Origin: Tetramitus jugosus
Taxonomy: Eukaryota; Protista; Heterolobosea
DNA length: 64,000 bases
Direction of reading: 5' to 3'
Assembly: GCA_937625935.1 (NCBI GenBank)
Contig: OW569358.1
Location: forward strand, 1-64,000
Shown here: positions 1 to 64,000 of the stretch, one piece after another
Layout: the number at the start of each line of letters is the position of its first letter
Numbering within the stretch: the stretch's first letter is position 1
Translations under genes and position numbers: made by a program
Notes under the pieces: generated by a model
The model's input: the letters and a program-made list of their open reading frames with translations, nothing else
The model's database searches: none
What the model was told of the DNA's origin: nothing

Positions 1-750
1 CCAAAACCCAAACCCAAACCCAAACCCAAACCCAAACCCAAACCCAAACCCAAACCCAAACCCAAACCCAAACCCAAACCCAAACCCAAACCCAAACCCA
101 AACCCAAACCCAAACCCAAACCCAAACCCAAACCCAAACCCAAACCCAAACCCAAACCCAAACCCAAACCCAAACCCAAACCCAAACCCAAACCCAAACC
201 CAAACCCAAACCCAAACCCAAACCCAAACCCAAACCCAAACCCAAACCCAAACCCAAACCCAAACCCAAACCCAAACCCAAACCCAAACCCAAACCCAAA
301 CCCAAACCCAAACCCAAACCCAAACCCAAACCCAAACCCAAACCCAAACCCAAACCCAAACCCAAACCCAAACCCAAACCCAAACCCAAACCCAAACCCA
401 AACCCAAACCCAAACCCAAACCCAAACCCAAACCCAAACCCAAACCCAAACCCAAACCCAAACCCAAACCCAAACCCAAACCCAAACCCAAACCCAAACC
501 CAAACCCAAACCCAAACCCAAACCCAAACCCAAACCCAAACCCAAACCCAAACCCAAACCCAAACCCAAACCCAAACCCAAACCCAAACCCAAACCCAAA
601 CCCAAACCCAAACCCAAACCCAAACCCAAACCCAAACCCAAACCCAAACCCAAACCCAAACCCAAACCCAAACCCAAACCCAAACCCAAACCCAAACCCA
701 AACCCAAACCCAAACCCAAACCCAAACCCAAACCCAAACCCAAACCCAAA
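1..750. repeat. Terminal telomeric array (CCCAAA)n / (TTTGGG)n, ~125 units
   Basis: Uninterrupted CCCAAA hexamer from the contig start to 750, with the C-rich strand at the 5' end as expected for a left chromosome end. Confidence 0.98.
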
Positions 751-871
751 TCGGAAAAATTGTTCGTTGTGCTATTTTGTCGCGATTTGTCCCCAGAAAA
801 ATCTTTTATTGTCAAAATCAATGAATAAACTCGAGGTTTAGTTTTTCTTGGCAGAACCTAGTTATGCAGTT

Positions 872-3208
872 CTAGAGCGAGTCGAGATCGAGCGATAGTA
901 AATACTCCCTTTCTCTTTTTTTTTCAATGGCTTCTACAGATTTTTTCTGTTCATGTCCTTTGTTGTCCTGCTCGATTTCGATTGGAATTCTGCTATCTAT
1001 TTCTTCTTGAGTTTCTTCCATTGTTAGGAATTTATCTGTTAGGATATCATCCATTGTACTCTGGCAAGCCGATAGCTCAGAAAGAGATATTCCTTGTTCG
1101 TCGTTTTGTCTGTCCAAGAATTCATCAATCATAGAGTTCATAGTGGCAGTGTCCACTTCATCGAATTCTTGTGTGACAAGTTGAGACAATGAAAAGGAAT
1201 CATCTGTCTCCTTTGGTGTTTCCGGTAAGATTAGCTTGTTTGGGAAACGAAATTTGGCATCATTTTCTTCAAAATTTCTCTTCCAAGTCAAATCCAATTT
1301 TCTTTTAGTTCCTCTGGGCAGAAATCGCTTTGCTGCACTTCCCTCATTGGAATTGCTCTTGACAGCATAGTCTTCGTAAAAGACTCTGTCAATATACTCA
1401 TCACGTTTGGCACCAACTGCTAACTTAACAAACATACTCTTCCCAATGTTCAGTAATATCGAAGATCTCAGGTCTGTACTTCCGTTGCTATATTGCTGAT
1501 TTTGATTCAATGCATCTTTGCATTCGATGGAACTTTCAGCCCATTGCTTAATGTATTTCTGATGATACACAGACCATATGGTTTGGTGATTCTTTCCCAC
1601 AGCGTTTTTATCTTCTTCATGACATGCTTTACCAAGGTTGGGTCTCATCTCTAAAATTCTCTTCTTGATACTTCGAAACGAAACAAACTTCTTAACTGAT
1701 GAGGGAGATTTCTTTGGGTGCACACTTGATCTTCGTACTTCCCTCAATGTTGTTCGAACTGGTGTGTTGGGTGTTGAAGTTTGCTCTGAGTCCATGTTCC
1801 AGAATACTTTTACAAGATTTTGGGCTTCTGTGTGTTGTTGTAAGTCTTGTAGGCTTGCCACATTTTGGGAGCAGAATATCGACATTCTTTCATATGCATC
1901 AATAGATTCATCGTTGTTCCATCCAACATGTCTCTTGATAGCTTGTCTGATACTATCTTTGATTATTCCGTATCTCAAAATGCTAGTGAGTAATGCTTGG
2001 CAAATATGCCCACTTCTTAAAGACCTCATTGTGTATCGGCATTTAAGAATTTCAGCTGAACTCGTTTTCATGAGATTGGACATATCTTTTGAACTCATGG
2101 GTTGTTCAGATGTTGCTTGAGTGAACAAATATTCTTCTTGAGCTCCAGTTTTTAACTCAAAATTGTTCTTGCTTATCATGTCTTGTAGTGTTCCAGCCTG
2201 AAATACTGTTCTAATATGAAAAAGATACCACAATAGGGAAAAGACTGGACATTCATTGAAATCGTTACTTCCATAAACAGTGTTTCGAAGTTCTTGTCCA
2301 CCAATCCCCTTGTTCTTGAATCCAACATTCTGAACTACCAAGTAAGTGTGATCGTCACATTTCACGGAAGCAAATTTCAGATCCTTGAGTTTCATGTAGG
2401 ACAACGTGTCTCCTCTCCAGCCAATGTGTCTTCCATACATGATAATGGCCCTCAATCTGATTTGAGGTTCTCTATTATCCTTTTTTGCTAAGGCTCTTTG
2501 CCATCTTGATAAATCATGATTTAACAAAGGAAACACCTTGAATTTGGAGTTTCCATACTTCCTGATCAAGGCTCGAAAGAGTTTCTTAATGAACTCTCCA
2601 TACTCACTCTTCAGATCTATTCCTCTTTCCTCCTTTAAGAGACAACATAATTGATTCCAAAAGCAATTCACAACAGTACTATGGCTGTACTTGTAGATGA
2701 CTCTCATATGCAGTAAATATAGTCCAGAAACATATTTGCCTGGATGGAAACGATCAACAGTTTTCAACTCTTCATGAATGTCCTTTTGTTCATCCAACCA
2801 TCCAATCCAACTTCTCCAAGCGTAATCTTGGACTAACTTGGTTCCAGGAGCTTGTGAGAGTTGCATAATATTAATCAATTCCTCCATCTGATTGGCAAGT
2901 GATTGGGTCTCCTCTAAATTAACTGTTACCTCTCGACAGAAGTCATTAGTGTCGCGAATCTTGTCCATTCTTCGAATGAGTTCAACATGCACCTCATCTG
3001 TTATTTTTTTCTGATTTACATTTCTTGCACGAGTTCTTCCTAGCAATGCTGATAGCTCCTCTTCAATATCTTCCATTGTTGAGCCATCCAAACATTGATT
3101 TTCTATTGGGTCATCGATCGATAGGAAACCACTCGCAACTAAAGGATGAACGGGAGATGTTTCTATTTTATTCAGATGACGGGTGAACTCGACCTCAATT
3201 GTTGTCAT
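872..3208 (-). CDS. Tyrosine recombinase/integrase (Cre/DIRS/Crypton-like catalytic domain), 778 aa with acidic C-terminal tail
   Basis: Catalytic motifs in order: R265 (IGWRGD..MKLKDL), K298, CPV (320-322), RSLR (395-398, the HxxR box), HVGW430 and Y439. A core-binding-like region covers ~aa115-220 (APGT..YAWRSW, YSHSTV). AATAAA lies on the minus strand at 810-805. Confidence 0.88.
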   Translation of the reverse strand: MTTIEVEFTRHLNKIETSPVHPLVASGFLSIDDPIENQCLDGSTMEDIEEELSALLGRTRARNVNQKKITDEVHVELIRRMDKIRDTNDFCREVTVNLEETQSLANQMEELINIMQLSQAPGTKLVQDYAWRSWIGWLDEQKDIHEELKTVDRFHPGKYVSGLYLLHMRVIYKYSHSTVVNCFWNQLCCLLKEERGIDLKSEYGEFIKKLFRALIRKYGNSKFKVFPLLNHDLSRWQRALAKKDNREPQIRLRAIIMYGRHIGWRGDTLSYMKLKDLKFASVKCDDHTYLVVQNVGFKNKGIGGQELRNTVYGSNDFNECPVFSLLWYLFHIRTVFQAGTLQDMISKNNFELKTGAQEEYLFTQATSEQPMSSKDMSNLMKTSSAEILKCRYTMRSLRSGHICQALLTSILRYGIIKDSIRQAIKRHVGWNNDESIDAYERMSIFCSQNVASLQDLQQHTEAQNLVKVFWNMDSEQTSTPNTPVRTTLREVRRSSVHPKKSPSSVKKFVSFRSIKKRILEMRPNLGKACHEEDKNAVGKNHQTIWSVYHQKYIKQWAESSIECKDALNQNQQYSNGSTDLRSSILLNIGKSMFVKLAVGAKRDEYIDRVFYEDYAVKSNSNEGSAAKRFLPRGTKRKLDLTWKRNFEENDAKFRFPNKLILPETPKETDDSFSLSQLVTQEFDEVDTATMNSMIDEFLDRQNDEQGISLSELSACQSTMDDILTDKFLTMEETQEEIDSRIPIEIEQDNKGHEQKKSVEAIEKKREREYLLSLDLDSL

Positions 3209-3232
3209 TGTTATTGTTGTGTTTCTAACAAA

Positions 3233-4189
3233 CTATTTGTTACGTTGTTTCTTCGATGCACTGGAAGCACCAGAAGCCGATGCAGTTCTTTTTTTGGTGT
3301 GGAGGGAATTGTTGGAATCCTCTTTGAGATTACTCAAAATGCTACGAACCATTGAAGGAACTCCATTCTTGGTCAACAACTCTTTTTTGACATAAGTGTC
3401 AACGGTGGCTGGTGTAAATTGAGAAATTACCCAGAAGGGAAAATTTTCGAACTCCAAAAGGTTTTGGACCATCACAGAGTTACCCCTTAATATGGAAGAT
3501 AATTCCATCACGGTACTTTTCTTATTATAGGCCACCGTCAGGTTGACTAAAAATTCCCCCACCCGAATCTCTCTTGAAAAAGAATTGAGTTCCGAGCCGT
3601 TGGGATCTCTTCTCTTCAACGTCTTGAAAAGCTCTTGTCCCTCCAATTTGAGCTCCTTTTTCCTGATAGCATACCGCATGCAGGCCACTGACTTCATTGA
3701 CTTACTCAGTGTCTCAAAGTCCTCGTCGTTAAGCTTGATCAACGACCTAGCCTCGTCCGTACCGACCAATTTCACGGTTGTGTTGAGAAGGCAGAGTGCC
3801 TTCTTGATCCAATCCATGCTTTTTCTTGTTTCCTCATCAGGACCCAGGAGGCAACCCAAACTTTCTACTGTCTCTCGAAGTTCTTTGATGGTAACTGCAG
3901 CCTCTTTGAGTTTTTTTGTCAGTTGGTCGTTGTCTTCTTCCTCCGTTATGAGATCTCTCTTGAGTTTCTCCAGCTCCAGTTCCTTTGTTTGATCGTGCTC
4001 TACGAATATTCCTTCCCCATCACGGGTGATGACAACAAACACTTTGAGTTGTTCGTTGGTTGTTGGTAGCAAGGACTCGAGCGAATTATCCAGTGTACAA
4101 GAGATTCTTGTTGATAGTGCTGTGGTAGTTGTAGTGGTTGGTATTGTAGTATGTGTTGTTGGTGTCGTGATTGGTGTTGGTGAGTTCAT
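3233..4189 (-). CDS. Hypothetical coiled-coil protein (element ORF2), 318 aa from first ATG
   Basis: Long open frame. First ATG is at 4189 (the track start at 4270 is GTG). Thr-rich N-terminus, heptad-like E/K-rich segment and a basic NLS-like C-terminus (KKRT..SKKQRNK). It ends 24 bp before the YR ATG. Confidence 0.7.
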   Translation of the reverse strand: MNSPTPITTPTTHTTIPTTTTTTALSTRISCTLDNSLESLLPTTNEQLKVFVVITRDGEGIFVEHDQTKELELEKLKRDLITEEEDNDQLTKKLKEAAVTIKELRETVESLGCLLGPDEETRKSMDWIKKALCLLNTTVKLVGTDEARSLIKLNDEDFETLSKSMKSVACMRYAIRKKELKLEGQELFKTLKRRDPNGSELNSFSREIRVGEFLVNLTVAYNKKSTVMELSSILRGNSVMVQNLLEFENFPFWVISQFTPATVDTYVKKELLTKNGVPSMVRSILSNLKEDSNNSLHTKKRTASASGASSASKKQRNK

Positions 4190-4252
4190 TGGTGATTTGT
4201 GATTTTGGTTTTTGTGATGTGTGATGTGTGATGTACCAGGTAATAAATATTG

Positions 4253-4322
4253 TTTAGGCCACACGCTCACGTTTCAGTTCCAACGATGCTGAATAGGAGG
4301 AAACGCGAACGTGTGGCCTAAA
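4253..4322 (-). other. 23-bp inverted repeat / hairpin with 24-nt loop upstream of ORF2
   Basis: Arms tttaggccacacgctcacgtttc (4253-4275) and gaaacgcgaacgtgtggcctaaa (4300-4322) are 21/23 complementary. Confidence 0.85.
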
Positions 4323-4761
4323 AAAATATCTTGTCTTGCGAAAGGCACTCAAAATGTGAAGTAGCAATCTGATTTTTACAGAGTCGCAACAACAACAGTT
4401 GCAACAGATGAAGCACACCCGATTGTTTTATCTGTCCTATGAATCTCAATCAGAGCCATTGCATCTCCGTTCAATTCGAACTCATGATCATAAGAATGGT
4501 TGTATCAATAAAAAATCACAAATTACAGACCATTTGTTCGATTCATTGATTTTTGATTGATTCGTTTGTTTTTTATTGTTTTTATGCGATGTTTTTGTCA
4601 AACCCGGCTGGAACCCTGATTGCTTGTTCTGAAACAACATGTGTGTTTCACATTGTGGGAGATTCTTAAATTCTTCAAATGGAATGAAGAAAAAGATAGT
4701 AATCATCTGATACCGGAGTGCAGAAGAAGTGTGGTATAATAAGGGCTGTTGCTTACGTAAC

Positions 4762-4796
4762 AACCCAAACCCAAACCCAAACCCAAACCCCAACCC
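4762..4796. repeat. Interstitial telomeric tract, (CCCAAA)4 plus a degenerate unit
   Basis: aacccaaacccaaacccaaacccaaaccccaaccc, in the same orientation as the terminal telomere. Confidence 0.92.
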
Positions 4797-5184
4797 TGTA
4801 AAATGATACTATACTCTTTCATATCTCCTTTCAGTTCTTTACAATTTCATACCCTACCTTCCTTGATGCCTCTTCTCTCTTTGTCCTATTGTATTTTCGT
4901 TTGCACTCCTTCCTTCAAGTTGAACCTTCATCAAAGGAGTTTAAACTCCTTCATCCCTTTATTACAAAATATTTCCTGTCGTGTCCTTTGTTTTCTCCTT
5001 TGTCCCAGTTTCTGTTCATCAGTTGACAATGTCATTCACCGTCGAGAATGTATTCATCAGGCTATTGTATTAACCGATAAAGTATTACAAACAAATTATG
5101 AAGGATTTCAATCTTGTAGTTCAACCGACTCTATCACACAGCATCTTCCTTCAGAAGTTCGAACCTCCATGACCTCAGTTTCAA

Positions 5185-5505
5185 GTTCCTCTGTAGAAAT
5201 CTTCATAGGCGGAACCATCTGGTTCCTCTTAGGCATGTGTGTATTTAGGCGGAACCAGCTGGTTCCACTGAAAAAGTCATATTATAGGCGGAACCAGATA
5301 GTTCCTCTGACAAAGTCAAGTTTTAGGCGGAACCAGCTGGTTCCTCTGTAAAGTCGAAAATTTAGGCGGAACCAGATAGTTCCTCTGAAAAAAAGCTCTT
5401 TTAGGCGGAACCAGCTGGTTCCGCTTGTGAGTCCAACTTTTAGGCGGAACCAGATAGTTCCTCTGTAAAAAAGCTTTTCTAGGCCGAAATGGCTGGTTCC
5501 GCCTA
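5185..5505. repeat. Array of 8 palindromic ~24-bp repeats (TAGGCGGAACCAGMTRGTTCCDCT) with 15-16-bp variable spacers, 39-bp period
   Basis: Units start at 5206, 5246, 5285, 5324, 5363, 5402, 5441 and 5480, with a half unit at 5185. The core GGAACCAGCTGGTTCC is a perfect palindrome in units 2, 4 and 6. Confidence 0.95.
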
Positions 5506-5542
5506 TTTTTTCGACACGCACCAGTCAATAGCTCATAGAGAT

Positions 5543-5568
5543 TTGGGTTTTCTGAGTTCAAAACCCAA
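5543..5568. other. Inverted repeat with 9-bp telomere-like arms and 8-bp spacer (TTGGGTTTT-CTGAGTTC-AAAACCCAA)
   Basis: Arms are exact reverse complements; the asymmetric 8-bp spacer gives a lox/FRT-like layout. Confidence 0.6.
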
Positions 5569-5715
5569 CTCCATATCATAGTTTGGGGGATAGTTCAGAA
5601 TCTACAGTGACATTTTCAATACAAAGCTTAAGTTGAACATTTCAGACCATAAAGAATACAAAAACATCTTTTACAACGTACGGTTGACTGTATTCGGCCA
5701 TTCTTGGTTTGTCGA

Positions 5716-5740
5716 TATGTGACAACCCAAACCCAAACCC
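5716..5740. repeat. Second copy of the 25-bp telomere-junction motif (direct repeat of 4754-4778)
   Basis: tatgtgacaacccaaacccaaaccc versus tacgtaacaacccaaacccaaaccc, 23/25 identical. Confidence 0.75.
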
Positions 5741-6476
5741 ATCCATACTTCCCAGTTCCAATATGACAGTTGAAAAACTCAAGTATGTTCCTCCAGTGAG
5801 TTGTCTCCCCGAATCTAGGAAGATTATCTTCAAGACAATCTTGAAGACAAGCTCCTCATGGCTCATGTCGATACCACAGTGTATGCGTTAATTTGGCTCG
5901 AAGAAGCTTCGTAGAACAACGACTAGAATACTTTCAAATTATTTCAAGGATTTTCATAGAAATATTGATTAATGAATTGATTGGATAATAAAATGACCAA
6001 TAATGAGTACTATGCCCAGTCTCTGGATTATGCTTAGATTATTATAGAAACTGTTTGAAAGAGGTGGAAACTGTTGAGTGAAAAATAATGTTAGCCAAGG
6101 ATTAACAGTGCATTAATAAGAAGAAGCGGTCGAGAATTATATAATGAAAGAGTTTATGGTGCTACCATACTCTGTATCGACGAGAAAGTGCTATTATTTG
6201 TTGTCTAGAACTTAGTAGAGAATTTTAACAAGTTGAATTCAACTCGTTTTGAATGAAGAGAATTAGAAGAGTAATATAGTGTTCTTGTAAAGAAGGAAAT
6301 CAATTGAAGTAATCAAAGTATTAAAGACTCAAGAGAGAACTGGATGAGCAAAAAGGGAGTTATGTTAATTGAGAGAGACAAGAGGAGTATGATTCTGAGA
6401 AGAATTATCTCTCCATTGTATTAGACTCGTCCAAGAAAACTCAACATTCGAGATTTCTGATGAGCTGGGTTTCAAC

Positions 6477-6692
6477 TCATCGATTCCTTGAATATAGATT
6501 ACAAATCGAAAAGTACCTGATTTGTGCAGCGCCAACTTGAGTGCACCAAGAATGTGAATTGTCGAGTAATTGTCGAAGTAATAGTACGATATCCTCTAGA
6601 GAGCTCTCACATGTCAACTGTACAACACTATTCTTAGTGGAAATACCATTACGCTGTTGTCCATACTCTCCTGAGCCACAAGAATATAACAT
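6477..6692 (-). pseudogene. RCC1-repeat-like gene fragment
   Basis: MLYSCGSGEYGQQRNG...VGAAQIRYFSI resembles one RCC1 blade (YSCGxGxYGQLGxG ... CGxxFS). It is short and has no continuation. Confidence 0.35.
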
Positions 6693-6749
6693 TGAGTCAT
6701 TTGTGCGTGATTTGTGCAACGATTGGTGTAGTGAAAAGAATATCTGTGT

Positions 6750-7736
6750 TTATAACGGAGTAATATCGAGACGAACTCGAATTCTAGCACTCCAGATGGT
6801 GCCTTTTGTAAATAAGGCAACTCTGATTGGACCTCTTTCCTTGTTCTCAACCGTAAATGACGCCTTTCCTACAACTCCACCATCACTTGTTGCAACTACT
6901 TGAGAATTGTACTCATTGGGATATTCAATAGCCTTTAAATCAGAATAGTACAACTTGTAATGAACAGCATCGTGAAAGGCGAGACATTCCACAGAGATAG
7001 AAAACTGAACTCTTGAATGGGCAGGAATTTGATGGGACACGAACAATGCTTCAACACCCCAGTAAAGAGCCAGGTCAGATCCTGCATTTGGAATGTAGGT
7101 ATCAGTTTCGTTCAAGTTATAAATCACTGAAAGTGCTCTAGTTTGCTCTCCTTCGATAGTTGCACGTGAAACATCCACTGGAATGATGTTCAAGTAGAGC
7201 ACAAGTGCGCCAGATTTAGGGAATTTCTCCTTTGGAATACCGATGGTAACATTCTGACCGATTCCCATAAATTCATAGTTATCCTTGGATGGCTTTCCAG
7301 TTGAAGTGGACGCAAACACTGCAAGAGAGATGTCCTTTCTGTTCTTTTCAACAAAAGTGATTTGAATAACTCTGGTGTCCAGGATATAGAGCGTTTGGTA
7401 CCAGTATGGATTCTTGGTATCGACTTCAAACACTCCCTTTGGAGACTCCTTGGCCTGGTTGGGAGTATTTGGCAGTAGACAAACGTTTCTAGCGAGATTA
7501 GCTCTTCCAGACTCGCAAGCATCACATTTCGTTTGTCCTTCTTCTGGTGCAGCTGTTCCAGGGGGACATTCATAAAATCGATCATCTCCAGGGCAATAGT
7601 CTCCCGCATAGCATGTATGGCAAGGATGTTCAATATTGGTCGTCTCATAGTAACCTGCTGGACAATAACTAGCAAGTACGAGGGAAAGCAATAGCATAAG
7701 CGCTACAATAGCAACCAAGAAACGAAAATTGGCCAT
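6750..7736 (-). CDS. Secreted protein with Cys-rich GCC2/GCC3 (ephrin-receptor-like) repeat
   Basis: Signal peptide MANFRFLVAIVALMLLLSLVLAS, then CPAGYY..CHTCYAGDYC..CPPGT..CDACESG. Confidence 0.75.
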   Translation of the reverse strand: MANFRFLVAIVALMLLLSLVLASYCPAGYYETTNIEHPCHTCYAGDYCPGDDRFYECPPGTAAPEEGQTKCDACESGRANLARNVCLLPNTPNQAKESPKGVFEVDTKNPYWYQTLYILDTRVIQITFVEKNRKDISLAVFASTSTGKPSKDNYEFMGIGQNVTIGIPKEKFPKSGALVLYLNIIPVDVSRATIEGEQTRALSVIYNLNETDTYIPNAGSDLALYWGVEALFVSHQIPAHSRVQFSISVECLAFHDAVHYKLYYSDLKAIEYPNEYNSQVVATSDGGVVGKASFTVENKERGPIRVALFTKGTIWSARIRVRLDITPL

Positions 7737-8129
7737 TTTTGCAAGTTGGATAGTTTTTTGCTTGTATGGTGTAGCGACCATTGCCAAAGTCTAGAGGTTG
7801 GGCCACCGGATGTTGTTCCGCAAAGAGAACTTTCTTCATAAAGTTTCCAGTTGCGCAATTCTTCTCCGAGGAGTAAATACAATCTCCGAAGAGACACTAT
7901 CTCTTCTTGGACTTCAGAATGGACATAATATCGCAAATCGCCGAGCATTTCCTATTAACAATACTAAAGAATATAGGCACGGAATAGTATCATCTACGAG
8001 TTTGTCATCAAAAAACAGAATTATTGAACCTGACTCACAATGGCCAACTACCTTTTCGACAGAGGCATGACGAAATTATAGATCTAGAGTGAAAACCTTC
8101 CAAAATTGAAATGACTATCTGTAACTCTT

Positions 8130-9104
8130 ATGGATTTTCAGCGAAGTGAATTGGAACCAGCCGACAAACAAAAAACAAAGAAATCAATGCCTTCCTTCCT
8201 GGAAACCAAACCTGAAAGAGAACGCTTTCCAAAAAACTCTCACAATCTCCAACATATTTTAGAATACATCACGAATCGTTGCATTCAAACATTGTCCTCC
8301 TCTCCATTCTTGTGGAATGGAAATTATCAATTCATTGATGATTGGGCCGTCATCTACGAGTTAGATCGCAAAAGTGCACCTGATGAACCTGATAATAATC
8401 AATGCAAATATTTTGGACTGTATACTACAGGCCAATTTACTCCACAAAAGTTGGAACAATGGCTTGCACTACAAAAAGATCCTATAACCTTGGTTACAAC
8501 TGTTGACTGTGGATTGGAAGCATTATTGAAACAAATGGACAATTGTCACTATTGTGTGTTAGATAAGCCTCTAGAGTGGATCGAATATCAGACTATTGAA
8601 GCCTATTATGGGAACAAGATTGCTGAGAGAAGTGGAGTTCACATGATGAATCATATAGATGAAGGATTGTTCATCCTGAGTCAATTAGGCGCCAGTGAGC
8701 TTGCAAAGAGAGCTTATTGCATCCATCCATGCATTCAAGGAGATGAAGATCTTAAAGTCTTCTACAATCAGACCTATCCTTCGAATCCAGATGCTTGGGA
8801 TGCCAGAGTTCTCATGCTTGCAACAGAGTACAGAAACATTGCAAACGCCTACTTGAGCCACTGTACATCAAGAGAGGATTTTGCATTGTCTCCATTGGAT
8901 GATGTAAATACTATGCTTATTGCAGACAAGGTCCAAAACAGGAAAGATTTTGAGATTTATCACAAGAGCACTCACCCTAAATCACAAAGACTCTCAGAAT
9001 ACTTTGGACAATGGTTGAGAAGATTGAACATATCAGAGGAACAGTACGAGCAATTGGTACTGAGAATGAACACCAAGACTGGATGCAAGTCTCCCAAATC
9101 GTAG
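8130..9104 (+). CDS. Hypothetical protein with divergent HD-fold (SpoT/MESH1-like) C-terminal domain, bacterial/phage-type
   Basis: RSGVHMMNH...YCIHP...ADKVQN parallels the HD_4 motifs RxSGxPYxxH, LHD and ADKxxN, with HD changed to HP. Confidence 0.55.
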   Translation: MDFQRSELEPADKQKTKKSMPSFLETKPERERFPKNSHNLQHILEYITNRCIQTLSSSPFLWNGNYQFIDDWAVIYELDRKSAPDEPDNNQCKYFGLYTTGQFTPQKLEQWLALQKDPITLVTTVDCGLEALLKQMDNCHYCVLDKPLEWIEYQTIEAYYGNKIAERSGVHMMNHIDEGLFILSQLGASELAKRAYCIHPCIQGDEDLKVFYNQTYPSNPDAWDARVLMLATEYRNIANAYLSHCTSREDFALSPLDDVNTMLIADKVQNRKDFEIYHKSTHPKSQRLSEYFGQWLRRLNISEEQYEQLVLRMNTKTGCKSPKS

Positions 9105-9222
9105 TCAACCACCAGCAATAAATGTGTTGGGCTCGGAGTTTTCGCACACACGGACAAAAAGTTTGCTATGAAAAAATCGCAATCTTCGAAGCCGCGCACA
9201 CAAAAAAACACAATCGAAAAAC

Positions 9223-10077
9223 ATGTCGTCGCCGATCACTGCTGCGCCATCCACTTTTTCCATATGGTACAATGAGATATCAACACCAAAATTCCCTCCA
9301 CTCTACTTTGTTTTGATCACAGCAGTCTCTGCTCTCATCTACAGCCTCATGTATCGCTATTTGCCATACATTTCCAAGCACTACCTCTTTTCTAGTCACT
9401 ACAAGCAATTGTCTGGTGATAAGAGAAAGGAAATGGAGTGGAACAGTCGAATCATTAGCAACATTCATGCCATTATGATTACACTGTTTGGTGCCTACGT
9501 CTTTTTTTCTGAAGAACAATTTTACAAGCATTTGAACATGTTGCATCACTGTTCACCAGCAGTCATTATGACTGCTAGTTCCATTGGTTACTTTTTTGTT
9601 GATTCATACTATGTGTTGAGTCATTTTCCTAGATTGGGTGGCATTCCTATTGTGATTCATCATTTGGCAATCATTGGTGCACAATTGGGTGTAGTTGTGT
9701 ACAGTCAATTCCAATTGATGGGTGTCACCATTTCGGTCACTGAGATTACCACTCCATTTATCAATCAAATGTGGTTCTTGACTGCTCTCAATCGAAAGAA
9801 CACGATGGCATTCAAGATTAATGGTTTCTTGATTTGGTTCTTTTGGCTCATGAGCAGAGTTGGCTACAGTGTGGCTTCCATTTGGTTGTGGATTGTCAGA
9901 TGGGAACAAATGACTACTGCTTGTCACTTTGTCTGGGTCTTCTTTACTCTCCAATTGGTGAATATCACCTTTTTGAATGTCATGTGGTTCAGCAAGATTA
10001 CACGTGGTGTTTTGAAGGCATTCCTTTCCAGTGCACCAACAACCACCAAGGATGACAACAACAAGAAACAACAGTAG
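9223..10077 (+). CDS. TLC-domain membrane protein (TMEM56/TLCD4-like)
   Basis: EWNSRIISNIHA, SIGYFFVD, IHH, EITTPFIN and multiple TM helices. Confidence 0.85.
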   Translation: MSSPITAAPSTFSIWYNEISTPKFPPLYFVLITAVSALIYSLMYRYLPYISKHYLFSSHYKQLSGDKRKEMEWNSRIISNIHAIMITLFGAYVFFSEEQFYKHLNMLHHCSPAVIMTASSIGYFFVDSYYVLSHFPRLGGIPIVIHHLAIIGAQLGVVVYSQFQLMGVTISVTEITTPFINQMWFLTALNRKNTMAFKINGFLIWFFWLMSRVGYSVASIWLWIVRWEQMTTACHFVWVFFTLQLVNITFLNVMWFSKITRGVLKAFLSSAPTTTKDDNNKKQQ

Positions 10078-10399
10078 ACACATTTGTCACTTTGTGTCAC
10101 ACAAGGTAATGTTGGTCACACTGTAATCAATTAGATCTATGATCAAGGTTCCAAATCTTGAATCGTCAATGTTCTCCCTGCCAACTTACCGAGATTGTAT
10201 GCTATTATATAATAACCCTGAATTTTGAGACACTTCTCCCTTGTGAGAAGGTACTCTTTTCGTCTTCCTTAATGTGCCCATAGAATAAAACAACGTTGCA
10301 TTGACAGTTCCTCCATAGACACTCGTTCCCACTTGTACAACGCCGGAAGGATGCCCGCACAGTACAACAAAACACACTGATTGTATTTAAAATTGTTGT

Positions 10400-11497
10400 T
10401 TATCGTACACGAATTGCAAATGGCTCCTCAATGATTGGCTCTCCTTCGAATCGTCTGTTCAATTTCATGGAACTAATTAACTTGTCCTTTCGATAGAAGC
10501 GATCGTACAACCATTGCTGTACTTCTTCTTGTTTCGACGGTATGTCGACTAATGCAATTCTCTTGACATTGAATAGAATCTTTTTGCCTGTCAATGAAGA
10601 GAGAAAGATGTCTCTCAGTCTAACAGGTCCATCTACATATCCCAGCGTAATATCATACACATACTTGAAATGAGAACCCTCCATATGATCGACAATTGCA
10701 GCAAATCCCTTTGCTCTTGGGATCAGTACCTGCTTGAAAGCTGGGGAAATACCTCTCTCTTTTGAAAACTCCAAGCATTCAAGTCTCTTCTTCTCAGAGA
10801 TTCTAGTTCCCTCGGGCAACAATGATATTTGAGCTGGTATCTTACTCTTGAGCAAAAAGTCAAAAGCCGATTCCACCTTGCTCTTGTCCAACTCCCAATT
10901 TCTCTTGAGGAACACTTGACCCATCATATTCATGGCCCATCCAAACAATGGCACATGCTTAATGATATCCTTGCTCAAGAATTTACCATGTCCTCCCATT
11001 CCCTTCCTTGACTGATACGCCACAATACACACGACATCCAAGTTGGTCACATGATTCGCAAATACAATTGCATCTTCTCCTATTGGAGCCTTATCACCAG
11101 AGAATTCAAGTTCCAATCCACAAATCTTTTCCAAAACGACAGAAAACACAACAGCCATCGTAACGGCAGCAATACGTGCCATGTAGAGAGCAGCCTTATC
11201 ATCACCAATCAACTTGACCTTGTTGAGCAACCACACAATACTGCTACCACTGAAGAAAATGAGAGAAGAGACAAACATTGTCACCACACACAACAATCCT
11301 CTCAGAATATAGAGCAAAACCCAGGGGAATGATAATTTGATGGGACGAGGCTTGTGAATGAGTGCAGGCAGTGAGAGTGTAGATTCATTCTTCTTGTCAT
11401 GCTGATTGATTGTATCCAGAGGATCCTTGCTGCCCTGAGACAGTTTCAACTGTTGAATTTTGGTCTTGTGATCCTTGCCTTGTTGTTGTTGTGACAT
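10400..11497 (-). CDS. Lysophospholipid acyltransferase (AGPAT/LCLAT1 family)
   Basis: NHVTNLD (HxxxxD), FLKRNW..D, PEGTR, VLIPRAKGF, YDITLGY. Confidence 0.9.
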   Translation of the reverse strand: MSQQQQGKDHKTKIQQLKLSQGSKDPLDTINQHDKKNESTLSLPALIHKPRPIKLSFPWVLLYILRGLLCVVTMFVSSLIFFSGSSIVWLLNKVKLIGDDKAALYMARIAAVTMAVVFSVVLEKICGLELEFSGDKAPIGEDAIVFANHVTNLDVVCIVAYQSRKGMGGHGKFLSKDIIKHVPLFGWAMNMMGQVFLKRNWELDKSKVESAFDFLLKSKIPAQISLLPEGTRISEKKRLECLEFSKERGISPAFKQVLIPRAKGFAAIVDHMEGSHFKYVYDITLGYVDGPVRLRDIFLSSLTGKKILFNVKRIALVDIPSKQEEVQQWLYDRFYRKDKLISSMKLNRRFEGEPIIEEPFAIRVR

Positions 11498-11830
11498 AGT
11501 TTTTTCTCATGCAAAAAGGAAATGATGTTGATTGTGGACGGAGACTGATTTCACGTGACGGATGGTCCTCTTACTTGTAACCAAAAACGAGGTTGGGTGA
11601 GTGAGGATGATTTGTTTTCAGTGGTTGTTTTGTTGTAGCTGTGTTGAACATCAAAACATCAAGCGGCGTTTCAGTGATAGCGAAAACTCTCAGGAATTTT
11701 TGGAAGAAAACAAGATGGGAGAAAATACCCAAACATTCCAATTCATCATCGAGAGTAAACTACAAACGAACAGTCGCACAAACAATAGTTTTTGTTGTTT
11801 ATATTGTAATCGTACAGGGAGTTGATTGAT

Positions 11831-13478
11831 TTAGAAGTCCTCTTCTTCCTCGTCGTCTTCAGCAATCTCCTCTACCAACTCTTGCTCACTCTTCCTTCTC
11901 TCTTCAGCTTCCTTCAATTGCTCAACAGTTTCCTTCTTTGCATTCTTAGGATATCTCATTGCCTTGATGCACTCATCATGTAACTTCAAACAGAAAGTGA
12001 TTCTCTTGTGGAAGGCCTCTCCAGGTTCAACAGTCGAGTACACATCAATGGTATCATTAGACTGAATGAATCTACCGTTGTGATCAATTGTTGCATCAAT
12101 GATACCATCTCTGATAGCCTTGGCTACAATGAATTCGACATCGTCAGTGTTGTCCAGGTTTAATTTTTCACAGACATCAGCAAAAGATATGCGACTGTAA
12201 CTCAATGAGATCTTTTTCAATCCTGTTCTGATCACATTTTGTCTGATACGTTGAATCAGCGTATAAGTCTTGTCTGCCTTGAACAAATCGGAATACTTTT
12301 CCACTACTTCTCTGAAGGAGCTCAAAGATCCAGCACGAACTTGCTTAGTGAGTTCAAAATATGGCTTCAATGACTTCTTCAAATCAGGTTGATTAAATAC
12401 AGCTCGATCTGGAATTTCTCCCATCAACAATTGCACAATGATGGCCAACTTGTAAGCAGACTGTCTGAATCCACCAGCAGTAGTTGTAGGTGCCTTTCTG
12501 ATGGCATTCATCAGGCACTCATATGCCTCAGAGTAATCCAACTGGATACTCTTTATTCTGCCCTTGTAGTAAAAGTATCGTGCCAATTGACTGTTGGATC
12601 TAAAGTCGAGCAATGGAGTTTTGTCTATCAGTTTGCTGGCTTGATCAACCAAGTTGTCAGTCAAATAGCTTCGAAGTAGGAGATTAATTAGAACGGCTTG
12701 TCCTGCTCTGTCATGTCTCAAACTTGCAGTTCTCAAAGCGCTCAACAAAGTCGGTCTCATTGTCGAAGTATCAACCTTGCTCAATTCGTGAGCACGGGCA
12801 TAGTAAAAGAATGCTTTTGCTCCCAACTGGCTCATTGTTCTTCGATTGTAAGTGCTCAATTGTTTCATCATGTCATCGGATAGATTCTTTGCCTCATCAT
12901 ACTTCTTGTTATCAATCAAGAACACAACAGTCAATATGTACAGGTAGATTTCAACTTCGGGGGTCACATCCTTTGGAGACTTCAATGCCTTATTAAATTC
13001 TTCATCATTATAATCTTCAACGACACTCTCATCGTCCGTCTCCATTGCACTTGCACTCTTGGAGTTCAAAGCCAAGGTCAATTTCTCAGATAGACCTGGT
13101 TTATTCGATGACAAAGTCGTAGTAATAACCTTGTTCAATATCGATTTGTTCAATTTGCGTCTCAAGAAGAAAGATTGACGCAAAGCTCTTCCCATTAATC
13201 GGTCATCATTCTGTCTCACAGCTTTTTGAATCAAGTGGACATCTCCCAAAAGATCTGTTCAGTTCCGCAAGAAAAGTTTGAAAGTGAATTGTTAGCAAAT
13301 CATGAAAACTTCTTATCAATCCAAGGACTCGAAAACTCGATCGTGATATCAAGAACATACCTGTGACTACGAGTTGTGCTGCTTCCCTTCGTTGTTTTGC
13401 CTCCTTTTCTTCTGGTGTTTCCTCTTGAACGATTGTTTCTTCGTCCTTCATTGTATCTTCAGTTTCCACTTTACTCAT
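11831..13478 (-). CDS. RPN3: 26S proteasome lid subunit Rpn3/PSMD3; 2 exons (13478-13361, 13254-11831)
   Basis: PCI-domain motifs (LRTASLRHD, QLDYSEA, LLMGEIPDR, ISLSYSRIS, KAMRYP). Intron 13360-13255 is GTATGT..GCTAAC..CAG and restores the frame. Confidence 0.93.
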
Positions 13479-13633
13479 GATGACTATGTTACTGGTCTGT
13501 ACAAATGATCACTGCGTGTTTTTGATTGCTGTGTTTTGATCTTTGGCATTCAATCTGAAAATAGATTTGTCGGAAGCTTACAATTTTGTTCGATTTATCT
13601 AGGTTACAAAATCACTTTTTGCCGCGAACAACA

Positions 13634-15997
13634 ATGAACCAACTCGAACGACTGCACGATTCTCTTGCCGGGGCACAAGATCAAAGTGGAATACTGGACA
13701 ATATTCATCATTTCATCAATGATCAAGTGATCCCCCATATGACATCGTGCATTGATTCATGTCAACAACATCTTCTTCATCAGGATGTGATTGATCAAGG
13801 AATTCAAACATGTTGGGAAACTACGCTGTCTTTTTTACAGTCAATGAGCACAACTGTCTTCCATCATTCATCAATTGTTCAACAGTGCACCTTTGATATT
13901 TTTCAGCCCTTGTTGCAATTTTATCAATTGACAACAGTGATTCGCTCTCGATCGTGCAGCAATCTTCACTTTAACAAGAGTCATAATAATGCTGAGAATA
14001 GTGAAACCATTGTACAATATGCTATACAAGCCAATGAATTGCTACGAACGATTTTTGATCTTGTTCGTGATCACGCGACACCAAGAGAGTTAATCTCAGT
14101 TACTATGCAGCATATCGTTTCCATCTATAGTTCATTCGACTTGAAGAATGCAGGAATGAGTTCTTCTGAGATATGGTTATGCCAAAAAGACTCACTATTA
14201 CTATTGATTCAACTGTTGAAGCATGGCTTGAAACGAGTACCAAGTGGAAAGAGGCACATGTTCTATAGTCATTCATTTCCAACTATAATACAAAGGACAT
14301 TTTGTTTCAATATCAATCCTGATTCTGGTGATCCTGAGGAGATGCAACGATTGGCTACGGAGAAACAGATGTCAGAGAAAAAGTTTTCTGATTTTGTTCC
14401 AGTGTTAACAGAGTTTGCACTCGAGCTATCTTCTCTGTTCAGAGGTGTTGACTTCCTATCCATTATACGCGATAGCAACTTGTTAATAGAACACAGTTGG
14501 ATTCTCTTTTTTTGTTTCCAAGTATTGGTCAAGATTTACTCGAGTCAAGATTTAATCATACAGTTTGAGACCTCTGCAGTTGTGAAGATCATGGATAGTA
14601 TAGCGAACTGTAATTGCACATTTGAGTACATACTTCAGTATTTTGACAGACATGAAACGTGGCACAAGGTTAAAACTAAGATGGAAATAGAGGATTTGGA
14701 AGATCGAGCAGCTCACATGGATGAAGAAGAGGCCGATAGTGATGATGAAGAGGATGACACAAATAGTAGTTTAAGAAACGAGATTAATCGATTTGTAACT
14801 TGGGATTTTGGAGGTATAGGCATATTTGCATACTTGCTGTTTGTACGAGGAGTTACACGCAGCCAGTATTCATTTGGATTGTTTACAATGACACACATAT
14901 TCCATCGAAGTCGACCGTACATTGAAGTGATGCTTCAGAATAGTATACCCTCACTGAGCATGCTCGCCAAAACGTTCTGCCGATTCTTTATGGATATACT
15001 CCCTAATTATTCACTTCAATTAAGACAACCAGAAAGATCACCAGCGAGAATGACAGAAATTGAGAAATATTTTAGTTTTGTGCAATCTCTAATCAATTTT
15101 ATGGCTCGATGTCCCGATAATAAGGAGAGAACAGATTCATACAATATTTTAAACGACTTTATATCTAAACTGCCGGATGATGGTCGCTTTGAACTTCTTT
15201 CACATACTTTGCGCACATGTCCCTATCCTGTGTTGCTTGGACTAATGATTAATCGGCTTAAGGATGAAGTTCGTCTTGAGTATGACTCCTTGCTTACCAG
15301 CATAAACCAGAAGATCAATACTGCGACAAGCTCCTATAAACCTCTACAACCAATACCCGTTGAGGAAGCAAACAAACTTCTTCGCGAAACTGAGCAAAGC
15401 ACCAACATACTGGAAAAAGTGATAACACCTACTGTCGAGATGGATAGTGAAACGATTAGGATTCTCAGACTAATGGGAAAAAGCTCCAAGGCATTCCTGC
15501 AGAAGAACAAGATTGTCCAGCTTCTTCTCGATATTTTGCCAAAGTACACCTTAGATGTTCAAGATATTGATAACTTGGATGTACTTATCTACGGTCTCAA
15601 TCTTCTTTATTTCCTTTTATTGAGAGATCATGCTGCCAATATTACTGGAGTATGTGATGGTGAGAATACACAAGCACTCTTGAAGAAGCTCATATTGCCT
15701 CTCAAAGAGAAGTGTCAGCTATATCATCAATCAAAGTCTCGTGCAACATTACCTGTTGAAGAAGACGAAGAAGAGTTTATTGATGATCTCGATTTGGATG
15801 AGCTACTCAATGATCCCGACAATGAACTCACACCAGATGAGATTGAAACGTTGCGCGAGCTACAAAATGAGAAGAAAAATAGCGTCATGGTCTCACCTGC
15901 GAATGCAGCACTATCGCAAGATCTAATCCAGGTAGAGCTCAAATTATTTGCTTTGGAAAATGTCCTACTTCGTGTAGAGTCCATACTTGCCAAATAA
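13634..15997 (+). CDS. Glomulin/ALF4/Ybp-like helical protein
   Basis: All-helical, with TPRELI, RCPD..R....L..FI, RFELL..L.TCPY and LKDEV patterns typical of the glomulin family. Confidence 0.55.
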   Translation: MNQLERLHDSLAGAQDQSGILDNIHHFINDQVIPHMTSCIDSCQQHLLHQDVIDQGIQTCWETTLSFLQSMSTTVFHHSSIVQQCTFDIFQPLLQFYQLTTVIRSRSCSNLHFNKSHNNAENSETIVQYAIQANELLRTIFDLVRDHATPRELISVTMQHIVSIYSSFDLKNAGMSSSEIWLCQKDSLLLLIQLLKHGLKRVPSGKRHMFYSHSFPTIIQRTFCFNINPDSGDPEEMQRLATEKQMSEKKFSDFVPVLTEFALELSSLFRGVDFLSIIRDSNLLIEHSWILFFCFQVLVKIYSSQDLIIQFETSAVVKIMDSIANCNCTFEYILQYFDRHETWHKVKTKMEIEDLEDRAAHMDEEEADSDDEEDDTNSSLRNEINRFVTWDFGGIGIFAYLLFVRGVTRSQYSFGLFTMTHIFHRSRPYIEVMLQNSIPSLSMLAKTFCRFFMDILPNYSLQLRQPERSPARMTEIEKYFSFVQSLINFMARCPDNKERTDSYNILNDFISKLPDDGRFELLSHTLRTCPYPVLLGLMINRLKDEVRLEYDSLLTSINQKINTATSSYKPLQPIPVEEANKLLRETEQSTNILEKVITPTVEMDSETIRILRLMGKSSKAFLQKNKIVQLLLDILPKYTLDVQDIDNLDVLIYGLNLLYFLLLRDHAANITGVCDGENTQALLKKLILPLKEKCQLYHQSKSRATLPVEEDEEEFIDDLDLDELLNDPDNELTPDEIETLRELQNEKKNSVMVSPANAALSQDLIQVELKLFALENVLLRVESILAK

Positions 15998-16179
15998 GCA
16001 CCAGTGTTCGACACCTGTGTGTAGTCGGTGCATTTGTCAAGACGCACACCTCTGAGTTCGCCATTTCTTCTTCAAAAATAAAGTATCGCGCAGCACAAAA
16101 AACTCAACAAGTCATCTGAGCACAATACCGCAAAGCACAAGCGATCCACTCTCAAGTCCAATCATAATTACAAGTCCAT

Positions 16180-19100
16180 ATGCAGAATTTAATCAACCAG
16201 CAATCCGAAATCGAATCTCTCCAGTTCATTTTCGATCAACAACTTCGAATCATCTCCAACAACGTGTCTGATGAGATGATTGATGGAAGTAGTCGTGAAG
16301 AACATGACTTTTCTGAGCCAATCACGACTTATCAGTTTGAAATCTCATTCCCACCTGTGGCTCCAACAGAAAATAGTGATGACAATCTATGGAATGCAAG
16401 TGAGAGACAATCTGATGAACTCACGGATCAATTGGACATTCTCCAAATGAAGTTCCATATGAGGGACATTGGTTATCGTGTATGTGTGAGCCTCAACACA
16501 AACTATCCATCTCTGGAGACGCCAATGGCTCTCCGAGTGAAAAATCTGATAACCAATCCGATTGGTAATGCAGAGCTCATTGACAAGACACTGAGCGAAG
16601 AAACTGTGCACAAGGATCTGAAACAACTTTTAAAATTTAAGAAGCTTGTGAACAAGAGAGAACGACAACAGATGGAACAACTACTTATTGATCATGCTAA
16701 GGAACTACTAACCAATGCCGATGAGGAGCCAATGATGTTCTATCTAGTGAATATGTTGAAGGATCATGTTGAAACCATGGAGATTGATGAAAACGAGATT
16801 GATGAATTGATGGATCAGTATAAAAAACAACAGTCTCTCCTTTCCGATGAAGAAGACGTTACGGAGCTGGTTTCACAAGCTCTAGCCGCGCAAAAGAAGC
16901 GCTCAGACACAAACATCGATAGTGGTGGAGGTCAACCCTTGGTGCATAAAGAAGATAACAAACCAAGTTTTTCAGGTATCTATAAGTATGCCTTTAGTGA
17001 TACGTTGAGGAAGAAGCGTAGACAGTTCATTAGTCTAACACCGTATCTGGTGCTAAACAAGTTCTCTTCCAAAGTGAATCAACCAATAAGATCTCGTCGA
17101 CCAATGCAAATGACCTGCCTCTCCCGCAATAACTTCATTATCGCATATGGCGGTTTAGATGTGCGCTCTCTGTGCTTTACTGGTCGGGTCAGATTCATGA
17201 AAAAGGATTACTCTGAAGCTGCACTTATCCGTCAGTCCGGGGAGTCGCCAACAATTAGAGTACTGGCAACGTTGACACAACTTGAAGATGATGCAAGTGA
17301 TGCATTTATGCTAGTAGGAGGAATGTCATCAACAGGAATGATTCTTAATGATATTTTTGTTCTTCAAATGATGGGAGCATCGCAAACACCTGGATACTTG
17401 AATGATGTTACATTAGATTCAACAACAGCTTCATGGACGATGATTCCTGCGGTTACTATGGGAGTTTGTGGTCATTCTGCTTGTTACTATAGAAAGACAA
17501 GAGGTGTGTTGGTGTTTGGTGGGCTCACTTCGGAGTCCAAGTATTCGAATGAGTTACTATCTATCACAAGATCTGGAAAATGCAAAGGTATCGAAACAAC
17601 CAACGCACCGAATCCCAGAGCAGGACATGCCATGTCAAAGGAAATTCGCGAGTGTTTATTTATTTATGGAGGTCATGACCAAAAAAGAGTGTTTAATGAT
17701 ATGTATATGTTATGTACCAAGACATTTGTTTGGACAAGTATTATATCACTAGGCCCTGCTCCACAGTTAACTCACTGTAGCAGTCAGTTATTAATTTCAT
17801 ATCCAGATGAATGTCTGATAATACATGGAGGCTATGACGGTAAGCGGTGGCAAGATTCGATTTATCAGTTTGATATAGCAGAGAGGAGATGGAAAGTTTG
17901 TTTTACATCGGGAAATGCTGGAAACGACAGATTATCACTACCAGCGTTTAGTGCACTTGGAGCTACGCAAGACAACATTGTTGTTCTCGAGGGAGAAGCG
18001 TCCAACGTATATGGTACTAACTATTTAAATTACAGATCGGTGCTCGAACAATGGCAAAGGGAAGCTGTACCTAAAAGTATTACAAGTCCTCCAACAATTA
18101 TTTATCAGCACAACTCTCACATGGGATTGAAGTATCAGGAGAGTACCTTACGCAAATTAGTTTTAACTCGTTGTATGTGGTTTGAACAACAAAATGCTGC
18201 TGATTGTGATGTAATTCTGCTGTTTGAAGCCTCAGAGGAAGATTCAGAGGAGAACTACACAGCCCTTTACTGCCACAAGATGATACTTCAACAAAGTCCA
18301 AAGCTGGCACGCATAATTGCCAAAGCAGAAAAGAGCGAGATTAATGACGACATTGTGCTTCAACACGGAGTTCTGACACAGATAAGAATGTCGCGTCAAA
18401 ATGGGTTGGAGTCCTTTGGTAAACGAGAGTTCACAACAGTTTGTAGTTATTTGTACAGTGGTCAAATAGTACTGGACGAATCGACAAGAAGCGAAGACTA
18501 TCTCTCCAAGCTGAAGTCTCTCGCCAAGTTACTACATTTACAATGTCTTCAAGAAATATTGACAGGAAGTGTTACAATGTCAACAATTATTACGCAGAAC
18601 ATATCGGTTGTAACACAAAAGTTCTGCCAATCGTTCCTAAAGCCACGCACTCTCAGTGAAGAAGAATATGGAAGACTCATGAGGGATGTTGAGATGGAAC
18701 AAGCTTTTAAAGCAGATGATATTGATTTTATGTCTCTTGCAATGGAAACTCCAGATCAAGCGGTTGATTCAATTGATGATTCACACCACATGAAACATGG
18801 ACTGGTGAAGTTAATTGCAAGAAATAACAACCCTCAATCGGAATCAGATGAATATCTCTGTATAGTTTGCCACAAGGGAGTTATAATTCATCAATCTCCA
18901 TACTTTAGTACTGTATTTGCTTCTCAATTCAGTGAGTCAATCAGTGGAGTTGCTCGAATAGATCAACTATCTATTCAGGCGCTGGAAGCCTTGTGCAATT
19001 ACATGTACACAGGTCTCCTTCCTGATATCGATACATCTCTGATTGTAGAGCTCTATCTCGTCTCTCATCAGTTCCAAATGAGTGAACTGGGTCCATGGCT

Positions 19101-19374
19101 TCGATACTTAATTCGACAGAATATTGATGTGAACATTGCATGTGCCATTTGCGATATTAGTGAATCACTGAACGATGATCTCATGTGGAAATTCTGTGTT
19201 ACTTACATAGCGAGACACCTTGAGACAATTCTTGACTCGAGCTCGAAGGATCAATCCGAACAGTACTTGCAGGAAACGTTCCAGCATTTGTCACGACGTT
19301 CTAGATCTGAAATTCACTCAAACTACTATCGCGAACAAAAGATGAAACGAAAGGAAAAGAAGCGAGTCAAATAA
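16180..19374 (+). CDS. RWD-like + Kelch repeats + two BTB domains (LZTR1-like Cul3 adaptor)
   Basis: N-terminal QQSEIESLQFIF..NYPS..EPMMFYLV (RWD). Kelch motifs PRAGHA/FIYGG/IHGG. Two BTB starts, CHKMIL..SPKL and CHKGVI..SPYF..FSES, followed by YLYSG/YMYTG. Confidence 0.82.
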   Translation: MQNLINQQSEIESLQFIFDQQLRIISNNVSDEMIDGSSREEHDFSEPITTYQFEISFPPVAPTENSDDNLWNASERQSDELTDQLDILQMKFHMRDIGYRVCVSLNTNYPSLETPMALRVKNLITNPIGNAELIDKTLSEETVHKDLKQLLKFKKLVNKRERQQMEQLLIDHAKELLTNADEEPMMFYLVNMLKDHVETMEIDENEIDELMDQYKKQQSLLSDEEDVTELVSQALAAQKKRSDTNIDSGGGQPLVHKEDNKPSFSGIYKYAFSDTLRKKRRQFISLTPYLVLNKFSSKVNQPIRSRRPMQMTCLSRNNFIIAYGGLDVRSLCFTGRVRFMKKDYSEAALIRQSGESPTIRVLATLTQLEDDASDAFMLVGGMSSTGMILNDIFVLQMMGASQTPGYLNDVTLDSTTASWTMIPAVTMGVCGHSACYYRKTRGVLVFGGLTSESKYSNELLSITRSGKCKGIETTNAPNPRAGHAMSKEIRECLFIYGGHDQKRVFNDMYMLCTKTFVWTSIISLGPAPQLTHCSSQLLISYPDECLIIHGGYDGKRWQDSIYQFDIAERRWKVCFTSGNAGNDRLSLPAFSALGATQDNIVVLEGEASNVYGTNYLNYRSVLEQWQREAVPKSITSPPTIIYQHNSHMGLKYQESTLRKLVLTRCMWFEQQNAADCDVILLFEASEEDSEENYTALYCHKMILQQSPKLARIIAKAEKSEINDDIVLQHGVLTQIRMSRQNGLESFGKREFTTVCSYLYSGQIVLDESTRSEDYLSKLKSLAKLLHLQCLQEILTGSVTMSTIITQNISVVTQKFCQSFLKPRTLSEEEYGRLMRDVEMEQAFKADDIDFMSLAMETPDQAVDSIDDSHHMKHGLVKLIARNNNPQSESDEYLCIVCHKGVIIHQSPYFSTVFASQFSESISGVARIDQLSIQALEALCNYMYTGLLPDIDTSLIVELYLVSHQFQMSELGPWLRYLIRQNIDVNIACAICDISESLNDDLMWKFCVTYIARHLETILDSSSKDQSEQYLQETFQHLSRRSRSEIHSNYYREQKMKRKEKKRVK

Positions 19375-19406
19375 ACTCACTTGGTGAACTGTGAAATTTA
19401 TTTGAT

Positions 19407-19907
19407 TTATTCTACAGCCAAATCCTCTTCATGCCAAGGAACACCTGCAATAATAGAGAATGCAGCAAAGGTAAAGAAGTCAAACGACACCATTCTGATC
19501 TGTCCCTCCTGGTACATAATAATAGGGTAGAAAATGTACTTCAAGAAGAACAAGTCACTCAACGCATTTCCAAAGCAGTACAATGGAATAAAGCAGCAAT
19601 ACCACAGCACGTCTTCTTTGCCCTTGATTTTGTACATGACAGGATCAGATGGGTCATACTGTTCCTTCAAAGAAATGGCCTTTCTACCATAGCATCCACA
19701 CCAGAACCATGACTGCAAATCATATTGCTCGCCAAAGAACCAATACAGAACGCCAAACAATGGCAGGGTCAATCCAAAGAAAATACCGAGGAAAACCTCG
19801 ATCGCTGCAGCAAAGACATTCAATCCAGGGATCAATCCCATGTAATCGATTGTGTACGCAACAATGCGCAAAAATTTAGGGTACCAAAGAGGAGCTAGTC
19901 TTGTCAT
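19407..19907 (-). CDS. Hypothetical membrane protein
   Basis: 166-aa ATG-initiated ORF with hydrophobic segments and Cys-rich juxtamembrane patches. Confidence 0.6.
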   Translation of the reverse strand: MTRLAPLWYPKFLRIVAYTIDYMGLIPGLNVFAAAIEVFLGIFFGLTLPLFGVLYWFFGEQYDLQSWFWCGCYGRKAISLKEQYDPSDPVMYKIKGKEDVLWYCCFIPLYCFGNALSDLFFLKYIFYPIIMYQEGQIRMVSFDFFTFAAFSIIAGVPWHEEDLAVE

Positions 19908-20250
19908 TCTGTTGATTTCTTTTACTTCTTATTTTGCAATTTGTCACAAAGTGTTGTCAAAATCACGATCAAGAAAGTAACTTGTGACACTCAACTCCGC
20001 ATATGATGGTTCCATTTTCCAAGTTCCTTGAGCTCATTGAACTTGATTGCGCCGGTGTCAATCACATGTCACCTTTTCTTTCAAATTCTCCTCCCAAACT
20101 AAAACGGACACCAGTCACCAAAACTCCCTCATCTCTTTTCGATCCTATCCTCTACCATCACAATACTCCAAAAGTCAACACACTACCACCTCTGTCACAA
20201 ACAACCACCCACTCACAAACGAACAAAAGAACAAAAAAAAAAGAAAAAAA

Positions 20251-22443
20251 ATGTTTTGTTACACGAGGCCCGCCTCCGACAAGAGCATCTATGACACTTC
20301 ATTTCTTCAATCTTCAACATCCTCTGCACCTACTTCTCCCCATTCGATTCACCGAAAGAGCATGGAATTTGTTGCACCACTACCACCACCACTAGTAGCC
20401 AACAACAATCATCAATTCACTTCACAAGTCAAAAACAATCAAATGAACACGTTGCAGCGCGGTCATTCCTTTTCCTCTCTCATTACTTCTTCTGCTTCTT
20501 CTTCCGCTCACAATAACAATAGTAATCATCATCCACAACAGATAAATCTAGTGATTGATGTGTATGCTTCATATACTCCACCCAACTCTACTGCTCTAAA
20601 GGATTGTTTTGATGCGGATTATGATCCATCGAATCCTACCAATAACAATATCAATAATAACAATAGTAATGGAACGAATCAACAACAACAATTATCATCG
20701 AGAAGAGGATTGTATGAGAATACGAGTCCAAGGGGCAGAGCCAACAAACCAGTCAACAATGAATTTACTCTTCCTCTCACTCAACAACAACAACAACAGA
20801 AACAACAACAACAACACACAAACACAAGTACGAACACCAACAACAATTATAATAATGATCAACAACAAAATAAGAAATCAAAGGAAGACCAACCAGTGAA
20901 AACAACCAACCCTGTTGCGAACAACAACAACAATGATACCACCAGTACTACGACTGCACCACCTCCACCTACAAATACAACTACAACTACTAATGACACT
21001 ACTACAACTAACACTTCTAATAAACCAACAATGACGATACGATTCATCAAGAGAGAAACCATTCCCAACAACAACAGTAACAATAACAACAATAATAACA
21101 ATAACACTAATGATCTATATAAACAAAGGAGAAATGGCATATCAGAACTATCTCAACGCACAGGTAAAAAACCGAGAACTACATCGATTAGTATCGCATC
21201 GGCACATGCTGCTCAATTGGCTCTCATGAACGGTAGTAAGCTCATTGAACGAACAATTCGAATTTATTTGCAGCACAGTCATCGAACAGTAGAGTTGAAC
21301 ATTACGGGTCAAACAAAGGCAATTGATGTCATTAAAAAAGTCATTAGTAGTAGTGGTAGTACTACTAGTAGTAGTAACACGAGTGGTAGTGTGAGTAACA
21401 ATAACGGTCATTTGAACGATCAGAAACAACAACAGTTGCAACAGCAGCAACAACAATATGCACAACAAATGCATCAATTCTATATGCTGTACGTGTCTTG
21501 TGCAAGTCGAAAAATTCCCACAGTGGACACTACGTATCCTCCTATTGAATCAGCGACTCTGTTGTTGAATCTCGGTGTTTCTGATTTTATTATTGTTCCC
21601 AAGAGATCGAGCATGGCAGCCAAAGCCATCTCTTCATCGTCTTCTACTACGGTTCAATTGTTGCAAAACAGGAGTAGAGGCACAACGATGGAAGATGTGA
21701 TGCTTCACGTGTATAGAGGCAATGCAACGAGTTATGTCATGCTAGATAAGCCATTGTTGGTGCCTGTTGCGCCTGATTTGTTGCTCAGGGATCTTACAAA
21801 GGTGTTGGCGAATCGATTCGATGTCGATGAGAAAAAATTTGCAATTTACATGATGATCGAGGGTAAGCAGAGAGCCATTCCAAAGCACTATCGCGACAGG
21901 ACACTGAGAAGTTTGCCTGATGTGAACTCTGTGGCATTTATTCGAATCGAGGATGAACCGGCAACGTCTCCTACGTATCCCGGAAGAAGTCCAACACCTC
22001 AACTGTCGGCCGAAGAGGAAGGCAACGAACTTGTTTTGCCTTTTGAGTTGGACGCGTTCACCTATCAGGAATTTAGAGTCATCAAGACAAACAAGTTTGG
22101 TTCGAGACAGGAGAGAAGATTAGGCATCGACTCTCAAAAGATTTTTAACATGAAACCAACGTCGATTACGCACTTCTTGGGTCTGACATCACAAAAGACC
22201 AAGCATCCCGAGCGCCCTCTCGAAACTCTGGCCAATGTGACAGCCAATCCAGAGAATACCAAGGCGTTTACTCTATCTTTCACTGATGGTGAAGTGTTGA
22301 GTTATGAGACGAAAACAACAGTGGAAGCCATCGAGATTGTGAAACGACTAAAGTTCTTAATGAGAGTGAAACGACAGGAGCAAGCTGATAGTCTCCTCCG
22401 ACGAAGGAGTATCAGTATCATGGCTCTCAACAAGTCAAAGTAA
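20251..22443 (+). CDS. N/Q/T-rich protein with ubiquitin-like (RA-type) segments and a C-terminal Sin1-type PH domain
   Basis: C-terminal YQEFRVIKTNKFGSRQERRLGID...YET....A.EIV.RL resembles the SIN1/RipA PH domain. First ATG is at 20251. Confidence 0.6.
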   Translation: MFCYTRPASDKSIYDTSFLQSSTSSAPTSPHSIHRKSMEFVAPLPPPLVANNNHQFTSQVKNNQMNTLQRGHSFSSLITSSASSSAHNNNSNHHPQQINLVIDVYASYTPPNSTALKDCFDADYDPSNPTNNNINNNNSNGTNQQQQLSSRRGLYENTSPRGRANKPVNNEFTLPLTQQQQQQKQQQQHTNTSTNTNNNYNNDQQQNKKSKEDQPVKTTNPVANNNNNDTTSTTTAPPPPTNTTTTTNDTTTTNTSNKPTMTIRFIKRETIPNNNSNNNNNNNNNTNDLYKQRRNGISELSQRTGKKPRTTSISIASAHAAQLALMNGSKLIERTIRIYLQHSHRTVELNITGQTKAIDVIKKVISSSGSTTSSSNTSGSVSNNNGHLNDQKQQQLQQQQQQYAQQMHQFYMLYVSCASRKIPTVDTTYPPIESATLLLNLGVSDFIIVPKRSSMAAKAISSSSSTTVQLLQNRSRGTTMEDVMLHVYRGNATSYVMLDKPLLVPVAPDLLLRDLTKVLANRFDVDEKKFAIYMMIEGKQRAIPKHYRDRTLRSLPDVNSVAFIRIEDEPATSPTYPGRSPTPQLSAEEEGNELVLPFELDAFTYQEFRVIKTNKFGSRQERRLGIDSQKIFNMKPTSITHFLGLTSQKTKHPERPLETLANVTANPENTKAFTLSFTDGEVLSYETKTTVEAIEIVKRLKFLMRVKRQEQADSLLRRRSISIMALNKSK

Positions 22444-22611
22444 TGACACGAGAAAAGCCTGAGTCGCAACAAAACTGTTGTACAAGGTTTCTAGGATTCT
22501 TTTTGTAATTTATTTGGCCAATTTGGGTGTTTGTGTTTTGTAATACGTAAAATGATACAATAAACATAGTCTGTAACGACAATAATAAGTGAATAAGGTA
22601 CTTTGCGCGAT

Positions 22612-23787
22612 TTACATATGGAACTCTAATTGGGCGATTGGGTTGGTCTTTGGATTCGATGTATAGACAGTGAGTTTTCTGCCCATCAAATCATAGATTG
22701 CTGTGGCAACAGTTTTCACTCCTTCATCTGGTGGGTTACCTTCTCTGTAGATTGGATATTGTTTGTCCTCGGTGTCTCCCAGGATACGGTAGATATCTTG
22801 CTCGCTCGTCACAGGCACCAATTGGTTATAGCGTGCTGCTCTGTGAACAGAGCTAGGATCATAGTGTTCTGGCACGCGCAAGTGATCATATTGGTTAAAG
22901 TGACCATAGTATGATTGAACTTGCTTGATAGACATATTGCCTGGTGCCACTTCAACATTGAACACATCGGTCAGATTGTTCAACGAGACAACATTGAGAG
23001 CAAATCCAGTGATCAACTCTGGCAACACTTGCTTAACCATCTCTTGTGCTTCCATTGTTGTTCTTGCAGAGTAGAAATGTCTGTTGAGGAACGATCGAGC
23101 AATTCCCTTCTCTTGAACAGCCTTTGGGAATTCGGCATTGGTTGTGATGACGAGACCATGGCTATTGAAACCAAATGTATTACCAGGCAAGTAACCAGGA
23201 TAACAGTAGGCAGTAAAGCGATAAGTTGGATACTGTATCTCAATCATGTACGCATAGTCCTTAATGTCTGCATCGGCATCTTCATTGTGACCGAGAGCAG
23301 CCTTCTGTTTCTTGGCATCCAACAGGAAAATATCAGAGCAATTGGTGTCCGTTTGACGTGCTTCTTCCTTGTCCTGATCAATCAAAGCATCAATCTCCGA
23401 GGAAAAGTTCAACAACAGGATATAGAGCAATGGCATTCCTGAGCCCTCACTCAACCCTTGCAACTCTTCGAAATAGGCGGGGAATTGGTTGCGGTTGGCC
23501 ATTACAAAACCAAACATGATGTCTCTATTCTTTTGTGATTCATTGTACCATGGAATCAACCTGTCATTGAGTGCACTAGACTGCTTTGCATACTCGCGAA
23601 TACGCTCTGAGAAATGAGAGCCAATCGCATGAAAAACAGCATGAGGAGAAGTGGCGTTGACAGAGGATGGAACTTTGAAGAAGGGCAGAGCTACAGGGTC
23701 ATCTCTGGACTTGGCAGACAAACAACCAGTGCATACGAGCAGTAAAAGCACAAACACTGAAAACAACACGCAGAACAAGGATTTCAT
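22612..23787 (-). CDS. Peptidase C45 / Ntn-hydrolase (AAT/tan-like), secreted
   Basis: Signal peptide, EELQGLSEG, N-CSD nucleophile site, GHNED, FGFNSHG, HFN.Y. Confidence 0.88.
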   Translation of the reverse strand: MKSLFCVLFSVFVLLLLVCTGCLSAKSRDDPVALPFFKVPSSVNATSPHAVFHAIGSHFSERIREYAKQSSALNDRLIPWYNESQKNRDIMFGFVMANRNQFPAYFEELQGLSEGSGMPLLYILLLNFSSEIDALIDQDKEEARQTDTNCSDIFLLDAKKQKAALGHNEDADADIKDYAYMIEIQYPTYRFTAYCYPGYLPGNTFGFNSHGLVITTNAEFPKAVQEKGIARSFLNRHFYSARTTMEAQEMVKQVLPELITGFALNVVSLNNLTDVFNVEVAPGNMSIKQVQSYYGHFNQYDHLRVPEHYDPSSVHRAARYNQLVPVTSEQDIYRILGDTEDKQYPIYREGNPPDEGVKTVATAIYDLMGRKLTVYTSNPKTNPIAQLEFHM

Positions 23788-23902
23788 TTTTTTGTGGTTG
23801 TCGGTATAAAATTGTTCGCGCTGTTAAATTCGGAGTAACTTGTCCAGTAAGGAATGGAGGGGTTTTGACCAAGCTTGGACGGCACTTGCTGCCCTTGAGG
23901 TT

Positions 23903-25003
23903 CTAGAGGTCTGATTCATTCGGTACCATAGAAGGGCTGGCTACTCCTCCTTGATCTTGCGCAGTATTTGCAATGTTCTCTGCAGAGAGGAAGAACTCAT
24001 TGAACGACAATCCAATGCCATACTGCGCCAGATGATACAGACCCATTATCAACGGATGACGCACAGCTGCAGGTAGAGGTGTGACGAACATGTTAATTGC
24101 AATGGTTGAATCACTGACAACGAACATGACGGCAGATATCACTCTCAAATGCTGATAGAACAGTTCTCCGTAAGTGGATGAGTATTGACTATCATAGGTC
24201 TGACCATACTTCATCACCATTCTCTTCCTCTGAGTCTGTGCCAACTTCCACAGGAAGATTGCACTTACTAACATGTACACAACCAAACCTGCTAGAATGG
24301 CAGACTTCTCATGCAACACCAACATGACAAACATGGCCAAGACGAAAAGCAGCACTACAATCATCCACAACCACCCATAGATAACATCGAGGTGGAAGTT
24401 ACAGAAGCAACCGAACGGTCCACGAGACTCTTTCTGCCGGCATGACACAGAATAAGTGACAACATAGCACAAGTGTCCTATCAAAAATGAAAAGACACCC
24501 AGTCCGAAGAACACCAATTTCAAATCTTTCGCTGTCTTTGGATCAGATATGACAGAGTCCATGTCGAGAAAGATATCACCCAATGAACCAATAAACAAAC
24601 CAAGCATCTGGAACGCAAATGCCACATAAATGTAAAGAAATTGTGATAGTCTAGAAGCCAGAATATGCCTGTAATTCAATGTGAACTGAACCAGATTACA
24701 TGCCACGACAATTATTGTGCAGTAGTTGGGGATGGGTTTCAAAATGAAGGTCGACCATGTTGAACTAGGTCGAAAAACCAGTAAAGATATGTTACTGATA
24801 CCAGTCGACAACATTACTGCATGGGCAACCACTTGAACAATCCAATAGACAGTGGTACGCATGGTGCTAGGAGAGGACTTGTGAATTCCACCAATGTAGT
24901 GGCTAGCATCATCAGAAAAGGAACCAAATTGATTCTGCTCCTGTTGGTGCTGAGCACTGAGAACAGGCACGGTTTCACTCGTTGAAAAATCGTTGTTCAT
25001 CAT
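23903..25003 (-). CDS. YhhN/TMEM86 lysoplasmalogenase-like membrane protein
   Basis: LKPIP, GDIFL, GVFSFLIGHLCY, FVVSDSTIA, YHLAQY. Confidence 0.88.
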   Translation of the reverse strand: MMNNDFSTSETVPVLSAQHQQEQNQFGSFSDDASHYIGGIHKSSPSTMRTTVYWIVQVVAHAVMLSTGISNISLLVFRPSSTWSTFILKPIPNYCTIIVVACNLVQFTLNYRHILASRLSQFLYIYVAFAFQMLGLFIGSLGDIFLDMDSVISDPKTAKDLKLVFFGLGVFSFLIGHLCYVVTYSVSCRQKESRGPFGCFCNFHLDVIYGWLWMIVVLLFVLAMFVMLVLHEKSAILAGLVVYMLVSAIFLWKLAQTQRKRMVMKYGQTYDSQYSSTYGELFYQHLRVISAVMFVVSDSTIAINMFVTPLPAAVRHPLIMGLYHLAQYGIGLSFNEFFLSAENIANTAQDQGGVASPSMVPNESDL

Positions 25004-25198
25004 ACTCTGAGGATCTTGTTGTTGTTCTGTTTGTGAATTTTCTCAAGTGGAATTCGGGGTGCGAAGTGACATCGAGACATTGGGGTGCATTCGAATGTTT
25101 GTGACATTTTTTGACAACAGACCAGGTGGGAAAAGAATTCATTTCAGAGATAGCGAGTTCACTTAGTTGATAAAATAATAAACTGATCACGTATTTTA

Positions 25199-26368
25199 CT
25201 AAAACAAGCGAATCCGTTTGTTCGAATCTGGTGCCAATAATTGAGAAACAACAACAACACCATTGTCACTCGGCTGTTCATCGTCCATCATCATCATCAT
25301 GGAGGTGGCAGAGTACTTTCGTTTGCATTTCTTTTGTTGAATTGCAGAAGGATTCGAAGACATCATCATACAACAGTTTGTGTAATCACCCTGCAAATGT
25401 TGCTGCTGTTGGTTCTGTTGTTGTACAGTTTGGGAAGGCTTTAATAAATTATTCATTGGAGTATGATATTGATATTGAACACTATTGTTCATGCTGATGG
25501 TGGTGCTTGTGTTTACGACCTGCACATTTTCCTTGTTATTATTATTGTTATTGTTACTGTTTGCTTGTGACAATTGATTGGACACAGAAGAAGAAAGAGA
25601 TGATGTTGATGATGGTGGTGGAAACGAAATTTTGATCATGTCACAACAATTATTACGCATTATTGGTTCCACTCTCAACGACATCATGATTGAATTTTGT
25701 TGTTGACTCAAGTATTGAATGACTTGTTGTGGGGCAACAGGTATACAAAATGTGCAAAATTGTCGAAACCAATACACTAACATGAATTTTTGAAGAGGTA
25801 ATATCGTACCATTATTCAATAGTACATCTCTTCTACTACTATTACTATCGTTGTTATTATTGTTATTATTGTTATTGTTACTTGAAAATGTATTATTGAT
25901 CAATCCATTTTCTACTAGTTTAGATTTGATGGACTTTAGAATGGTCAAGTACGAAAATTTTCTCAAGAGTTTCACTGTAGCTTGCATTTGATTTTTCATT
26001 TGTTCTAATTCTACCTGTAAGCTCTCCGTACTGGGTACCCATTCTTCCCATTTTCTAAAATTGTATTCTATCGTTGAGCTATTGTTGTTGTCATGGTTGT
26101 TGTTGTTGTTGATACATATGAGCTCATTACGTATCAATTGATCCATCATGATGTACACATCATTTGATGGTTGAGCTTTCAGTAGACACAGATTCGATAT
26201 GGAGTGGTACAGAGTTTGGGCGGGAAGAATTGTAGTGGCCATCGGAGAATTTTTGGAGCCAAAAGTTTGAGTCATGTAGGAGAATACTTGATGGAGCATG
26301 GGTGTTAGAAGTGATGGATGGTGTTGTTGAATGGTCTCAATCGTTTGCAGTGCTTGAATTTGAATCAT
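25199..26368 (-). CDS. Hypothetical low-complexity (poly-N/Q/S) protein
   Basis: 389-aa ATG ORF with the host-like N/Q runs and no recognised domain. Confidence 0.6.
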   Translation of the reverse strand: MIQIQALQTIETIQQHHPSLLTPMLHQVFSYMTQTFGSKNSPMATTILPAQTLYHSISNLCLLKAQPSNDVYIMMDQLIRNELICINNNNNHDNNNSSTIEYNFRKWEEWVPSTESLQVELEQMKNQMQATVKLLRKFSYLTILKSIKSKLVENGLINNTFSSNNNNNNNNNNDSNSSRRDVLLNNGTILPLQKFMLVYWFRQFCTFCIPVAPQQVIQYLSQQQNSIMMSLRVEPIMRNNCCDMIKISFPPPSSTSSLSSSVSNQLSQANSNNNNNNNKENVQVVNTSTTISMNNSVQYQYHTPMNNLLKPSQTVQQQNQQQQHLQGDYTNCCMMMSSNPSAIQQKKCKRKYSATSMMMMMDDEQPSDNGVVVVSQLLAPDSNKRIRLF

Positions 26369-26479
26369 TGTTATTGCTATTTGTCTCGTTTCTCGCCAAG
26401 TTGTTTGAGCTTTTTATTCGGGAAGATGGGGAGATTATTTTACATCGAGAAAAAAATGGAACAACCAAGGACAAAATGT

Positions 26480-28030
26480 TCACAAGCGCCACCAGATGAT
26501 CAGATTATTTCTCACTCCAGAGGTCAGAGGTCTGGCACCATGACTATGACTGCCCAAGTGGATCAAAGCTCTGCCTGGGATAGAAGGAATGTCACAATAT
26601 CGGTCCACTTGAGATGACGAGTCTGAAGGTTCCTTGAAATAAACCTCTCCACCGGTAAACTCCTGACCCAGTGACAGATTGAGGGTGATTGTTGATGAAT
26701 CAACATGTTCATCTAGATCGATATCTTCACCCAACGCATATCGAACAATAAAGGCATGGAAGTCTTTCTTCTTTGCTGTGTCATAGTTAGTAAATAGGTG
26801 AGGATACACCTGCTTAGAGATAGGAAGCATGACCTTGTTGATGATATCTGAGATAGAAACCTCAATGCCCAATTGTTCCAGAACAATTCCATAATTATTC
26901 ATTGAATTCGGTCTCTGTACCTCTCGGCCACTCTGTTCATAATTGCTGACCTCATCCAACAATATTGAGCAGAATTGATCGACTTTAGCCATTGGAAACG
27001 AATAAACTTCATCTGTTTCCTTTGTTAATAGCTCATCAAACTCATTAGCTTTGATGGCATTCAACAATTTAGCATCTAGGAAGGATTCTTCTAGGCTGAG
27101 AAGTTCTTGATGCTTTGGGACATAATAATTGGTACTAGTTTGCTTTTCCCTTTCAATCTTTCGCTGGGCTGCCCTTTCAGCTTGCTTTCTTCGAATGTCT
27201 TTTGTTATTCTCTTCTTCTCGTCGTTTGATATTCCATCTTCTTTGATGGTAGCTGGATCAGCTCTCAGTTGCAGCTTATAAAAATAATCTACTACTGCTT
27301 CACTTCTGGATGCGTGATTGTGCAAGACTGAGAGTTGATATGGAGTGTTTCCATCGAGATCTTGCTCTAAAATATCATGTGCAATTGATTCGTCTCCATA
27401 CTGATCCAAGAACAGCATGACAACCCTTGCACTATCTACTGCACCTTGTTCGGCGCAATAGTGCATGAGTGATCTTCCTCCAGTGGAATAGATGGGCATC
27501 ATATTCACACCGCTCAGATAGGACACTGTATCAATATTCTTCTGAGAGATGCATGACAAATTTGATTGAATTTGTAGTTCTCGATTGAAATTGGGCAAAT
27601 CTGAATACTCTTCCAACATGTCAAACAACAGTAGTTGAATCATCTCTGAGTGATCTTCGTTGCATGCATAGTGCAGAGCAGTGTACATGTTTCGATCAGG
27701 CTGACTCAAATCCACAAAGCTCAGCCTCAACACTTCCAAATAGTGACGTATCAACCATTTTGCAACGTCTATATTGCCCAGTATACAACAAATGTGAAGA
27801 GCTGTATATCCTTTGTGATCAGTGAGGGATGGATTGAACTCTGATCGAATATCAGGACTCATACGATCAAACAGAGACTTGAATTCATCTGCAGATCGAC
27901 TATGATACAGAATATCAAAGTATTCGTCAACCCATTTTTTCTTATGGTCTGGAACCATTGTTGGTGCTTCTTCTCGAGTTCTCACAGGTCCAGATCCAGA
28001 CTGGCAACTATTGTTCATTTCTTGGTTCAT
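26480..28030 (-). CDS. Ankyrin repeats + 2OG-Fe(II) oxygenase (OGFOD2-like)
   Basis: Ankyrins GYTALH, YTALHYAC and GNTP. Oxygenase motifs RPNSMNNYG, HVD..TLNLSLG..FTGG, H.HGARPL..G.R.NLIIW. Confidence 0.87.
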   Translation of the reverse strand: MNQEMNNSCQSGSGPVRTREEAPTMVPDHKKKWVDEYFDILYHSRSADEFKSLFDRMSPDIRSEFNPSLTDHKGYTALHICCILGNIDVAKWLIRHYLEVLRLSFVDLSQPDRNMYTALHYACNEDHSEMIQLLLFDMLEEYSDLPNFNRELQIQSNLSCISQKNIDTVSYLSGVNMMPIYSTGGRSLMHYCAEQGAVDSARVVMLFLDQYGDESIAHDILEQDLDGNTPYQLSVLHNHASRSEAVVDYFYKLQLRADPATIKEDGISNDEKKRITKDIRRKQAERAAQRKIEREKQTSTNYYVPKHQELLSLEESFLDAKLLNAIKANEFDELLTKETDEVYSFPMAKVDQFCSILLDEVSNYEQSGREVQRPNSMNNYGIVLEQLGIEVSISDIINKVMLPISKQVYPHLFTNYDTAKKKDFHAFIVRYALGEDIDLDEHVDSSTITLNLSLGQEFTGGEVYFKEPSDSSSQVDRYCDIPSIPGRALIHLGSHSHGARPLTSGVRNNLIIWWRL

Positions 28031-28787
28031 TGTTGATTGATCAACTGTTTCTATTGGTTTTCTTCTTCTTTTTTACCATTTGTTCACACCAGGAACTAAA
28101 GCAGTCTTTATGACAAGACTAAAGACATTGCCCGTCGGACAAATTTCTTGATTGATTCATGGTCTTGAAATAAATGTCCAGTGGGTATGAACAAGACATT
28201 TGTAGTATGATGATAAAGACCGAATACTTGGTATATGGGCCATTTTGAACCTCGGTGGAGATAACTCTCTTATTGTTTAGTTCGTCAAATACTGAGACCT
28301 TTCATTCTTTCCCCGAGTTCGGCAAAGCAAATCCTGAAAAAGTCTATTGATGGGATCTACGAGGACTAACAAATATTTGACACGAGAATGCAAGTATAAA
28401 GATAATATCTCTGGGAGTGATTTAGGAGAAGGTTTTGTCTATTTGCATGGCACAAATACGGTACCAAAAGACTGCGTAGGAGAAGCTGAAGTTGTTCGCT
28501 CAACTAAATGTTCATCCAGGAGCGAAGTGCTCGAGAAGTTGCGCATTCAAGGATGAACCCTGCGACGAGCGATACTCCTTTTTTCTGGAAGAAGAAGATA
28601 CACTGTATTCCCACTAGCAAATAAAGAAGGATTAGTAATCTCATAGTTTGTGCTGAGAATACCTTCACGTTGAGTTAGCTCTACCATCCATTGTCAAGTA
28701 AATGGAGGGTAGACTCGCTTCGAGCTTGGTAGTAATTACCACAAAAAAATAAATAGGTGTGTTGTATTGTTTCTTTCTGCATGTAGT

Positions 28788-29801
28788 TTACAAAAGCGCA
28801 GTCAACAAATCATCAACAAAGAACTGCGTAGGTGAGAATTCAACAAATCTGTTGACTTCTCTTCCGTCTTTCCGAACAATAAAAGTAGGCACGCGCTTCA
28901 CATTCATTGCCTGAGCCCAACCTTTTCCATCATCCTTTTGCTTTGACAAAGCAATCATCTTGAGTTGAATATTTTCGTTATTCGCTTCCTTGAGTGCCTT
29001 AATCACGGGAGGAACACTGCCACGTGCCATTGGACACCACGTGGACAAAAACAAGACAATTTCCACTGGTTGACTCACTCGTTTCAATTTTTCAATTTGT
29101 TCGCGCTTATCAGCCAAATCAATACTCTGGTAAGTTAATTTCCACGGTGGAAACTCCAACAGTAAACGTTCAAATGAACCAACATCGCCAATCAACTGGC
29201 CATCAGATGTTCTCTTTTGTTCAATGGTTTCATCATCAAAATAATAGCCATTATTGTTCTTTGGTTTCACAATTGCTTTTTCTTCATCTCTATTCCTTGT
29301 TTTGTCCTCTTCTTCTTCTTCTGCTCCTTTCTGTTCTGCATGAGCTTTTTCTTCTCCTTTTTCATCTTCTTGTGCTTTGATCATTTGATCTTTCTGCTCA
29401 CCATGTCTCTCGTTTGCTTCTTCATTCGCAACATCATGATTGATAATTGGTTTCCTCTTGTTCTTCTTCTCCTCCTCCTCATGATCCTCATCATCATCAT
29501 CATTATTCTTAATCTTATCTGCAATTACAACAACATCCTTTTTCGTTCCTACAATGACCGTAAATGGCTTGTTTTTCTCTTGTGGCATCACAATGACATC
29601 AACATTCGTTGTGGTCTCTACAATCGAAGATGAAGAAGAAGAAGAAGGAGATGGTGTGTTGCGAATCGTGTTCAACATGAAAATGACACAACCAATGACA
29701 AGGCAACTGAGCATCAGGTATTGCAAGAGTCTCGGTTGAGATAGTTTTCTGTTTGAGTGATGAATGGAAGGAGCTTTTGTCATGGGTAATAAATGAGTCA
29801 T
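28788..29801 (-). CDS. Type II membrane protein with C-terminal monothiol thioredoxin-like domain
   Basis: TM segment (LLQYLMLSCLVIGCVIFML), charged linker, then FLSTWCPMA, VKRVPTFIV..DG.EV.RFVE. Confidence 0.75.
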   Translation of the reverse strand: MTHLLPMTKAPSIHHSNRKLSQPRLLQYLMLSCLVIGCVIFMLNTIRNTPSPSSSSSSSIVETTTNVDVIVMPQEKNKPFTVIVGTKKDVVVIADKIKNNDDDDEDHEEEEKKNKRKPIINHDVANEEANERHGEQKDQMIKAQEDEKGEEKAHAEQKGAEEEEEDKTRNRDEEKAIVKPKNNNGYYFDDETIEQKRTSDGQLIGDVGSFERLLLEFPPWKLTYQSIDLADKREQIEKLKRVSQPVEIVLFLSTWCPMARGSVPPVIKALKEANNENIQLKMIALSKQKDDGKGWAQAMNVKRVPTFIVRKDGREVNRFVEFSPTQFFVDDLLTALL

Positions 29802-30196
29802 GATGATTGATAATAATAATTGGTGATTGATGGGTGTTGGTTGGTTTTTCGTTTGTTTTGTTTTGATGGACTTTTTAGGTGCTTGAGCTATCAGAAGATT
29901 GCGCGACCAGATGTGTTGCGGAGATGAGCAGATGAATGGAGGAAACTGAGAGATGGTCCCTCGCTGGTGGTCACTCACCGTTGAGCATGGGGAATGTCTG
30001 AGGGATCCTAGGAACTGAAAATGACCGTTCAGCCGTGTCAGCTCTAACATGACCGGAAATTGTTGTGATACAACATTGTCCTCTCACATTTATTGTTGAA
30101 GCTTCTACTCTCAACGAAAGTGCTAGCCGCATCAAAACTGGTTTCGTTGAAATATAATCGTGTTGGAATATTGAACTACATCTTTTGTAGACCACC

Positions 30197-31039
30197 TTAA
30201 AAGTATTGAGGATAACATGGACGATATCCGAATATTTTTCCAATGCGTGCAAGCAATGGAATCACCAATTGATTCACCAATGGATGTCGTTGAACAAAAA
30301 CGCTTCTCTTGTAGTGATCTTCAATCACAGCATCCTGGAGCACACGACTCAGGCGATGACCGAGAGATGCAGGCGAATGTTGAGTCAGAGAGGTGTCATT
30401 GGCTAATCCGAGCACGGTTTTGATGTATGGCTCAAAATTCAAACTTGGTCTCACTTGCACCACCATGTGCAATGGTTCTGAACCAAGGACATTGCCCCAC
30501 GTGTGCACTGTGTCAGGTGGAATGGCACACTGCTCCTCTGGCATGCACTCCATCAGTTCTCCATCAATCAACACAGTCAACGCACCAGACAACACCTCAA
30601 ACGACTCTGATGCATCCATGTGCTTATGCTCTGGAAACAGGAAGTTATCAGTCGGTTCTAACCACATCTCCATACTCGTGTACTCTCCATTTGTTTTCTT
30701 GGATTGTTCTAGGAACTTGAGCTTGAACTGACGTACAGGATCTTCATAAAGCGTCGTCATGGAATAAATATTGGCATCTTGACAATCGATGGTTGTGTAG
30801 TCGACGAGACGAGCACCCAGTTCAATCACAATGGCCAAAAAAACAACAAGAGTCATGACCACAAGTGTCTGAGAGGAAAAGCTTAATGCAGACGACTCAT
30901 TCACACTGCTGTTAGACGTGTGCACCTTGCCGTTGTGTTGCAGTGTCGCATTCTCTGTTTGATCACCATCACTCGATTCATGATGATTCGTAGATGGCAG
31001 TTTCTCCTGTTCTGATTTTCTGGTCATCTGATGGTCCAT
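30197..31039 (-). CDS. Cupin-domain protein with N-terminal TM anchor
   Basis: PEHKH..ASESFEVLSG...IPPDTVHTWGN cupin motifs. Confidence 0.82.
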   Translation of the reverse strand: MDHQMTRKSEQEKLPSTNHHESSDGDQTENATLQHNGKVHTSNSSVNESSALSFSSQTLVVMTLVVFLAIVIELGARLVDYTTIDCQDANIYSMTTLYEDPVRQFKLKFLEQSKKTNGEYTSMEMWLEPTDNFLFPEHKHMDASESFEVLSGALTVLIDGELMECMPEEQCAIPPDTVHTWGNVLGSEPLHMVVQVRPSLNFEPYIKTVLGLANDTSLTQHSPASLGHRLSRVLQDAVIEDHYKRSVFVQRHPLVNQLVIPLLARIGKIFGYRPCYPQYF

Positions 31040-31223
31040 GTCTGTGGCCTGTTACGGGATTTTTCAAAAAGATGTTGGCGTTCAGTTTGTCGGGCAGGAA
31101 TTCAGAAATACCGCAAATGTTGCGCAATCCGCTGCTCGGAATTCACTTCAAAGCTGGCGCGAAACTTCATTGCATTGCGGGGCCAACCAATCAACAAAAC
31201 AATCAACACACAAACACAAAAAA

Positions 31224-31634
31224 ATGGTCTCTATTAACGTTGCTGCTGAATTTGGATATGTACTCCTGATCGCGATCTTGTATCAATTCGAACTACTTTA
31301 CTTTGGCTCCAAAGTCGGTGCCATGAGAAAGAAGCACAATGTCAAGTACCCTGATGTCACTGGTCCTCCAGAGTTCAACAGAGCCATGAGAGTTCACTAC
31401 AACGCCATTGAAGGAGTCAGCTTGTTCCTTGTTTTGCTCGTCTTGTGTGGCCTCTATTCTCCATTGCTCGGTATCATTGGTGGAATCATCTACATGGTTG
31501 GTAGAATGATATATGCGTTGGGATATTACGCAGCAGTTGAAAAGAGAATGGCTGGTGCGATCGTGTTCCATGTTGCTGAATTGATTTTGCTGTACGGAAG
31601 TGTGATGCTCACCGTTGGTATCATCAGACAATAA
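31224..31634 (+). CDS. MAPEG family microsomal glutathione S-transferase (MGST3-like)
   Basis: RKKHNVKYP, FNRAMRVHYNAIE, GRMIYALGY. Confidence 0.9.
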   Translation: MVSINVAAEFGYVLLIAILYQFELLYFGSKVGAMRKKHNVKYPDVTGPPEFNRAMRVHYNAIEGVSLFLVLLVLCGLYSPLLGIIGGIIYMVGRMIYALGYYAAVEKRMAGAIVFHVAELILLYGSVMLTVGIIRQ

Positions 31635-32017
31635 ATTATTTAAGTTTTTTTTAATATTCAATATGAGCATTAGATGCAGATATCACTGATCTTTCTTTGT
31701 GTCTGTTAAGGATATGCCGTAGAAAGCAAGACACCTTCATCGTGCACACTGTACAAACAGCAAAAGGAAGGAGGTAATAGTTCACGACTAAATACGATCT
31801 ATTGAACGATCTCATAAAGGGTATTAATCGAAACAAGAGAGTATTTATCTGTTCAGATACTGTAGATATGGCTGTGTCTATCAAACGAGTATTAGACAAA
31901 AAGTGTGGTTGAGCAGCTCAACTTGGTGACAAGTCAGAACTTTTAGACATTAACCAGGACAGCAATCTTCTACTATAACAAGTCTACAGTGCAACATTGA
32001 TTTCTGATATCTGTATC

Positions 32018-32350
32018 TTATAATTCCATTGAAACAGCATCTTTCAACATTGATTTTCTAATACGAGGCTCAGTCAAGGAGCCTTCGGGTATAATATCGG
32101 CTTTTCTGTTGAGGATCTTCTCCAATTCCAATTGAAGGTCTATAATGTGCATGACGTGAATGTTTTTAGATGGGTCAAAAGTAACAAGAATGTCAATATC
32201 ACTGTCCATTGTATGTTTGTTCCTTGAAAATGAACCTACCACAGAGGCTTTGATAACATTGTGTTTCTTTAGTATTGGTATGATAATAGGAATGACTTCG
32301 GATACGTGGGGAACTCTTTGTCTTGGTGAATGTTGGCGTAAGGGAGTCAT
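32018..32350 (-). CDS. Minimal nucleotidyltransferase (MntA-type antitoxin), bacterial/archaeal-like
   Basis: 110 aa with GSFSR.....SDIDILV (GSx10DxD) and LELEKILNRKADII, the classic MNT layout. Confidence 0.85.
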   Translation of the reverse strand: MTPLRQHSPRQRVPHVSEVIPIIIPILKKHNVIKASVVGSFSRNKHTMDSDIDILVTFDPSKNIHVMHIIDLQLELEKILNRKADIIPEGSLTEPRIRKSMLKDAVSMEL

Positions 32351-32389
32351 GTCTTGTGGTGTTCTTTGGTTTCGTTGTTGTGCGCCAAT

Positions 32390-32821
32390 ACCAACAAGGA
32401 ATTTCTAAAAGACAACAACTTGATTAGTAAACTGACATTTATTGTTGATAAGACAAATAATGTTGATGTAATTTGCTAATAACGAGGTGCTGTTTAGTGC
32501 AGTGCGTAATTGGTTTACTATTGCTGGTGAAGCAGCAAACAAGTTGCTCGAAGTTGTGATAAAATTGGTATCAAATTGGGTGATGAGACCGTCAAAAAGT
32601 TATCGCAGTTCGCCCGGTTGAAAGACTATTTGCTCCATCAGTATGACAAAATTTACGCACGACTTACATACGGGTTTTTGTCTTTCGTTCCTCCTGATCT
32701 TTCCTTTTTCCGTTCACTACTAGAATATCTCGAGGAGAGGATAAAAGTGCGTTACCAAGAGATGACGATGACCAACCACCACCAGATCAGTTTCTCAGTG
32801 CTTAGACTCAATGACTTTTAG
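32390..32821 (+). pseudogene. Frameshifted DUF86/HepT-type HEPN ribonuclease toxin
   Basis: Three frames join into KEFLKD..VDV / FANNEVLFSAVRNWFTIAGEAANKL (32472-32546) / ..FARLKDYLLHQYDKI. This matches the DUF86 pattern 'AV.R..EIIGEA..L' and 'RN.L.H.Y'. There is one extra base at ~32471 and one missing base at ~32555. Confidence 0.7.
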
Positions 32822-33373
32822 CATTGTAGAAGGTACCGAATTCTACAAATCAACAGTAATAAATTCATTGTTGGTTTTTACATCTTGTGTAATTCAACAA
32901 TTTTTCAATACACTGTAATTGCAAACAAACAAGATCAGAACAATGAAGACGACTATTCTGTCTGTTACTGTGTGCTGCACATAGCTACCTGACGGTAACC
33001 ATGGATTCGACGAGTTCTGATTGATGAAACCAATTTCTTTCGATGGAAAGTAGTTTCTTGCTGACCACTCACATTCAACAATATCAACCTTCCACTTCAT
33101 TTCCCATCTACCAACAACTCAAGGAGTGTAGTTTTAATTAGTAGTATAATTACATTCTGATGTCGCTCTAGAGCTAGCTTTCCTTTTTTTCATGACAACG
33201 AAGCCCGTATCGTTCAATCAACTGCATCTATTCCTTCAGAGAGTGATGTTGGTGTAGTTCATACTGCACGAATTCGTTGGTACATTCCCTGTATTTGGCT
33301 TCAAAGCAAGAATTGACAGATGACCGATCATTTCACACACCACGATTCTCCAGTCAGGATTCGTAATTGAAAA

Positions 33374-33429
33374 TTTGGCGGCAAACATGAGCGTTCGGAT
33401 GTTACGCGCCATTTTCTTCCCGCGCAAAA
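33374..33429. promoter_or_regulatory. Cluster of E2F-like CG motifs upstream of Wee1
   Basis: TTTGGCGG (33374), CGCGCC (33405) and TTCCCGCGCAAA (33417). Confidence 0.35.
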
Positions 33430-33872
33430 CATCCTCTCGTTATGCGCCACACCCACAACAAAAAAACACGAAAACAGATTCTGTAACGCCCGATCTTCGG
33501 TACTTGGCATTTAGTATAACAACAACAACAAAAGCCACTCGAATCACGCACTTTCACCCAACAACATCACAGTACTACTATTGCCGTTCTTAGTGAGATC
33601 TATCATCCCTCATTCTCGACTTTGATCCAAAAGAGTACTCGCGCCTTCCACTAAAAAAACAGTTTACAGTGGGAAAAATCTAACGAACACCAGAAAATAT
33701 TTTTCCTCCAGCAATATCGAGAAATATCTCGAACTGTCATCCACACGTTCTCTCACCCAGCTTCACTCTCCAACCCCATTTGTAAATAATACAACAAGCT
33801 CAAGCTCCAAAACTTGACATTTCACCAACAACTAATCTAATTAATACAGCACGACTGAACACTAACATCAAC

Positions 33873-36446
33873 ATGAAAGCAAACGCAAAACGTCTATTAC
33901 CCTATGACAGAAGACTGTTCCACAATGACACATCAGACGTAAGTTCACTTGACTTTTTTGCAGCCATTCGCTCTCATCCAAAATACAACAACAAAATTTT
34001 TTTTTTCATGTCAGCAACAAAAAGCTTACTAACTTTTTCCTCATGATAATACACACACACAACCTATACACAGTCACAAGAACCATTCTATCTCTCCACT
34101 GGTGAAATGTCTCCATGTACTCCAACTGACATGGTCCACGCTTTCAAGACGCCAGATGTTTGTCCACCTACGCCCATCAAGACACCATCCACACAGAAAA
34201 AGTCAATGAAGCGAAAGTCTTCTGCTTCTCTGTTGGACACTTCCTCTATCGCTCACAATACTCATCATCATCATCATCATATCCATATGGGTACTCCAAT
34301 GATTAGTAGTAGATCTTCAACCACCAATGATGAGAATCATGTGAATCAATTGTTGCGATCCAACAAGATTAAGAGAGTGGTCTCTGTTGTTGCACCCTCT
34401 CCTGCACCAAAGAGAATGTGTAACAGTGCGCAACGACCTCTGTTTCATTCAACGGCCACTGTTGGTGGTGTTGCATCGACAAATAGTATGATGCATCACT
34501 ATCAACAACAACAACAACACCAACAACAACAACAACACAATAACAACAATAGTATGGATGCTTCTGTGGCGATTGGTGTTGGTGGTGCGTTTCTCTCTGC
34601 TCCAAAAGTGCAACAACACATGAATCCTTCGGCTACTCCATTTAAGCTCGTGAATGAAGGTGCAGGAGCTGGAGTGAAACAGGATCGAGTGTTTCGATCA
34701 CTTCAGTTTGAAGATGAAGATGACAATGATGGAGATGACGATGATGACGTTGTCGAAGAAGAATTTGAAGATGGCTTCCCGTCATCCACTGTCAAGAGCC
34801 ATTCGTATCAATTCTCGAGTGTTCCAAGAAGTACGTCCTCCAAGCAGCACAGCAGAAGATCCACGAGTCCAGTCAACATCAAAGCGGTCAATCTATTTGG
34901 CAATAATGATGATGACAATACGATGCAAGATGAAGAGGAATCTCAGGTGGGCATGATGGAAGATGACGAGCCGAGTAGTCCACTTTTGGGTGCTACGCCG
35001 CCGAGAGAGACTGCGAGTGCCATGCGAGGCCATCACCGCAGTAACAGCAACAATAACAGTATGTTGGGTATTGCTGCTTCTCCACTCTTGTCAAACCATC
35101 GAAGACAATCACACGAAGCATTTGTAGCCTCGGCTGCTACAACGACGACAACAGCACCCCAGTCACCCGACTTGTTCAATCAAGATTATTACACATCAGA
35201 TGAAGAGCTGCTATCGGATGGAGAGAACGAGATGGAGCCATATATTTTTGATGCTGCTAGTCAGTCTCAAATGCCTGGTTGCACACCTCCTAGAATCTCT
35301 CAGAGTTGTAACTTTTCTTCACCTACCAATGTCACACGGATACCTTGTCGATTGACAACAGAGGCTGTGCACGAGAATCCGTTCTCACCCGAGAGAAACA
35401 TTAAGCCCAAAGCAAGACGTTCCATTCGCATGGACGATATTGATATTCTGTCTGATGCAGTTCCAACTAGACCAAGTGCTGAAGAAACTGCGAACGCAAA
35501 TGCGTCTCAGCAAGGAGAAAACTTTATTTTGGCATTCTTCTCTCGATACAAGGAAGATTTTGATGAGATGGCTACACTGGGTGATGGATCGTTTGGCAAG
35601 GTAACAAAGGTTAAGCACAGACTTGACGGAATATGCTATGCCGTCAAGCAAACAAAGAGAAGAATCAAGGGAGAAAAGGACAAGAAGGCCATACTGAAGG
35701 AAGTTCAAGCCCTTGCTACTCTTGTTGACAATCAACATATTGTACGATACTTTTCTGCTTGGCTCGAAGACGATCGTCTCTTTGTACAAACAGAGCTCTG
35801 TGAAGGTGGAACATGGGCTCAACAAATCACAGCACAAACCTACTTTAGAGAAGAACAATTGATCAATATCTTGAGACAGCTCGCCACTGGTTTGCAACAA
35901 ATGCACGCTCAAAATATTGTTCATTTGGATATCAAACCAGAGAATATTTATTTGTCTGATGTTGGCCTGTACAAGGTTGGTGACTTGGGTCTTGCTGCCA
36001 GTTCACTGCAAGAAATTATTGATGTCAACGAAGGTGACTCCAGATACTTGGCAAGAGAATTGCTAAACGGACAGAGTGACGACAATCAATTGACAAAGGT
36101 TGATATCTTTGCTCTTGGTGCTTCCCTCTACGAAGCAGCCATCAGGAGACCATTGCCTAACAATGGAGATGAATGGCACGAGATTCGTAATGGCTTGTTG
36201 AAGCACTTTGATGCATCCGACTATTCAGAAGAGTTTATCTCATTGGTCAAGAGTATGCTCGACCCCGACCCAAAGAGAAGACCTTCTGCCTATGACATTC
36301 TACAACACAAATTGGTCCTTCGATCAAAGATGAGTTACGAAGAACTCGAAAAGAAGTACTATGCTCTGGAAGAGCTCCTTAGAAAACAAAAGGAAACGGA
36401 AGAAGCACTCAGAAGATCATTGGCCCAATTATCTATGCCTCAGTAA
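33873..36446 (+). CDS. WEE1: Wee1 family kinase; 2 exons (33873-33938, 34074-36446)
   Basis: LGDGSFG, YAVK, HLDIKPENI, KVGDLGL and the Wee1-specific EGDSRYL. Intron 33939-34073 is GTAAGT..TACTAAC..CAG and in frame. Confidence 0.9.
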
Positions 36447-36630
36447 CAACGCAATTGGTTCATAGAATCATTGTGTGAAAGGGTCCCTCATTCGTTCAAA
36501 CTCGCTTGTGCTGGCTTTACTACTTGGAAAGGGTGAAACACAAATGCACGAAATTGTTACAACACTTTGCTGCGAAGAAGTTTGTTGACAAACAGTTTGG
36601 CACCAAAAAGATAAATAAATTTTTGTTATA

Positions 36631-38304
36631 TTACTCTAAGCTGTCAACACATTGAATATGAACTGGTTTTCCGTACAAAAAGGATCTCATTGGTGGCATC
36701 ATGCCACTCGTCTCGGAATCCAAGTGTAATAGCCTACCGCACACGGCACACTTCTCCATAAATACATCGTTATATCTTGTCAGATACAACAGCAGGTAGA
36801 TGAGCGGCGTATCATTCAACTCTTTTGTTTGTCGATAGAACTTGATTGCTTCCGTTGCGCAATTGGATATAGAAACGAACACATGATGTTTGGATTGCTC
36901 TTGTGGTTGTAAATTCACATGCTCAATCTCTCTCTTCATTCTCTTCTTTTCTGACTCGAATGTGATGCAGGCTGCGCCATTCTCCATGGTCTGAGGTCCC
37001 GTTACACGCTCATCCATTCCAAATGCCTGAACTCTAATAGGAATCAAACGATCACCGTGCACCGTAATAAACACATGGAGTGCAGATCCGACAGACACGT
37101 GCACCATTCTCAACAATTGATTGGGTTGCTGTGCCTGTTGCTGCTGCTGCGAGTTTTCGCTCTTGAGAGTGGATACTGGTGTCTTGAGATTGAACATGCT
37201 CATGAACCGTATAATGTTGATATGAGATGGTGTGTGCTTCAAATCAACCAAACTATCATTGATCTTTGTTACCAAATCCTTCATCTTATTCAAATCTTCT
37301 CTCACATAGTTCATGAGGTTAAGATTGAGCGGAGGACGGAACGCTCTCACGATTGGTAATTCGTTGCTTGATTTCGAAACGGGTTGAATGCCCTTTGGAA
37401 GCACAGACAGAATCTTTGGTCTCTTGCTAAATGGTAGTACATCTTCACTGCTGCCTGCAGCTGTACCTGTGCCTTTAGCGGTCAATGCCACAGAGGAATA
37501 AATCAGTCCACTATTAAACTTGATAAATGGATCAATAGGCAATGAATGTGCTCTCTTTCTCTTGTTTTTCGTTTCATTCCTTTGTACCGCACCATTCTCA
37601 CTCTTTTCTTCAATCGTTTTTTCACCACCTTCATCATCATCAACATGATTACCATCATCACCACCAAGACTACCATTACTAGTTGTACTAGTAGTGGTAC
37701 CACTTTCATGAACCCACTCCAATTTGGGTACATGTTCATATTCTTCGAGTAATTGATGAGCCAATTGATTGCATGAAATCTTGTTTGCTCTTGATGGAAT
37801 GTCCTCTGATGCACTCGTAACTGCACTCATTGCCATATTCTCCATATTCTTCACATTGTTTGCATAAAGAGAATTGATGTGACTCAAATCACCAGATGCC
37901 CTTCTCAAATAGGGTAAAACAAGTGAACTCAACTTTTCATGTGAGTTTGTTGTTGTTGTAGGAGGAGTAGGAGCTATAGCTATAGTTGATGTAGCTGTAG
38001 TGGTGGTGGTGGTTGTGATTGTTGGAATGCCATTTTTTTGATCACTGACATTTTTGAACACGTCAAACATTTGTCGCACGTTGAGACGCATCTCAACGAG
38101 AAAACTGGACATTTGTTCTACTGTGTCAAGCATTTGTTGAGCAGTGAAATGAATTCTCCGAGCATCAGAAGTCAATGTTGTTGAGGATGAGGAGGAGGAT
38201 GGTGGAGGTGTGGAAGTGGTGGTGGTGGCGGTTGATGGTGGTGATGCATGTTGTGGATGGGAGGGATTTAAGGGTGGTGTTGTTGGAACGTTGGTCGTCG
38301 ACAT
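36631..38304 (-). CDS. MED27: Mediator subunit 27-like
   Basis: C-terminal S.H.VF..I, YL..Y..VF...C..CGRLL....MPP.R....PVH..C zinc motif characteristic of Med27. Confidence 0.7.
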   Translation of the reverse strand: MSTTNVPTTPPLNPSHPQHASPPSTATTTTSTPPPSSSSSSTTLTSDARRIHFTAQQMLDTVEQMSSFLVEMRLNVRQMFDVFKNVSDQKNGIPTITTTTTTTATSTIAIAPTPPTTTTNSHEKLSSLVLPYLRRASGDLSHINSLYANNVKNMENMAMSAVTSASEDIPSRANKISCNQLAHQLLEEYEHVPKLEWVHESGTTTSTTSNGSLGGDDGNHVDDDEGGEKTIEEKSENGAVQRNETKNKRKRAHSLPIDPFIKFNSGLIYSSVALTAKGTGTAAGSSEDVLPFSKRPKILSVLPKGIQPVSKSSNELPIVRAFRPPLNLNLMNYVREDLNKMKDLVTKINDSLVDLKHTPSHINIIRFMSMFNLKTPVSTLKSENSQQQQQAQQPNQLLRMVHVSVGSALHVFITVHGDRLIPIRVQAFGMDERVTGPQTMENGAACITFESEKKRMKREIEHVNLQPQEQSKHHVFVSISNCATEAIKFYRQTKELNDTPLIYLLLYLTRYNDVFMEKCAVCGRLLHLDSETSGMMPPMRSFLYGKPVHIQCVDSLE

Positions 38305-38494
38305 TTTCTCTCTCACGCACTCTCAGCAGCGATTGCAATCCTCTCTCGTGATCGTAGTGTATGCTTTTTTTTGGCGGTAATTTTTATTTTGTTCCTTTTT
38401 CTCCTCTGTTGTTTGTCCGATGACGCAGAAAAAATCATCATCCAGAAAACATTTCTCTTTTGATTGGAACCATACGTATATACTTACTTAAATC

Positions 38495-38734
38495 ATGGAT
38501 TTGGGAAACAGAGCAGTCCGAGGATTCAACATTGGAAGACACATTAGAACTCATCAAGTCTACAACGAACACACTGACTTGTCATGTGAAGGCGAATTTG
38601 AAAAATTGTCTCAATGCCTCAACAGCACCAATTATAAACAAGGAGGAGATATTGATCAATCATGCGCACCACTAATGGAAGCTATGAAGCACTCCTGTGG
38701 ATTGAGAAGGTACGTACACTTTCATGCTGCCTGA
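38495..38734 (+). CDS. Small twin-Cys (CX9C/CX10C, CHCH-like) protein
   Basis: CEGEFEKLSQC ... CAPLMEAMKHSC in a 79-aa ORF. Confidence 0.5.
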   Translation: MDLGNRAVRGFNIGRHIRTHQVYNEHTDLSCEGEFEKLSQCLNSTNYKQGGDIDQSCAPLMEAMKHSCGLRRYVHFHAA

Positions 38735-39100
38735 AACAAATTTATGAATTTTTTTTTGTGGGCAGAAGAACAAGCCAAAACAGTGACTCACACACTTTGT
38801 TTTTTGTATTTGTAATTATTGCTGCATTGTTGTTCAAACAGACCAAACTATGTGACTAGAGTCCTAACAAGACACGCACCAATACCAATTCAATAAATAT
38901 CATAACGGTTTTGAGGTGAAGAAAACACCATGTACACGCACTCTCCCGTAATAATAAACTAAGGGTATATACAAAAATGAAAAGAAATAATTGTTTTACC
39001 AATGATCATATTACAATGTACAAGTGAAAGCTTTCAATACTCAGTTTCACTTTTGTTTTTTTTAACGTGTGGAAAAAAGCGAATTCTGCTGCTTCTTCTC

Positions 39101-39253
39101 TTAGTGTGAATCATCATCTTGTTCCTGCGATCCTCTCAGAATTGGTTTATCTCTTCTGTAGATCACAGTAGTGACTGCAACTAAGATACCATACACAGCG
39201 AACACGGTCAGCGTTGGGTGCTCTTTGATAAAATCAGTGAATGATTGACTCAT
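39101..39253 (-). CDS. Small single-TM protein (50 aa)
   Basis: ATG ORF with one hydrophobic helix followed by RRDK. Confidence 0.4.
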   Translation of the reverse strand: MSQSFTDFIKEHPTLTVFAVYGILVAVTTVIYRRDKPILRGSQEQDDDSH

Positions 39254-39621
39254 GACGTATTCGGTTTTTTTTTGTGTAGGAACTTTATTCATTGGTTTCT
39301 CTCGGAGAAAAGGCAATTTGTGCGAGGTGCAAGGAATTCCAGGGATTTCATGTTATGGTGATGAAACGGTGGGTGTGTTACCAATCGTCAGGTTCAGTCG
39401 CACATTATTCCTCTTTTGTTGGCATCGTCCAAAGTAAATGTTGAATAGCAACGCTCGCACTAACCCCAATTACTGACTCCGACCCCAAAAATCAAACAAA
39501 AAACTTAATTTCGTCCACAAAAGCTTCGAAGGAGCAACAGCTTTTCTTCACATTATTCTTGCCAATCCCCAGAGACCATTCAACTTTCCTCCAACGTTGA
39601 AAAAAATTCAAGCTAGTTATC

Positions 39622-41334
39622 ATGATACGTCCCAACCATCCTCCATCGCCATTTCCCTTGCTTGTGAGTCACGTGGCTGACTCTTCCCATACCAATAACG
39701 ACACGATGGAGAATCAACTTCGATTCTCACACAATTCAAGGTTAGCTCCAGCTAGAACAACCTCTCCACAGGTTCTTCCTCTGAATGGAAAGTCCTCCAC
39801 GTCAAGTCTTCCAGGTTCTGCTCTACTTAAGTACAGATTACAAGAATTGAGAAATGAATTGGTTCATCATTTGGACACCATTCAGCAAATCAAGACTCAA
39901 ATCGGTCACATATCCACAACAATGCAAGTGTTAGCTCCATTAGAACAGTTGGAGGAGCAAGAATTTAGGAGAAGACAAATGCGCTTGCGGTCCACAAAAA
40001 AACAAGCCGCGTCGGAAGGAGATCCTTCAGCGCAAGAAGCATCTCAAACTTCAGCAAGCAAGAAAACGGTTGTTGTTGGAAGAGTTAAAAAGGTTCAACA
40101 ACAGGCGCCTTCATCGTTGGACAGCCCCACTAGCATTGCGATGACTTCAGTGCCTCAGAGACCAAGTGATGACGACATCGAAGATGAGAATGTTGCTACT
40201 ACTGAGAACACTGAAATAGAACCGTCAGATGCTGCTCTCATGATGATGATGAATGCCTATCCGCAGTATTATAGCACACAAAGTAACAATGGTTCAGCTA
40301 CCGAAGCTTCTAGAGCATCCAAGAGACAACGAGATGAGGAGGAAGAGATAGAGGGAGAAACAAGCACCAAACAGTTGCAACAGGATGGAGAAGAGACAGC
40401 AGATACAGAGGAACAGCGAGCACCACAACGCAGGCGAAGAAAAATGCAGAAAAAGGATGACGACAGAATTGAATCGAATAACCCTGAAGGAGTGGAGGAC
40501 GCAGTGGAAGTAGAGAAAAATCACAATAGGGTTGCATCACATTCGTCATCGCCCGACTCGAATCCATTTGGTGCGTTAATTGACGCGGTCGATAATGAAG
40601 TCACAAGTGGTTCAGACGCACCAATCATACCAAGGCAACCACCTCGAACTCCAATCACTCCTTCTCTCACCGTTACTCCCACTCCCAATTTAGCGCGATT
40701 GCCTTTGTATCGAAATGAGAGCAGAGGGCATCCAGTGGGTTCACCATTGCAGGTATTGCCTTCAACTCTGAACAGATCACCGGTTGGTACTACTTATTCT
40801 CCAATTCAACAACCTATGATAACGTTGGATCCTCCAGTGCAGCCATCCAAATCCATGTGTGTCATGTGCAAGAGAGCAAATGTAAATTTAAAGAAGGGAT
40901 ATTCGAGTCGAAACTACACAGAAGATTATCAGGCCGTATTCCCCACCTTCAAGGGTGAAATTGGACTTGTGTGTGGATCGTGCTACATGATTTGCTATAG
41001 CTATAGATCTAAGAAGGGTAAGCCATCTTCGACCTCTCCTCGTACTCTCCATAGATTGCCAAATAGTGTCTCCCATGAACATAAGAACCTGGGTGAGGTA
41101 TACTCAACTCCAGAAACAGTTCATAGGATCATATCCACTGAGGAAGGTCAACCTCTTTCTCCACCACCTACTGAGTTAACACCTCAAGTCCAGATCGAGA
41201 CTCAGCCTGCAAAAGCGAGCACTTCCCCCAAGAAAACTCCAGCCTCGGCAACAACAAGAACCACCGGAAGAAGAAAGAGAAAACCATCTGAAAAAAGAGC
41301 CAGTTTGTATGATAGTGACAGTGATGGTATCTGA
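39622..41334 (+). CDS. Hypothetical nuclear protein: coiled coil, disordered region and CxxC..CxxC putative zinc finger
   Basis: CVMC...VCGSC plus basic NLS-like stretches. Confidence 0.65.
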   Translation: MIRPNHPPSPFPLLVSHVADSSHTNNDTMENQLRFSHNSRLAPARTTSPQVLPLNGKSSTSSLPGSALLKYRLQELRNELVHHLDTIQQIKTQIGHISTTMQVLAPLEQLEEQEFRRRQMRLRSTKKQAASEGDPSAQEASQTSASKKTVVVGRVKKVQQQAPSSLDSPTSIAMTSVPQRPSDDDIEDENVATTENTEIEPSDAALMMMMNAYPQYYSTQSNNGSATEASRASKRQRDEEEEIEGETSTKQLQQDGEETADTEEQRAPQRRRRKMQKKDDDRIESNNPEGVEDAVEVEKNHNRVASHSSSPDSNPFGALIDAVDNEVTSGSDAPIIPRQPPRTPITPSLTVTPTPNLARLPLYRNESRGHPVGSPLQVLPSTLNRSPVGTTYSPIQQPMITLDPPVQPSKSMCVMCKRANVNLKKGYSSRNYTEDYQAVFPTFKGEIGLVCGSCYMICYSYRSKKGKPSSTSPRTLHRLPNSVSHEHKNLGEVYSTPETVHRIISTEEGQPLSPPPTELTPQVQIETQPAKASTSPKKTPASATTRTTGRRKRKPSEKRASLYDSDSDGI

Positions 41335-41449
41335 TGTTTGATGATAGGTTATACAAATAAATGAACCTCCAGTACATTGTAAAGTGTTTGCCAATTGAAT
41401 GTTCAAGCAGAAAGTTCTCCGACAACAAATTGCACGAAATTCAAGGGTC

Positions 41450-43153
41450 ATGTCAAGCATAATCAACTCTCATTCAAAGAGTAATTTGGAACGGGAACTC
41501 ATCCCTCAACCATTCACAAGCGCTCAAGAGTACATTTCCGAATTATTGTTATTTCTCCGTGAATGGTCCCGCTTCTTTCAGTACACCTCGACTACGGTTC
41601 GATTCTCCGATGATCACACAAAAGAGGAAGAAGAGGAAGATCATGTGATCCTATTCTTCAAGAACAAGCACTTTGAGCAGAGAGTACCCCAAGAATGGCA
41701 ATTACTCTTCTCAAACAACGATCAAGTTGATGACAATGATGATGAAACATGCAAGCACTTGATCGAGATGACAAGAGATGGAAAAGTGAGAGAACATTGG
41801 CCAAACTCACTCAAGAATTTTGTTACAAAAGCAAAGAGTCTCTACTTGAGAAGAGCTACATCCACCCACAAGACCAATAACACCTTATCACTTGGTGATG
41901 AGAGTACTAAGGAGAGTGCCGTTGTAAACAATGCATTGAATTACAACAAGAGAGAAATGATTCGGGGGATGAGTCCAAAGAAGCAACACGAGGTTCATAT
42001 TCTGGCTCATCTCATTGCTCAATATGCTTCTTCCACTGCTGCAGAAACAACAAACACAACCACAAGTGATGCTTGTGACAGTGTGTTGGATATTGGGAGT
42101 GGAAAGGGTTATTTGAGTCATGTTTTGGCATTTGATTATGGTCTGAATGTTCTTGCAGTGGATCACAATGAAAACGTTGTTCAGAAATCAATGGAGAAGA
42201 GTCACCGGTTATTGAAGAGTACCAATGATCAATCAAATGATGTCAAGAATACCTCGCGTCCGAATGCTGTGAGCTACAAGGCTATCTCGTCACATTTGAC
42301 CACTGATCAAACAGACTTTGAAGAGCTAATGAGTCGTATGGACAATATACCAAGAGATTCCAATTTGTGTCTCATTGGGCTGCACACATGTGGAGATTTG
42401 GCACCTGCAATGATCAAATTGTTTTTAGCGCATGATCGTACTCGATGCATGGTCAATGTTGGATGTTGCTACCACAAGGTGACAGAATCATGTGATGTCA
42501 ATCAGCACCAAAGTTGTTGCGGCAGAAATGTCAGTGGTGACAATGATACTTCATATCCAATGAGTCAATTTGTTAGAGATAAGGGTGGTTTATTGTTGAC
42601 AAATGGTGGCAAAGTTCTGGCTTGTGCTGCACTGGACAAGTGGAGTGCAGAAACACAAGCACTGAACAACTTCAAGCGAAATGCTCATCGATGTGCATTG
42701 GAAGCATTCTTGCATGAGTATCAAGGATCACCCAATCAATCACTGTCTAACAATGCATCATCAGCTGTGTATTGCATAGGCAGCATATCTGACCAGTACT
42801 CGTCATTTGTTTCTTATGCGATGCAATCGATTCGAACAATGAAGAACAAGAATCTCATTGTAGAGCAGTCGAAACTAAATGAGCTGCTAGCGAATGAAGA
42901 TGTACTGAGCGAAGAGTTGAACAGATTTTATCAATCATTGAACCCAAGGAAGGATGAGAGAATCACACAACTGGATGTCTATTGGAGTTTACGCGCCCTG
43001 TTAGGTCCATTGCTTGAGGCACTAATCATAGTCGATCGTTTCTTATTCTTGAAAGAGCAGGGCGTAGAGGCAGATGTAATGCGCATATTCGATGGCGAAC
43101 TATCCCCTCGAAACATGGTGCTATTAGCGAAGAAATACAACGTAAACGAATAA
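41450..43153 (+). CDS. SAM-dependent methyltransferase, METTL25/RRNAD1 family
   Basis: MSPKKQHEV, VLDIGSGKGYL, GLHTCGDL, VGCCYH, DRFLFLKE, SPRN. Confidence 0.88.
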   Translation: MSSIINSHSKSNLERELIPQPFTSAQEYISELLLFLREWSRFFQYTSTTVRFSDDHTKEEEEEDHVILFFKNKHFEQRVPQEWQLLFSNNDQVDDNDDETCKHLIEMTRDGKVREHWPNSLKNFVTKAKSLYLRRATSTHKTNNTLSLGDESTKESAVVNNALNYNKREMIRGMSPKKQHEVHILAHLIAQYASSTAAETTNTTTSDACDSVLDIGSGKGYLSHVLAFDYGLNVLAVDHNENVVQKSMEKSHRLLKSTNDQSNDVKNTSRPNAVSYKAISSHLTTDQTDFEELMSRMDNIPRDSNLCLIGLHTCGDLAPAMIKLFLAHDRTRCMVNVGCCYHKVTESCDVNQHQSCCGRNVSGDNDTSYPMSQFVRDKGGLLLTNGGKVLACAALDKWSAETQALNNFKRNAHRCALEAFLHEYQGSPNQSLSNNASSAVYCIGSISDQYSSFVSYAMQSIRTMKNKNLIVEQSKLNELLANEDVLSEELNRFYQSLNPRKDERITQLDVYWSLRALLGPLLEALIIVDRFLFLKEQGVEADVMRIFDGELSPRNMVLLAKKYNVNE

Positions 43154-43194
43154 AATATGGTGATAGCATATCGCTATATGACGTGAGTGAATAT

Positions 43195-45408
43195 TTATTG
43201 GTACATGGATTCAATGTCGTCCTTGTGGAGCTCGTAGATGTGACTTCTCTTGAGCTTCTGAGCTGCAGTCAAGCATCCATTCTCAGGAGTCCATTCCTCA
43301 TTGTATAACTTGATGCCCAAAAGTCTCTCAAATGATTTCACTTTGTTCTGTTTGCCTTCTTCGTTGAAGCTTCTGAACACCTCGGCAATCACGGCTGGAT
43401 TTTTGACCAGATCAGACTTGCTGAGTGATGTAATTCCATTGGCACTGGCCCATGATTTAAGGACAGTAAATTGAGGAATGACAACAGCAACAGGTTGATC
43501 CTTCTCGGAGTTGGCATACACCATAATACCGTTAGGGCTCACATACTTTGAGTTTCCATAGACAGATTCAAGATTCTCGAGTGAAATGTACTCTCCGGCA
43601 CTGAGCTTGACCAAATTCTTTCTACGATCAATGATTTGTAGAGCTCCGTTGGCCTTGATCTGAGCAACATCACCAGTGTGGAACCATCCGTCCTTGTCGA
43701 AAGCTTCCTTAGTCAAATGATCCTGCTTGAAATAACCAGGAGAGATGTTGTTACCTCTGACAGCAATTTCACCACGTGGGAATGGCTTATCAGTGCTCAA
43801 GTATCCCATCTCTGGAACATCAATGAGCTTAATTTCGGAACTAGGGAGAGGAGCACCCACAGATTGCATCTCAAATGTGTCATAGGCACCTTGGATGGCA
43901 ACAGCAGCAGTAGTCTCAGTCAAACCATAGCCCTGAACAAAGCAGCAACTGAAGCAAACTCTCATGAACTCGTGAGAATCCTTGTTCAATGGTGCGCCAC
44001 CGCTCATCATGAGAACCATATTGCCACCAATCAACTTTCTAAACTTGTTGAAGACGAGCATGTTCCAAACAGGTGTCTCATCACCTCTCTTGAGAGCTGC
44101 AGCCTTGCACTTGTAAGCAGCATTGAACAACCACTTGACCAATGCATTACCATTGTCCAATCTTTCCTTTGCACCCTTCTTGATGGTGTCAAACACTCGA
44201 GGAACACCGACAAGAATACTTGGAGCAACAGCTTGAATATCACCAATTGGCTTTGCACCCTTCTCGCTCAATGTTCTTGCACTGCCGTAGCCAATGCATC
44301 CACCACGCAACATGATCACATGCTCTGCAATCAATTCCAAAATGTGAGCCAATGGAAGATAGGCCACATAGCGATACTCGATCGTCTTGTCCTCACCAAT
44401 CGTCACATCAACAGATGCCATCGAAGCCAAAATGTTACCATGAGTGAGCATAACGCCCTTGGATTTGCCTGTAGTTCCCGATGTGTACATGATCATGCCC
44501 AATGATTCCAATCCTGGTCTACGATGAGTTTCAGTCGCCTTCTTGATCGATTCACCCTTGTTGCTCGTAGCACCCAATTTCTCCACATCGTCAAACGACG
44601 TGAATGTAATCTGAGGTGCATGCTGAGCCAAATGACTCAACACTTGTCTCTCGCGCTTCAAATTCTCTTCATCGTCCTCCACAATACCATTTCTCGTATA
44701 AATAACGTGCTTCAACTGAGGACACTCGGCTGCAATGCGCACAAAATCACTCAACGATGAAACGTTGACCAACATGGCACTGGAACCAGTTTCCTGAACT
44801 GCGGCAATCATAGCCTCGAGACCCAAGTTTGCATAAATGGTGCACACAGTGATATCATAGCGGAAACAGCTCTGAGCAAGCATCATCCACTGATAACAAG
44901 TGTTTTCAAACATGATAAATGAGTCACCACTCTTGAGTCCAGTCAATTGGAGCATTCCAATAGAAACGTTATCCACTTTTTGAGCCACTTGAGAAAAAGT
45001 AAGGTATTTGATGGGTGCAAATTCAGGAATTTCCCAAGTCTTGACCGTACCATCCTTTTGTGTCACCTTGTTCACATGCATCTTGACCATTCTTCTCCAA
45101 CCCATGCAGTTATTGTCGGAGAAATGTTTGACCGCGTGATCAAAAATGTCCGCTACGCTGGTGGCGCCAGGAATCGGAGAATCTAAGAGCTTGTGAGTAA
45201 AGTTGGCGTGTCGGTAGACTGGTGTTTCACCAACAATGCTTGATTCAGAGGAGAGCTTGTTGGAGAGCTTGTGATCAGATGGATACTTGACTCTCATGTC
45301 ATGAACCAACGATTTTTCCTTTTTGAAGAGATAGGCAATGTAGAAGACGATTCTATCGAGAATGTCGATCAAGTGAATGATCAGAGAACCAATCAGTGCA
45401 AGAGCCAT
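43195..45408 (-). CDS. Long-chain fatty acyl-CoA synthetase (ACSL3/4, Faa-like)
   Basis: YTSGTTGKSKGV, YLPLAHILE, QGYGLTET, GWFHTGD, IIDRRKNLVKL..GEYI. Confidence 0.95.
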   Translation of the reverse strand: MALALIGSLIIHLIDILDRIVFYIAYLFKKEKSLVHDMRVKYPSDHKLSNKLSSESSIVGETPVYRHANFTHKLLDSPIPGATSVADIFDHAVKHFSDNNCMGWRRMVKMHVNKVTQKDGTVKTWEIPEFAPIKYLTFSQVAQKVDNVSIGMLQLTGLKSGDSFIMFENTCYQWMMLAQSCFRYDITVCTIYANLGLEAMIAAVQETGSSAMLVNVSSLSDFVRIAAECPQLKHVIYTRNGIVEDDEENLKRERQVLSHLAQHAPQITFTSFDDVEKLGATSNKGESIKKATETHRRPGLESLGMIMYTSGTTGKSKGVMLTHGNILASMASVDVTIGEDKTIEYRYVAYLPLAHILELIAEHVIMLRGGCIGYGSARTLSEKGAKPIGDIQAVAPSILVGVPRVFDTIKKGAKERLDNGNALVKWLFNAAYKCKAAALKRGDETPVWNMLVFNKFRKLIGGNMVLMMSGGAPLNKDSHEFMRVCFSCCFVQGYGLTETTAAVAIQGAYDTFEMQSVGAPLPSSEIKLIDVPEMGYLSTDKPFPRGEIAVRGNNISPGYFKQDHLTKEAFDKDGWFHTGDVAQIKANGALQIIDRRKNLVKLSAGEYISLENLESVYGNSKYVSPNGIMVYANSEKDQPVAVVIPQFTVLKSWASANGITSLSKSDLVKNPAVIAEVFRSFNEEGKQNKVKSFERLLGIKLYNEEWTPENGCLTAAQKLKRSHIYELHKDDIESMYQ

Positions 45409-45758
45409 GACCTGTTTTTTTTGTTGTTGTTGTTGTTGTTCTGTTGTTGATTTTGTTTTTTGATTGTGAAAATCTTTTTTGTTCTGAGTTGTTCGATTTC
45501 GGAGGGAAATTGAATTTTTGGTCTTTTTTTGGCCTGAGCGAAAGAAGAAAACCAGGAAAATTAAAAAGTTTACAAAATTCGGCCTAGGAGAATTATTACC
45601 TGGGAATTCCAGGCCTGGGAAAACGTCATTCGTTTGACTGGTACGTTGATATTCTCGCATCTGATCGGTTCAAATTCTTCTACTTATCTGGGGAAGAAGA
45701 CACGCTATCCAACTTTTGCCCAAACCACCAAGAGAGAAAAAACACAAGCTAGCTCAAC

Positions 45759-46715
45759 ATGTTCCTTTATCATCCGTGCATCATCAGCCGAAACATGAAG
45801 CCTCACTTCACTCAAAAGGTTGTCTCGTTCAAGTGCCAAGCAACAAGCGCAAAGAGGTTCTATTCCATGCAACAGTCCACTGCTCATGCAACGACCACCC
45901 AAGCCGATGTCAGTAATTACATGCAATCGGCTCTGACGTATTACAAGTACTTCCAATGGGAGAGAGCCATTGACAACTTTTCCCGAGTGATTGAATGCAA
46001 CAGTCGTGAAACCCTCGACTCACAAGTGCAAGACAATCCACTCTCACAAGAACGAAAGCCACTCGACGAAGTGATGAGAAGAGACCAAGTACTGTTGGCA
46101 TATCGATGCCGTGGGAAACTGTTCCACATCAAGCATGATTACAAGAGAGCAGTGGATGATTTGAGTCATGCAATTCGCTTGGAATCAAGTGCACAAGGCA
46201 GTGAAACTAGTTTTATCGTTCGTGGTGATGCCTTCTATTCCATGAAGAAATACACGGAAGCCATTCAAGATTACTCGATGGCATTGAACGCACTAGAGAA
46301 CCTATACAATAGGGAACAAGCAAGTGCACGAACAACAAGAACTTTGAGTATTGTAATGGAGGATGAAACGAGTAGGTTGCTCAAAAACAATCCATGTGTC
46401 CAGACAGAGCAAGACAACCACCTTCAAGGATTGAGTGCAAGTGGACAATTGGCTCTCCACAATCTAGCAGAGCTGTACATAAAGAGAGGCAACGCATACC
46501 GGTATTCAAATCACCACGAGAAAGCACTGCATGATTTCTCGAGAGTGACAGAACTGTGTCCAAATGATATCCGTGGTTTTTCCCTGAGGGCTGCACTGTT
46601 GGACCAACTGGAACGCTTTCAAGAAGCAAAGAAGGACTATGAGACTGTGGTGCGCATGGACCCAACTCAACAGATTGCTAACACCCGCCTGCATTCACTT
46701 CATGAAATGAACTAA
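45759..46715 (+). CDS. TPR-repeat protein
   Basis: Repeated RG..Y....Y..A..D...AI.L.P motifs. Confidence 0.85.
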   Translation: MFLYHPCIISRNMKPHFTQKVVSFKCQATSAKRFYSMQQSTAHATTTQADVSNYMQSALTYYKYFQWERAIDNFSRVIECNSRETLDSQVQDNPLSQERKPLDEVMRRDQVLLAYRCRGKLFHIKHDYKRAVDDLSHAIRLESSAQGSETSFIVRGDAFYSMKKYTEAIQDYSMALNALENLYNREQASARTTRTLSIVMEDETSRLLKNNPCVQTEQDNHLQGLSASGQLALHNLAELYIKRGNAYRYSNHHEKALHDFSRVTELCPNDIRGFSLRAALLDQLERFQEAKKDYETVVRMDPTQQIANTRLHSLHEMN

Positions 46716-46835
46716 GTCTGGTTTCCCATGAACAATGGTACCTCCCTCCTACCTCCTCCTTTGAACATTGTGTAAATAAAAATTTTAGTATTTGATGGAT
46801 TTTATTGTATTTGATACGGATTCAAAATTGGGCTT

Positions 46836-47993
46836 TTACATGGAAGTGTTGGTCAACTTTTCAGCAATGGACAACTGTGTGCGCATCAAGTTACTCAAAT
46901 ATATGACCATGAGCAAATCTTGCAAATGCTCGTTAAAGTCCTTATCGAACTGTTCAGTGTTAATCTTTGGAACACCAGTCAAAGCATCATTCAAATATTC
47001 GCCAATGGAGCTATCGGCAGCAGTCTTGCCCGACAACACATTTTGAACATAGGTGTTGACTTCGCTCAACATTTGTGACAACTTGACCAATGAATTCTCC
47101 AATTGATCAACTTCATTGATGGCTGCACTGGCACTGGTACCCTTCTTGGTCACTTCTTGCTTTTCCTTGCGAATCAATGCACTCACTGAACAAAAAAAAA
47201 CACGCGCACACACACGATAAAGAAGAGAAACGAGAGAAAAAAAATAACCCTGGTAGTTAGCTTTCCATTCTTTTCACACAGCAGCAATCAATGCACGCAC
47301 ACATGCATTCATCGTCGTCAAACAACAAATTACACATATCAACAAAAAAAAACAACAAAAAAAACAACATGATAAACTTTGTGAGAGATTAATAAACTTA
47401 CATCCAATCTTTTCACTCTGAGTAGTTGTATAGGACAATTTGATTCTTCTGAAATGAGATGCAATAACCTTATCCTTGATCATCAATGGCTTGTTCATGT
47501 AACCCTTGACACCCATACCACTAAACTTGTTATTGTTGTTCAATAGTTCACTTGTAGCGACGAGAACAAAAATTGGATTCTGTTTCACATTGTTGTTGAA
47601 CACTTCGTGGATCAACAAGTCATCTTCAGTCACATCGGAGCCTGTGCCATACCATCCAAGAACAACATCATTAGGGTACACTCTATGGTGCAATTCGTAC
47701 ATGGTTCTAAAGAATTCAATGTCCACTGTGACTTCTTCCTCAGTTTCTGCGTGTTTCACTGGGAAGCAGTTCTTAATTTCGATGGAGCCTTCCTTGTATT
47801 CACCTAGTAGTGCACCAATGACTCTGGATTGATCTTGAGAGCGTCTGCTATAGTGATCCAAAATGTTGATGGCAACGACTGGATGAATTTGATACTGGAG
47901 AGTGTTGGAAGTGGTGGTGGTGGCCTTGGTGTTTAGCTCTTGAGATGCTTCATCAGCCAATAGTAATTGTGAGACGTTTCCTGAGAGAGACAT
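46836..47993 (-). CDS. EIF3F: eIF3 subunit F (MPN domain); 2 exons (47993-47402, 47185-46836)
   Basis: IHPVVAINILDHYSRR, RVIGALLG, NCFPVKH.E, LGWYGTG and QDLLMVIYLSNL.RTQL. Intron 47401-47186 is GTAAGT..CAG and joins the frame as IGLSALIRK. Confidence 0.88.
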
Positions 47994-48580
47994 TGTTGAT
48001 TTTGTTGTTTTGTTGTTGATTTGATGATGATGAAGGTAAATTTGATGATTGAATTTGTGTGTTGAAAATTTTCTACAAAGGTGAAAAGCTTTTTTTGAGT
48101 GTGTGAGTTGCGCATTGGCGGAGAAACAAGTTCATTGGACAGAGAGACCTATTGAAGTAGTCTGGGTTTGTTCGGCCATTGCACTTTTATCCTGACTTTG
48201 GTCCTTAACGACCTGATGGTTTGTTGCCCTAAGAGAATGGATGCATACGGTCACTATTTGCTTGGATCATTCCAGAGTAAGACAAACACGAAATACGGCG
48301 ATTTATGATTCCATCGCCACAAAGCTCAAGGATTCCAACACCAGATTTCATCCAACACAACGACCTGTCAGACAAAGGAGAAAAAACCTTGCGCTCATTC
48401 CCTGCCTAAAAAAATCCTCTGTGCAATCAACTCAAATTGATCACAAAAGCTGCTCACAACAACACCAATCATATATCAAACACCAACACACAAATTAATT
48501 TATATTCACACAAAACAGTTGAAAAATACAACACTTTTTTTTTTTGATATCATCATACAACATCAACAACAACAACAACA

Positions 48581-51500
48581 ATGGCTGACCGTATTATATC
48601 TGGCGTGCTCAACAAGTACATGTCAGTATTTATCAAAAACTGGAGCAAAGATGCCTTGTCTCTCAGCTTTCTTCGTGGTGAAGGTGTATTGAACAACTTG
48701 GGTATGTTTGACTCTTGAATTCATCATCATCTCTCCATGAGAAGATAATACGCACCTGTCTGCCATATTTGTTTCAATTGATTTATTAACCAATCAATCA
48801 ATCAATTAATCAACCATAAAAAAAACACACACACACACATGTTATGATTATGCAATTGTCATATCACAGAGTTCAATGAGGAAGTTGTTCAAGAAGTCAT
48901 GTCCATTCCCTTTCTGCAAGTCAATCGTGTTCACGTGAGTCAACTTCGATGCAAGCTTCCATCACTCACTCGTTTAAACAATGATCCATTGTGTGTGATG
49001 ATGGATCATTTGACAATTGAGATTTCAGAGCCCATGAGTGCGAGGCCCATTACGACACCATTGGCCGATTTTATCAAATCAATGAGTCAATCATCATCGT
49101 CATCGAACAGTGGTGAGAGCAGCAAAAAATATGGTTTCATTGAAAAGTTGATTGATGGAATATCGGTCGAAGTGAAACGAGTAACGTTTTTAGTCAAGAC
49201 ACTGGGACCACATCCCTCTCAAATGGTTGGTCATTGGACACCACCTTGTCTAAAGATTGAATTGCTTGATTTTAAGATGGTGGCAACGAATTCAGGTTGG
49301 AACGTGGTGGATCTCAAGTATGCACTGCCAAAGTTTGATAAGAATAAGCCTGTTTTGACACTGTACAAGAAGGGAACAATGAAATCATTGAGTGTGCACT
49401 TGGTTCATCCATTGAATGTATCAACAAACAACAACAATAGCAACAACAATACTTACAACAGAAATCAACAACAACAACAACAACAACAGCAGCAACAAAT
49501 TTATCCTGATGTCACACTGGTGGAACACGTATCTGCTCTTATTAAAATTATGCACAAGAAGAAGGCAGTGGGTGGGAAACCATTGGGTGCAAGTATCGAT
49601 GTATTGATTGGTGATGTGAGCATTAGTCTGAATCAGTTCGATTTATCATATGTAATTCGGTTTTTGATGGGATTCCAGGCTGCGTCACAGAGACAGGATC
49701 TCATTGGACCACATGTAGAATTTATGAAGAAAAAGTTGAAGAGTCAAGATAGGAAATCAGAGTCCACTTCTACTGTGTCTGGTACAGGGAGAACAACGAC
49801 AGCGCTCAACAAGTTCCTTTCGAAGAAACCGAGTGAGGATGAAGTTGATTTGGATATGTTGACCGATGATACAGAAGACACGGATGCTGATTTAGTGAGT
49901 GTACAGGCGAATAATATCAGTAGTCCAGGACCGAGCGATGAGGATGATGTTCAAGTGAGAATCAACATATTTTTGAATAACGCGAAAGCAGAGTTTAAGA
50001 ATGGCCCAATCAGTTATTTGATCGAAGTGTTTGGGTTTAATTTAACTGTGATCACACCGCCACAATCAATCGACAAGTATATTGAAATGGTTGTGCCGTA
50101 TTGTCATTTCCGATACATGGATGCTGAAAACAGAGGACAAACAGTGGATGTATCTGAAAATGAGGATGCAATTATGTTGGAGAATATCATTGGTCCTAAA
50201 CTGAATCACCCTGTATATAATGAAACACCAGAGATGTTAGAGAAGGTCGCAGATCAATACACAATTGATATGGAGTTGTGGCCAGAGTTTTTGCCTGATC
50301 CGTCCATGAAGAATTCAACACGTAAGAAGCGATACGATACTCATTTCAGTAATCCATATGCACTGGGGTATAAGCACAAATTTTTCGAGGAGGGCAGAGA
50401 AATGGTTCGTTTCAAATTTATTGTCTCTCCTGCGACGAAGAATTTTGTTTTCGAGATGAGAGTGAATCCAGTGCAAGGAATTGCACATGTCAAAAAGCTT
50501 CTTTCTTTAACTGAGTATATTTTGGGTAGCTTTCCTGATATGAGTATATTACCACCAGAAGATCAGCGAATTGTTTTCCCTAGTTTCATTCCCTCGGAGT
50601 CTCGAAGACGAAGAAAGGAGAATGATAGAGAGTTGGACGATGAGGCATCGATAGACGAGTTTGAGTCTGATGATCCAAAGATATCATTTGTGATACAGGT
50701 TAAAGATCCAAGTATTTATGTTCCATCTAATACAGAAGTGGGAGATTTTAGTGGTATTTCTGAGATGTTACGGATCTCAGCCAAAGAGTTGACAATTACT
50801 TTTGATCCGAGACTACCTCGGCCTTCATGGGCAGACGAAACTGAAGACACCTTATATGTTCCAAAGTTTGACTCTACGCAAGAGATGTACATGTTCCCTT
50901 CTTGTAATGAGGATTATACATCGTTCAATCGTGCTATGTGGGAGGTGTTACCTGTTAAGCTCAAGTTTAATCTTACTCAGTTCTGCTTCGACTTGTTGCC
51001 AAGTTTTACAGCTCCCCCGCAGAAAATAATGAAACCTCTATCCATTAATTTCGATCTGGCTGTGAATGATCCAGATTTGAGTGATTTTAATCGCAAGTTA
51101 CCAATGGTTGTCATCATGACCCGAGTACCAAAGTTAGATTTTCATTTAACTCAAAATCAATGCATTTTGTTATTGGACTGGGTCAAAACATATCTAGACG
51201 ATCCACCAGAGATTAGTGCTCTGCTGTTAAAGAACACCCAGCAGTTTGCCCGAGCAAATCACCAAATCATTATGAATCAGAGAAGGCGCAGGAAAGCTGC
51301 TACGTTTAGAGAAGACAGTCGCTTCGGTGATGAATTGACAGAGATGGCAACGGATGAGGATATTAGTGATGAAATATCAATGTTGGAGAGATCTGATCGA
51401 GAACTAGCTCCTGTTTTTGTGGGAGTCAAGCTTGAAGAGTTGGCGTTATCAATCAGCTTATCCTCCAATAATGTAGCTGAGATTTTTGATCCAAATTATG

Positions 51501-54500
51501 AGAGCATGGAGGCACCTTTAACTAGTATCAACCTCGTTGGAGCAGAATTCATCCTGGAAACTCACGAAAGTTCTCGCAAGATGATAATTAAGGCTCGTGT
51601 CGAGTCCTTATTGATGCTCTCTCCTCCACCACGCAGTGAACAGTCAACTATTGATCCCTCATCTGTACTTATCGCTCATAAAACATTCAAAGGAACACCT
51701 CACGTGTTCTACAAGCACCACAAGACGGACAGTCAAGAGAAGGAATACATGGTGCTCATGAGATATGAACATCCAATGCACGTACCTCTGAACAGAAAGA
51801 CCACACCTGTGAGCAAGTTGTACAATACGAACTATCCTATGAATCCGCTTCTTATTTTCAAGCTAGATGGCGTTCATATGGGCTTAAACGCAAACAGCGT
51901 TTTCAAGATTTTGAAATTTATGGAATCGAGAGATAATATCTTTGATACATCTCCGATTGAGTTCATGACTCAAACTGTGGGAAGAACTGTGGCAGTTTTG
52001 AAGGATAGAATCACTAAAATCAGTGAGGCTGTGAAGGATAACTCAACAGCGACAACGCCTCTGACTCCTCTCAGTGGTGCTACTGATAATGTATTCAAGA
52101 CTGAAGGAACGACCGACCAAACACAAATTAATGTGGAGCATGGTGAAACAACGCAACAAGAGGTAGAGCAAGTGATTCCATCACCAAAGAGTGCTACCCC
52201 TACTACTGACTCAACAATCGTCCAGGTTGTAGACTCACCTTCGTCCACAAAGAAAAAGAAGAGAAAGAGGATCTTCAGCAGTAAGACAGGACGGCCAGTC
52301 TATCCTATTTTATGGGAGGTGGATGTAACGAATGTTGAGATTTTTGTTGTGGAAGACAAAGTTGAGGAACATGAGCGTGAGCAATCAAATGCACTGGGTA
52401 TTGAAGTTGAGACAATGAAGGTAAAGCACGAACCAAGAAGGAGAGAAGGAACACATTATGAGTTTAATTCTCATACGTACTCTGCATTCCAATTGCTTGC
52501 CCCTACAATCAAAGAAACTCCTCCATGCTATCACACAAAAGAATTCGACTTTGCTATGGGGGCGAGTGCAAGCGGTGCTATATTCTCATCACTTGTGTTT
52601 ACCAAAGATGATAATACTTTACGTCGGACAGAATTGAGTGATGCTGTCTCCTTAGAATTAGAGTTAAAGAGTGATTACAATATGCCTTTGAATCAAAGGG
52701 ATATTATGCTTCAGTTGTCTAAACATGATCCTAGCACACCAGCGCCATTTAGCTGGAATATCAGTCTAACGCCGCAATTATTGAGTGCTATTACTGCTTT
52801 GATCAAAGGACAAATTGAAGAGGTGAAGCAATTTGCGTTCTTGCTTCGATTTATTCGATCACCAGCAGCTGACTTGGCTCAAAACTTTAATCGCCTTCAA
52901 TCAGAGATCAATCGAACACAGAGAGCTATCACAAGAGCTATATTCTCTCAGGACGCTCTTGGTGATGCAGTGCGGAAATTACAAGTGGATATTGCCGAAA
53001 AGGAGGAGGCACTACAGACTGCCATACAAGACAAACTCCGTTTAACTACCATGCTGGCCGAATCTATGTCCGCTCAGTATTCACGTAGTCCTCAACAAGC
53101 AGTTAGATCAGTGCAAGCTCCATCATCCCCTCAGATACAATCAGCCGCAACCACACAACCCCAGCCAACCCAACCATCTCAGGCAAAAGAACCTAAAGCA
53201 ATGATTCTGATGGAGGGTAGCTGCTCTTTACTCTTGAGTGAGAGCCAAACATGGCGGAAGGTCTTTGGTATTTTGATGGGCACCCAGCTCATCTTTTTGA
53301 CTCAGAGAATTGCTTTGAATGAGATTCGAGATCCCGTTGCTCGTAAGAAGTATACATACTCTACGCTCTGGCTTAATGAGAATTCAGAATCATTTAAAAC
53401 ATATGCTCCCGTGAATGAGAGAGAGCCGAAGAAAGTGTTATATGTTTCCAACTCCGATGTTGAGGCTCTGTACATCAATACTGAAAATGAGCAAGCAATG
53501 GCTGATTGGACTCGAGTTATTGAAAGAACAATAGAAGCCAAGAAGGAGGAGAAGCAAGAAGCTGATCGTCTCGAAAAGGAGAGATTGGAGCAAGAGCAGA
53601 GAGAGGAACAAGAGCGCATTGAGAAAGAAGAACGAGAGAGAATAGAGCAAGAGAAACAGAAGCAAGAGGAGCAGGAGAGAATGGACAAAGAGAGAGAATA
53701 TGACGTGTCTCGTGGTGTAGCCAGTATTGCCATACAAACTGATTTCCACGATGAGGAGGAACAGATGAATCAAGATCAAAAAACACTGAGACAAATTGAA
53801 GAGCTGCTTGTACAATTTACCATCATGAGGGAGTCCATGCAGGGAGCTAAGAAGGAGCATGATCTACTGCAAGAAAAGATGACCGAACTGACCGAATATG
53901 TGAAGCAAGTGAAACAGGAAGAAGGTTCCCGACTTGAGAATATCCAAAATAAGATCAAACATGAGGCTGAACGATCACGGCAAGAAGAAGCCATCAGACA
54001 TGAGAATGCAGAATTGAAACAGCAGCTCATGCGGAAGGGCCAAAAAGTTCTGGAGTTGGAGAGAGATCTGGACAAGGAGAAGAAAACCGTGTTACGTGTC
54101 AAGGAGGAGCACCAGATGCTAGCTGAGAATATGAGATTACACTTTGTGGTAATTGAAGATCAGTTGAACAGAGTTACTGGGGAAAAGAATATTCTAAAGC
54201 GAGAACTGGAGGCGTATGAGACTCAACGACCACCAACCCGAAGACTCTCTATCAGAGACAGAACTCCTCACCAGAGAATACCATCGGACGAAGACGTTAA
54301 TAGTGAGTTGAAGGTGATCATACAAGACTTGTATCAGCAACTAGCTGCAAAAGATGATGAGATTAAGATGTTACGCATGAAGAATGTCGAGCTTAATTCC
54401 AGAGGAGGATCATCCACAATCGTCGAAAGTAGCTACGCTAGTGTTAGCTTTGCAGAATCTGTTGTTACACAGAACAGACCGCCCTCTGCAAAACATGTAC

Positions 54501-54610
54501 CACTACCACCTATTCCTGTGAGGAAACCACTCCCTCCTCCCCCAAGCTTCAATTCTCAACAACCCAAAGACCCCTCAGCTGAGGAGCAAGTCGATCCGAT
54601 AACTCAATGA
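48581..54610 (+). CDS. Bridge-like lipid transfer protein (BLTP3/UHRF1BP1-like, Chorein-N) with C-terminal PH-like domain and coiled coil; 2 exons (48581-48701, 48870-54610)
   Basis: Spliced N-terminus MADRIISGVLNKYMSVFIKNW..SLSFLRGEGVLNNLEFNEEV is a Chorein-N; also YGFIEKLIDG. Intron 48702-48869 is GTATGT..CAG. Confidence 0.75.
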
Positions 54611-54714
54611 TAAATTATTATACATGCCAGTCTTCTCCCGCCAAAATTTTCCGTACAGAAAAACTCAGCTTAACTCTGAGCGAGATCACAGAAATCACCA
54701 AAACCATCATCAAG

Positions 54715-57700
54715 ATGAGAAAAGCACTTGCTCCATCCACTTCGACAACAAACAAAGTTCTCTCCAAGAAGAAGAAGCCGGCTGACATTGAAAAAATCAT
54801 TGGAAACACTGTCACTCACCATTCATGCGCAGCTGTGAGTCCAAATGGTGAAGAGGTTGCTTACTGTGCGGGTTGCACCGTTGTGATCTACTCCCCAAAG
54901 AAGAACAAACAGCTCAGATTCCTCCAAAATCCCTCTGAGAACAAACCATTGACCTCTGTGTGCTTTAGCTCTGATGGAAAGAGAGTTGCTGCGGGTGAGT
55001 CTGGTTATCAACCATCTGTGCTTGTTTGGGATGCATGTACGGGAAGACTGATTTGTGATCTGAAGGAAGATCGACACAAGTTTGGTGTTCGATTCGTAGT
55101 GTTCTCACCCGATAGTAAATATTTGGTGTCGGTGGGTAATGAGCACGATGGAACGATTAAAATTTGGGCCAATAAGGCAAAGAGCTTTGAACTCGTTTGT
55201 TCAAAGACAAACCCTCGAAAGGTGAGTTACTATGTCTCAAATTGATGGTTGTTTTTTTTGAGATGACCGATCAACTAACTTCAACTTATAGACAAATGCA
55301 ATTGCTTTTGCTGCAGATGGATCATACTTTGTAACTGCTGGAGCAAAGCACGTCATCTATTGGACATTTAGGAGCACGACATTTGGTTCCAAAACAGAAG
55401 TAATGGCAACAAAGGCGAATCTTAATACTTTTAGTGAATCGACTATTGTTGCAGTGGCATGTGCCAAACAAACGAAGTACGTTGTCGATTACGTTTTCTT
55501 CGTTACCTCAGAACTAACAAAGTTACCTCAATGTTATTAAATGTTATTAGAGATGGACTGTATTGTTTGACTACAGAAGGAGTATTATGTCTCATTGATT
55601 CCAAGAAGGCGGTTGATAAGTGGGTAGAGTTGAAAGTTCTTTCTGGCTTCTCCATTAGTGTAGTTGAAAATTATGTTTGTTGTGGTTGCGCAACTGGATT
55701 CATCAGATTGTTCGAGACTAAAACTCTAAAGTACAAAGGAACTTTGCCCAAACCACCACCCGTTGGAACTCACATTACTTCTTCGAACTGGGTTGGAAAC
55801 AAACCTGTTGGTCAATTGCCGATTCCAGGTACCATTTCAGTTGATTTACGAGCCAATCATCTGACAGCTTTTTATGAAGATCGAACGATGATAGTTTGGG
55901 ACATTAGCAATTTACAACATTTTACAAAGTATAGATCGATGATATCACACAGTGATTCAGTTATGGATGTCGATTATTTACCTGAATGTAACACTTCATT
56001 ACCAAAAGGAACATTTGTCACTTGTTCGACAGATAATACAATTCGGTTTTGGAATATTGATGGAGAAGAACAATCGTCACTCAATATTCGAGGATCTATT
56101 GCTCAACAAAACCTTTTCTTCCGAGATCTGTTGCACATTATTAATATTCCTTATGCAAGAAACAGTGAATCTGAAACCGGTATCAAATGTGTTAGGTTTA
56201 GTCCTGATGGTGATATTATCGCATCGGGAGACTTCCAAGGTAACGTCAGGGTGTATGATGTACATTCGTTTAAAACACTTAGTGATACATCCGCACACGA
56301 TACTGTCGTAACAACCATGGACTTTACACAAGTGGGGGACAAACTATTCTTTGCAACGGGAAGTAGAGACAGACACGTGCACTTATTCCACTTGAACGAG
56401 AAAATATGTCAATGTGTCGCCACCTTTAATGAACATTCAGGAGCGGTCACATGTGTAAAATTCGCTCAGAATGATGGAGTCAGATTGTTGAGTTGTGGTA
56501 CCGACAAATCGATCAAGTTCCGCTTTGTTTCGACAGATAACATTGGAGATGTTGAGTTGTATGACAATAAGGCAGTTCCTTATGGAACAGTTTTTGATAT
56601 GGATATTGATACGACTCAAAAATACGCTGTAACAACTGGGCAAGATAAACGCTTAAATATATGGGATTTGAAAAAGAAGTCCTCAGTTCGAAGTTACAAA
56701 ACCGAGGTGGAGGCGGATGTGATCAAAGTTAAAATTGATCCCTCTGGAGTGTTCGCTGCTGGTAGTTTCACTGACAAAACGATTCGATTGTATGACTTCT
56801 TTAACGGATCGTTTGTCAAAAAGTTTAAGGGGCATTCAGAAGTGGTTACAGGAATAACATTCTCACATGATGGACGACGACTTATTACTGTCTCTGGAGA
56901 CGGTTGCATCTTTGTTTGGAGGCTTCCAACAGCAATTGTGAGCAGCATCCAAGAAAGGCTCGCTGAACTGCAACACCAACGCCTATCTCCACCTGTAACA
57001 TCTCCTAAGAAGGTTGAAAATGTGACACCCGTGTTCGAGCAATCCCCTGCCCCGCCTCTTAACCGACCAGGTATTCCTGACGATCAAATTGATTCTCTTC
57101 GAAGCATGGCGCTAAGAAACAGTCAAGATCAAGAGCCCAACGAGACCTTGGAAAATCCGATTGAGATTAATCTCGTTCCTTCTCTTCCATCTTGGGCGAA
57201 AGCAGTTCGAGAGAATACGGAAGAGGATGGATCAATCACAGAGAGAAAGAAGAAGAACGCATGGATGGAGCGTCAAGTCGCTCAATTCCAACTACCTCAA
57301 CACAATACAACCATTATTGATCAGACTAATCTAGCTGTACCGAAATTAGATGAAAGAATTGAGACTGGCCGAGATAACAGTCCTTCAGAAAGACAACAAT
57401 ACTCGAATCAATTCAATTCACAGTATGAAGATGAAGATGATGTCGTTTATACATCTGATAGCGAAATGGAAGACAATGGTGCTGAAGAAGAAGCAGACAA
57501 GAATGTTTTAGTCTATGAGACGAGCAATAATGATGAAGAAGACTTCTTAATCAAATCATTGGAAACCCCACCTCCACAAACCGATGGTTCTGATGAGGAA
57601 AAGGCTGTTGAGTCAGAACCTGAAGAAACAAGGGTTTCGAACGATGTCGAAGAGACAGAATCCAAACAATCAGAATTCGTATCCAAGCATTACAGCAACC

Positions 57701-58713
57701 TGGATAAACCTGTTGCCATTTCAGATATGAGAAGAAGCGTTACGTACCAATTTATTCTGAAGAAGAGTCAGAATGAAGACACTGTTGCAGAAGAGCAAGA
57801 TTTGCGTGATGTAATCAATGCTCTCCCACCATCGCGATTAGAATTTTCGTCTAATTCCCAACCAATGCCACCTCCAGAACCAAATAGCCGAAGCTCTATA
57901 TTCGATAATCTCAATCTTATAAGGCAACATGCCAACAAAAAGAAGCACAACACTCCAAATTTCAAAAAGGACATTGATCAATATTTGAACTATCACAAGG
58001 AAGCATTGACAAAGTATGATGAAGAGAAAAAACTAAAAGAAGATTCTCCTGATGGGGAGCAACCAGAAGAATCACAATCCGAAGAACTATCAGTGGAGGA
58101 CACTGCCGATGAGCAAGAAGAAAATCTGAACGCAGTAGACAATGATGCGGTTGTTGAAGAAAAGGTAGAAATTTCGGTCAATGGCCGGATTCCACAAATT
58201 CTAGTTACAGACATCATTGCTCCTACAACTGTCAAAGATCTGATGATGGATACTAAGCTTCCGACTCCTGAAAGCTCAGAGTCCGTGATCATATCGAAAC
58301 CAATTCAGGTGTCCCAGTCAATCAATCTGTGCAAGAATAAGATTGAGACTCTATCTCGAGTATTCTCAGAGACCATGCAATCTATAGATGATATAGCAAA
58401 GAGAATAGGGGAAACTGAAGTGACAGAAGAAGAAGAGGTGGAACAGGTGACTGGCTTAATTAATGAAGTTCAACACATGCTGGACTCGATGAAGGAAAAT
58501 CTCTCAAACAAAATTCAGTCGACGAATATTTCCACAGCTCTCTCGGGAAGACTCTCATTATCACAGACTTCTTCTACTCGAAATGTTGCTGCATCACAAA
58601 GTTTAAACTTGAGTTCTTTGGATGCCCCTGAAGTTGCTGATGTCCTGGAGAAGTATAGTTCGATGATGGTGGAACTATTCATGAAGAAGTTGTCTGATAA
58701 AACAAAGGAATAA
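54715..58713 (+). CDS. WD40 protein, WDR62/MAPKBP1 family; 3 exons (54715-55221, 55292-55476, 55551-58713)
   Basis: AYCAGCTVV, AAGESG, SVGNEHDG, DGSYFVTAG, VDKWVELK, FVTCSTDNTIRFW, GHSEVVTG..VSGDGCIFVWRL. Both GT-AG introns have CTAAC branch points and restore the frame. Confidence 0.88.
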
Positions 58714-59489
58714 ATGAGATTTAATCTTCTCTTCAAGGAGTCGAAGTATTATGCTTCATTGAACAATCCAACCGTACTTCAGAAGAACATGGTCGAAAAG
58801 CAAAATGAATTGTATCAGAATGAGCTGAGTGAGATTATAATCAACATGGTTTTGTGTTTTGGTTTAGTTTTTTCAGAAGACTGTCGTGAATTTTGATCAT
58901 CATTAAGAAATGGTCGATCACGTTCTTGTGAAATCGCGAGAATTCACTTGTGGTGGCCAACCCATGTGGGATTAGAAAAAATCAGGGCAAGCACGAAAAC
59001 CTTGAAACAATTTAAATACGGACCCAAAATGATAATTTTGCTGGAAAATTTCGGAGGATGTTTGAAGAAATTAAAGCAACACGCCGTCGCTTCCTCGCGG
59101 ATCATTAACACACTTTGAGACTGCAAGCCCTGTCTGACACTTGTGTTAAGGCAAATACGGGAATGTGGCTTCTATCCAGCGAGCATATGATCACTACCGA
59201 AAACGGTTGATTCGGAACTTGTAGAATCCGGGTTAGCTACCTGGTTGTAGAAACATCCTTCTCTTTTGACCTTTACTTTGGCGGTTCATCACCAACATTT
59301 GTTTGTTGTGAGACTTCAACAGTCTTCCTCGCTGTTTCTCTTTCGGCGGAGTTCACACAGAATTATCGCGCTTCATTGAACCTTGCCATAAAATTTTGAA
59401 TGGTCAATTTTCAACGAAAAACGCAAAGCAGCACAGTGAAAATTGTCAAACAATATAACAACAACAACAACAACAACATCACAACAAAA

Positions 59490-61313
59490 ATGGCCAAGAA
59501 AAAGACTACATCTACGCCATCCAAGGTGGCAACAACACCTTCCACCAAACAAAAATCATCACCATCATCAACAAAGAAGCCAACACCATCAAAGCAACCA
59601 ACTGCTACAACTGCTACTACAACCACACCAAAAGCTGAAAAGATTGAAGCGACAACCACGACTACCACGACTACTACACCAACTCCAACTCCAACAACAA
59701 CAGCTCCAAAATCAACGAAAACTGAGTCATCTTCATCATCATCAACTGAAGCTTCTGCTGCTACTGGGGCAACAACTGATAATGCTGAGCTCACCTATGG
59801 CTACGACTGGAGCCCAGAAGACTTGGAAACAAAAGACGGTTGGTTAACAAACATTCCCTATCAAAAGCTAAAGGTGAATGAATTGCTCATGAAGGCGATC
59901 AATGAGATGAAATTTGATAAGATGACAGAAATTCAAGCAAAGAGTGTTCCTGCTCTGTTGGCTGGTAAGGATTTGTTGGCTCAAGCAAAGACTGGTTCAG
60001 GAAAAACCCTTGCTTTTTTAATTCCCGCCATTGAGCTCTTGTATACGGCTCAATTTAAGGCGCGAAACGGAACGGGTGTTGTGATTATTTCTCCGACTAG
60101 AGAATTGGCCATTCAAATTTATGCAGTGGCAAAAGAGCTCATGAAATACATGTCTCAAACACACACCATTGTCATTGGTGGTAACAACAAGCACTTTGAA
60201 GAGCAAAAGCTACAAAAGGGTTGCAATCTTGTTGTGGCAACTCCTGGTCGTTTGTTGGACCATTTGATGAACACAAAGGGTTTCATCTACAAGAATCTGT
60301 TGAGTCTTGTGATTGATGAGGCTGATCGTATCCTCGAAGTTGGTTTCGAAGAGGAAATGAAGGCCATTGTTCGTCTGTTGCCAAAGAACCGCCAAACCAT
60401 GCTTTTCTCCGCCACTCAGACAACCAAGGTGGCTGATATTGCGCGCGTTTCTCTCAACAGAGACCCTGTCTACGTCGGAGTTACAAGTCACCTAGAGAAG
60501 AAGGATGGTGATGCTTCAAACAACACGGCCACCAACCTACAATTGGAGCAGGGCTATGTCGTTGTGCCAGCTCAAAACAAGTTTGTCCTCCTGTTCTCAT
60601 TCCTCAAGAGAAATCTAAAGAAGAAGGTGATTGTGTTCTTTAGTAGCTGTAGCTCTGTCAAGTATCACACTCAGCTGTTGAACTATATCAACATTCCAGT
60701 GATGAGCTTGCACGGAAAGATGAAGCAAACAGCCAGAACAAACACCTTTTTCAATTTCTGTAATGCTGAACAGGGCATCTTGTTGTGCACGGATGTTGCA
60801 GCAAGAGGTCTCGATATTCCACAGGTTGATTGGATCATCCAGTACGATCCACCTGAGAATCCAAAGGAGTACATTCACAGAGTTGGTCGTACGGCTCGTG
60901 CCGGCAACAGAGGAAAGGCCTTGTTGCTGTTGTTGCCATCAGAAGACGGATTTTTAAAGTATCTGAAGAGAGATGGTGTTCCATTGAATGAGTTGGAGTA
61001 TCCACAGAGTAAGATGGCCAACATTCAGTCAAAGCTCGATGATATCATCTCAACAAACTATTATTTGCATAGATTGGCTGAGGATGCATTCAAGTCTTAT
61101 ATTCGTTCCTACGCTGCTCACTCTCTCAAGGATATTTTCACATTGAAGAATTTGGATGTAGAGGGTACCACGAAGGCGTTTGGTCTTCAGAATACGCCAT
61201 ATGTTGATTTGAACGCTTTGGAAGTCGGTGTCAGTCATCGGTTAGAGAAGAAGAGAAAGGCTGACAATAGATGGATTAAGCAATCGGCAAAGAAGTCAAA
61301 GAATGACGAATAA
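59490..61313 (+). CDS. HAS1: DEAD-box RNA helicase Has1/DDX18
   Basis: [63 protein letters not shown]. Confidence 0.93.
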
Positions 61314-61343
61314 AGTTGCTTTCGCTTGAATTCAAGAACTTGT

Positions 61344-64000
61344 TTATTCTTCTGTCGTTTGTTCTTGCTGTTGGTGCTTTCGTTTTCTTCGGCGAGAAGG
61401 AACTCGTTCCATGACAGGTTCATTGTCACTGTCACTGGCAGGTGCCACCTTTCGTTTCTTGGCTGCTTTTGGCTTTTCTTCGTCTTCTGATACTTCAGCA
61501 CGTGAAGATTTGCTGGATGTTTCTGAACTGGTCTTCTTTCTCTTTCTTCTGATTGGTTTTGGTGCTGGTTCCTGTGATTCCTCTTGTTGCTGACTGTCAA
61601 ACTCATACTCTTCTTCACCTTCTTCAAGTGAGAACTTGTTGTTGTTTGTTGATCCCAGGATGTTGTCCAGTTCGATATCTCTGGCCATTCGGATTCGAGC
61701 CACGGGACCCACATCTTCACCTGCCGAGGTTGGATAAACATCTTCATGTTCGCTAAATACTTCTGATGAAAGTCCTTGCTTTCTCTTATTTTGTCTCCTG
61801 CTCTTTCTTTCAGAGTCACTGTAGACCTCTTCTTCAACATCAGAATCTTCACCCTTAAGAATGGAAACACCTTTCTTTGTTTTAAGGAACCAAGCCTCTA
61901 CGTGGTGATGCTTAGAAAAGACTGTATCATTAAGAAGCATAGCTCTCCAGTCTCTCACCAATGATAGAATGAGCTCTATCATCCGCTTATTCGTTCGCTC
62001 GCGCTTAGTCATTTGAATCTCAGCTTTGTCATGAGGATACAGGTCATTGGCCTTGCTTAGAACCTTTGAAAAGAAGGTCAGTGTGAGAACATTGAAGAAC
62101 AAGAGTTTAGAATCACACTCTTCAGCCACCAACTTGATCATGTCAAGGATATACGAATTCACTTCTGGACTGTTCAAAATATAGTCTTCAAGAAGCAACA
62201 TGTATGGTCGAACAGAGGATGCAGTAGCAAACTTTCGTTTGAATCTCTCTAAATCGAACTCAATTTGGCTATCGTATTGCTCGAGCTTCTCATCTTCAAC
62301 AGGTATAGGTTGCTCCTCACCGTCATTTGATGTTGTACCCTTTTTCTTTTTGCTTTGCTTTTTAGTATAGAAGGTTTCGAACTTTTCTTCCTCGTTGCTC
62401 TGCAATACTTCTAATAGATAGTGCACTAGCTCTACCATGTTAGTTAAGTAGTGTCTGGGTAGGAATGAGGGTTCAAATAGTCTGATCATTCTTGGAATAC
62501 ATTCAATTCTTTTAGGTTCATACAAAATCTTATGAAGCATCGCTGATGCAATTTGAACGTAGTCTCTCTTGGGACCCTTCTGTTGGAACATAATGTGAAG
62601 ACACAGTACGAATTCTTTCAAGAAATATGCAGATTGTGTCAAAGTGTTCCAGTCTTTTGTCTCATAGGCAAAATTGACTACTCGATCAAACAGATGCTGA
62701 ATTAGCTCGGGAAGTTCGATTACGGCTGCGATACTGGATATGTCAAACGAGATATCTCGCACATACACAGTAGACAACCTCTCACTAATCTCCTTGTGAT
62801 GCTCGAAGCTATGTCGATTAAAGTCCAGCATAAATGCGCCCAGGAATAAGAAGTTTGCTTCATGATTCGTATTGTCATTCGCTTCTTGTGTCAAGATTGA
62901 TTCTCTCTGATAGAGAATCGATTCCCAAATTCTTTCAAAGAATGAGTTGAAAGAATGCTTATAGAATACAAATAAAAAGTCCTTCAAGATCTGTTGTGTT
63001 CTGATATTTAGGTTCGAATAGTATGGATCGCGAATTCTTTCTCTAACACTAACTTGTCTTGCAATCACAACATCTTCTCCGAGTAGTGGATTATCTGCAG
63101 TAAAAATTTGTCGAACTACCTTAACAGTGTTGGGTTGCAACATCTTCTTCACCTCCTTCATTGGATTATCAGTCTCCTGATCATCATCATCGTCATTGAT
63201 GGGGTTAGATTGGGATAGTGGAGTTATAAAATAGGAGCCAAATCTGGAGTGTCTTGATGAGAGAGATGCCTCTTGATTTTCCTCCTGCTCTTGTTGTGCA
63301 GATAATAACTTTCTGAGCATTGCTTGGTCGTGATCGCTGGCCTTTGGAGCAGAGGCGGTTCGTGTAGTTGAGGAACTCGATTTGGCAATAGGTCTAGAGA
63401 GAGCTTTCTCTGCTGCGAATAAACCCTCTGGTGTTTCACTGTTTATCACAAGACAAATGAATTGAAGGCATTGGAAATACCACTCAATGACTTTGCTTCG
63501 AGTAAAGTTGTTCTTACTGACTTTAGCGTCATACTTAATAAATAGTTTTTGAATCAAAGCATTGATGAACGTTAGCATTCTTGTTTCATCCATTTGCTTA
63601 ATCATGAGTTCATGCATCTGTGATATTTGGTCGTTGGAGGAAAGTACATTGCTTTTGGCATCTGGGATCTTCAATAAATTAACAAGCAGTTGAATGACGA
63701 GCATTGTATATTCTTCGTAGGATAAAAGGGAAGAAGATTGTTTTGTTTCTAGCAGGAAGCTTCATTTGATGGTTCGTGTGAGTACATATCGGACAACAAA
63801 CAAGAACTGTTCATATACATACTTATTGTCTAAAGTTTCATCGTCACCTGGAATTAGCGTTTCCATGAGTGAAGAGATGGAGTTTCTCAGCAGAAATCCA
63901 AGTTTCATTTCTTGCAAAATTCGATATTGATCTCTCAGATGGAACCGTTCCCTCTTCTTTGCCACTCTCTTGTGTGTGATTATATCTGATAAATGTTTTG
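61344..64000 (-). CDS. Timeless/Tof1/Swi1 fork-protection protein (5' end outside the window; probable intron ~63822-63760)
   Basis: LLVNLLKIPD, SSRHSRFGS, F....FN.F and LFFNV..LTFF..L match Timeless N-terminal domain motifs. Confidence 0.72.

Follow-up and report, generated by a model that had tools for sequence, protein, structure and literature searches.

The window, i.e., the whole stretch of 64,000 nucleotides of Tetramitus jugosus DNA that was analysed, begins with a telomere, and the last 4 kb before this telomere (751-4763) are occupied by a two-gene unit, the ORF-B/ORF-A pair. Repeat, ORF, junction, array and dyad searches recover every sequence feature listed in an initial annotation of this DNA, each at the position given there. 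The features, in order from the chromosome end, are:

1-750, minus strand: terminal telomere, (TTTGGG)~125 on the G strand, CCCAAA on the plus strand (Tandem Repeats Finder)
751-762, minus strand: 3' terminal motif of the two-gene unit, G strand CAATTTTTCCGA, abutting the telomere
872-3208, minus strand: ORF-A, 778 aa, Cre-like tyrosine recombinase by predicted fold and residues
3233-4189, minus strand: ORF-B, 318 aa from the first ATG, stop codon at 3233-3235
4250-4325, no strand: inverted repeat with 26-nt arms and a 24-nt gap, 88% complementary (repeat search)
4741-4763, minus strand: 5' terminal motif of the two-gene unit (genome pattern search)
4762-4796, minus strand: internal telomere seed, irregular start GGGTTGGGG, then (TTTGGG)4 (Tandem Repeats Finder)
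4797-5724, minus strand: second terminal unit (type 2), non-coding, apparently cut short
5206-5505, no strand: array of 39-bp repeats, about 7-8 in number, with a palindrome in each; array palindrome GGAACCAGCTGGTTCC (repeat search, Tandem Repeats Finder)
5543-5568, no strand: dyad TTGGGTTTT-N8-AAAACCCAA, with telomere-like arms and lox/FRT-like geometry
5703-5724, minus strand: 5' terminal motif of the type-2 unit, G strand GTCACATATCGACAAACCAAG (genome pattern search)
5725-5741, minus strand: innermost seed GGG(TTTGGG)2TT, bordering unique chromosome DNA

The terminal repeat is scored by Tandem Repeats Finder as (AAACCC) x124.5, 100% perfect, at 4-750. A pattern of four telomere repeats has about 6,200 matches per strand in the whole genome (56 contigs), which fits telomeres at most contig ends. 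Telomere repeats of one and the same polarity lie on both sides of the two-gene unit, which is transcribed toward the chromosome end, and the distance from the ORF-B stop codon to the ORF-A ATG is exactly 24 nt (3209-3232). On the G strand, the junctions of the unit read ...GGGTT/GTTACG... at its 5' end and ...TTTTTCCGA/TTTGGG... at its 3' end.

By its predicted fold and its conserved catalytic residues, ORF-A is an intact tyrosine recombinase, free of reverse transcriptase (RT). In the AF2 model, the core (about residues 120-460) has a pLDDT of 75-90 and the C-terminal extension is helical. When the model is compared with the PDB by Foldseek, every one of the top 50 matches is a tyrosine recombinase. 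Cre, Xer and lambda Int fit best, with Z 19.0 over 284 aa for Cre and Z 16.1 (rmsd 3.0 Å) for the catalytic domain of XerH. Sequence searches of Pfam and the PDB give nothing above threshold for ORF-A, and a zinc finger has no Pfam match; Pfam is blind to this fold, and the predicted structure agrees with the call of a tyrosine recombinase that had been made from the sequence alone. The conserved residues follow the pattern R-K-RxxR-W-Y, with R in place of H at the start of the HxxR box. In the alignment of paralogues, R265, K298/K300, W430 and Y439 do not vary and R398 hardly does; W430 and Y439 are 9 residues apart. Among 28 distant homologues (19-34% identity), R265 and K298/K300 are likewise invariant, R398 and Y439 nearly so. 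Distant members of the family give weak but converging Pfam signals for Phage_integrase, Phage_int_SAM_4 and the Crypton-derived NDC10_II. With dN/dS values of 0.06-0.12, ORF-A is, as judged from substitution patterns, under purifying selection.

The partner ORF-B (345 aa when counted from a GTG start) is composed of a variable N-terminus, a coiled coil, a conserved helical C-terminal domain and a basic tail, and its dN/dS is 0.08-0.17. The C-terminal domain has a pLDDT of about 90 in the AF2 model, and the comparison of the model with the PDB gives a fold match to the coiled coil only. ORF-B lies upstream of ORF-A also in the copies C42, C41, C13, L065 and L066, and in C41 the two are fused in frame to a single ORF of 1107 aa. 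The description of the recombinase as intact, RT-free and accompanied by a conserved partner is borne out.

The termini of the two-gene unit are conserved as well. A genome search with a 26-nt pattern of the 5' motif, GGGTTRTYACGTAAGCMAYRGCCCTT, gives 9 copies, as against 0 for the reversed control; each copy is close to a contig end and points to the telomere. The motif and the last telomeric GGGTT form an imperfect dyad, GGGTTGTT-N8-AACAGCCC, with an inverted, telomere-like arm, and one R/Y position changes jointly in both arms. The 3' motif is short, T-rich and joined directly to the telomere; nearly identical stretches of about 11 nt precede the telomere in C42, C41 and contig L066 of another assembly, and the approximately 350 nt before the motif do not align between copies. 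Both termini (26 nt at the 5' end, about 11 nt at the 3' end) persist despite saturated synonymous sites between C15 and C42/C41. An arm like that of the 5' dyad is not seen at the 3' end, so that a classical attL/attR pair is not evident. The inverted repeat at 4250-4325, 60-135 nt upstream of the ORF-B ATG, is probably a promoter or regulatory element: its core, GAAACGTGAACGTGTGGCC, occurs before ORF-B as three direct copies in C42 and as two inverted copies in C41, and the rest of the ORF-B leader does not align between copies.

The palindromic array, first taken as a neighbouring part of the recombinase element, and the second junction motif (5716-5741), which has 92% identity to 4754-4779, are real, but both belong to a separate non-coding terminal unit. 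Of this type-2 unit, 4904-5724 and the seed at 5725-5741 are common to other ends, while 4797-4903 is unmatched; the identity between 4904-5741 and the C43 and C5 copies is 90-91% over 841 nt. Beyond 5741 there is no match to the other ends compared, and the unit matches no Rfam family. Relative to the two-gene unit, contig depth at 5146-5800 is higher by a factor of about 20-35, and type 2 is much the more abundant of the two. The 39-bp array, whose best palindrome copy is TAGGCGGAACCAGCTGGTTCCGCCTA, is kept in the C43 and C5 copies and is a candidate binding-site array. In the same copies the arms of the dyad at 5543-5568 are conserved and its spacer is variable; several of the terminal stretches scanned, but not all, have more GGGTT...AACCC dyads than shuffles do. 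At its start, the 5' motif of type 2 resembles the 5' end of the two-gene unit, although the units are otherwise unrelated. For the 5' junction of type 2, taken with the GGGTT before it, a genome search finds 21 exact matches, the reversed control none. Minus-strand matches have low coordinates and plus-strand matches high ones, so that all are terminal and point outward. From 9 and 21 motif copies in a 26-Mb genome, with 0 in the controls, follows that these features are far beyond chance.

The genome contains 38 matches to ORF-A and 32 to ORF-B, almost all of them within about 10 kb of contig ends (at least 30 of the 38 for ORF-A). The recombinase is thus multicopy and terminal, not a single-copy gene with internal syntenic orthologues. 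Stacks in which the inner units are truncated and joined to unique healed seeds occur in C15, C42, C43, C5, L065 and at contig joints, and the units in C41, C42, C13, C43, C5 and L065 are preceded by short tracts, each with a length of its own and an irregular start. Where it could be judged (type-1 copies and remnants), inner units are truncated at the 3' end, and all proximal tracts consist of 2-4 repeats that begin with an irregular, healing-type seed. Subfamilies pointing away from the telomere are found in C19, C28, C25 and C18.

Homologues beside TTTGGG tracts are present in Naegleria gruberi, in another assembly and in several metagenomes. In N. gruberi (L071), the order is seed, recombinase-plus-chromodomain gene, telomere; GCA_041937235.1 has three homologues at contig ends; the metagenome contigs L074-76 and L069/70 terminate in TTTGGG repeats; and L066 contains the whole unit with repeats on both flanks. 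The recombinase lies beside such tracts also in species with only about 25-30% protein identity, and association with telomeres is common to the heterolobosean amoeba and its Naegleria-type relatives. A literature search gave no description of this terminal recombinase family.

The reading favoured here, with a probability of about 0.5, is that 751-4763 is one intact copy out of a family of Crypton-like, RT-free units that encode a tyrosine recombinase, are located at TTTGGG telomeres and are added to chromosome ends by the recombinase. Insertion into a telomere, as originally proposed, is supported in part: the unit is bounded by repeats of the same polarity, but proximal tracts of 2-4 repeats argue against random integration into a 750-bp telomere, which is expected to leave long tracts, and short seeds together with 3'-truncated inner units fit either units added end-on to eroded ends or copying through break-induced replication. 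From its sequence, the architecture looks like serial addition onto eroded, healed ends rather than insertion into a long telomere. The recombinase, probably with the help of ORF-B, would recognise telomere-like half-sites; at an eroded and healed end, it would attach a unit copy, free or from a donor, to the short telomere seed. The type-2 unit, with its similar 5' end and its own telomere-armed dyad, may be mobilised in trans, and repeated rounds would lead to stacks with 3'-truncated inner units separated by seeds of 2-4 repeats. We infer the recombinase as catalyst of the additions, as well as its substrate sites; a circle may be involved. The read-level comparison, made with contigs that break at the repeats, showed no circle, excision product, empty site or new insertion. 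Against this reading also speak the R for H in the HxxR box and the subfamilies that point away from the telomere.

A serious, still tentative, alternative is a subtelomeric family like yeast Y', spread only by homologous recombination or break-induced replication, where a critically short or newly healed telomere invades the short internal seed that precedes a unit on another chromosome end and is extended by copying as far as the terminus. The two genes would then be a passenger or a domesticated host gene family, e.g., resolving or exchanging chromosome ends, not spreading units. Yeast Y' elements, too, are multicopy and terminal; their ORF reads toward the chromosome end, and short internal telomere tracts separate stacked or tandem units, as here. 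Their spread is tied to short telomeres and recombination. Such copying accounts for uniformly short seeds with unique starts and for 3'-truncated inner units, and it is in line with the most abundant unit being the non-coding type 2 and with the lack of an attR-like site at the 3' end. Large duplications by recombination clearly affect the chromosome ends: the two ends of C13 are identical, C25 is equal to C28, and C29 has copies at both ends. Such events could spread units without any recombinase. The divergence between C42 and C41 is discordant between ORF-A and ORF-B, which points to homologous exchange between units. What this alternative leaves unexplained is that termini are conserved beside saturated non-coding DNA, that two otherwise unrelated units have a similar 5' dyad start, and that an intact recombinase is kept beside TTTGGG across such divergent species. 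Furthermore, Y' encodes a helicase in place of a recombinase, and conserved dyad-type end motifs are not among its features.

It is improbable that the recombinase is a domesticated end-processing enzyme, telomere-resolvase-like or exchanging ends, with the units as fixed cis-acting cassettes and not mobile DNA. Telomere-armed dyads and an array of 26-bp palindromes do adjoin the genes, purifying selection is strong and the terminal position is kept across the family, but no telomere resolvase is among the top 50 structural matches, the chromosome ends bear ordinary long TTTGGG tracts without hairpin signatures, and the many decaying truncated copies and deep paralogous subfamilies are as in mobile or expendable DNA. 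An assembly artefact, or one-off telomere healing beside an ordinary gene, is very hard to credit, since, although the repeat junctions are not bridged by any read or contig of the runs examined (the read-level comparison used contigs, which break at repeats), short-read contigs match 760-4755 without differences and the architecture recurs at many ends of this genome and in independent assemblies and metagenomes (L066, L071, L073, L074-76).

A close comparison is with Cryptons, the tyrosine-recombinase-only DNA transposons of fungi, oomycetes, diatoms and animals (Kojima and Jurka 2011, PMC3212892), whose ends carry short direct repeats that are thought to be the crossover substrate (PMC3212892); the counterpart here would be the 6-bp telomere unit. 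Both are eukaryotic and RT-free, have neither terminal inverted nor long terminal repeats and have a tyrosine recombinase as key enzyme; some Crypton families have a second ORF, and the weak NDC10_II signal of distant members is Crypton-derived. In contrast to Cryptons, which are not reported as telomere specialists, the present family forms terminal stacks with healed seeds, has no Pfam match above threshold and no GCR1_C domain, has RxxR for HxxR and has a coiled-coil partner protein. The term Crypton-like is meant as a likeness and not as placement in the Crypton clade.

The initial annotation started from the premise that eukaryotic tyrosine-recombinase elements are not known as telomere specialists, which needs correction: endogenous crustacean nimaviruses carry telomere-repeat-specific ones, tied to integration at the host telomere motif and with telomere repeats on both sides (PMC10871703). 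In the literature searched, recombinases of this specificity are known only from these viruses (PMC10871703), from which the present 4-kb cellular element of a protist differs in having no viral genes and no Pfam zinc-finger match.

The same niche, chromosome ends and telomere repeats, is occupied by the telomere retroelements (HeT-A/TART, SART/TRAS, MoTeR and the endonuclease-deficient Penelope-like Athena/Coprina), which form arrays of truncated copies by serial terminal addition, to which the stacks are likened here. These elements need reverse transcriptase, whereas the present units have no RT and no poly(A) tail; in the end-primed HeT-A/TART and Athena/Coprina the 3' end faces the centromere, whereas here the sense strand is the G strand and the truncation is 3', i.e., distal. 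Terminal stacking on worn ends was previously known mainly for reverse-transcribing elements.

All of the features listed for this left end of contig C15 in the initial annotation (telomere, two ORFs, internal tract, array, dyad and a second junction motif) are present. C15 is part of an assembly of 26.35 Mb in 56 contigs, in which a pattern of four telomere repeats has about 6,200 matches per strand, and this number fits telomeres at most contig ends. The G strand of the telomere is the minus strand, and the features are arranged as follows.

4-750: terminal telomere, (CCCAAA) x124.5, a perfectly regular repeat
872-3208, minus strand: ORF-A, the recombinase gene, 778 aa
3233-4189 from the first ATG, minus strand: ORF-B, the upstream partner gene, 318 aa
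4762-4796: internal telomere tract with the polarity of the terminal tract
5206-5505: array of 39-bp units bearing a palindrome
5543-5568: dyad with telomere-like arms, TTGGGTTTT-N8-AAAACCCAA
5716-5741: second copy of the junction motif

Along the G strand the order is chromosome, GGG(TTTGGG)2TT, a non-coding type-2 unit (5724 down to 4797) that holds the palindromic array, GGGTTGGGG(TTTGGG)4TT, a two-gene type-1 unit (4761 down to 751) and, finally, telomere. ORF-A and ORF-B lie directly inside the telomere with a spacing of 24 nt, and they are all that the type-1 unit at 751-4763 encodes. The unit has no Pfam match to an RT or a transposase, a repeat search revealed no long terminal repeats around it, and TTTGGG repeats of a single polarity flank it on either side. 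Logan contigs break at 700-759 and at 4756-4801, i.e., at the telomere repeats. From 6750 to 64000 the window is gene-dense, with 25 ORFs of at least 250 aa on both strands, uninterrupted in the standard code, and CAA-repeat tracts are frequent there.

Neither ORF gave anything useful against Pfam, and when PDB sequences were searched with the profiles A1, A2 and A4, nothing relevant was matched. The fold of ORF-A was predicted with AlphaFold from 17 paralogues and homologues. The core of the model (residues ~125-450) has a pLDDT of 75-90, and the 50 best matches among PDB structures, as found by Foldseek, are all tyrosine recombinases. When the model is compared by VIA with Cre (1crx), the Z score is 19.0 over 284 aa, with model residues 111-455 on Cre residues 31-338 and both domains covered; the corresponding comparison with the catalytic domain of XerH gives a Z score of 16.1 and an rmsd of 3.0 Å over 187 aa. 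The two-domain fold of tyrosine recombinases, with an N-terminal core-binding helical and a C-terminal catalytic domain, is present in the model, in agreement with the initial annotation of ORF-A as such an enzyme. The candidate catalytic set consists of R265, K298/K300, R398, W430 and Y439, assigned by motif, spacing and secondary structure, without residue-level superposition, and three of its members have these positions in the model.

K298/K300: turn of a beta-hairpin with strands 287-297 and 306-312
R398: start of a helix
Y439: helix 434-452, nine residues from W430

Among the paralogues R265, K298/K300, W430 and Y439 are invariant, and R395 and R398 are nearly so. Among 28 homologues with 19-34% identity to the window ORF-A, there is no change at R265 and K298/K300 and almost none at R398 and Y439. 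The HxxR box reads R395-S-L-R398 (RxxR) in nearly all members, with the His absent. The first position of this box varies in some active recombinases, and Arg in place of His would be compatible with, in that it does not exclude, activity of ORF-A.

When 1.84 billion representatives were searched by profile, 96 clusters with ORF-A homologues were identified. Weak Pfam matches among these distant relatives are to Phage_integrase (in 6 of the 28 homologues), to Phage_int_SAM_4 and to NDC10_II (in 2 of the 28, sub-threshold, with a best E value of 5e-6), the last being found in Ndc10, a yeast protein of Crypton origin (PMC3212892). The dN/dS of ORF-A is 0.06-0.12. From the fold matches, the conserved catalytic residues and the weak domain matches it follows that ORF-A is a very divergent Cre-like recombinase, catalytically competent by appearance.

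In ORF-B the N-terminus is variable, and the rest of the protein comprises a long coiled coil, a C-terminal domain that is helical and conserved (pLDDT ~90 in the model) and a basic tail. Fold searches (ESM Atlas, Foldseek against the PDB, and VIA in its wide form) matched the coiled coil only, and neither Pfam nor structure search gave a helicase match. ORF-B is paired with ORF-A in contigs C42, C41 and C13 of the same genome and in two contigs of another assembly, and at C41:1032-4355, minus strand, the two form a single in-frame ORF of 1107 aa. Its dN/dS is 0.08-0.17. Complex prediction for residues 1-460 of ORF-A and 35-295 of ORF-B scored 0.00 and gave no answer, which is evidence neither way.

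The genome-wide search for copies that the initial annotation had proposed reveals a multicopy and mostly terminal family. ORF-A has 38 and ORF-B 32 matches in their own genome, at 27-76% identity. For ORF-A, at least 30 are verifiably within ~10 kb of a contig end, as indicated by low coordinates or by a repeat tract that terminates the locus. One short fragment is the only clearly internal ORF-A match, and the few internal ORF fragments (C50, C12, and C15 at 383 kb) have neither end motifs nor seeds, i.e., the short internal TTTGGG tracts ahead of a unit. In the closest ORF-A subfamily all copies point toward the telomere, while some deeper subfamilies (C19, C28, C25, C18) face away from it. 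ORF-A runs directly into telomere in C13 (at about residue 495), in C9 (at about residue 722) and in C5 (at the HVGW codons). The two ends of C13 (L063, C13:1-10000, and L064, C13:565007-575006) carry an identical gene set in inverted order, with ORFs of 631 and ~600 aa and an ORF-A that is truncated identically, and form an inverted duplication of the contig ends that exceeds 10 kb.

The 5' end of the type-1 unit is marked by the motif GGGTTRTYACGTAAGCMAYRGCCCTT, which has nine copies in the genome, all near ends and pointing outward, and 0 for the control pattern. At its 3' end, CAATTTTTCCGA stands immediately ahead of the telomere, and these 11 nt are nearly identical in the C42 and C41 copies and in L066, a contig from another assembly. 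Between C15 and C42/C41 dS is above 2 (saturated), and the 5' leaders and 3' trailers are unalignable. That both end motifs have been kept in spite of this points to constraint on cis-acting sites. Furthermore, a conserved non-coding element, GAAACGTGAACGTGTGGCC, is found upstream of ORF-B in all three type-1 copies (C15, C42, C41); its counterpart among the repeats of the window is the inverted repeat at 4250-4325, and a regulatory role is probable. Both unit types have a dyad in which the last telomeric GGGTT is paired with an inverted A(A/G)CCC that lies 13-14 nt inward. In the type-1 dyads one position covaries between the arms (as G and C, or as A and T), and the units in L066 and in L065, from the same other assembly, open with similar dyads. 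The first 5' bases are also alike, TTGTCACATA... in type 2 and TTGTTACGTA... in type 1. In the internal dyad at 5543-5568 the arms are kept and the spacer is variable among copies. An inverted match of 13 nt (814-826/4541-4553) is attributed to chance.

Type-2 copies in C43 and C5 are 90-91% identical to that in the window, and the contig depth of type 2 is ~20-35 times that of type 1. The type-2 5' junction has 21 exact matches in the genome and 0 in the control, and all copies are either at low coordinate on the minus strand or at high coordinate on the plus strand. The copies end at differing points. An Rfam search of window 700-6600 gave chance-level miRNA matches only, in the palindromic array. 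The ~107 bp at 4797-4903, between the seed and the shared part of type 2, have no match among the other ends compared. Contigs from organism A, the source of short-read contigs that match window 760-4755 without differences, diverge from the window at 4887-4904. At 5704, where contigs end in runs X1, X4 and X5, other copies agree with the type-2 5' end over its first ~21 nt only and differ thereafter, and in a groundwater metagenome a type-2 5' piece of ~21 nt lies between inverted telomere repeats (GGGTTTGGGTT ... AACCCAAACCC).

The units are stacked. The tract ahead of a unit has 2-4 repeats in every case seen, and most seeds, not all, start irregularly (GGGTTGGG-type) and in a way that varies among copies. 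Type-1 units in the outermost position (C15, C42, C41) are intact, and type-1 copies or remnants inside stacks are cut on their 3' side, as in the following cases.

C5: ORF-A cut at HVGW, then a seed, then a type-2 unit
C42 right end, L061:5237-5263: 27-bp non-telomeric fragment between two internal seeds, probably the last remnant of an almost fully eroded unit
L065: ORF-A runs into a seed, then another unit
Organism A contigs: type-2 5' seed joined to position 4328 of a type-1 leader, and also to 4889 of another type-2 copy

Such a record would be expected of serial terminal additions onto eroded ends that have been re-seeded by telomerase. The initial annotation had instead suggested insertion into a telomere, and random insertion into a telomere of 750 bp would not leave seeds of 2-4 repeats and cut inner units.

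The reading to which we assign the highest probability, about one half, is that the units propagate in a recombinase-dependent manner and are specialised on telomere seeds. It is favoured because the enzyme is intact and under selection, because the conserved termini are built partly from telomere sequence, because the non-coding type-2 unit has a similar 5' end, and because telomere association is family-wide. The main rival, which we regard as possible and hold tentatively, is Y'-like spread by break-induced replication from internal seeds. The short seeds and the truncations are explained at least as well by this process, which is also suggested by the duplication of whole ends, seen at both ends of C13, in C25 = C28 and in the C29 copies at both ends. 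When the units of C42 and C41 are compared, dS is 0.31 for ORF-A and ~2.0 for ORF-B, and from this discordance follows that the units are mosaics which exchange segments by recombination or gene conversion; such mosaic divergence, too, speaks for break-induced replication, but the conserved ends and the enzyme are left unexplained by it. The two processes may act together. That the recombinase units constitute a DNA-based system for chromosome-end repair is unlikely; in such a system, once an end had eroded to a few repeats, the Cre-like enzyme would recombine a ready-made cap, consisting of unit and telomere, onto it. We did not take up a classical attL/attR reading, since the 3' end is without an arm like that of the 5' dyad. 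Priming of retrotransposition by the G overhang is rejected because RT and poly(A) are both absent and the G strand is the sense strand, and rolling-circle copying because it predicts intact inner and truncated outer units, the reverse of the pattern seen.

The recombinase family keeps its telomere niche in other species. At a scaffold end (L071) of Naegleria gruberi (GCF_000004985.1; PMC11702301), (TTTGGG)4 is followed 400 nt on by a recombinase-plus-chromodomain gene and 6 kb on by a TTTGGG telomere. The inner part of this telomere (L071:18780-18940) has variant repeats, with TTTTTAGG alternating with TTTGGG, and then a pure TTTGGG tract. GCA_041937235.1 has three homologues at 0.1-3.4 kb from a contig end, and TTTGGG tracts adjoin two of the three. 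L066 is a 4.3-kb contig made up of one whole unit between TTTGGG repeats. Three metagenome contigs (L074-76) have the order seed, 2 kb, gene, 1.1 kb, telomere, and in two others (L069/70) the telomere is at the contig end, 2 kb after the gene. Just ahead of the internal seed, at L074:2745-2800, L075:393-448 and L076:268-323, is ATTTTTCCGA, the same string as the 3' motif of the window unit, and it may mark the 3' terminus of a unit further in. Given these relatives, the host of the window is probably a heterolobosean. Metagenomes of groundwater, soil and freshwater contain DNA near-identical to the window, and a search for related loci in metagenome contigs gave one short locus.

Cryptons, like the present units, are DNA elements that encode a recombinase and are without RT, terminal inverted repeats and long terminal repeats. 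Their termini are short (4-6 bp) direct repeats, presumed to be the crossover substrate (PMC3212892), and the counterpart here is the flanking TTTGGG repeats of one polarity. The DNA-binding domain GCR1_C, present only in CryptonF, has no Pfam match in ORF-A or ORF-B. The likeness to Y' elements is that of a terminal multicopy unit set off from inner DNA by internal telomere tracts, but Y' encodes a helicase, whereas ORF-A is a tyrosine recombinase and ORF-B is without helicase match. Telomere-specific retroelements (non-LTR or Penelope-like) have an RT ORF, and the end-primed kinds join with their 3' end or poly(A) toward the centromere; the type-1 unit, in contrast, has no RT and no poly(A), its 5' end is proximal and truncation is at the distal 3' side. 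No telomere resolvase of the TelK/ResT type is among the 50 best structural matches of ORF-A; there are palindromes near ORF-A, and the chromosome ends are ordinary long repeat tracts. Telomere-repeat-specific recombinases do occur in endogenous nimaviruses of crustaceans (PMC10871703), and the premise of the initial annotation that no tyrosine recombinase is a telomere specialist was, given these, too strong. Our literature search found no account of telomeric tyrosine-recombinase elements in connection with Naegleria, and no telomere-specific Crypton. The feature at the window end is real, well supported and unusual, and the terminal units are best filed with Crypton-like recombinase elements that have a terminal life style like that of Y' and HeT-A.

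In practical terms, the units offer a compact recombinase with candidate short sites, and markers of chromosome-end dynamics in free-living amoebae. They also make it testable how a tyrosine recombinase attains target specificity for a 6-bp repeat. With a niche kept across Naegleria-type amoebae, and with end motifs that are partly telomere sequence, the family would be the first telomere specialist known among cellular DNA elements with a recombinase. The known means of building or rescuing chromosome ends are telomerase, retrotransposons and homologous recombination. If recombinase-dependent propagation is true, site-specific recombination would be a fourth route, by way of conserved Cre-like units that form the terminal DNA of many chromosomes. 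If, moreover, the end-repair reading is true, the units would have the role in heterolobosean amoebae that HeT-A/TART retrotransposition has in Drosophila and Y' amplification in telomerase-deficient yeast.

Follow-up and report, generated by a model that had tools for sequence, protein, structure and literature searches.

The 12-bp TnpA motifs of En/Spm, the subterminal hexamers of Ac and the arm-type sites of lambda attP are short protein-binding motifs that cluster inside the ends of their elements, and the subterminal motifs of transposons are retained by non-autonomous derivatives and are specific to the element lineage. In the baculovirus hr regions (bound by IE1) and the FR region of EBV (bound by EBNA1), tandem units each contain an imperfect palindrome to which a dimer of an element-encoded protein binds. 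We know of no Crypton with such sites. With respect to chromosome ends, the yeast Y' and X are modular elements found at a subset of ends, split by short internal telomere tracts and spread by recombination, and the telomere-specific mobile elements known to us are so far retroelements (insect, rotifer and fungal) or, very recently, the Helitrons of Paramecium. The latter cap germline telomeres: they occur at chromosome ends only, in one orientation and with a short telomere tract after the inner end, and contain internal minisatellites, many copies being devoid of ORFs and keeping the same satellite order (bioRxiv 10.1101/2025.11.06.686955). A further precedent is sopC of plasmid F, where a direct repeat of 43 bp occurs twelve times; every repeat contains an inverted repeat of 16 bp, to which the adjacently encoded protein SopB binds as a dimer (PMC3177203).

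The array under study resembles sopC in having eight 39-bp repeats with a 16-bp dyad each and in lying, among its relatives, beside the gene of a coiled-coil protein (ORF2). It differs from it in being found at a eukaryotic chromosome end and not on a plasmid, with no ParA-like partner seen and with sites that are predicted. We consider that the array is best explained, with a probability of roughly 55%, as a cis-acting row of candidate dimer sites of telomere-embedded Crypton-like recombinase elements, kept in their ORF-less derivatives. New here are the homologous 38–39-bp arrays built into full-length recombinase elements, eight families of sites with co-varying arms, the termini that the elements have in common, and the reading of the smaller modules as gene-less derivatives.

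The array and its chromosome-end module

The window, i.e. the whole stretch of DNA analysed, comprises the initial 64 kb of contig 15 in an assembly of 26.35 Mb and 56 contigs. All 20 contig starts inspected open with a CCCAAA tract, so that the contigs look like whole small chromosomes with ~112 ends, and the genes of the window are compact and eukaryotic (e.g. proteasome Rpn3 and a TLC-domain protein). From the end inwards, the features under discussion are:

4–750, + strand: terminal telomere tract (CCCAAA)n, 124.5 perfect copies by TRF
751–4763, − strand: telomere-embedded Crypton-like recombinase element, distal to the array module and read as stacked on it
872–3208, − strand: predicted tyrosine-recombinase gene, 778 aa, pointing to the telomere
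3233–4270, − strand: ORF2, with start GTG at 4270 or ATG at 4189
4253–4322: single long palindrome in the recombinase element, arms TAGGCCACACG / CGTGTGGCCTA
4764–4796: interstitial telomere tract of 33 bp, between recombinase element and array module
4797–5725, + strand: ORF-less array module with site family 1, lacking the usual first ~100 bp and ending in ..GATATGTGACAA
5206–5505, no strand: palindrome array, 8 units of 39–40 bp apiece
5543–5568, no strand: inverted telomere-like repeat TTGGGTTTT-8 bp-AAAACCCAA, directly beyond the array
5726–5740: interstitial telomere tract, CCCAAA x2.5, the proximal boundary; the DNA further in is unique to this chromosome

The units of the array start at positions 5206, 5246, 5285, 5324, 5363, 5402, 5441 and 5480, the first gap being 40 bp and the others 39 bp, and TRF reports periods of 39, 78 and 117. 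Each unit is laid out as TAGGC, a 16-bp dyad, NCT and an A-rich spacer of 15 bp, that is, a 24-bp repeat plus spacer. The cores of units 2–7 strictly alternate between ..CAGCTGG.. and ..CAGATAG.. (the perfect palindrome GGAACCAGCTGGTTCC and GGAACCAGATAGTTCC, respectively) and the end units are degenerate, unit 1 reading ..CATCTGG.., with its asymmetric core in the opposite orientation, and unit 8 reading GGCCGAAATGGCTGGTTCCGCC. The idealised 26-mer repeat is a true palindrome. An earlier note on this DNA, made from the letters alone, had described the recurrence of 39 bp with a first gap of 40, the palindromic 26-mer, the alternation in units 2–7 and the degenerate ends, all of which we find as claimed; its statement that repeats are conserved and spacers variable is equally borne out, as the mean pairwise identity among units 2–7 is 0.92 for the 24-bp repeat vs 0.49 for the 15-bp spacer. 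The 16-mer GGAACCAGCTGGTTCC has 50 exact occurrences in 26.35 Mb, compared to ~0.002 expected and to 0 for the reversed control, and all of them fall within such arrays; likewise, the CAGATAG core variant occurs 59 times in the genome, in arrays only. A coding repeat (39 bp being 13 codons) was considered and rejected, as no frame is open across the array and the spacers of other copies carry length changes of 1–2 bp.

Conserved palindromic repeats alternating with variable spacers of constant length give the array the look of a CRISPR locus, and the earlier note had called it CRISPR-like. The likeness ends with the look, and we give practically no credence to an adaptive array or to a processed guide-RNA array of this kind. 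CRISPR arrays are prokaryotic and come with a leader and cas genes, their repeats having 23–55 bp and their spacers 21–72 bp. The present array lies in a eukaryotic telomere setting, 4.5 kb from the (CCCAAA)n telomere, there are no cas-type genes among its neighbours (recombinase, ORF2 and housekeeping genes), and its spacers have 15 bp. These are mutually related, and 19 chromosome ends carry the same set of seven in an unchanged order: the comparison across ends that had been proposed as a check shows no spacer turnover, in agreement with the suggestion of the same note that the spacers are diverged and not acquired. Spacer 6 alone gives 11 exact matches, all inside arrays, and a phage similarity search of the array gave no match.

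The array belongs to a non-coding module of ~0.95 kb, whose proximal limit lies exactly at a short interstitial telomere tract and which is common to the window and 18 other chromosome ends at 84–98% identity. Similarity between ends runs from window position 4797 or 4904 to 5741 and then stops; every copy has the terminus ..GATATGTGACAA, followed by 2.5–4.5 telomere repeats and then by unique DNA specific to that end. Altogether, 22 family-1 arrays are found at 19 chromosome ends, in a single orientation relative to the telomere, and at most ends the module runs straight into the terminal telomere through a single conserved junction, the array lying ~480 bp from the tract. The 19 array-bearing ends are out of 112, and about half of the sampled ends have an array-less module instead, the sample read being 20 contig starts and 22 array loci of the ~112 ends. 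Arrays differ from each other by loss or gain of units, of which there are 6–9, by hybrid units at exchange points and by point changes, and nearly identical copies at several ends indicate recent copying between ends. The crossover position in hybrid units was considered as a sign of site-specific recombination and set aside, only two independent events being informative. Three arrays are broken internally and healed by telomere repeats, as is the remnant of a recombinase element on C10, a count that is biased by ascertainment, as array copies were found with the array as query. In groundwater metagenomes, the module and the recombinase element are found at 90–99% identity and without the DNA of window positions 5751–6150, which agrees with the proximal boundary of the module. 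An exact-word scan of JGI metagenome contigs for related arrays returned 10 single chance matches only, and the joints that metagenome contigs seem to show (5741>751, 5741>4328 and 5740>4889) can be put down to short telomere words and to the arrangement on C10.

Recombinase elements and array modules

The recombinase element of the window starts with TCGGAAAAATTG right after the telomere and ends with ..CTTACGTAACAA right before the interstitial tract, and its tail aligns with those of the array modules. The 778-aa recombinase has no match in Pfam and no sequence match in the PDB. Its features in a language-model protein atlas score 0.96–0.98 to the NDC10_II, Phage_integrase, DUF3504/QRICH1 and DUF3435 clusters, which are those of the Crypton and tyrosine-recombinase world. 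Eight homologues, the most distant at 28% identity, all have the motifs GxRxDT, KxKG, RSLRSG and HxGW-9-Y without change, and the catalytic signature reads R..K..RSLR..HxGW(9)Y, with RSLR replacing HxxR so that the first residue of the box is R. Since this signature is invariant, the recombinase is probably active. The genome contains ~25 diverged copies at 27–76% identity, nearly all of them a few kb from contig ends and pointing outward. The family is otherwise rare, with 57 relatives (E ≤ 1e-3) among 1.84 billion representatives; some distant relatives have sub-threshold matches to NDC10_II or Phage_integrase, and in two further public genomes distant homologues are located within a few kb of contig ends made of (CCCAAA)n.

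ORF2 adjoins the recombinase in the window genome and at loci L061, L062, L064 and L066. It is composed of a low-complexity N-terminus, a coiled coil, a conserved helical domain of ~150 aa and a basic tail. This C-terminal helical domain is well modelled by AF2; in the structure search the whole protein matched coiled coils only and the C-terminal domain gave no reliable match, the best having Z ≤ 4.1 and TM ≤ 0.42. Matches of HTH type, to the DNA-binding domains of SopB, KorB and ParB, have Z ≤ 3.9, which is below the reliable level, and are taken as a lead only, no DNA-binding fold being confidently recognised in either ORF2 or the recombinase. The long palindrome at 4253–4322 would seem to occupy the place where relatives carry the array, to judge from its arms, which resemble the family-6 site GGCCCACACGTGGGCC.

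In the window, the array starts ~940 bp upstream of ORF2, in which sense it was correctly described as lying next to the recombinase module; the telomere tract at 4764–4796 nevertheless lies in between and the two are distinct units. The array of the window is not part of the adjacent recombinase element, and the link between array and recombinase is real at the level of the family. We read the window as two units, in which the ORF-less derivative at 4797–5725 would have come first and the array-poor recombinase element at 751–4763, a separate unit, would later have been stacked distally on its telomere. A recombinase or ORF2 is found beside a family-1 array only at the starts of C15 (the window), C5 and C43 and in a decayed copy of the window arrangement on C17, that is, at 3–4 of the 19 array-bearing ends, none being present in cis at the remaining 15–16. 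The copy at C43 is a putative autonomous member of family 1, read from its two visible flanks, on either side of 4282–6057.

A distinct arrangement is seen in full-length relatives, in which homologous arrays occur within the element itself, on another chromosome (C13) and in three other public data sets. The C13 unit consists of telomere, recombinase (cut by a healed break), ORF2, ~450 bp, array, AAACCCAAC motifs and a tail ending in ..GTATACGTTAAAA, followed by a telomere tract; its array (family 5) has 38–40-bp units built on GGCCCGTAAACGGGCC, with no telomere tract between ORF2 and array. In other assemblies, L061, L062 and L066 have the same order of telomere, recombinase, ORF2, 38–39-bp palindrome array, tail and telomere tract. 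At L062, 17 telomere repeats are followed by TCGAAAAATCG.., the two genes, the array, the tail and a telomere tract, the array having 39-bp units on GGCCCACACGTGGGCC and lying 120 bp upstream of ORF2. The L066 array has 38-bp units on GGCCGTCC-TTGCCG-GGACGGCC and its element ends in ..ATGTGACAA, and the L061 arrays have 39-bp units on GGTGGCACC-CGAT-GGTGCCACC with an element end ..ATATGTTACAA; at L064, GGAGCTCATGAGCTCC sites flank the genes on both sides. Across the full-length relatives the array lies 120–470 bp upstream of ORF2. The tie to the tyrosine recombinase put forward in the earlier note is in this way upheld at the family level, full-length relatives carrying the array between ORF2 and the proximal end.

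Modules comparable to that of the window exist for other site families. The C14 module, whose 38-bp units are built on GGAGCTCATGAGCTCC and which recurs at ends of C1 and C46, is the same as the 5' end of an L064-type element joined to the array of that element, and the modules of C11 and C20 align at 89% with the C13 element over its array and tail. In all families the tails can be aligned, as can the last ~25 bases, and this holds for the recombinase element of the window too. Both element ends are conserved between families and between assemblies, the start being TC.. right behind CCCAAA and the 3' terminus being ..TATGTNACAA, followed by CCCAAACCC, and motifs of the AAACCCAAC type align at a matching position after the array in site families 1–5. 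Because of the layouts at C13 and the L loci, the matches between modules and elements and the shared tails, we interpret the array modules of ~1 kb as derivatives of recombinase elements that lack the genes, and every ORF-less derivative seen in this class retains the array. From the end inwards, a full member would consist of telomere, start TC.., recombinase and ORF2 (both telomere-directed), array of 38–39-bp units, telomere-like motif AAACCCAAC, a tail of ~200 bp ending in ..TATGTNACAA and a short telomere tract. A Helitron origin of the modules was rejected, as no Rep was found, the Pif1 genes are internal and cellular only, and the 3' end is ACAA, whereas Helitrons, with their 5'-TC and CTRR-3' ends and subterminal hairpin, would have CTRR; the negative search of the genome for the Helitron Rep PF14214 is in itself weak, since the control genomes of that search also gave no signal.

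Constraint on the dyads and their possible reader

The proportion of columns that vary between ends is 4% in the cores (16 bp, units 2–7), vs 20% in the spacers and 32% in the flanks (Fisher p = 0.001 for core vs spacer and 3e-10 for core vs flanks), so that cores are 5–8 times less variable, with the caveat that identical cores could favour conversion among themselves. The array has the form of a subtelomeric minisatellite, with a 39-bp unit, 6–9 copies of it at each end and hybrids produced by unequal exchange, but its conserved dyads are not explained thereby; it also has the direct repeats, fixed spacing and dyad-symmetric site in each repeat that characterise an array of dimer sites. The earlier note had held that it would be an ordinary minisatellite if, among other conditions, it occurred independently of the recombinase and if repeats and spacers had diverged equally. 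Array and recombinase are independent in cis, most array-bearing ends having no recombinase beside the array, and linked as a family; divergence is unequal, as the above figures for cores and spacers indicate. A neutral minisatellite, whose palindromes would be kept by template switching and core-limited conversion and whose copies would spread passively among ends, would fit the loss and gain of units, the hybrid units and the near-identical copies that denote recent exchange between ends. It is nevertheless very improbable, because the cores vary little, because the array is retained in every ORF-less derivative seen, and because families and assemblies that have otherwise diverged beyond alignment still agree in architecture, spacing, prefix and position.

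Eight site families can be told apart, the arms of which differ by mirrored double changes. In 11 representative 22-nt sites of the 8 families, which were partly picked with a dyad finder, most having initially come to notice as arrays called by TRF in the homologous position, 88.9% of cells pair across the dyad vs 70.8% in shuffles (0/500), and the covariation score is 0.539 vs 0.186 (0/500); both sides have changed in 5 of 9 pairs, with slid-partner controls at 28–50%. The 38–40-bp period is retained in families that share little spacer sequence, the TAGG prefix is kept, and an A/T mini-palindrome is often found at the half period of the unit. The symmetry of the site runs through its centre, without a loop, in families 1, 2 and 6, and the centre is asymmetric and loop-like in families 3, 4, 5, 7 and 8. 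Several site families have only 1–3 copies. The most similar ones (5 and 6) belong to the only well-supported recombinase sister pair (C13 and P0001, support 99/96), and over six pairs the co-diversification of sites and recombinases has the expected direction and is not significant (Mantel r = 0.36, p = 0.11).

Mirrored change of the arms fits both a co-evolving dimeric reader and a hairpin. If the selected trait were a structure, i.e. a DNA hairpin or cruciform or a telomere-directed RNA hairpin recognised by its shape (in single-strand transfer, fork stalling or RNA processing), the mirrored changes over eight families would follow directly from stem pairing and would require no new proteins. 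The loop-like centres of five families point in the same direction, as does the fact that both strands fold far better than shuffles (z = −10.7 and −11.8), and the three arrays broken internally and healed by telomere repeats hint at fragility, although this count is subject to the ascertainment bias mentioned above. However, stems of 5–8 bp are weak, the loopless symmetry of families 1, 2 and 6 suits double-stranded recognition, isolated hairpins need neither a strict 38–39-bp spacing nor an unpaired TAGG prefix, folding shows no strand preference, and a search of Rfam gave no match but mir-580-like chance rows at 23–26 bits vs a threshold of 83 bits. The earlier note had argued from U.G pairing on the minus strand and had considered a processed hairpin-RNA array. 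The argument fails for the array as a whole, because unit 1 has its asymmetric core flipped, and the processed RNA finds no support, both strands folding equally well. We thus regard a structure-forming element as quite unlikely, and favour a dimeric reader because of the symmetry through the centre in three families, the conserved spacing and unpaired prefix, the lack of strand bias and the flipped unit 1. The other option of the note, phased sites for a dimeric protein, fits the mirrored changes of the dyad, the kept 38–39-bp spacing and the cores being the least variable part, for what are predicted sites.

Such a reader could also be a protein of the host, the dyads binding a cellular dimer that organises subtelomeres (as silencing boundary, tether, replication origin, or promoter/enhancer for telomere-directed transcripts) and the element being merely a carrier. 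The repeat arrays upstream of human TERRA and the arrays of factor sites in yeast and Plasmodium subtelomeres are analogues of this. The constant spacing of ~480 bp between array and terminal tract that is seen at most ends, always in one orientation, agrees with a host factor, as do the conservation of cores in ORF-less copies without recombinase in cis and, in full-length relatives, a position 120–470 bp upstream of ORF2 that is suited to a promoter or enhancer. On the other hand, eight families of different half-sites require as many factors or one of loose specificity, though several families have so few copies; family 1 is present at a minority of ends, many others having an array-less module; and the sites follow element lineages and not chromosomes. 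In our estimation these points make a host-factor array unlikely. An element-encoded dimer would yield private site specificities at no extra cost, because the element lineage of each site family encodes its own proteins.

In the preferred reading, each unit would offer a dyad site of ~22 bp, with arms of 5–9 bp and a centre of 0–6 bp, to two subunits of one protein, and the fixed spacing would build a complex of several dimers next to the proximal end of the element. We infer from the patterns described both this binding and its element-encoded source, be it ORF2 or the recombinase. The complex would most likely serve the element, in end assembly or synapsis for recombination at telomere repeats, in control of ORF2 and recombinase expression, or in both; crossover or attachment would presumably make use of the telomere repeats found on both sides of each copy. 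As tandem crossover sites would be unstable in the presence of an active recombinase, the units are assumed to be accessory sites, by analogy with the arm sites of lambda, the subterminal repeats of transposons or sopC. Against this reading, the spread of the modules could be independent of the array, as break-induced replication from short telomere tracts could result in the same bracketed pattern of one orientation; as truncated arrays and the C10 remnant are healed by telomere repeats, transposition and break-induced copying may both act. A bolder version, which we put forward only tentatively and would not expect to hold as a whole, is that the chromosome ends are stacked elements of an undescribed telomere-specific branch of Crypton-like elements, the sopC-like arrays being private docking sites of a co-evolving dimer encoded by the element (ORF2 or recombinase) and needed for insertion or attachment at telomere repeats or for tethering of ends, and the ORF-less modules parasitising the system at a sixth of the ends.

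If true, a recombinase family confined between telomere repeats would add a third way in which chromosome ends are built by selfish DNA, with autonomous and gene-less members and with a regular array of co-varying dyad sites. These would be the first recognisable cis-acting sites for Cryptons, a poorly understood class of transposons, and the mechanism could be tested with a single protein, a single 22-bp site and eight variants of specificity that occur naturally. In terms of annotation, a recurrent feature of heterolobosean-type assemblies that looks like CRISPR is part of a subtelomeric element and not a defence locus.

Comparison with known systems

The array resembles the subterminal motifs of transposons in being clustered just inside the end of an element, in being kept in derivatives and in its specificity to the lineage. 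Unlike the sites of En/Spm, Ac and lambda, it is made of regularly spaced perfect dyads in strict tandem, and its role is a proposed one. With the hr and FR arrays it shares tandem units each with a palindrome, here a predicted site, whereas those are viral and episomal, with other unit sizes and without embedding in telomere repeats; the hr regions had been named as an analogue in the earlier note as well. The Y' elements differ in that they encode a helicase, have no recombinase and possess neither a regular dyad array nor conserved termini of the present kind.

Similarities to the Helitrons of Paramecium are found in the restriction to ends, the single orientation, the inner telomere tract, the internal satellite and the ORF-less copies, which occur here too. 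However, those elements encode a Rep-helicase, whereas here a predicted tyrosine recombinase takes its place and the satellite is made up of dyad sites. A likeness to Cryptons and to Crypton-derived proteins such as Ndc10 is seen in the gene for a predicted recombinase, which carries the R-K-xxR-W-Y signature, and in the lack of both a reverse transcriptase and terminal inverted repeats. Unlike Cryptons, its recombinase reaches the threshold of no Pfam model and has R as the first residue of the HxxR box, a second gene, ORF2, is conserved, and the elements are found only between telomere repeats, in one orientation and with palindrome arrays.

Stacked units and terminal modules

At the start of contig 10 (stretch L040) four units are stacked on a single chromosome end, each being closed by a 15-bp telomere tract:

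L040 782, 1274-1288, 1721-1735, 2585-2599 and 3039-3053: marks of the stacked units
L040 unit 1: family-1 module (the ORF-less array module), cut within its array and telomere-capped
L040 unit 2: family-3 module (another site family), degenerate
L040 unit 3: family-1 module, full
L040 unit 4: remnant of 430 bp that shares 98% identity with window 4328-4778

The interstitial tract behind the module at the end of contig 8 (L011) consists of CCCTAA x3 rather than CCCAAA, and the corresponding tract of contig 48 is made of repeats of the CCCAAC type; in both cases old junctions have preserved variant repeats as fossils.

We have also identified a second module type, which lacks an array and forms the cap at roughly half of the chromosome starts sampled (20 in all):

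L032 (contig 2 start) 834-1812: array-less terminal module of ~1 kb

It is found as well at the starts of contigs 1, 4, 6, 8, 12, 16, 17 and 19, starting as CCCAAA|TCAACTTTC.. and ending as ..GGATGTATC|CCCAAACCCAAACCC, and at the sampled chromosome starts it contains no tandem row of sites. Inside it we observed a small number of single palindromes, among them TATCGGCTC..GAGCCGATA.

Diverged recombinases

This genome holds about 10 copies of a second, deeply diverged recombinase clade (P0006-like, 28–30% identity), whose elements are likewise bracketed by short telomere tracts but have termini unlike those of the first clade, namely ..GTATAATTACCA|CCC and ..GGGACAAGGGAAT|CCC:

L067; L033 5129-5149; L036 3045-3065; L016 2770-2784: second-clade loci

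No palindrome array was seen in these P0006-like elements. Distant recombinase homologues (~34% identity) are located 1.4–8 kb from contig ends bearing the same CCCAAA telomere repeat in two other public genomes (L069 and L070), in the first of which a DDE_1/Tc5-type transposase gene adjoins the recombinase; GC-rich dyad arrays are absent from both recombinase loci.

Palindromes and telomere-like motifs near the arrays

Further symmetric motifs lie outside the main dyads:

Window 4253-4322: long palindrome whose arms are TAGGCCACACG / CGTGTGGCCTA and which contains inner arms too
Window 4934-4951: perfect 18-bp palindrome AAGGAGTTT|AAACTCCTT, distal flank of the module
Window 5388-5399 and 5466-5481; L044 1099-1110: small A/T palindromes of the AAAAGCTTTT type
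Window 5543-5568; L037 1070-1115; L043 3865-3890; L044 1130-1195: telomere-like AAACCCAAC / GTTGGGTTT motifs

The long palindrome overlaps a possible GTG start of ORF2, and a comparable one occupies the equivalent position in the decayed copy of contig 17 (L047, ~5990-6050). The 18-bp palindrome is imperfect in most other module copies. In several site families, the A/T palindromes are found in some spacers at ~19–20 bp from the main dyad centre, which corresponds to half a period, and may act as bending or second-site elements.

At least five site families carry the telomere-like motifs behind their array, frequently as an inverted pair separated by ~8 bp. Such a pair is similar in shape to a recombinase core site; however, it differs in position, being internal rather than placed at the element ends.
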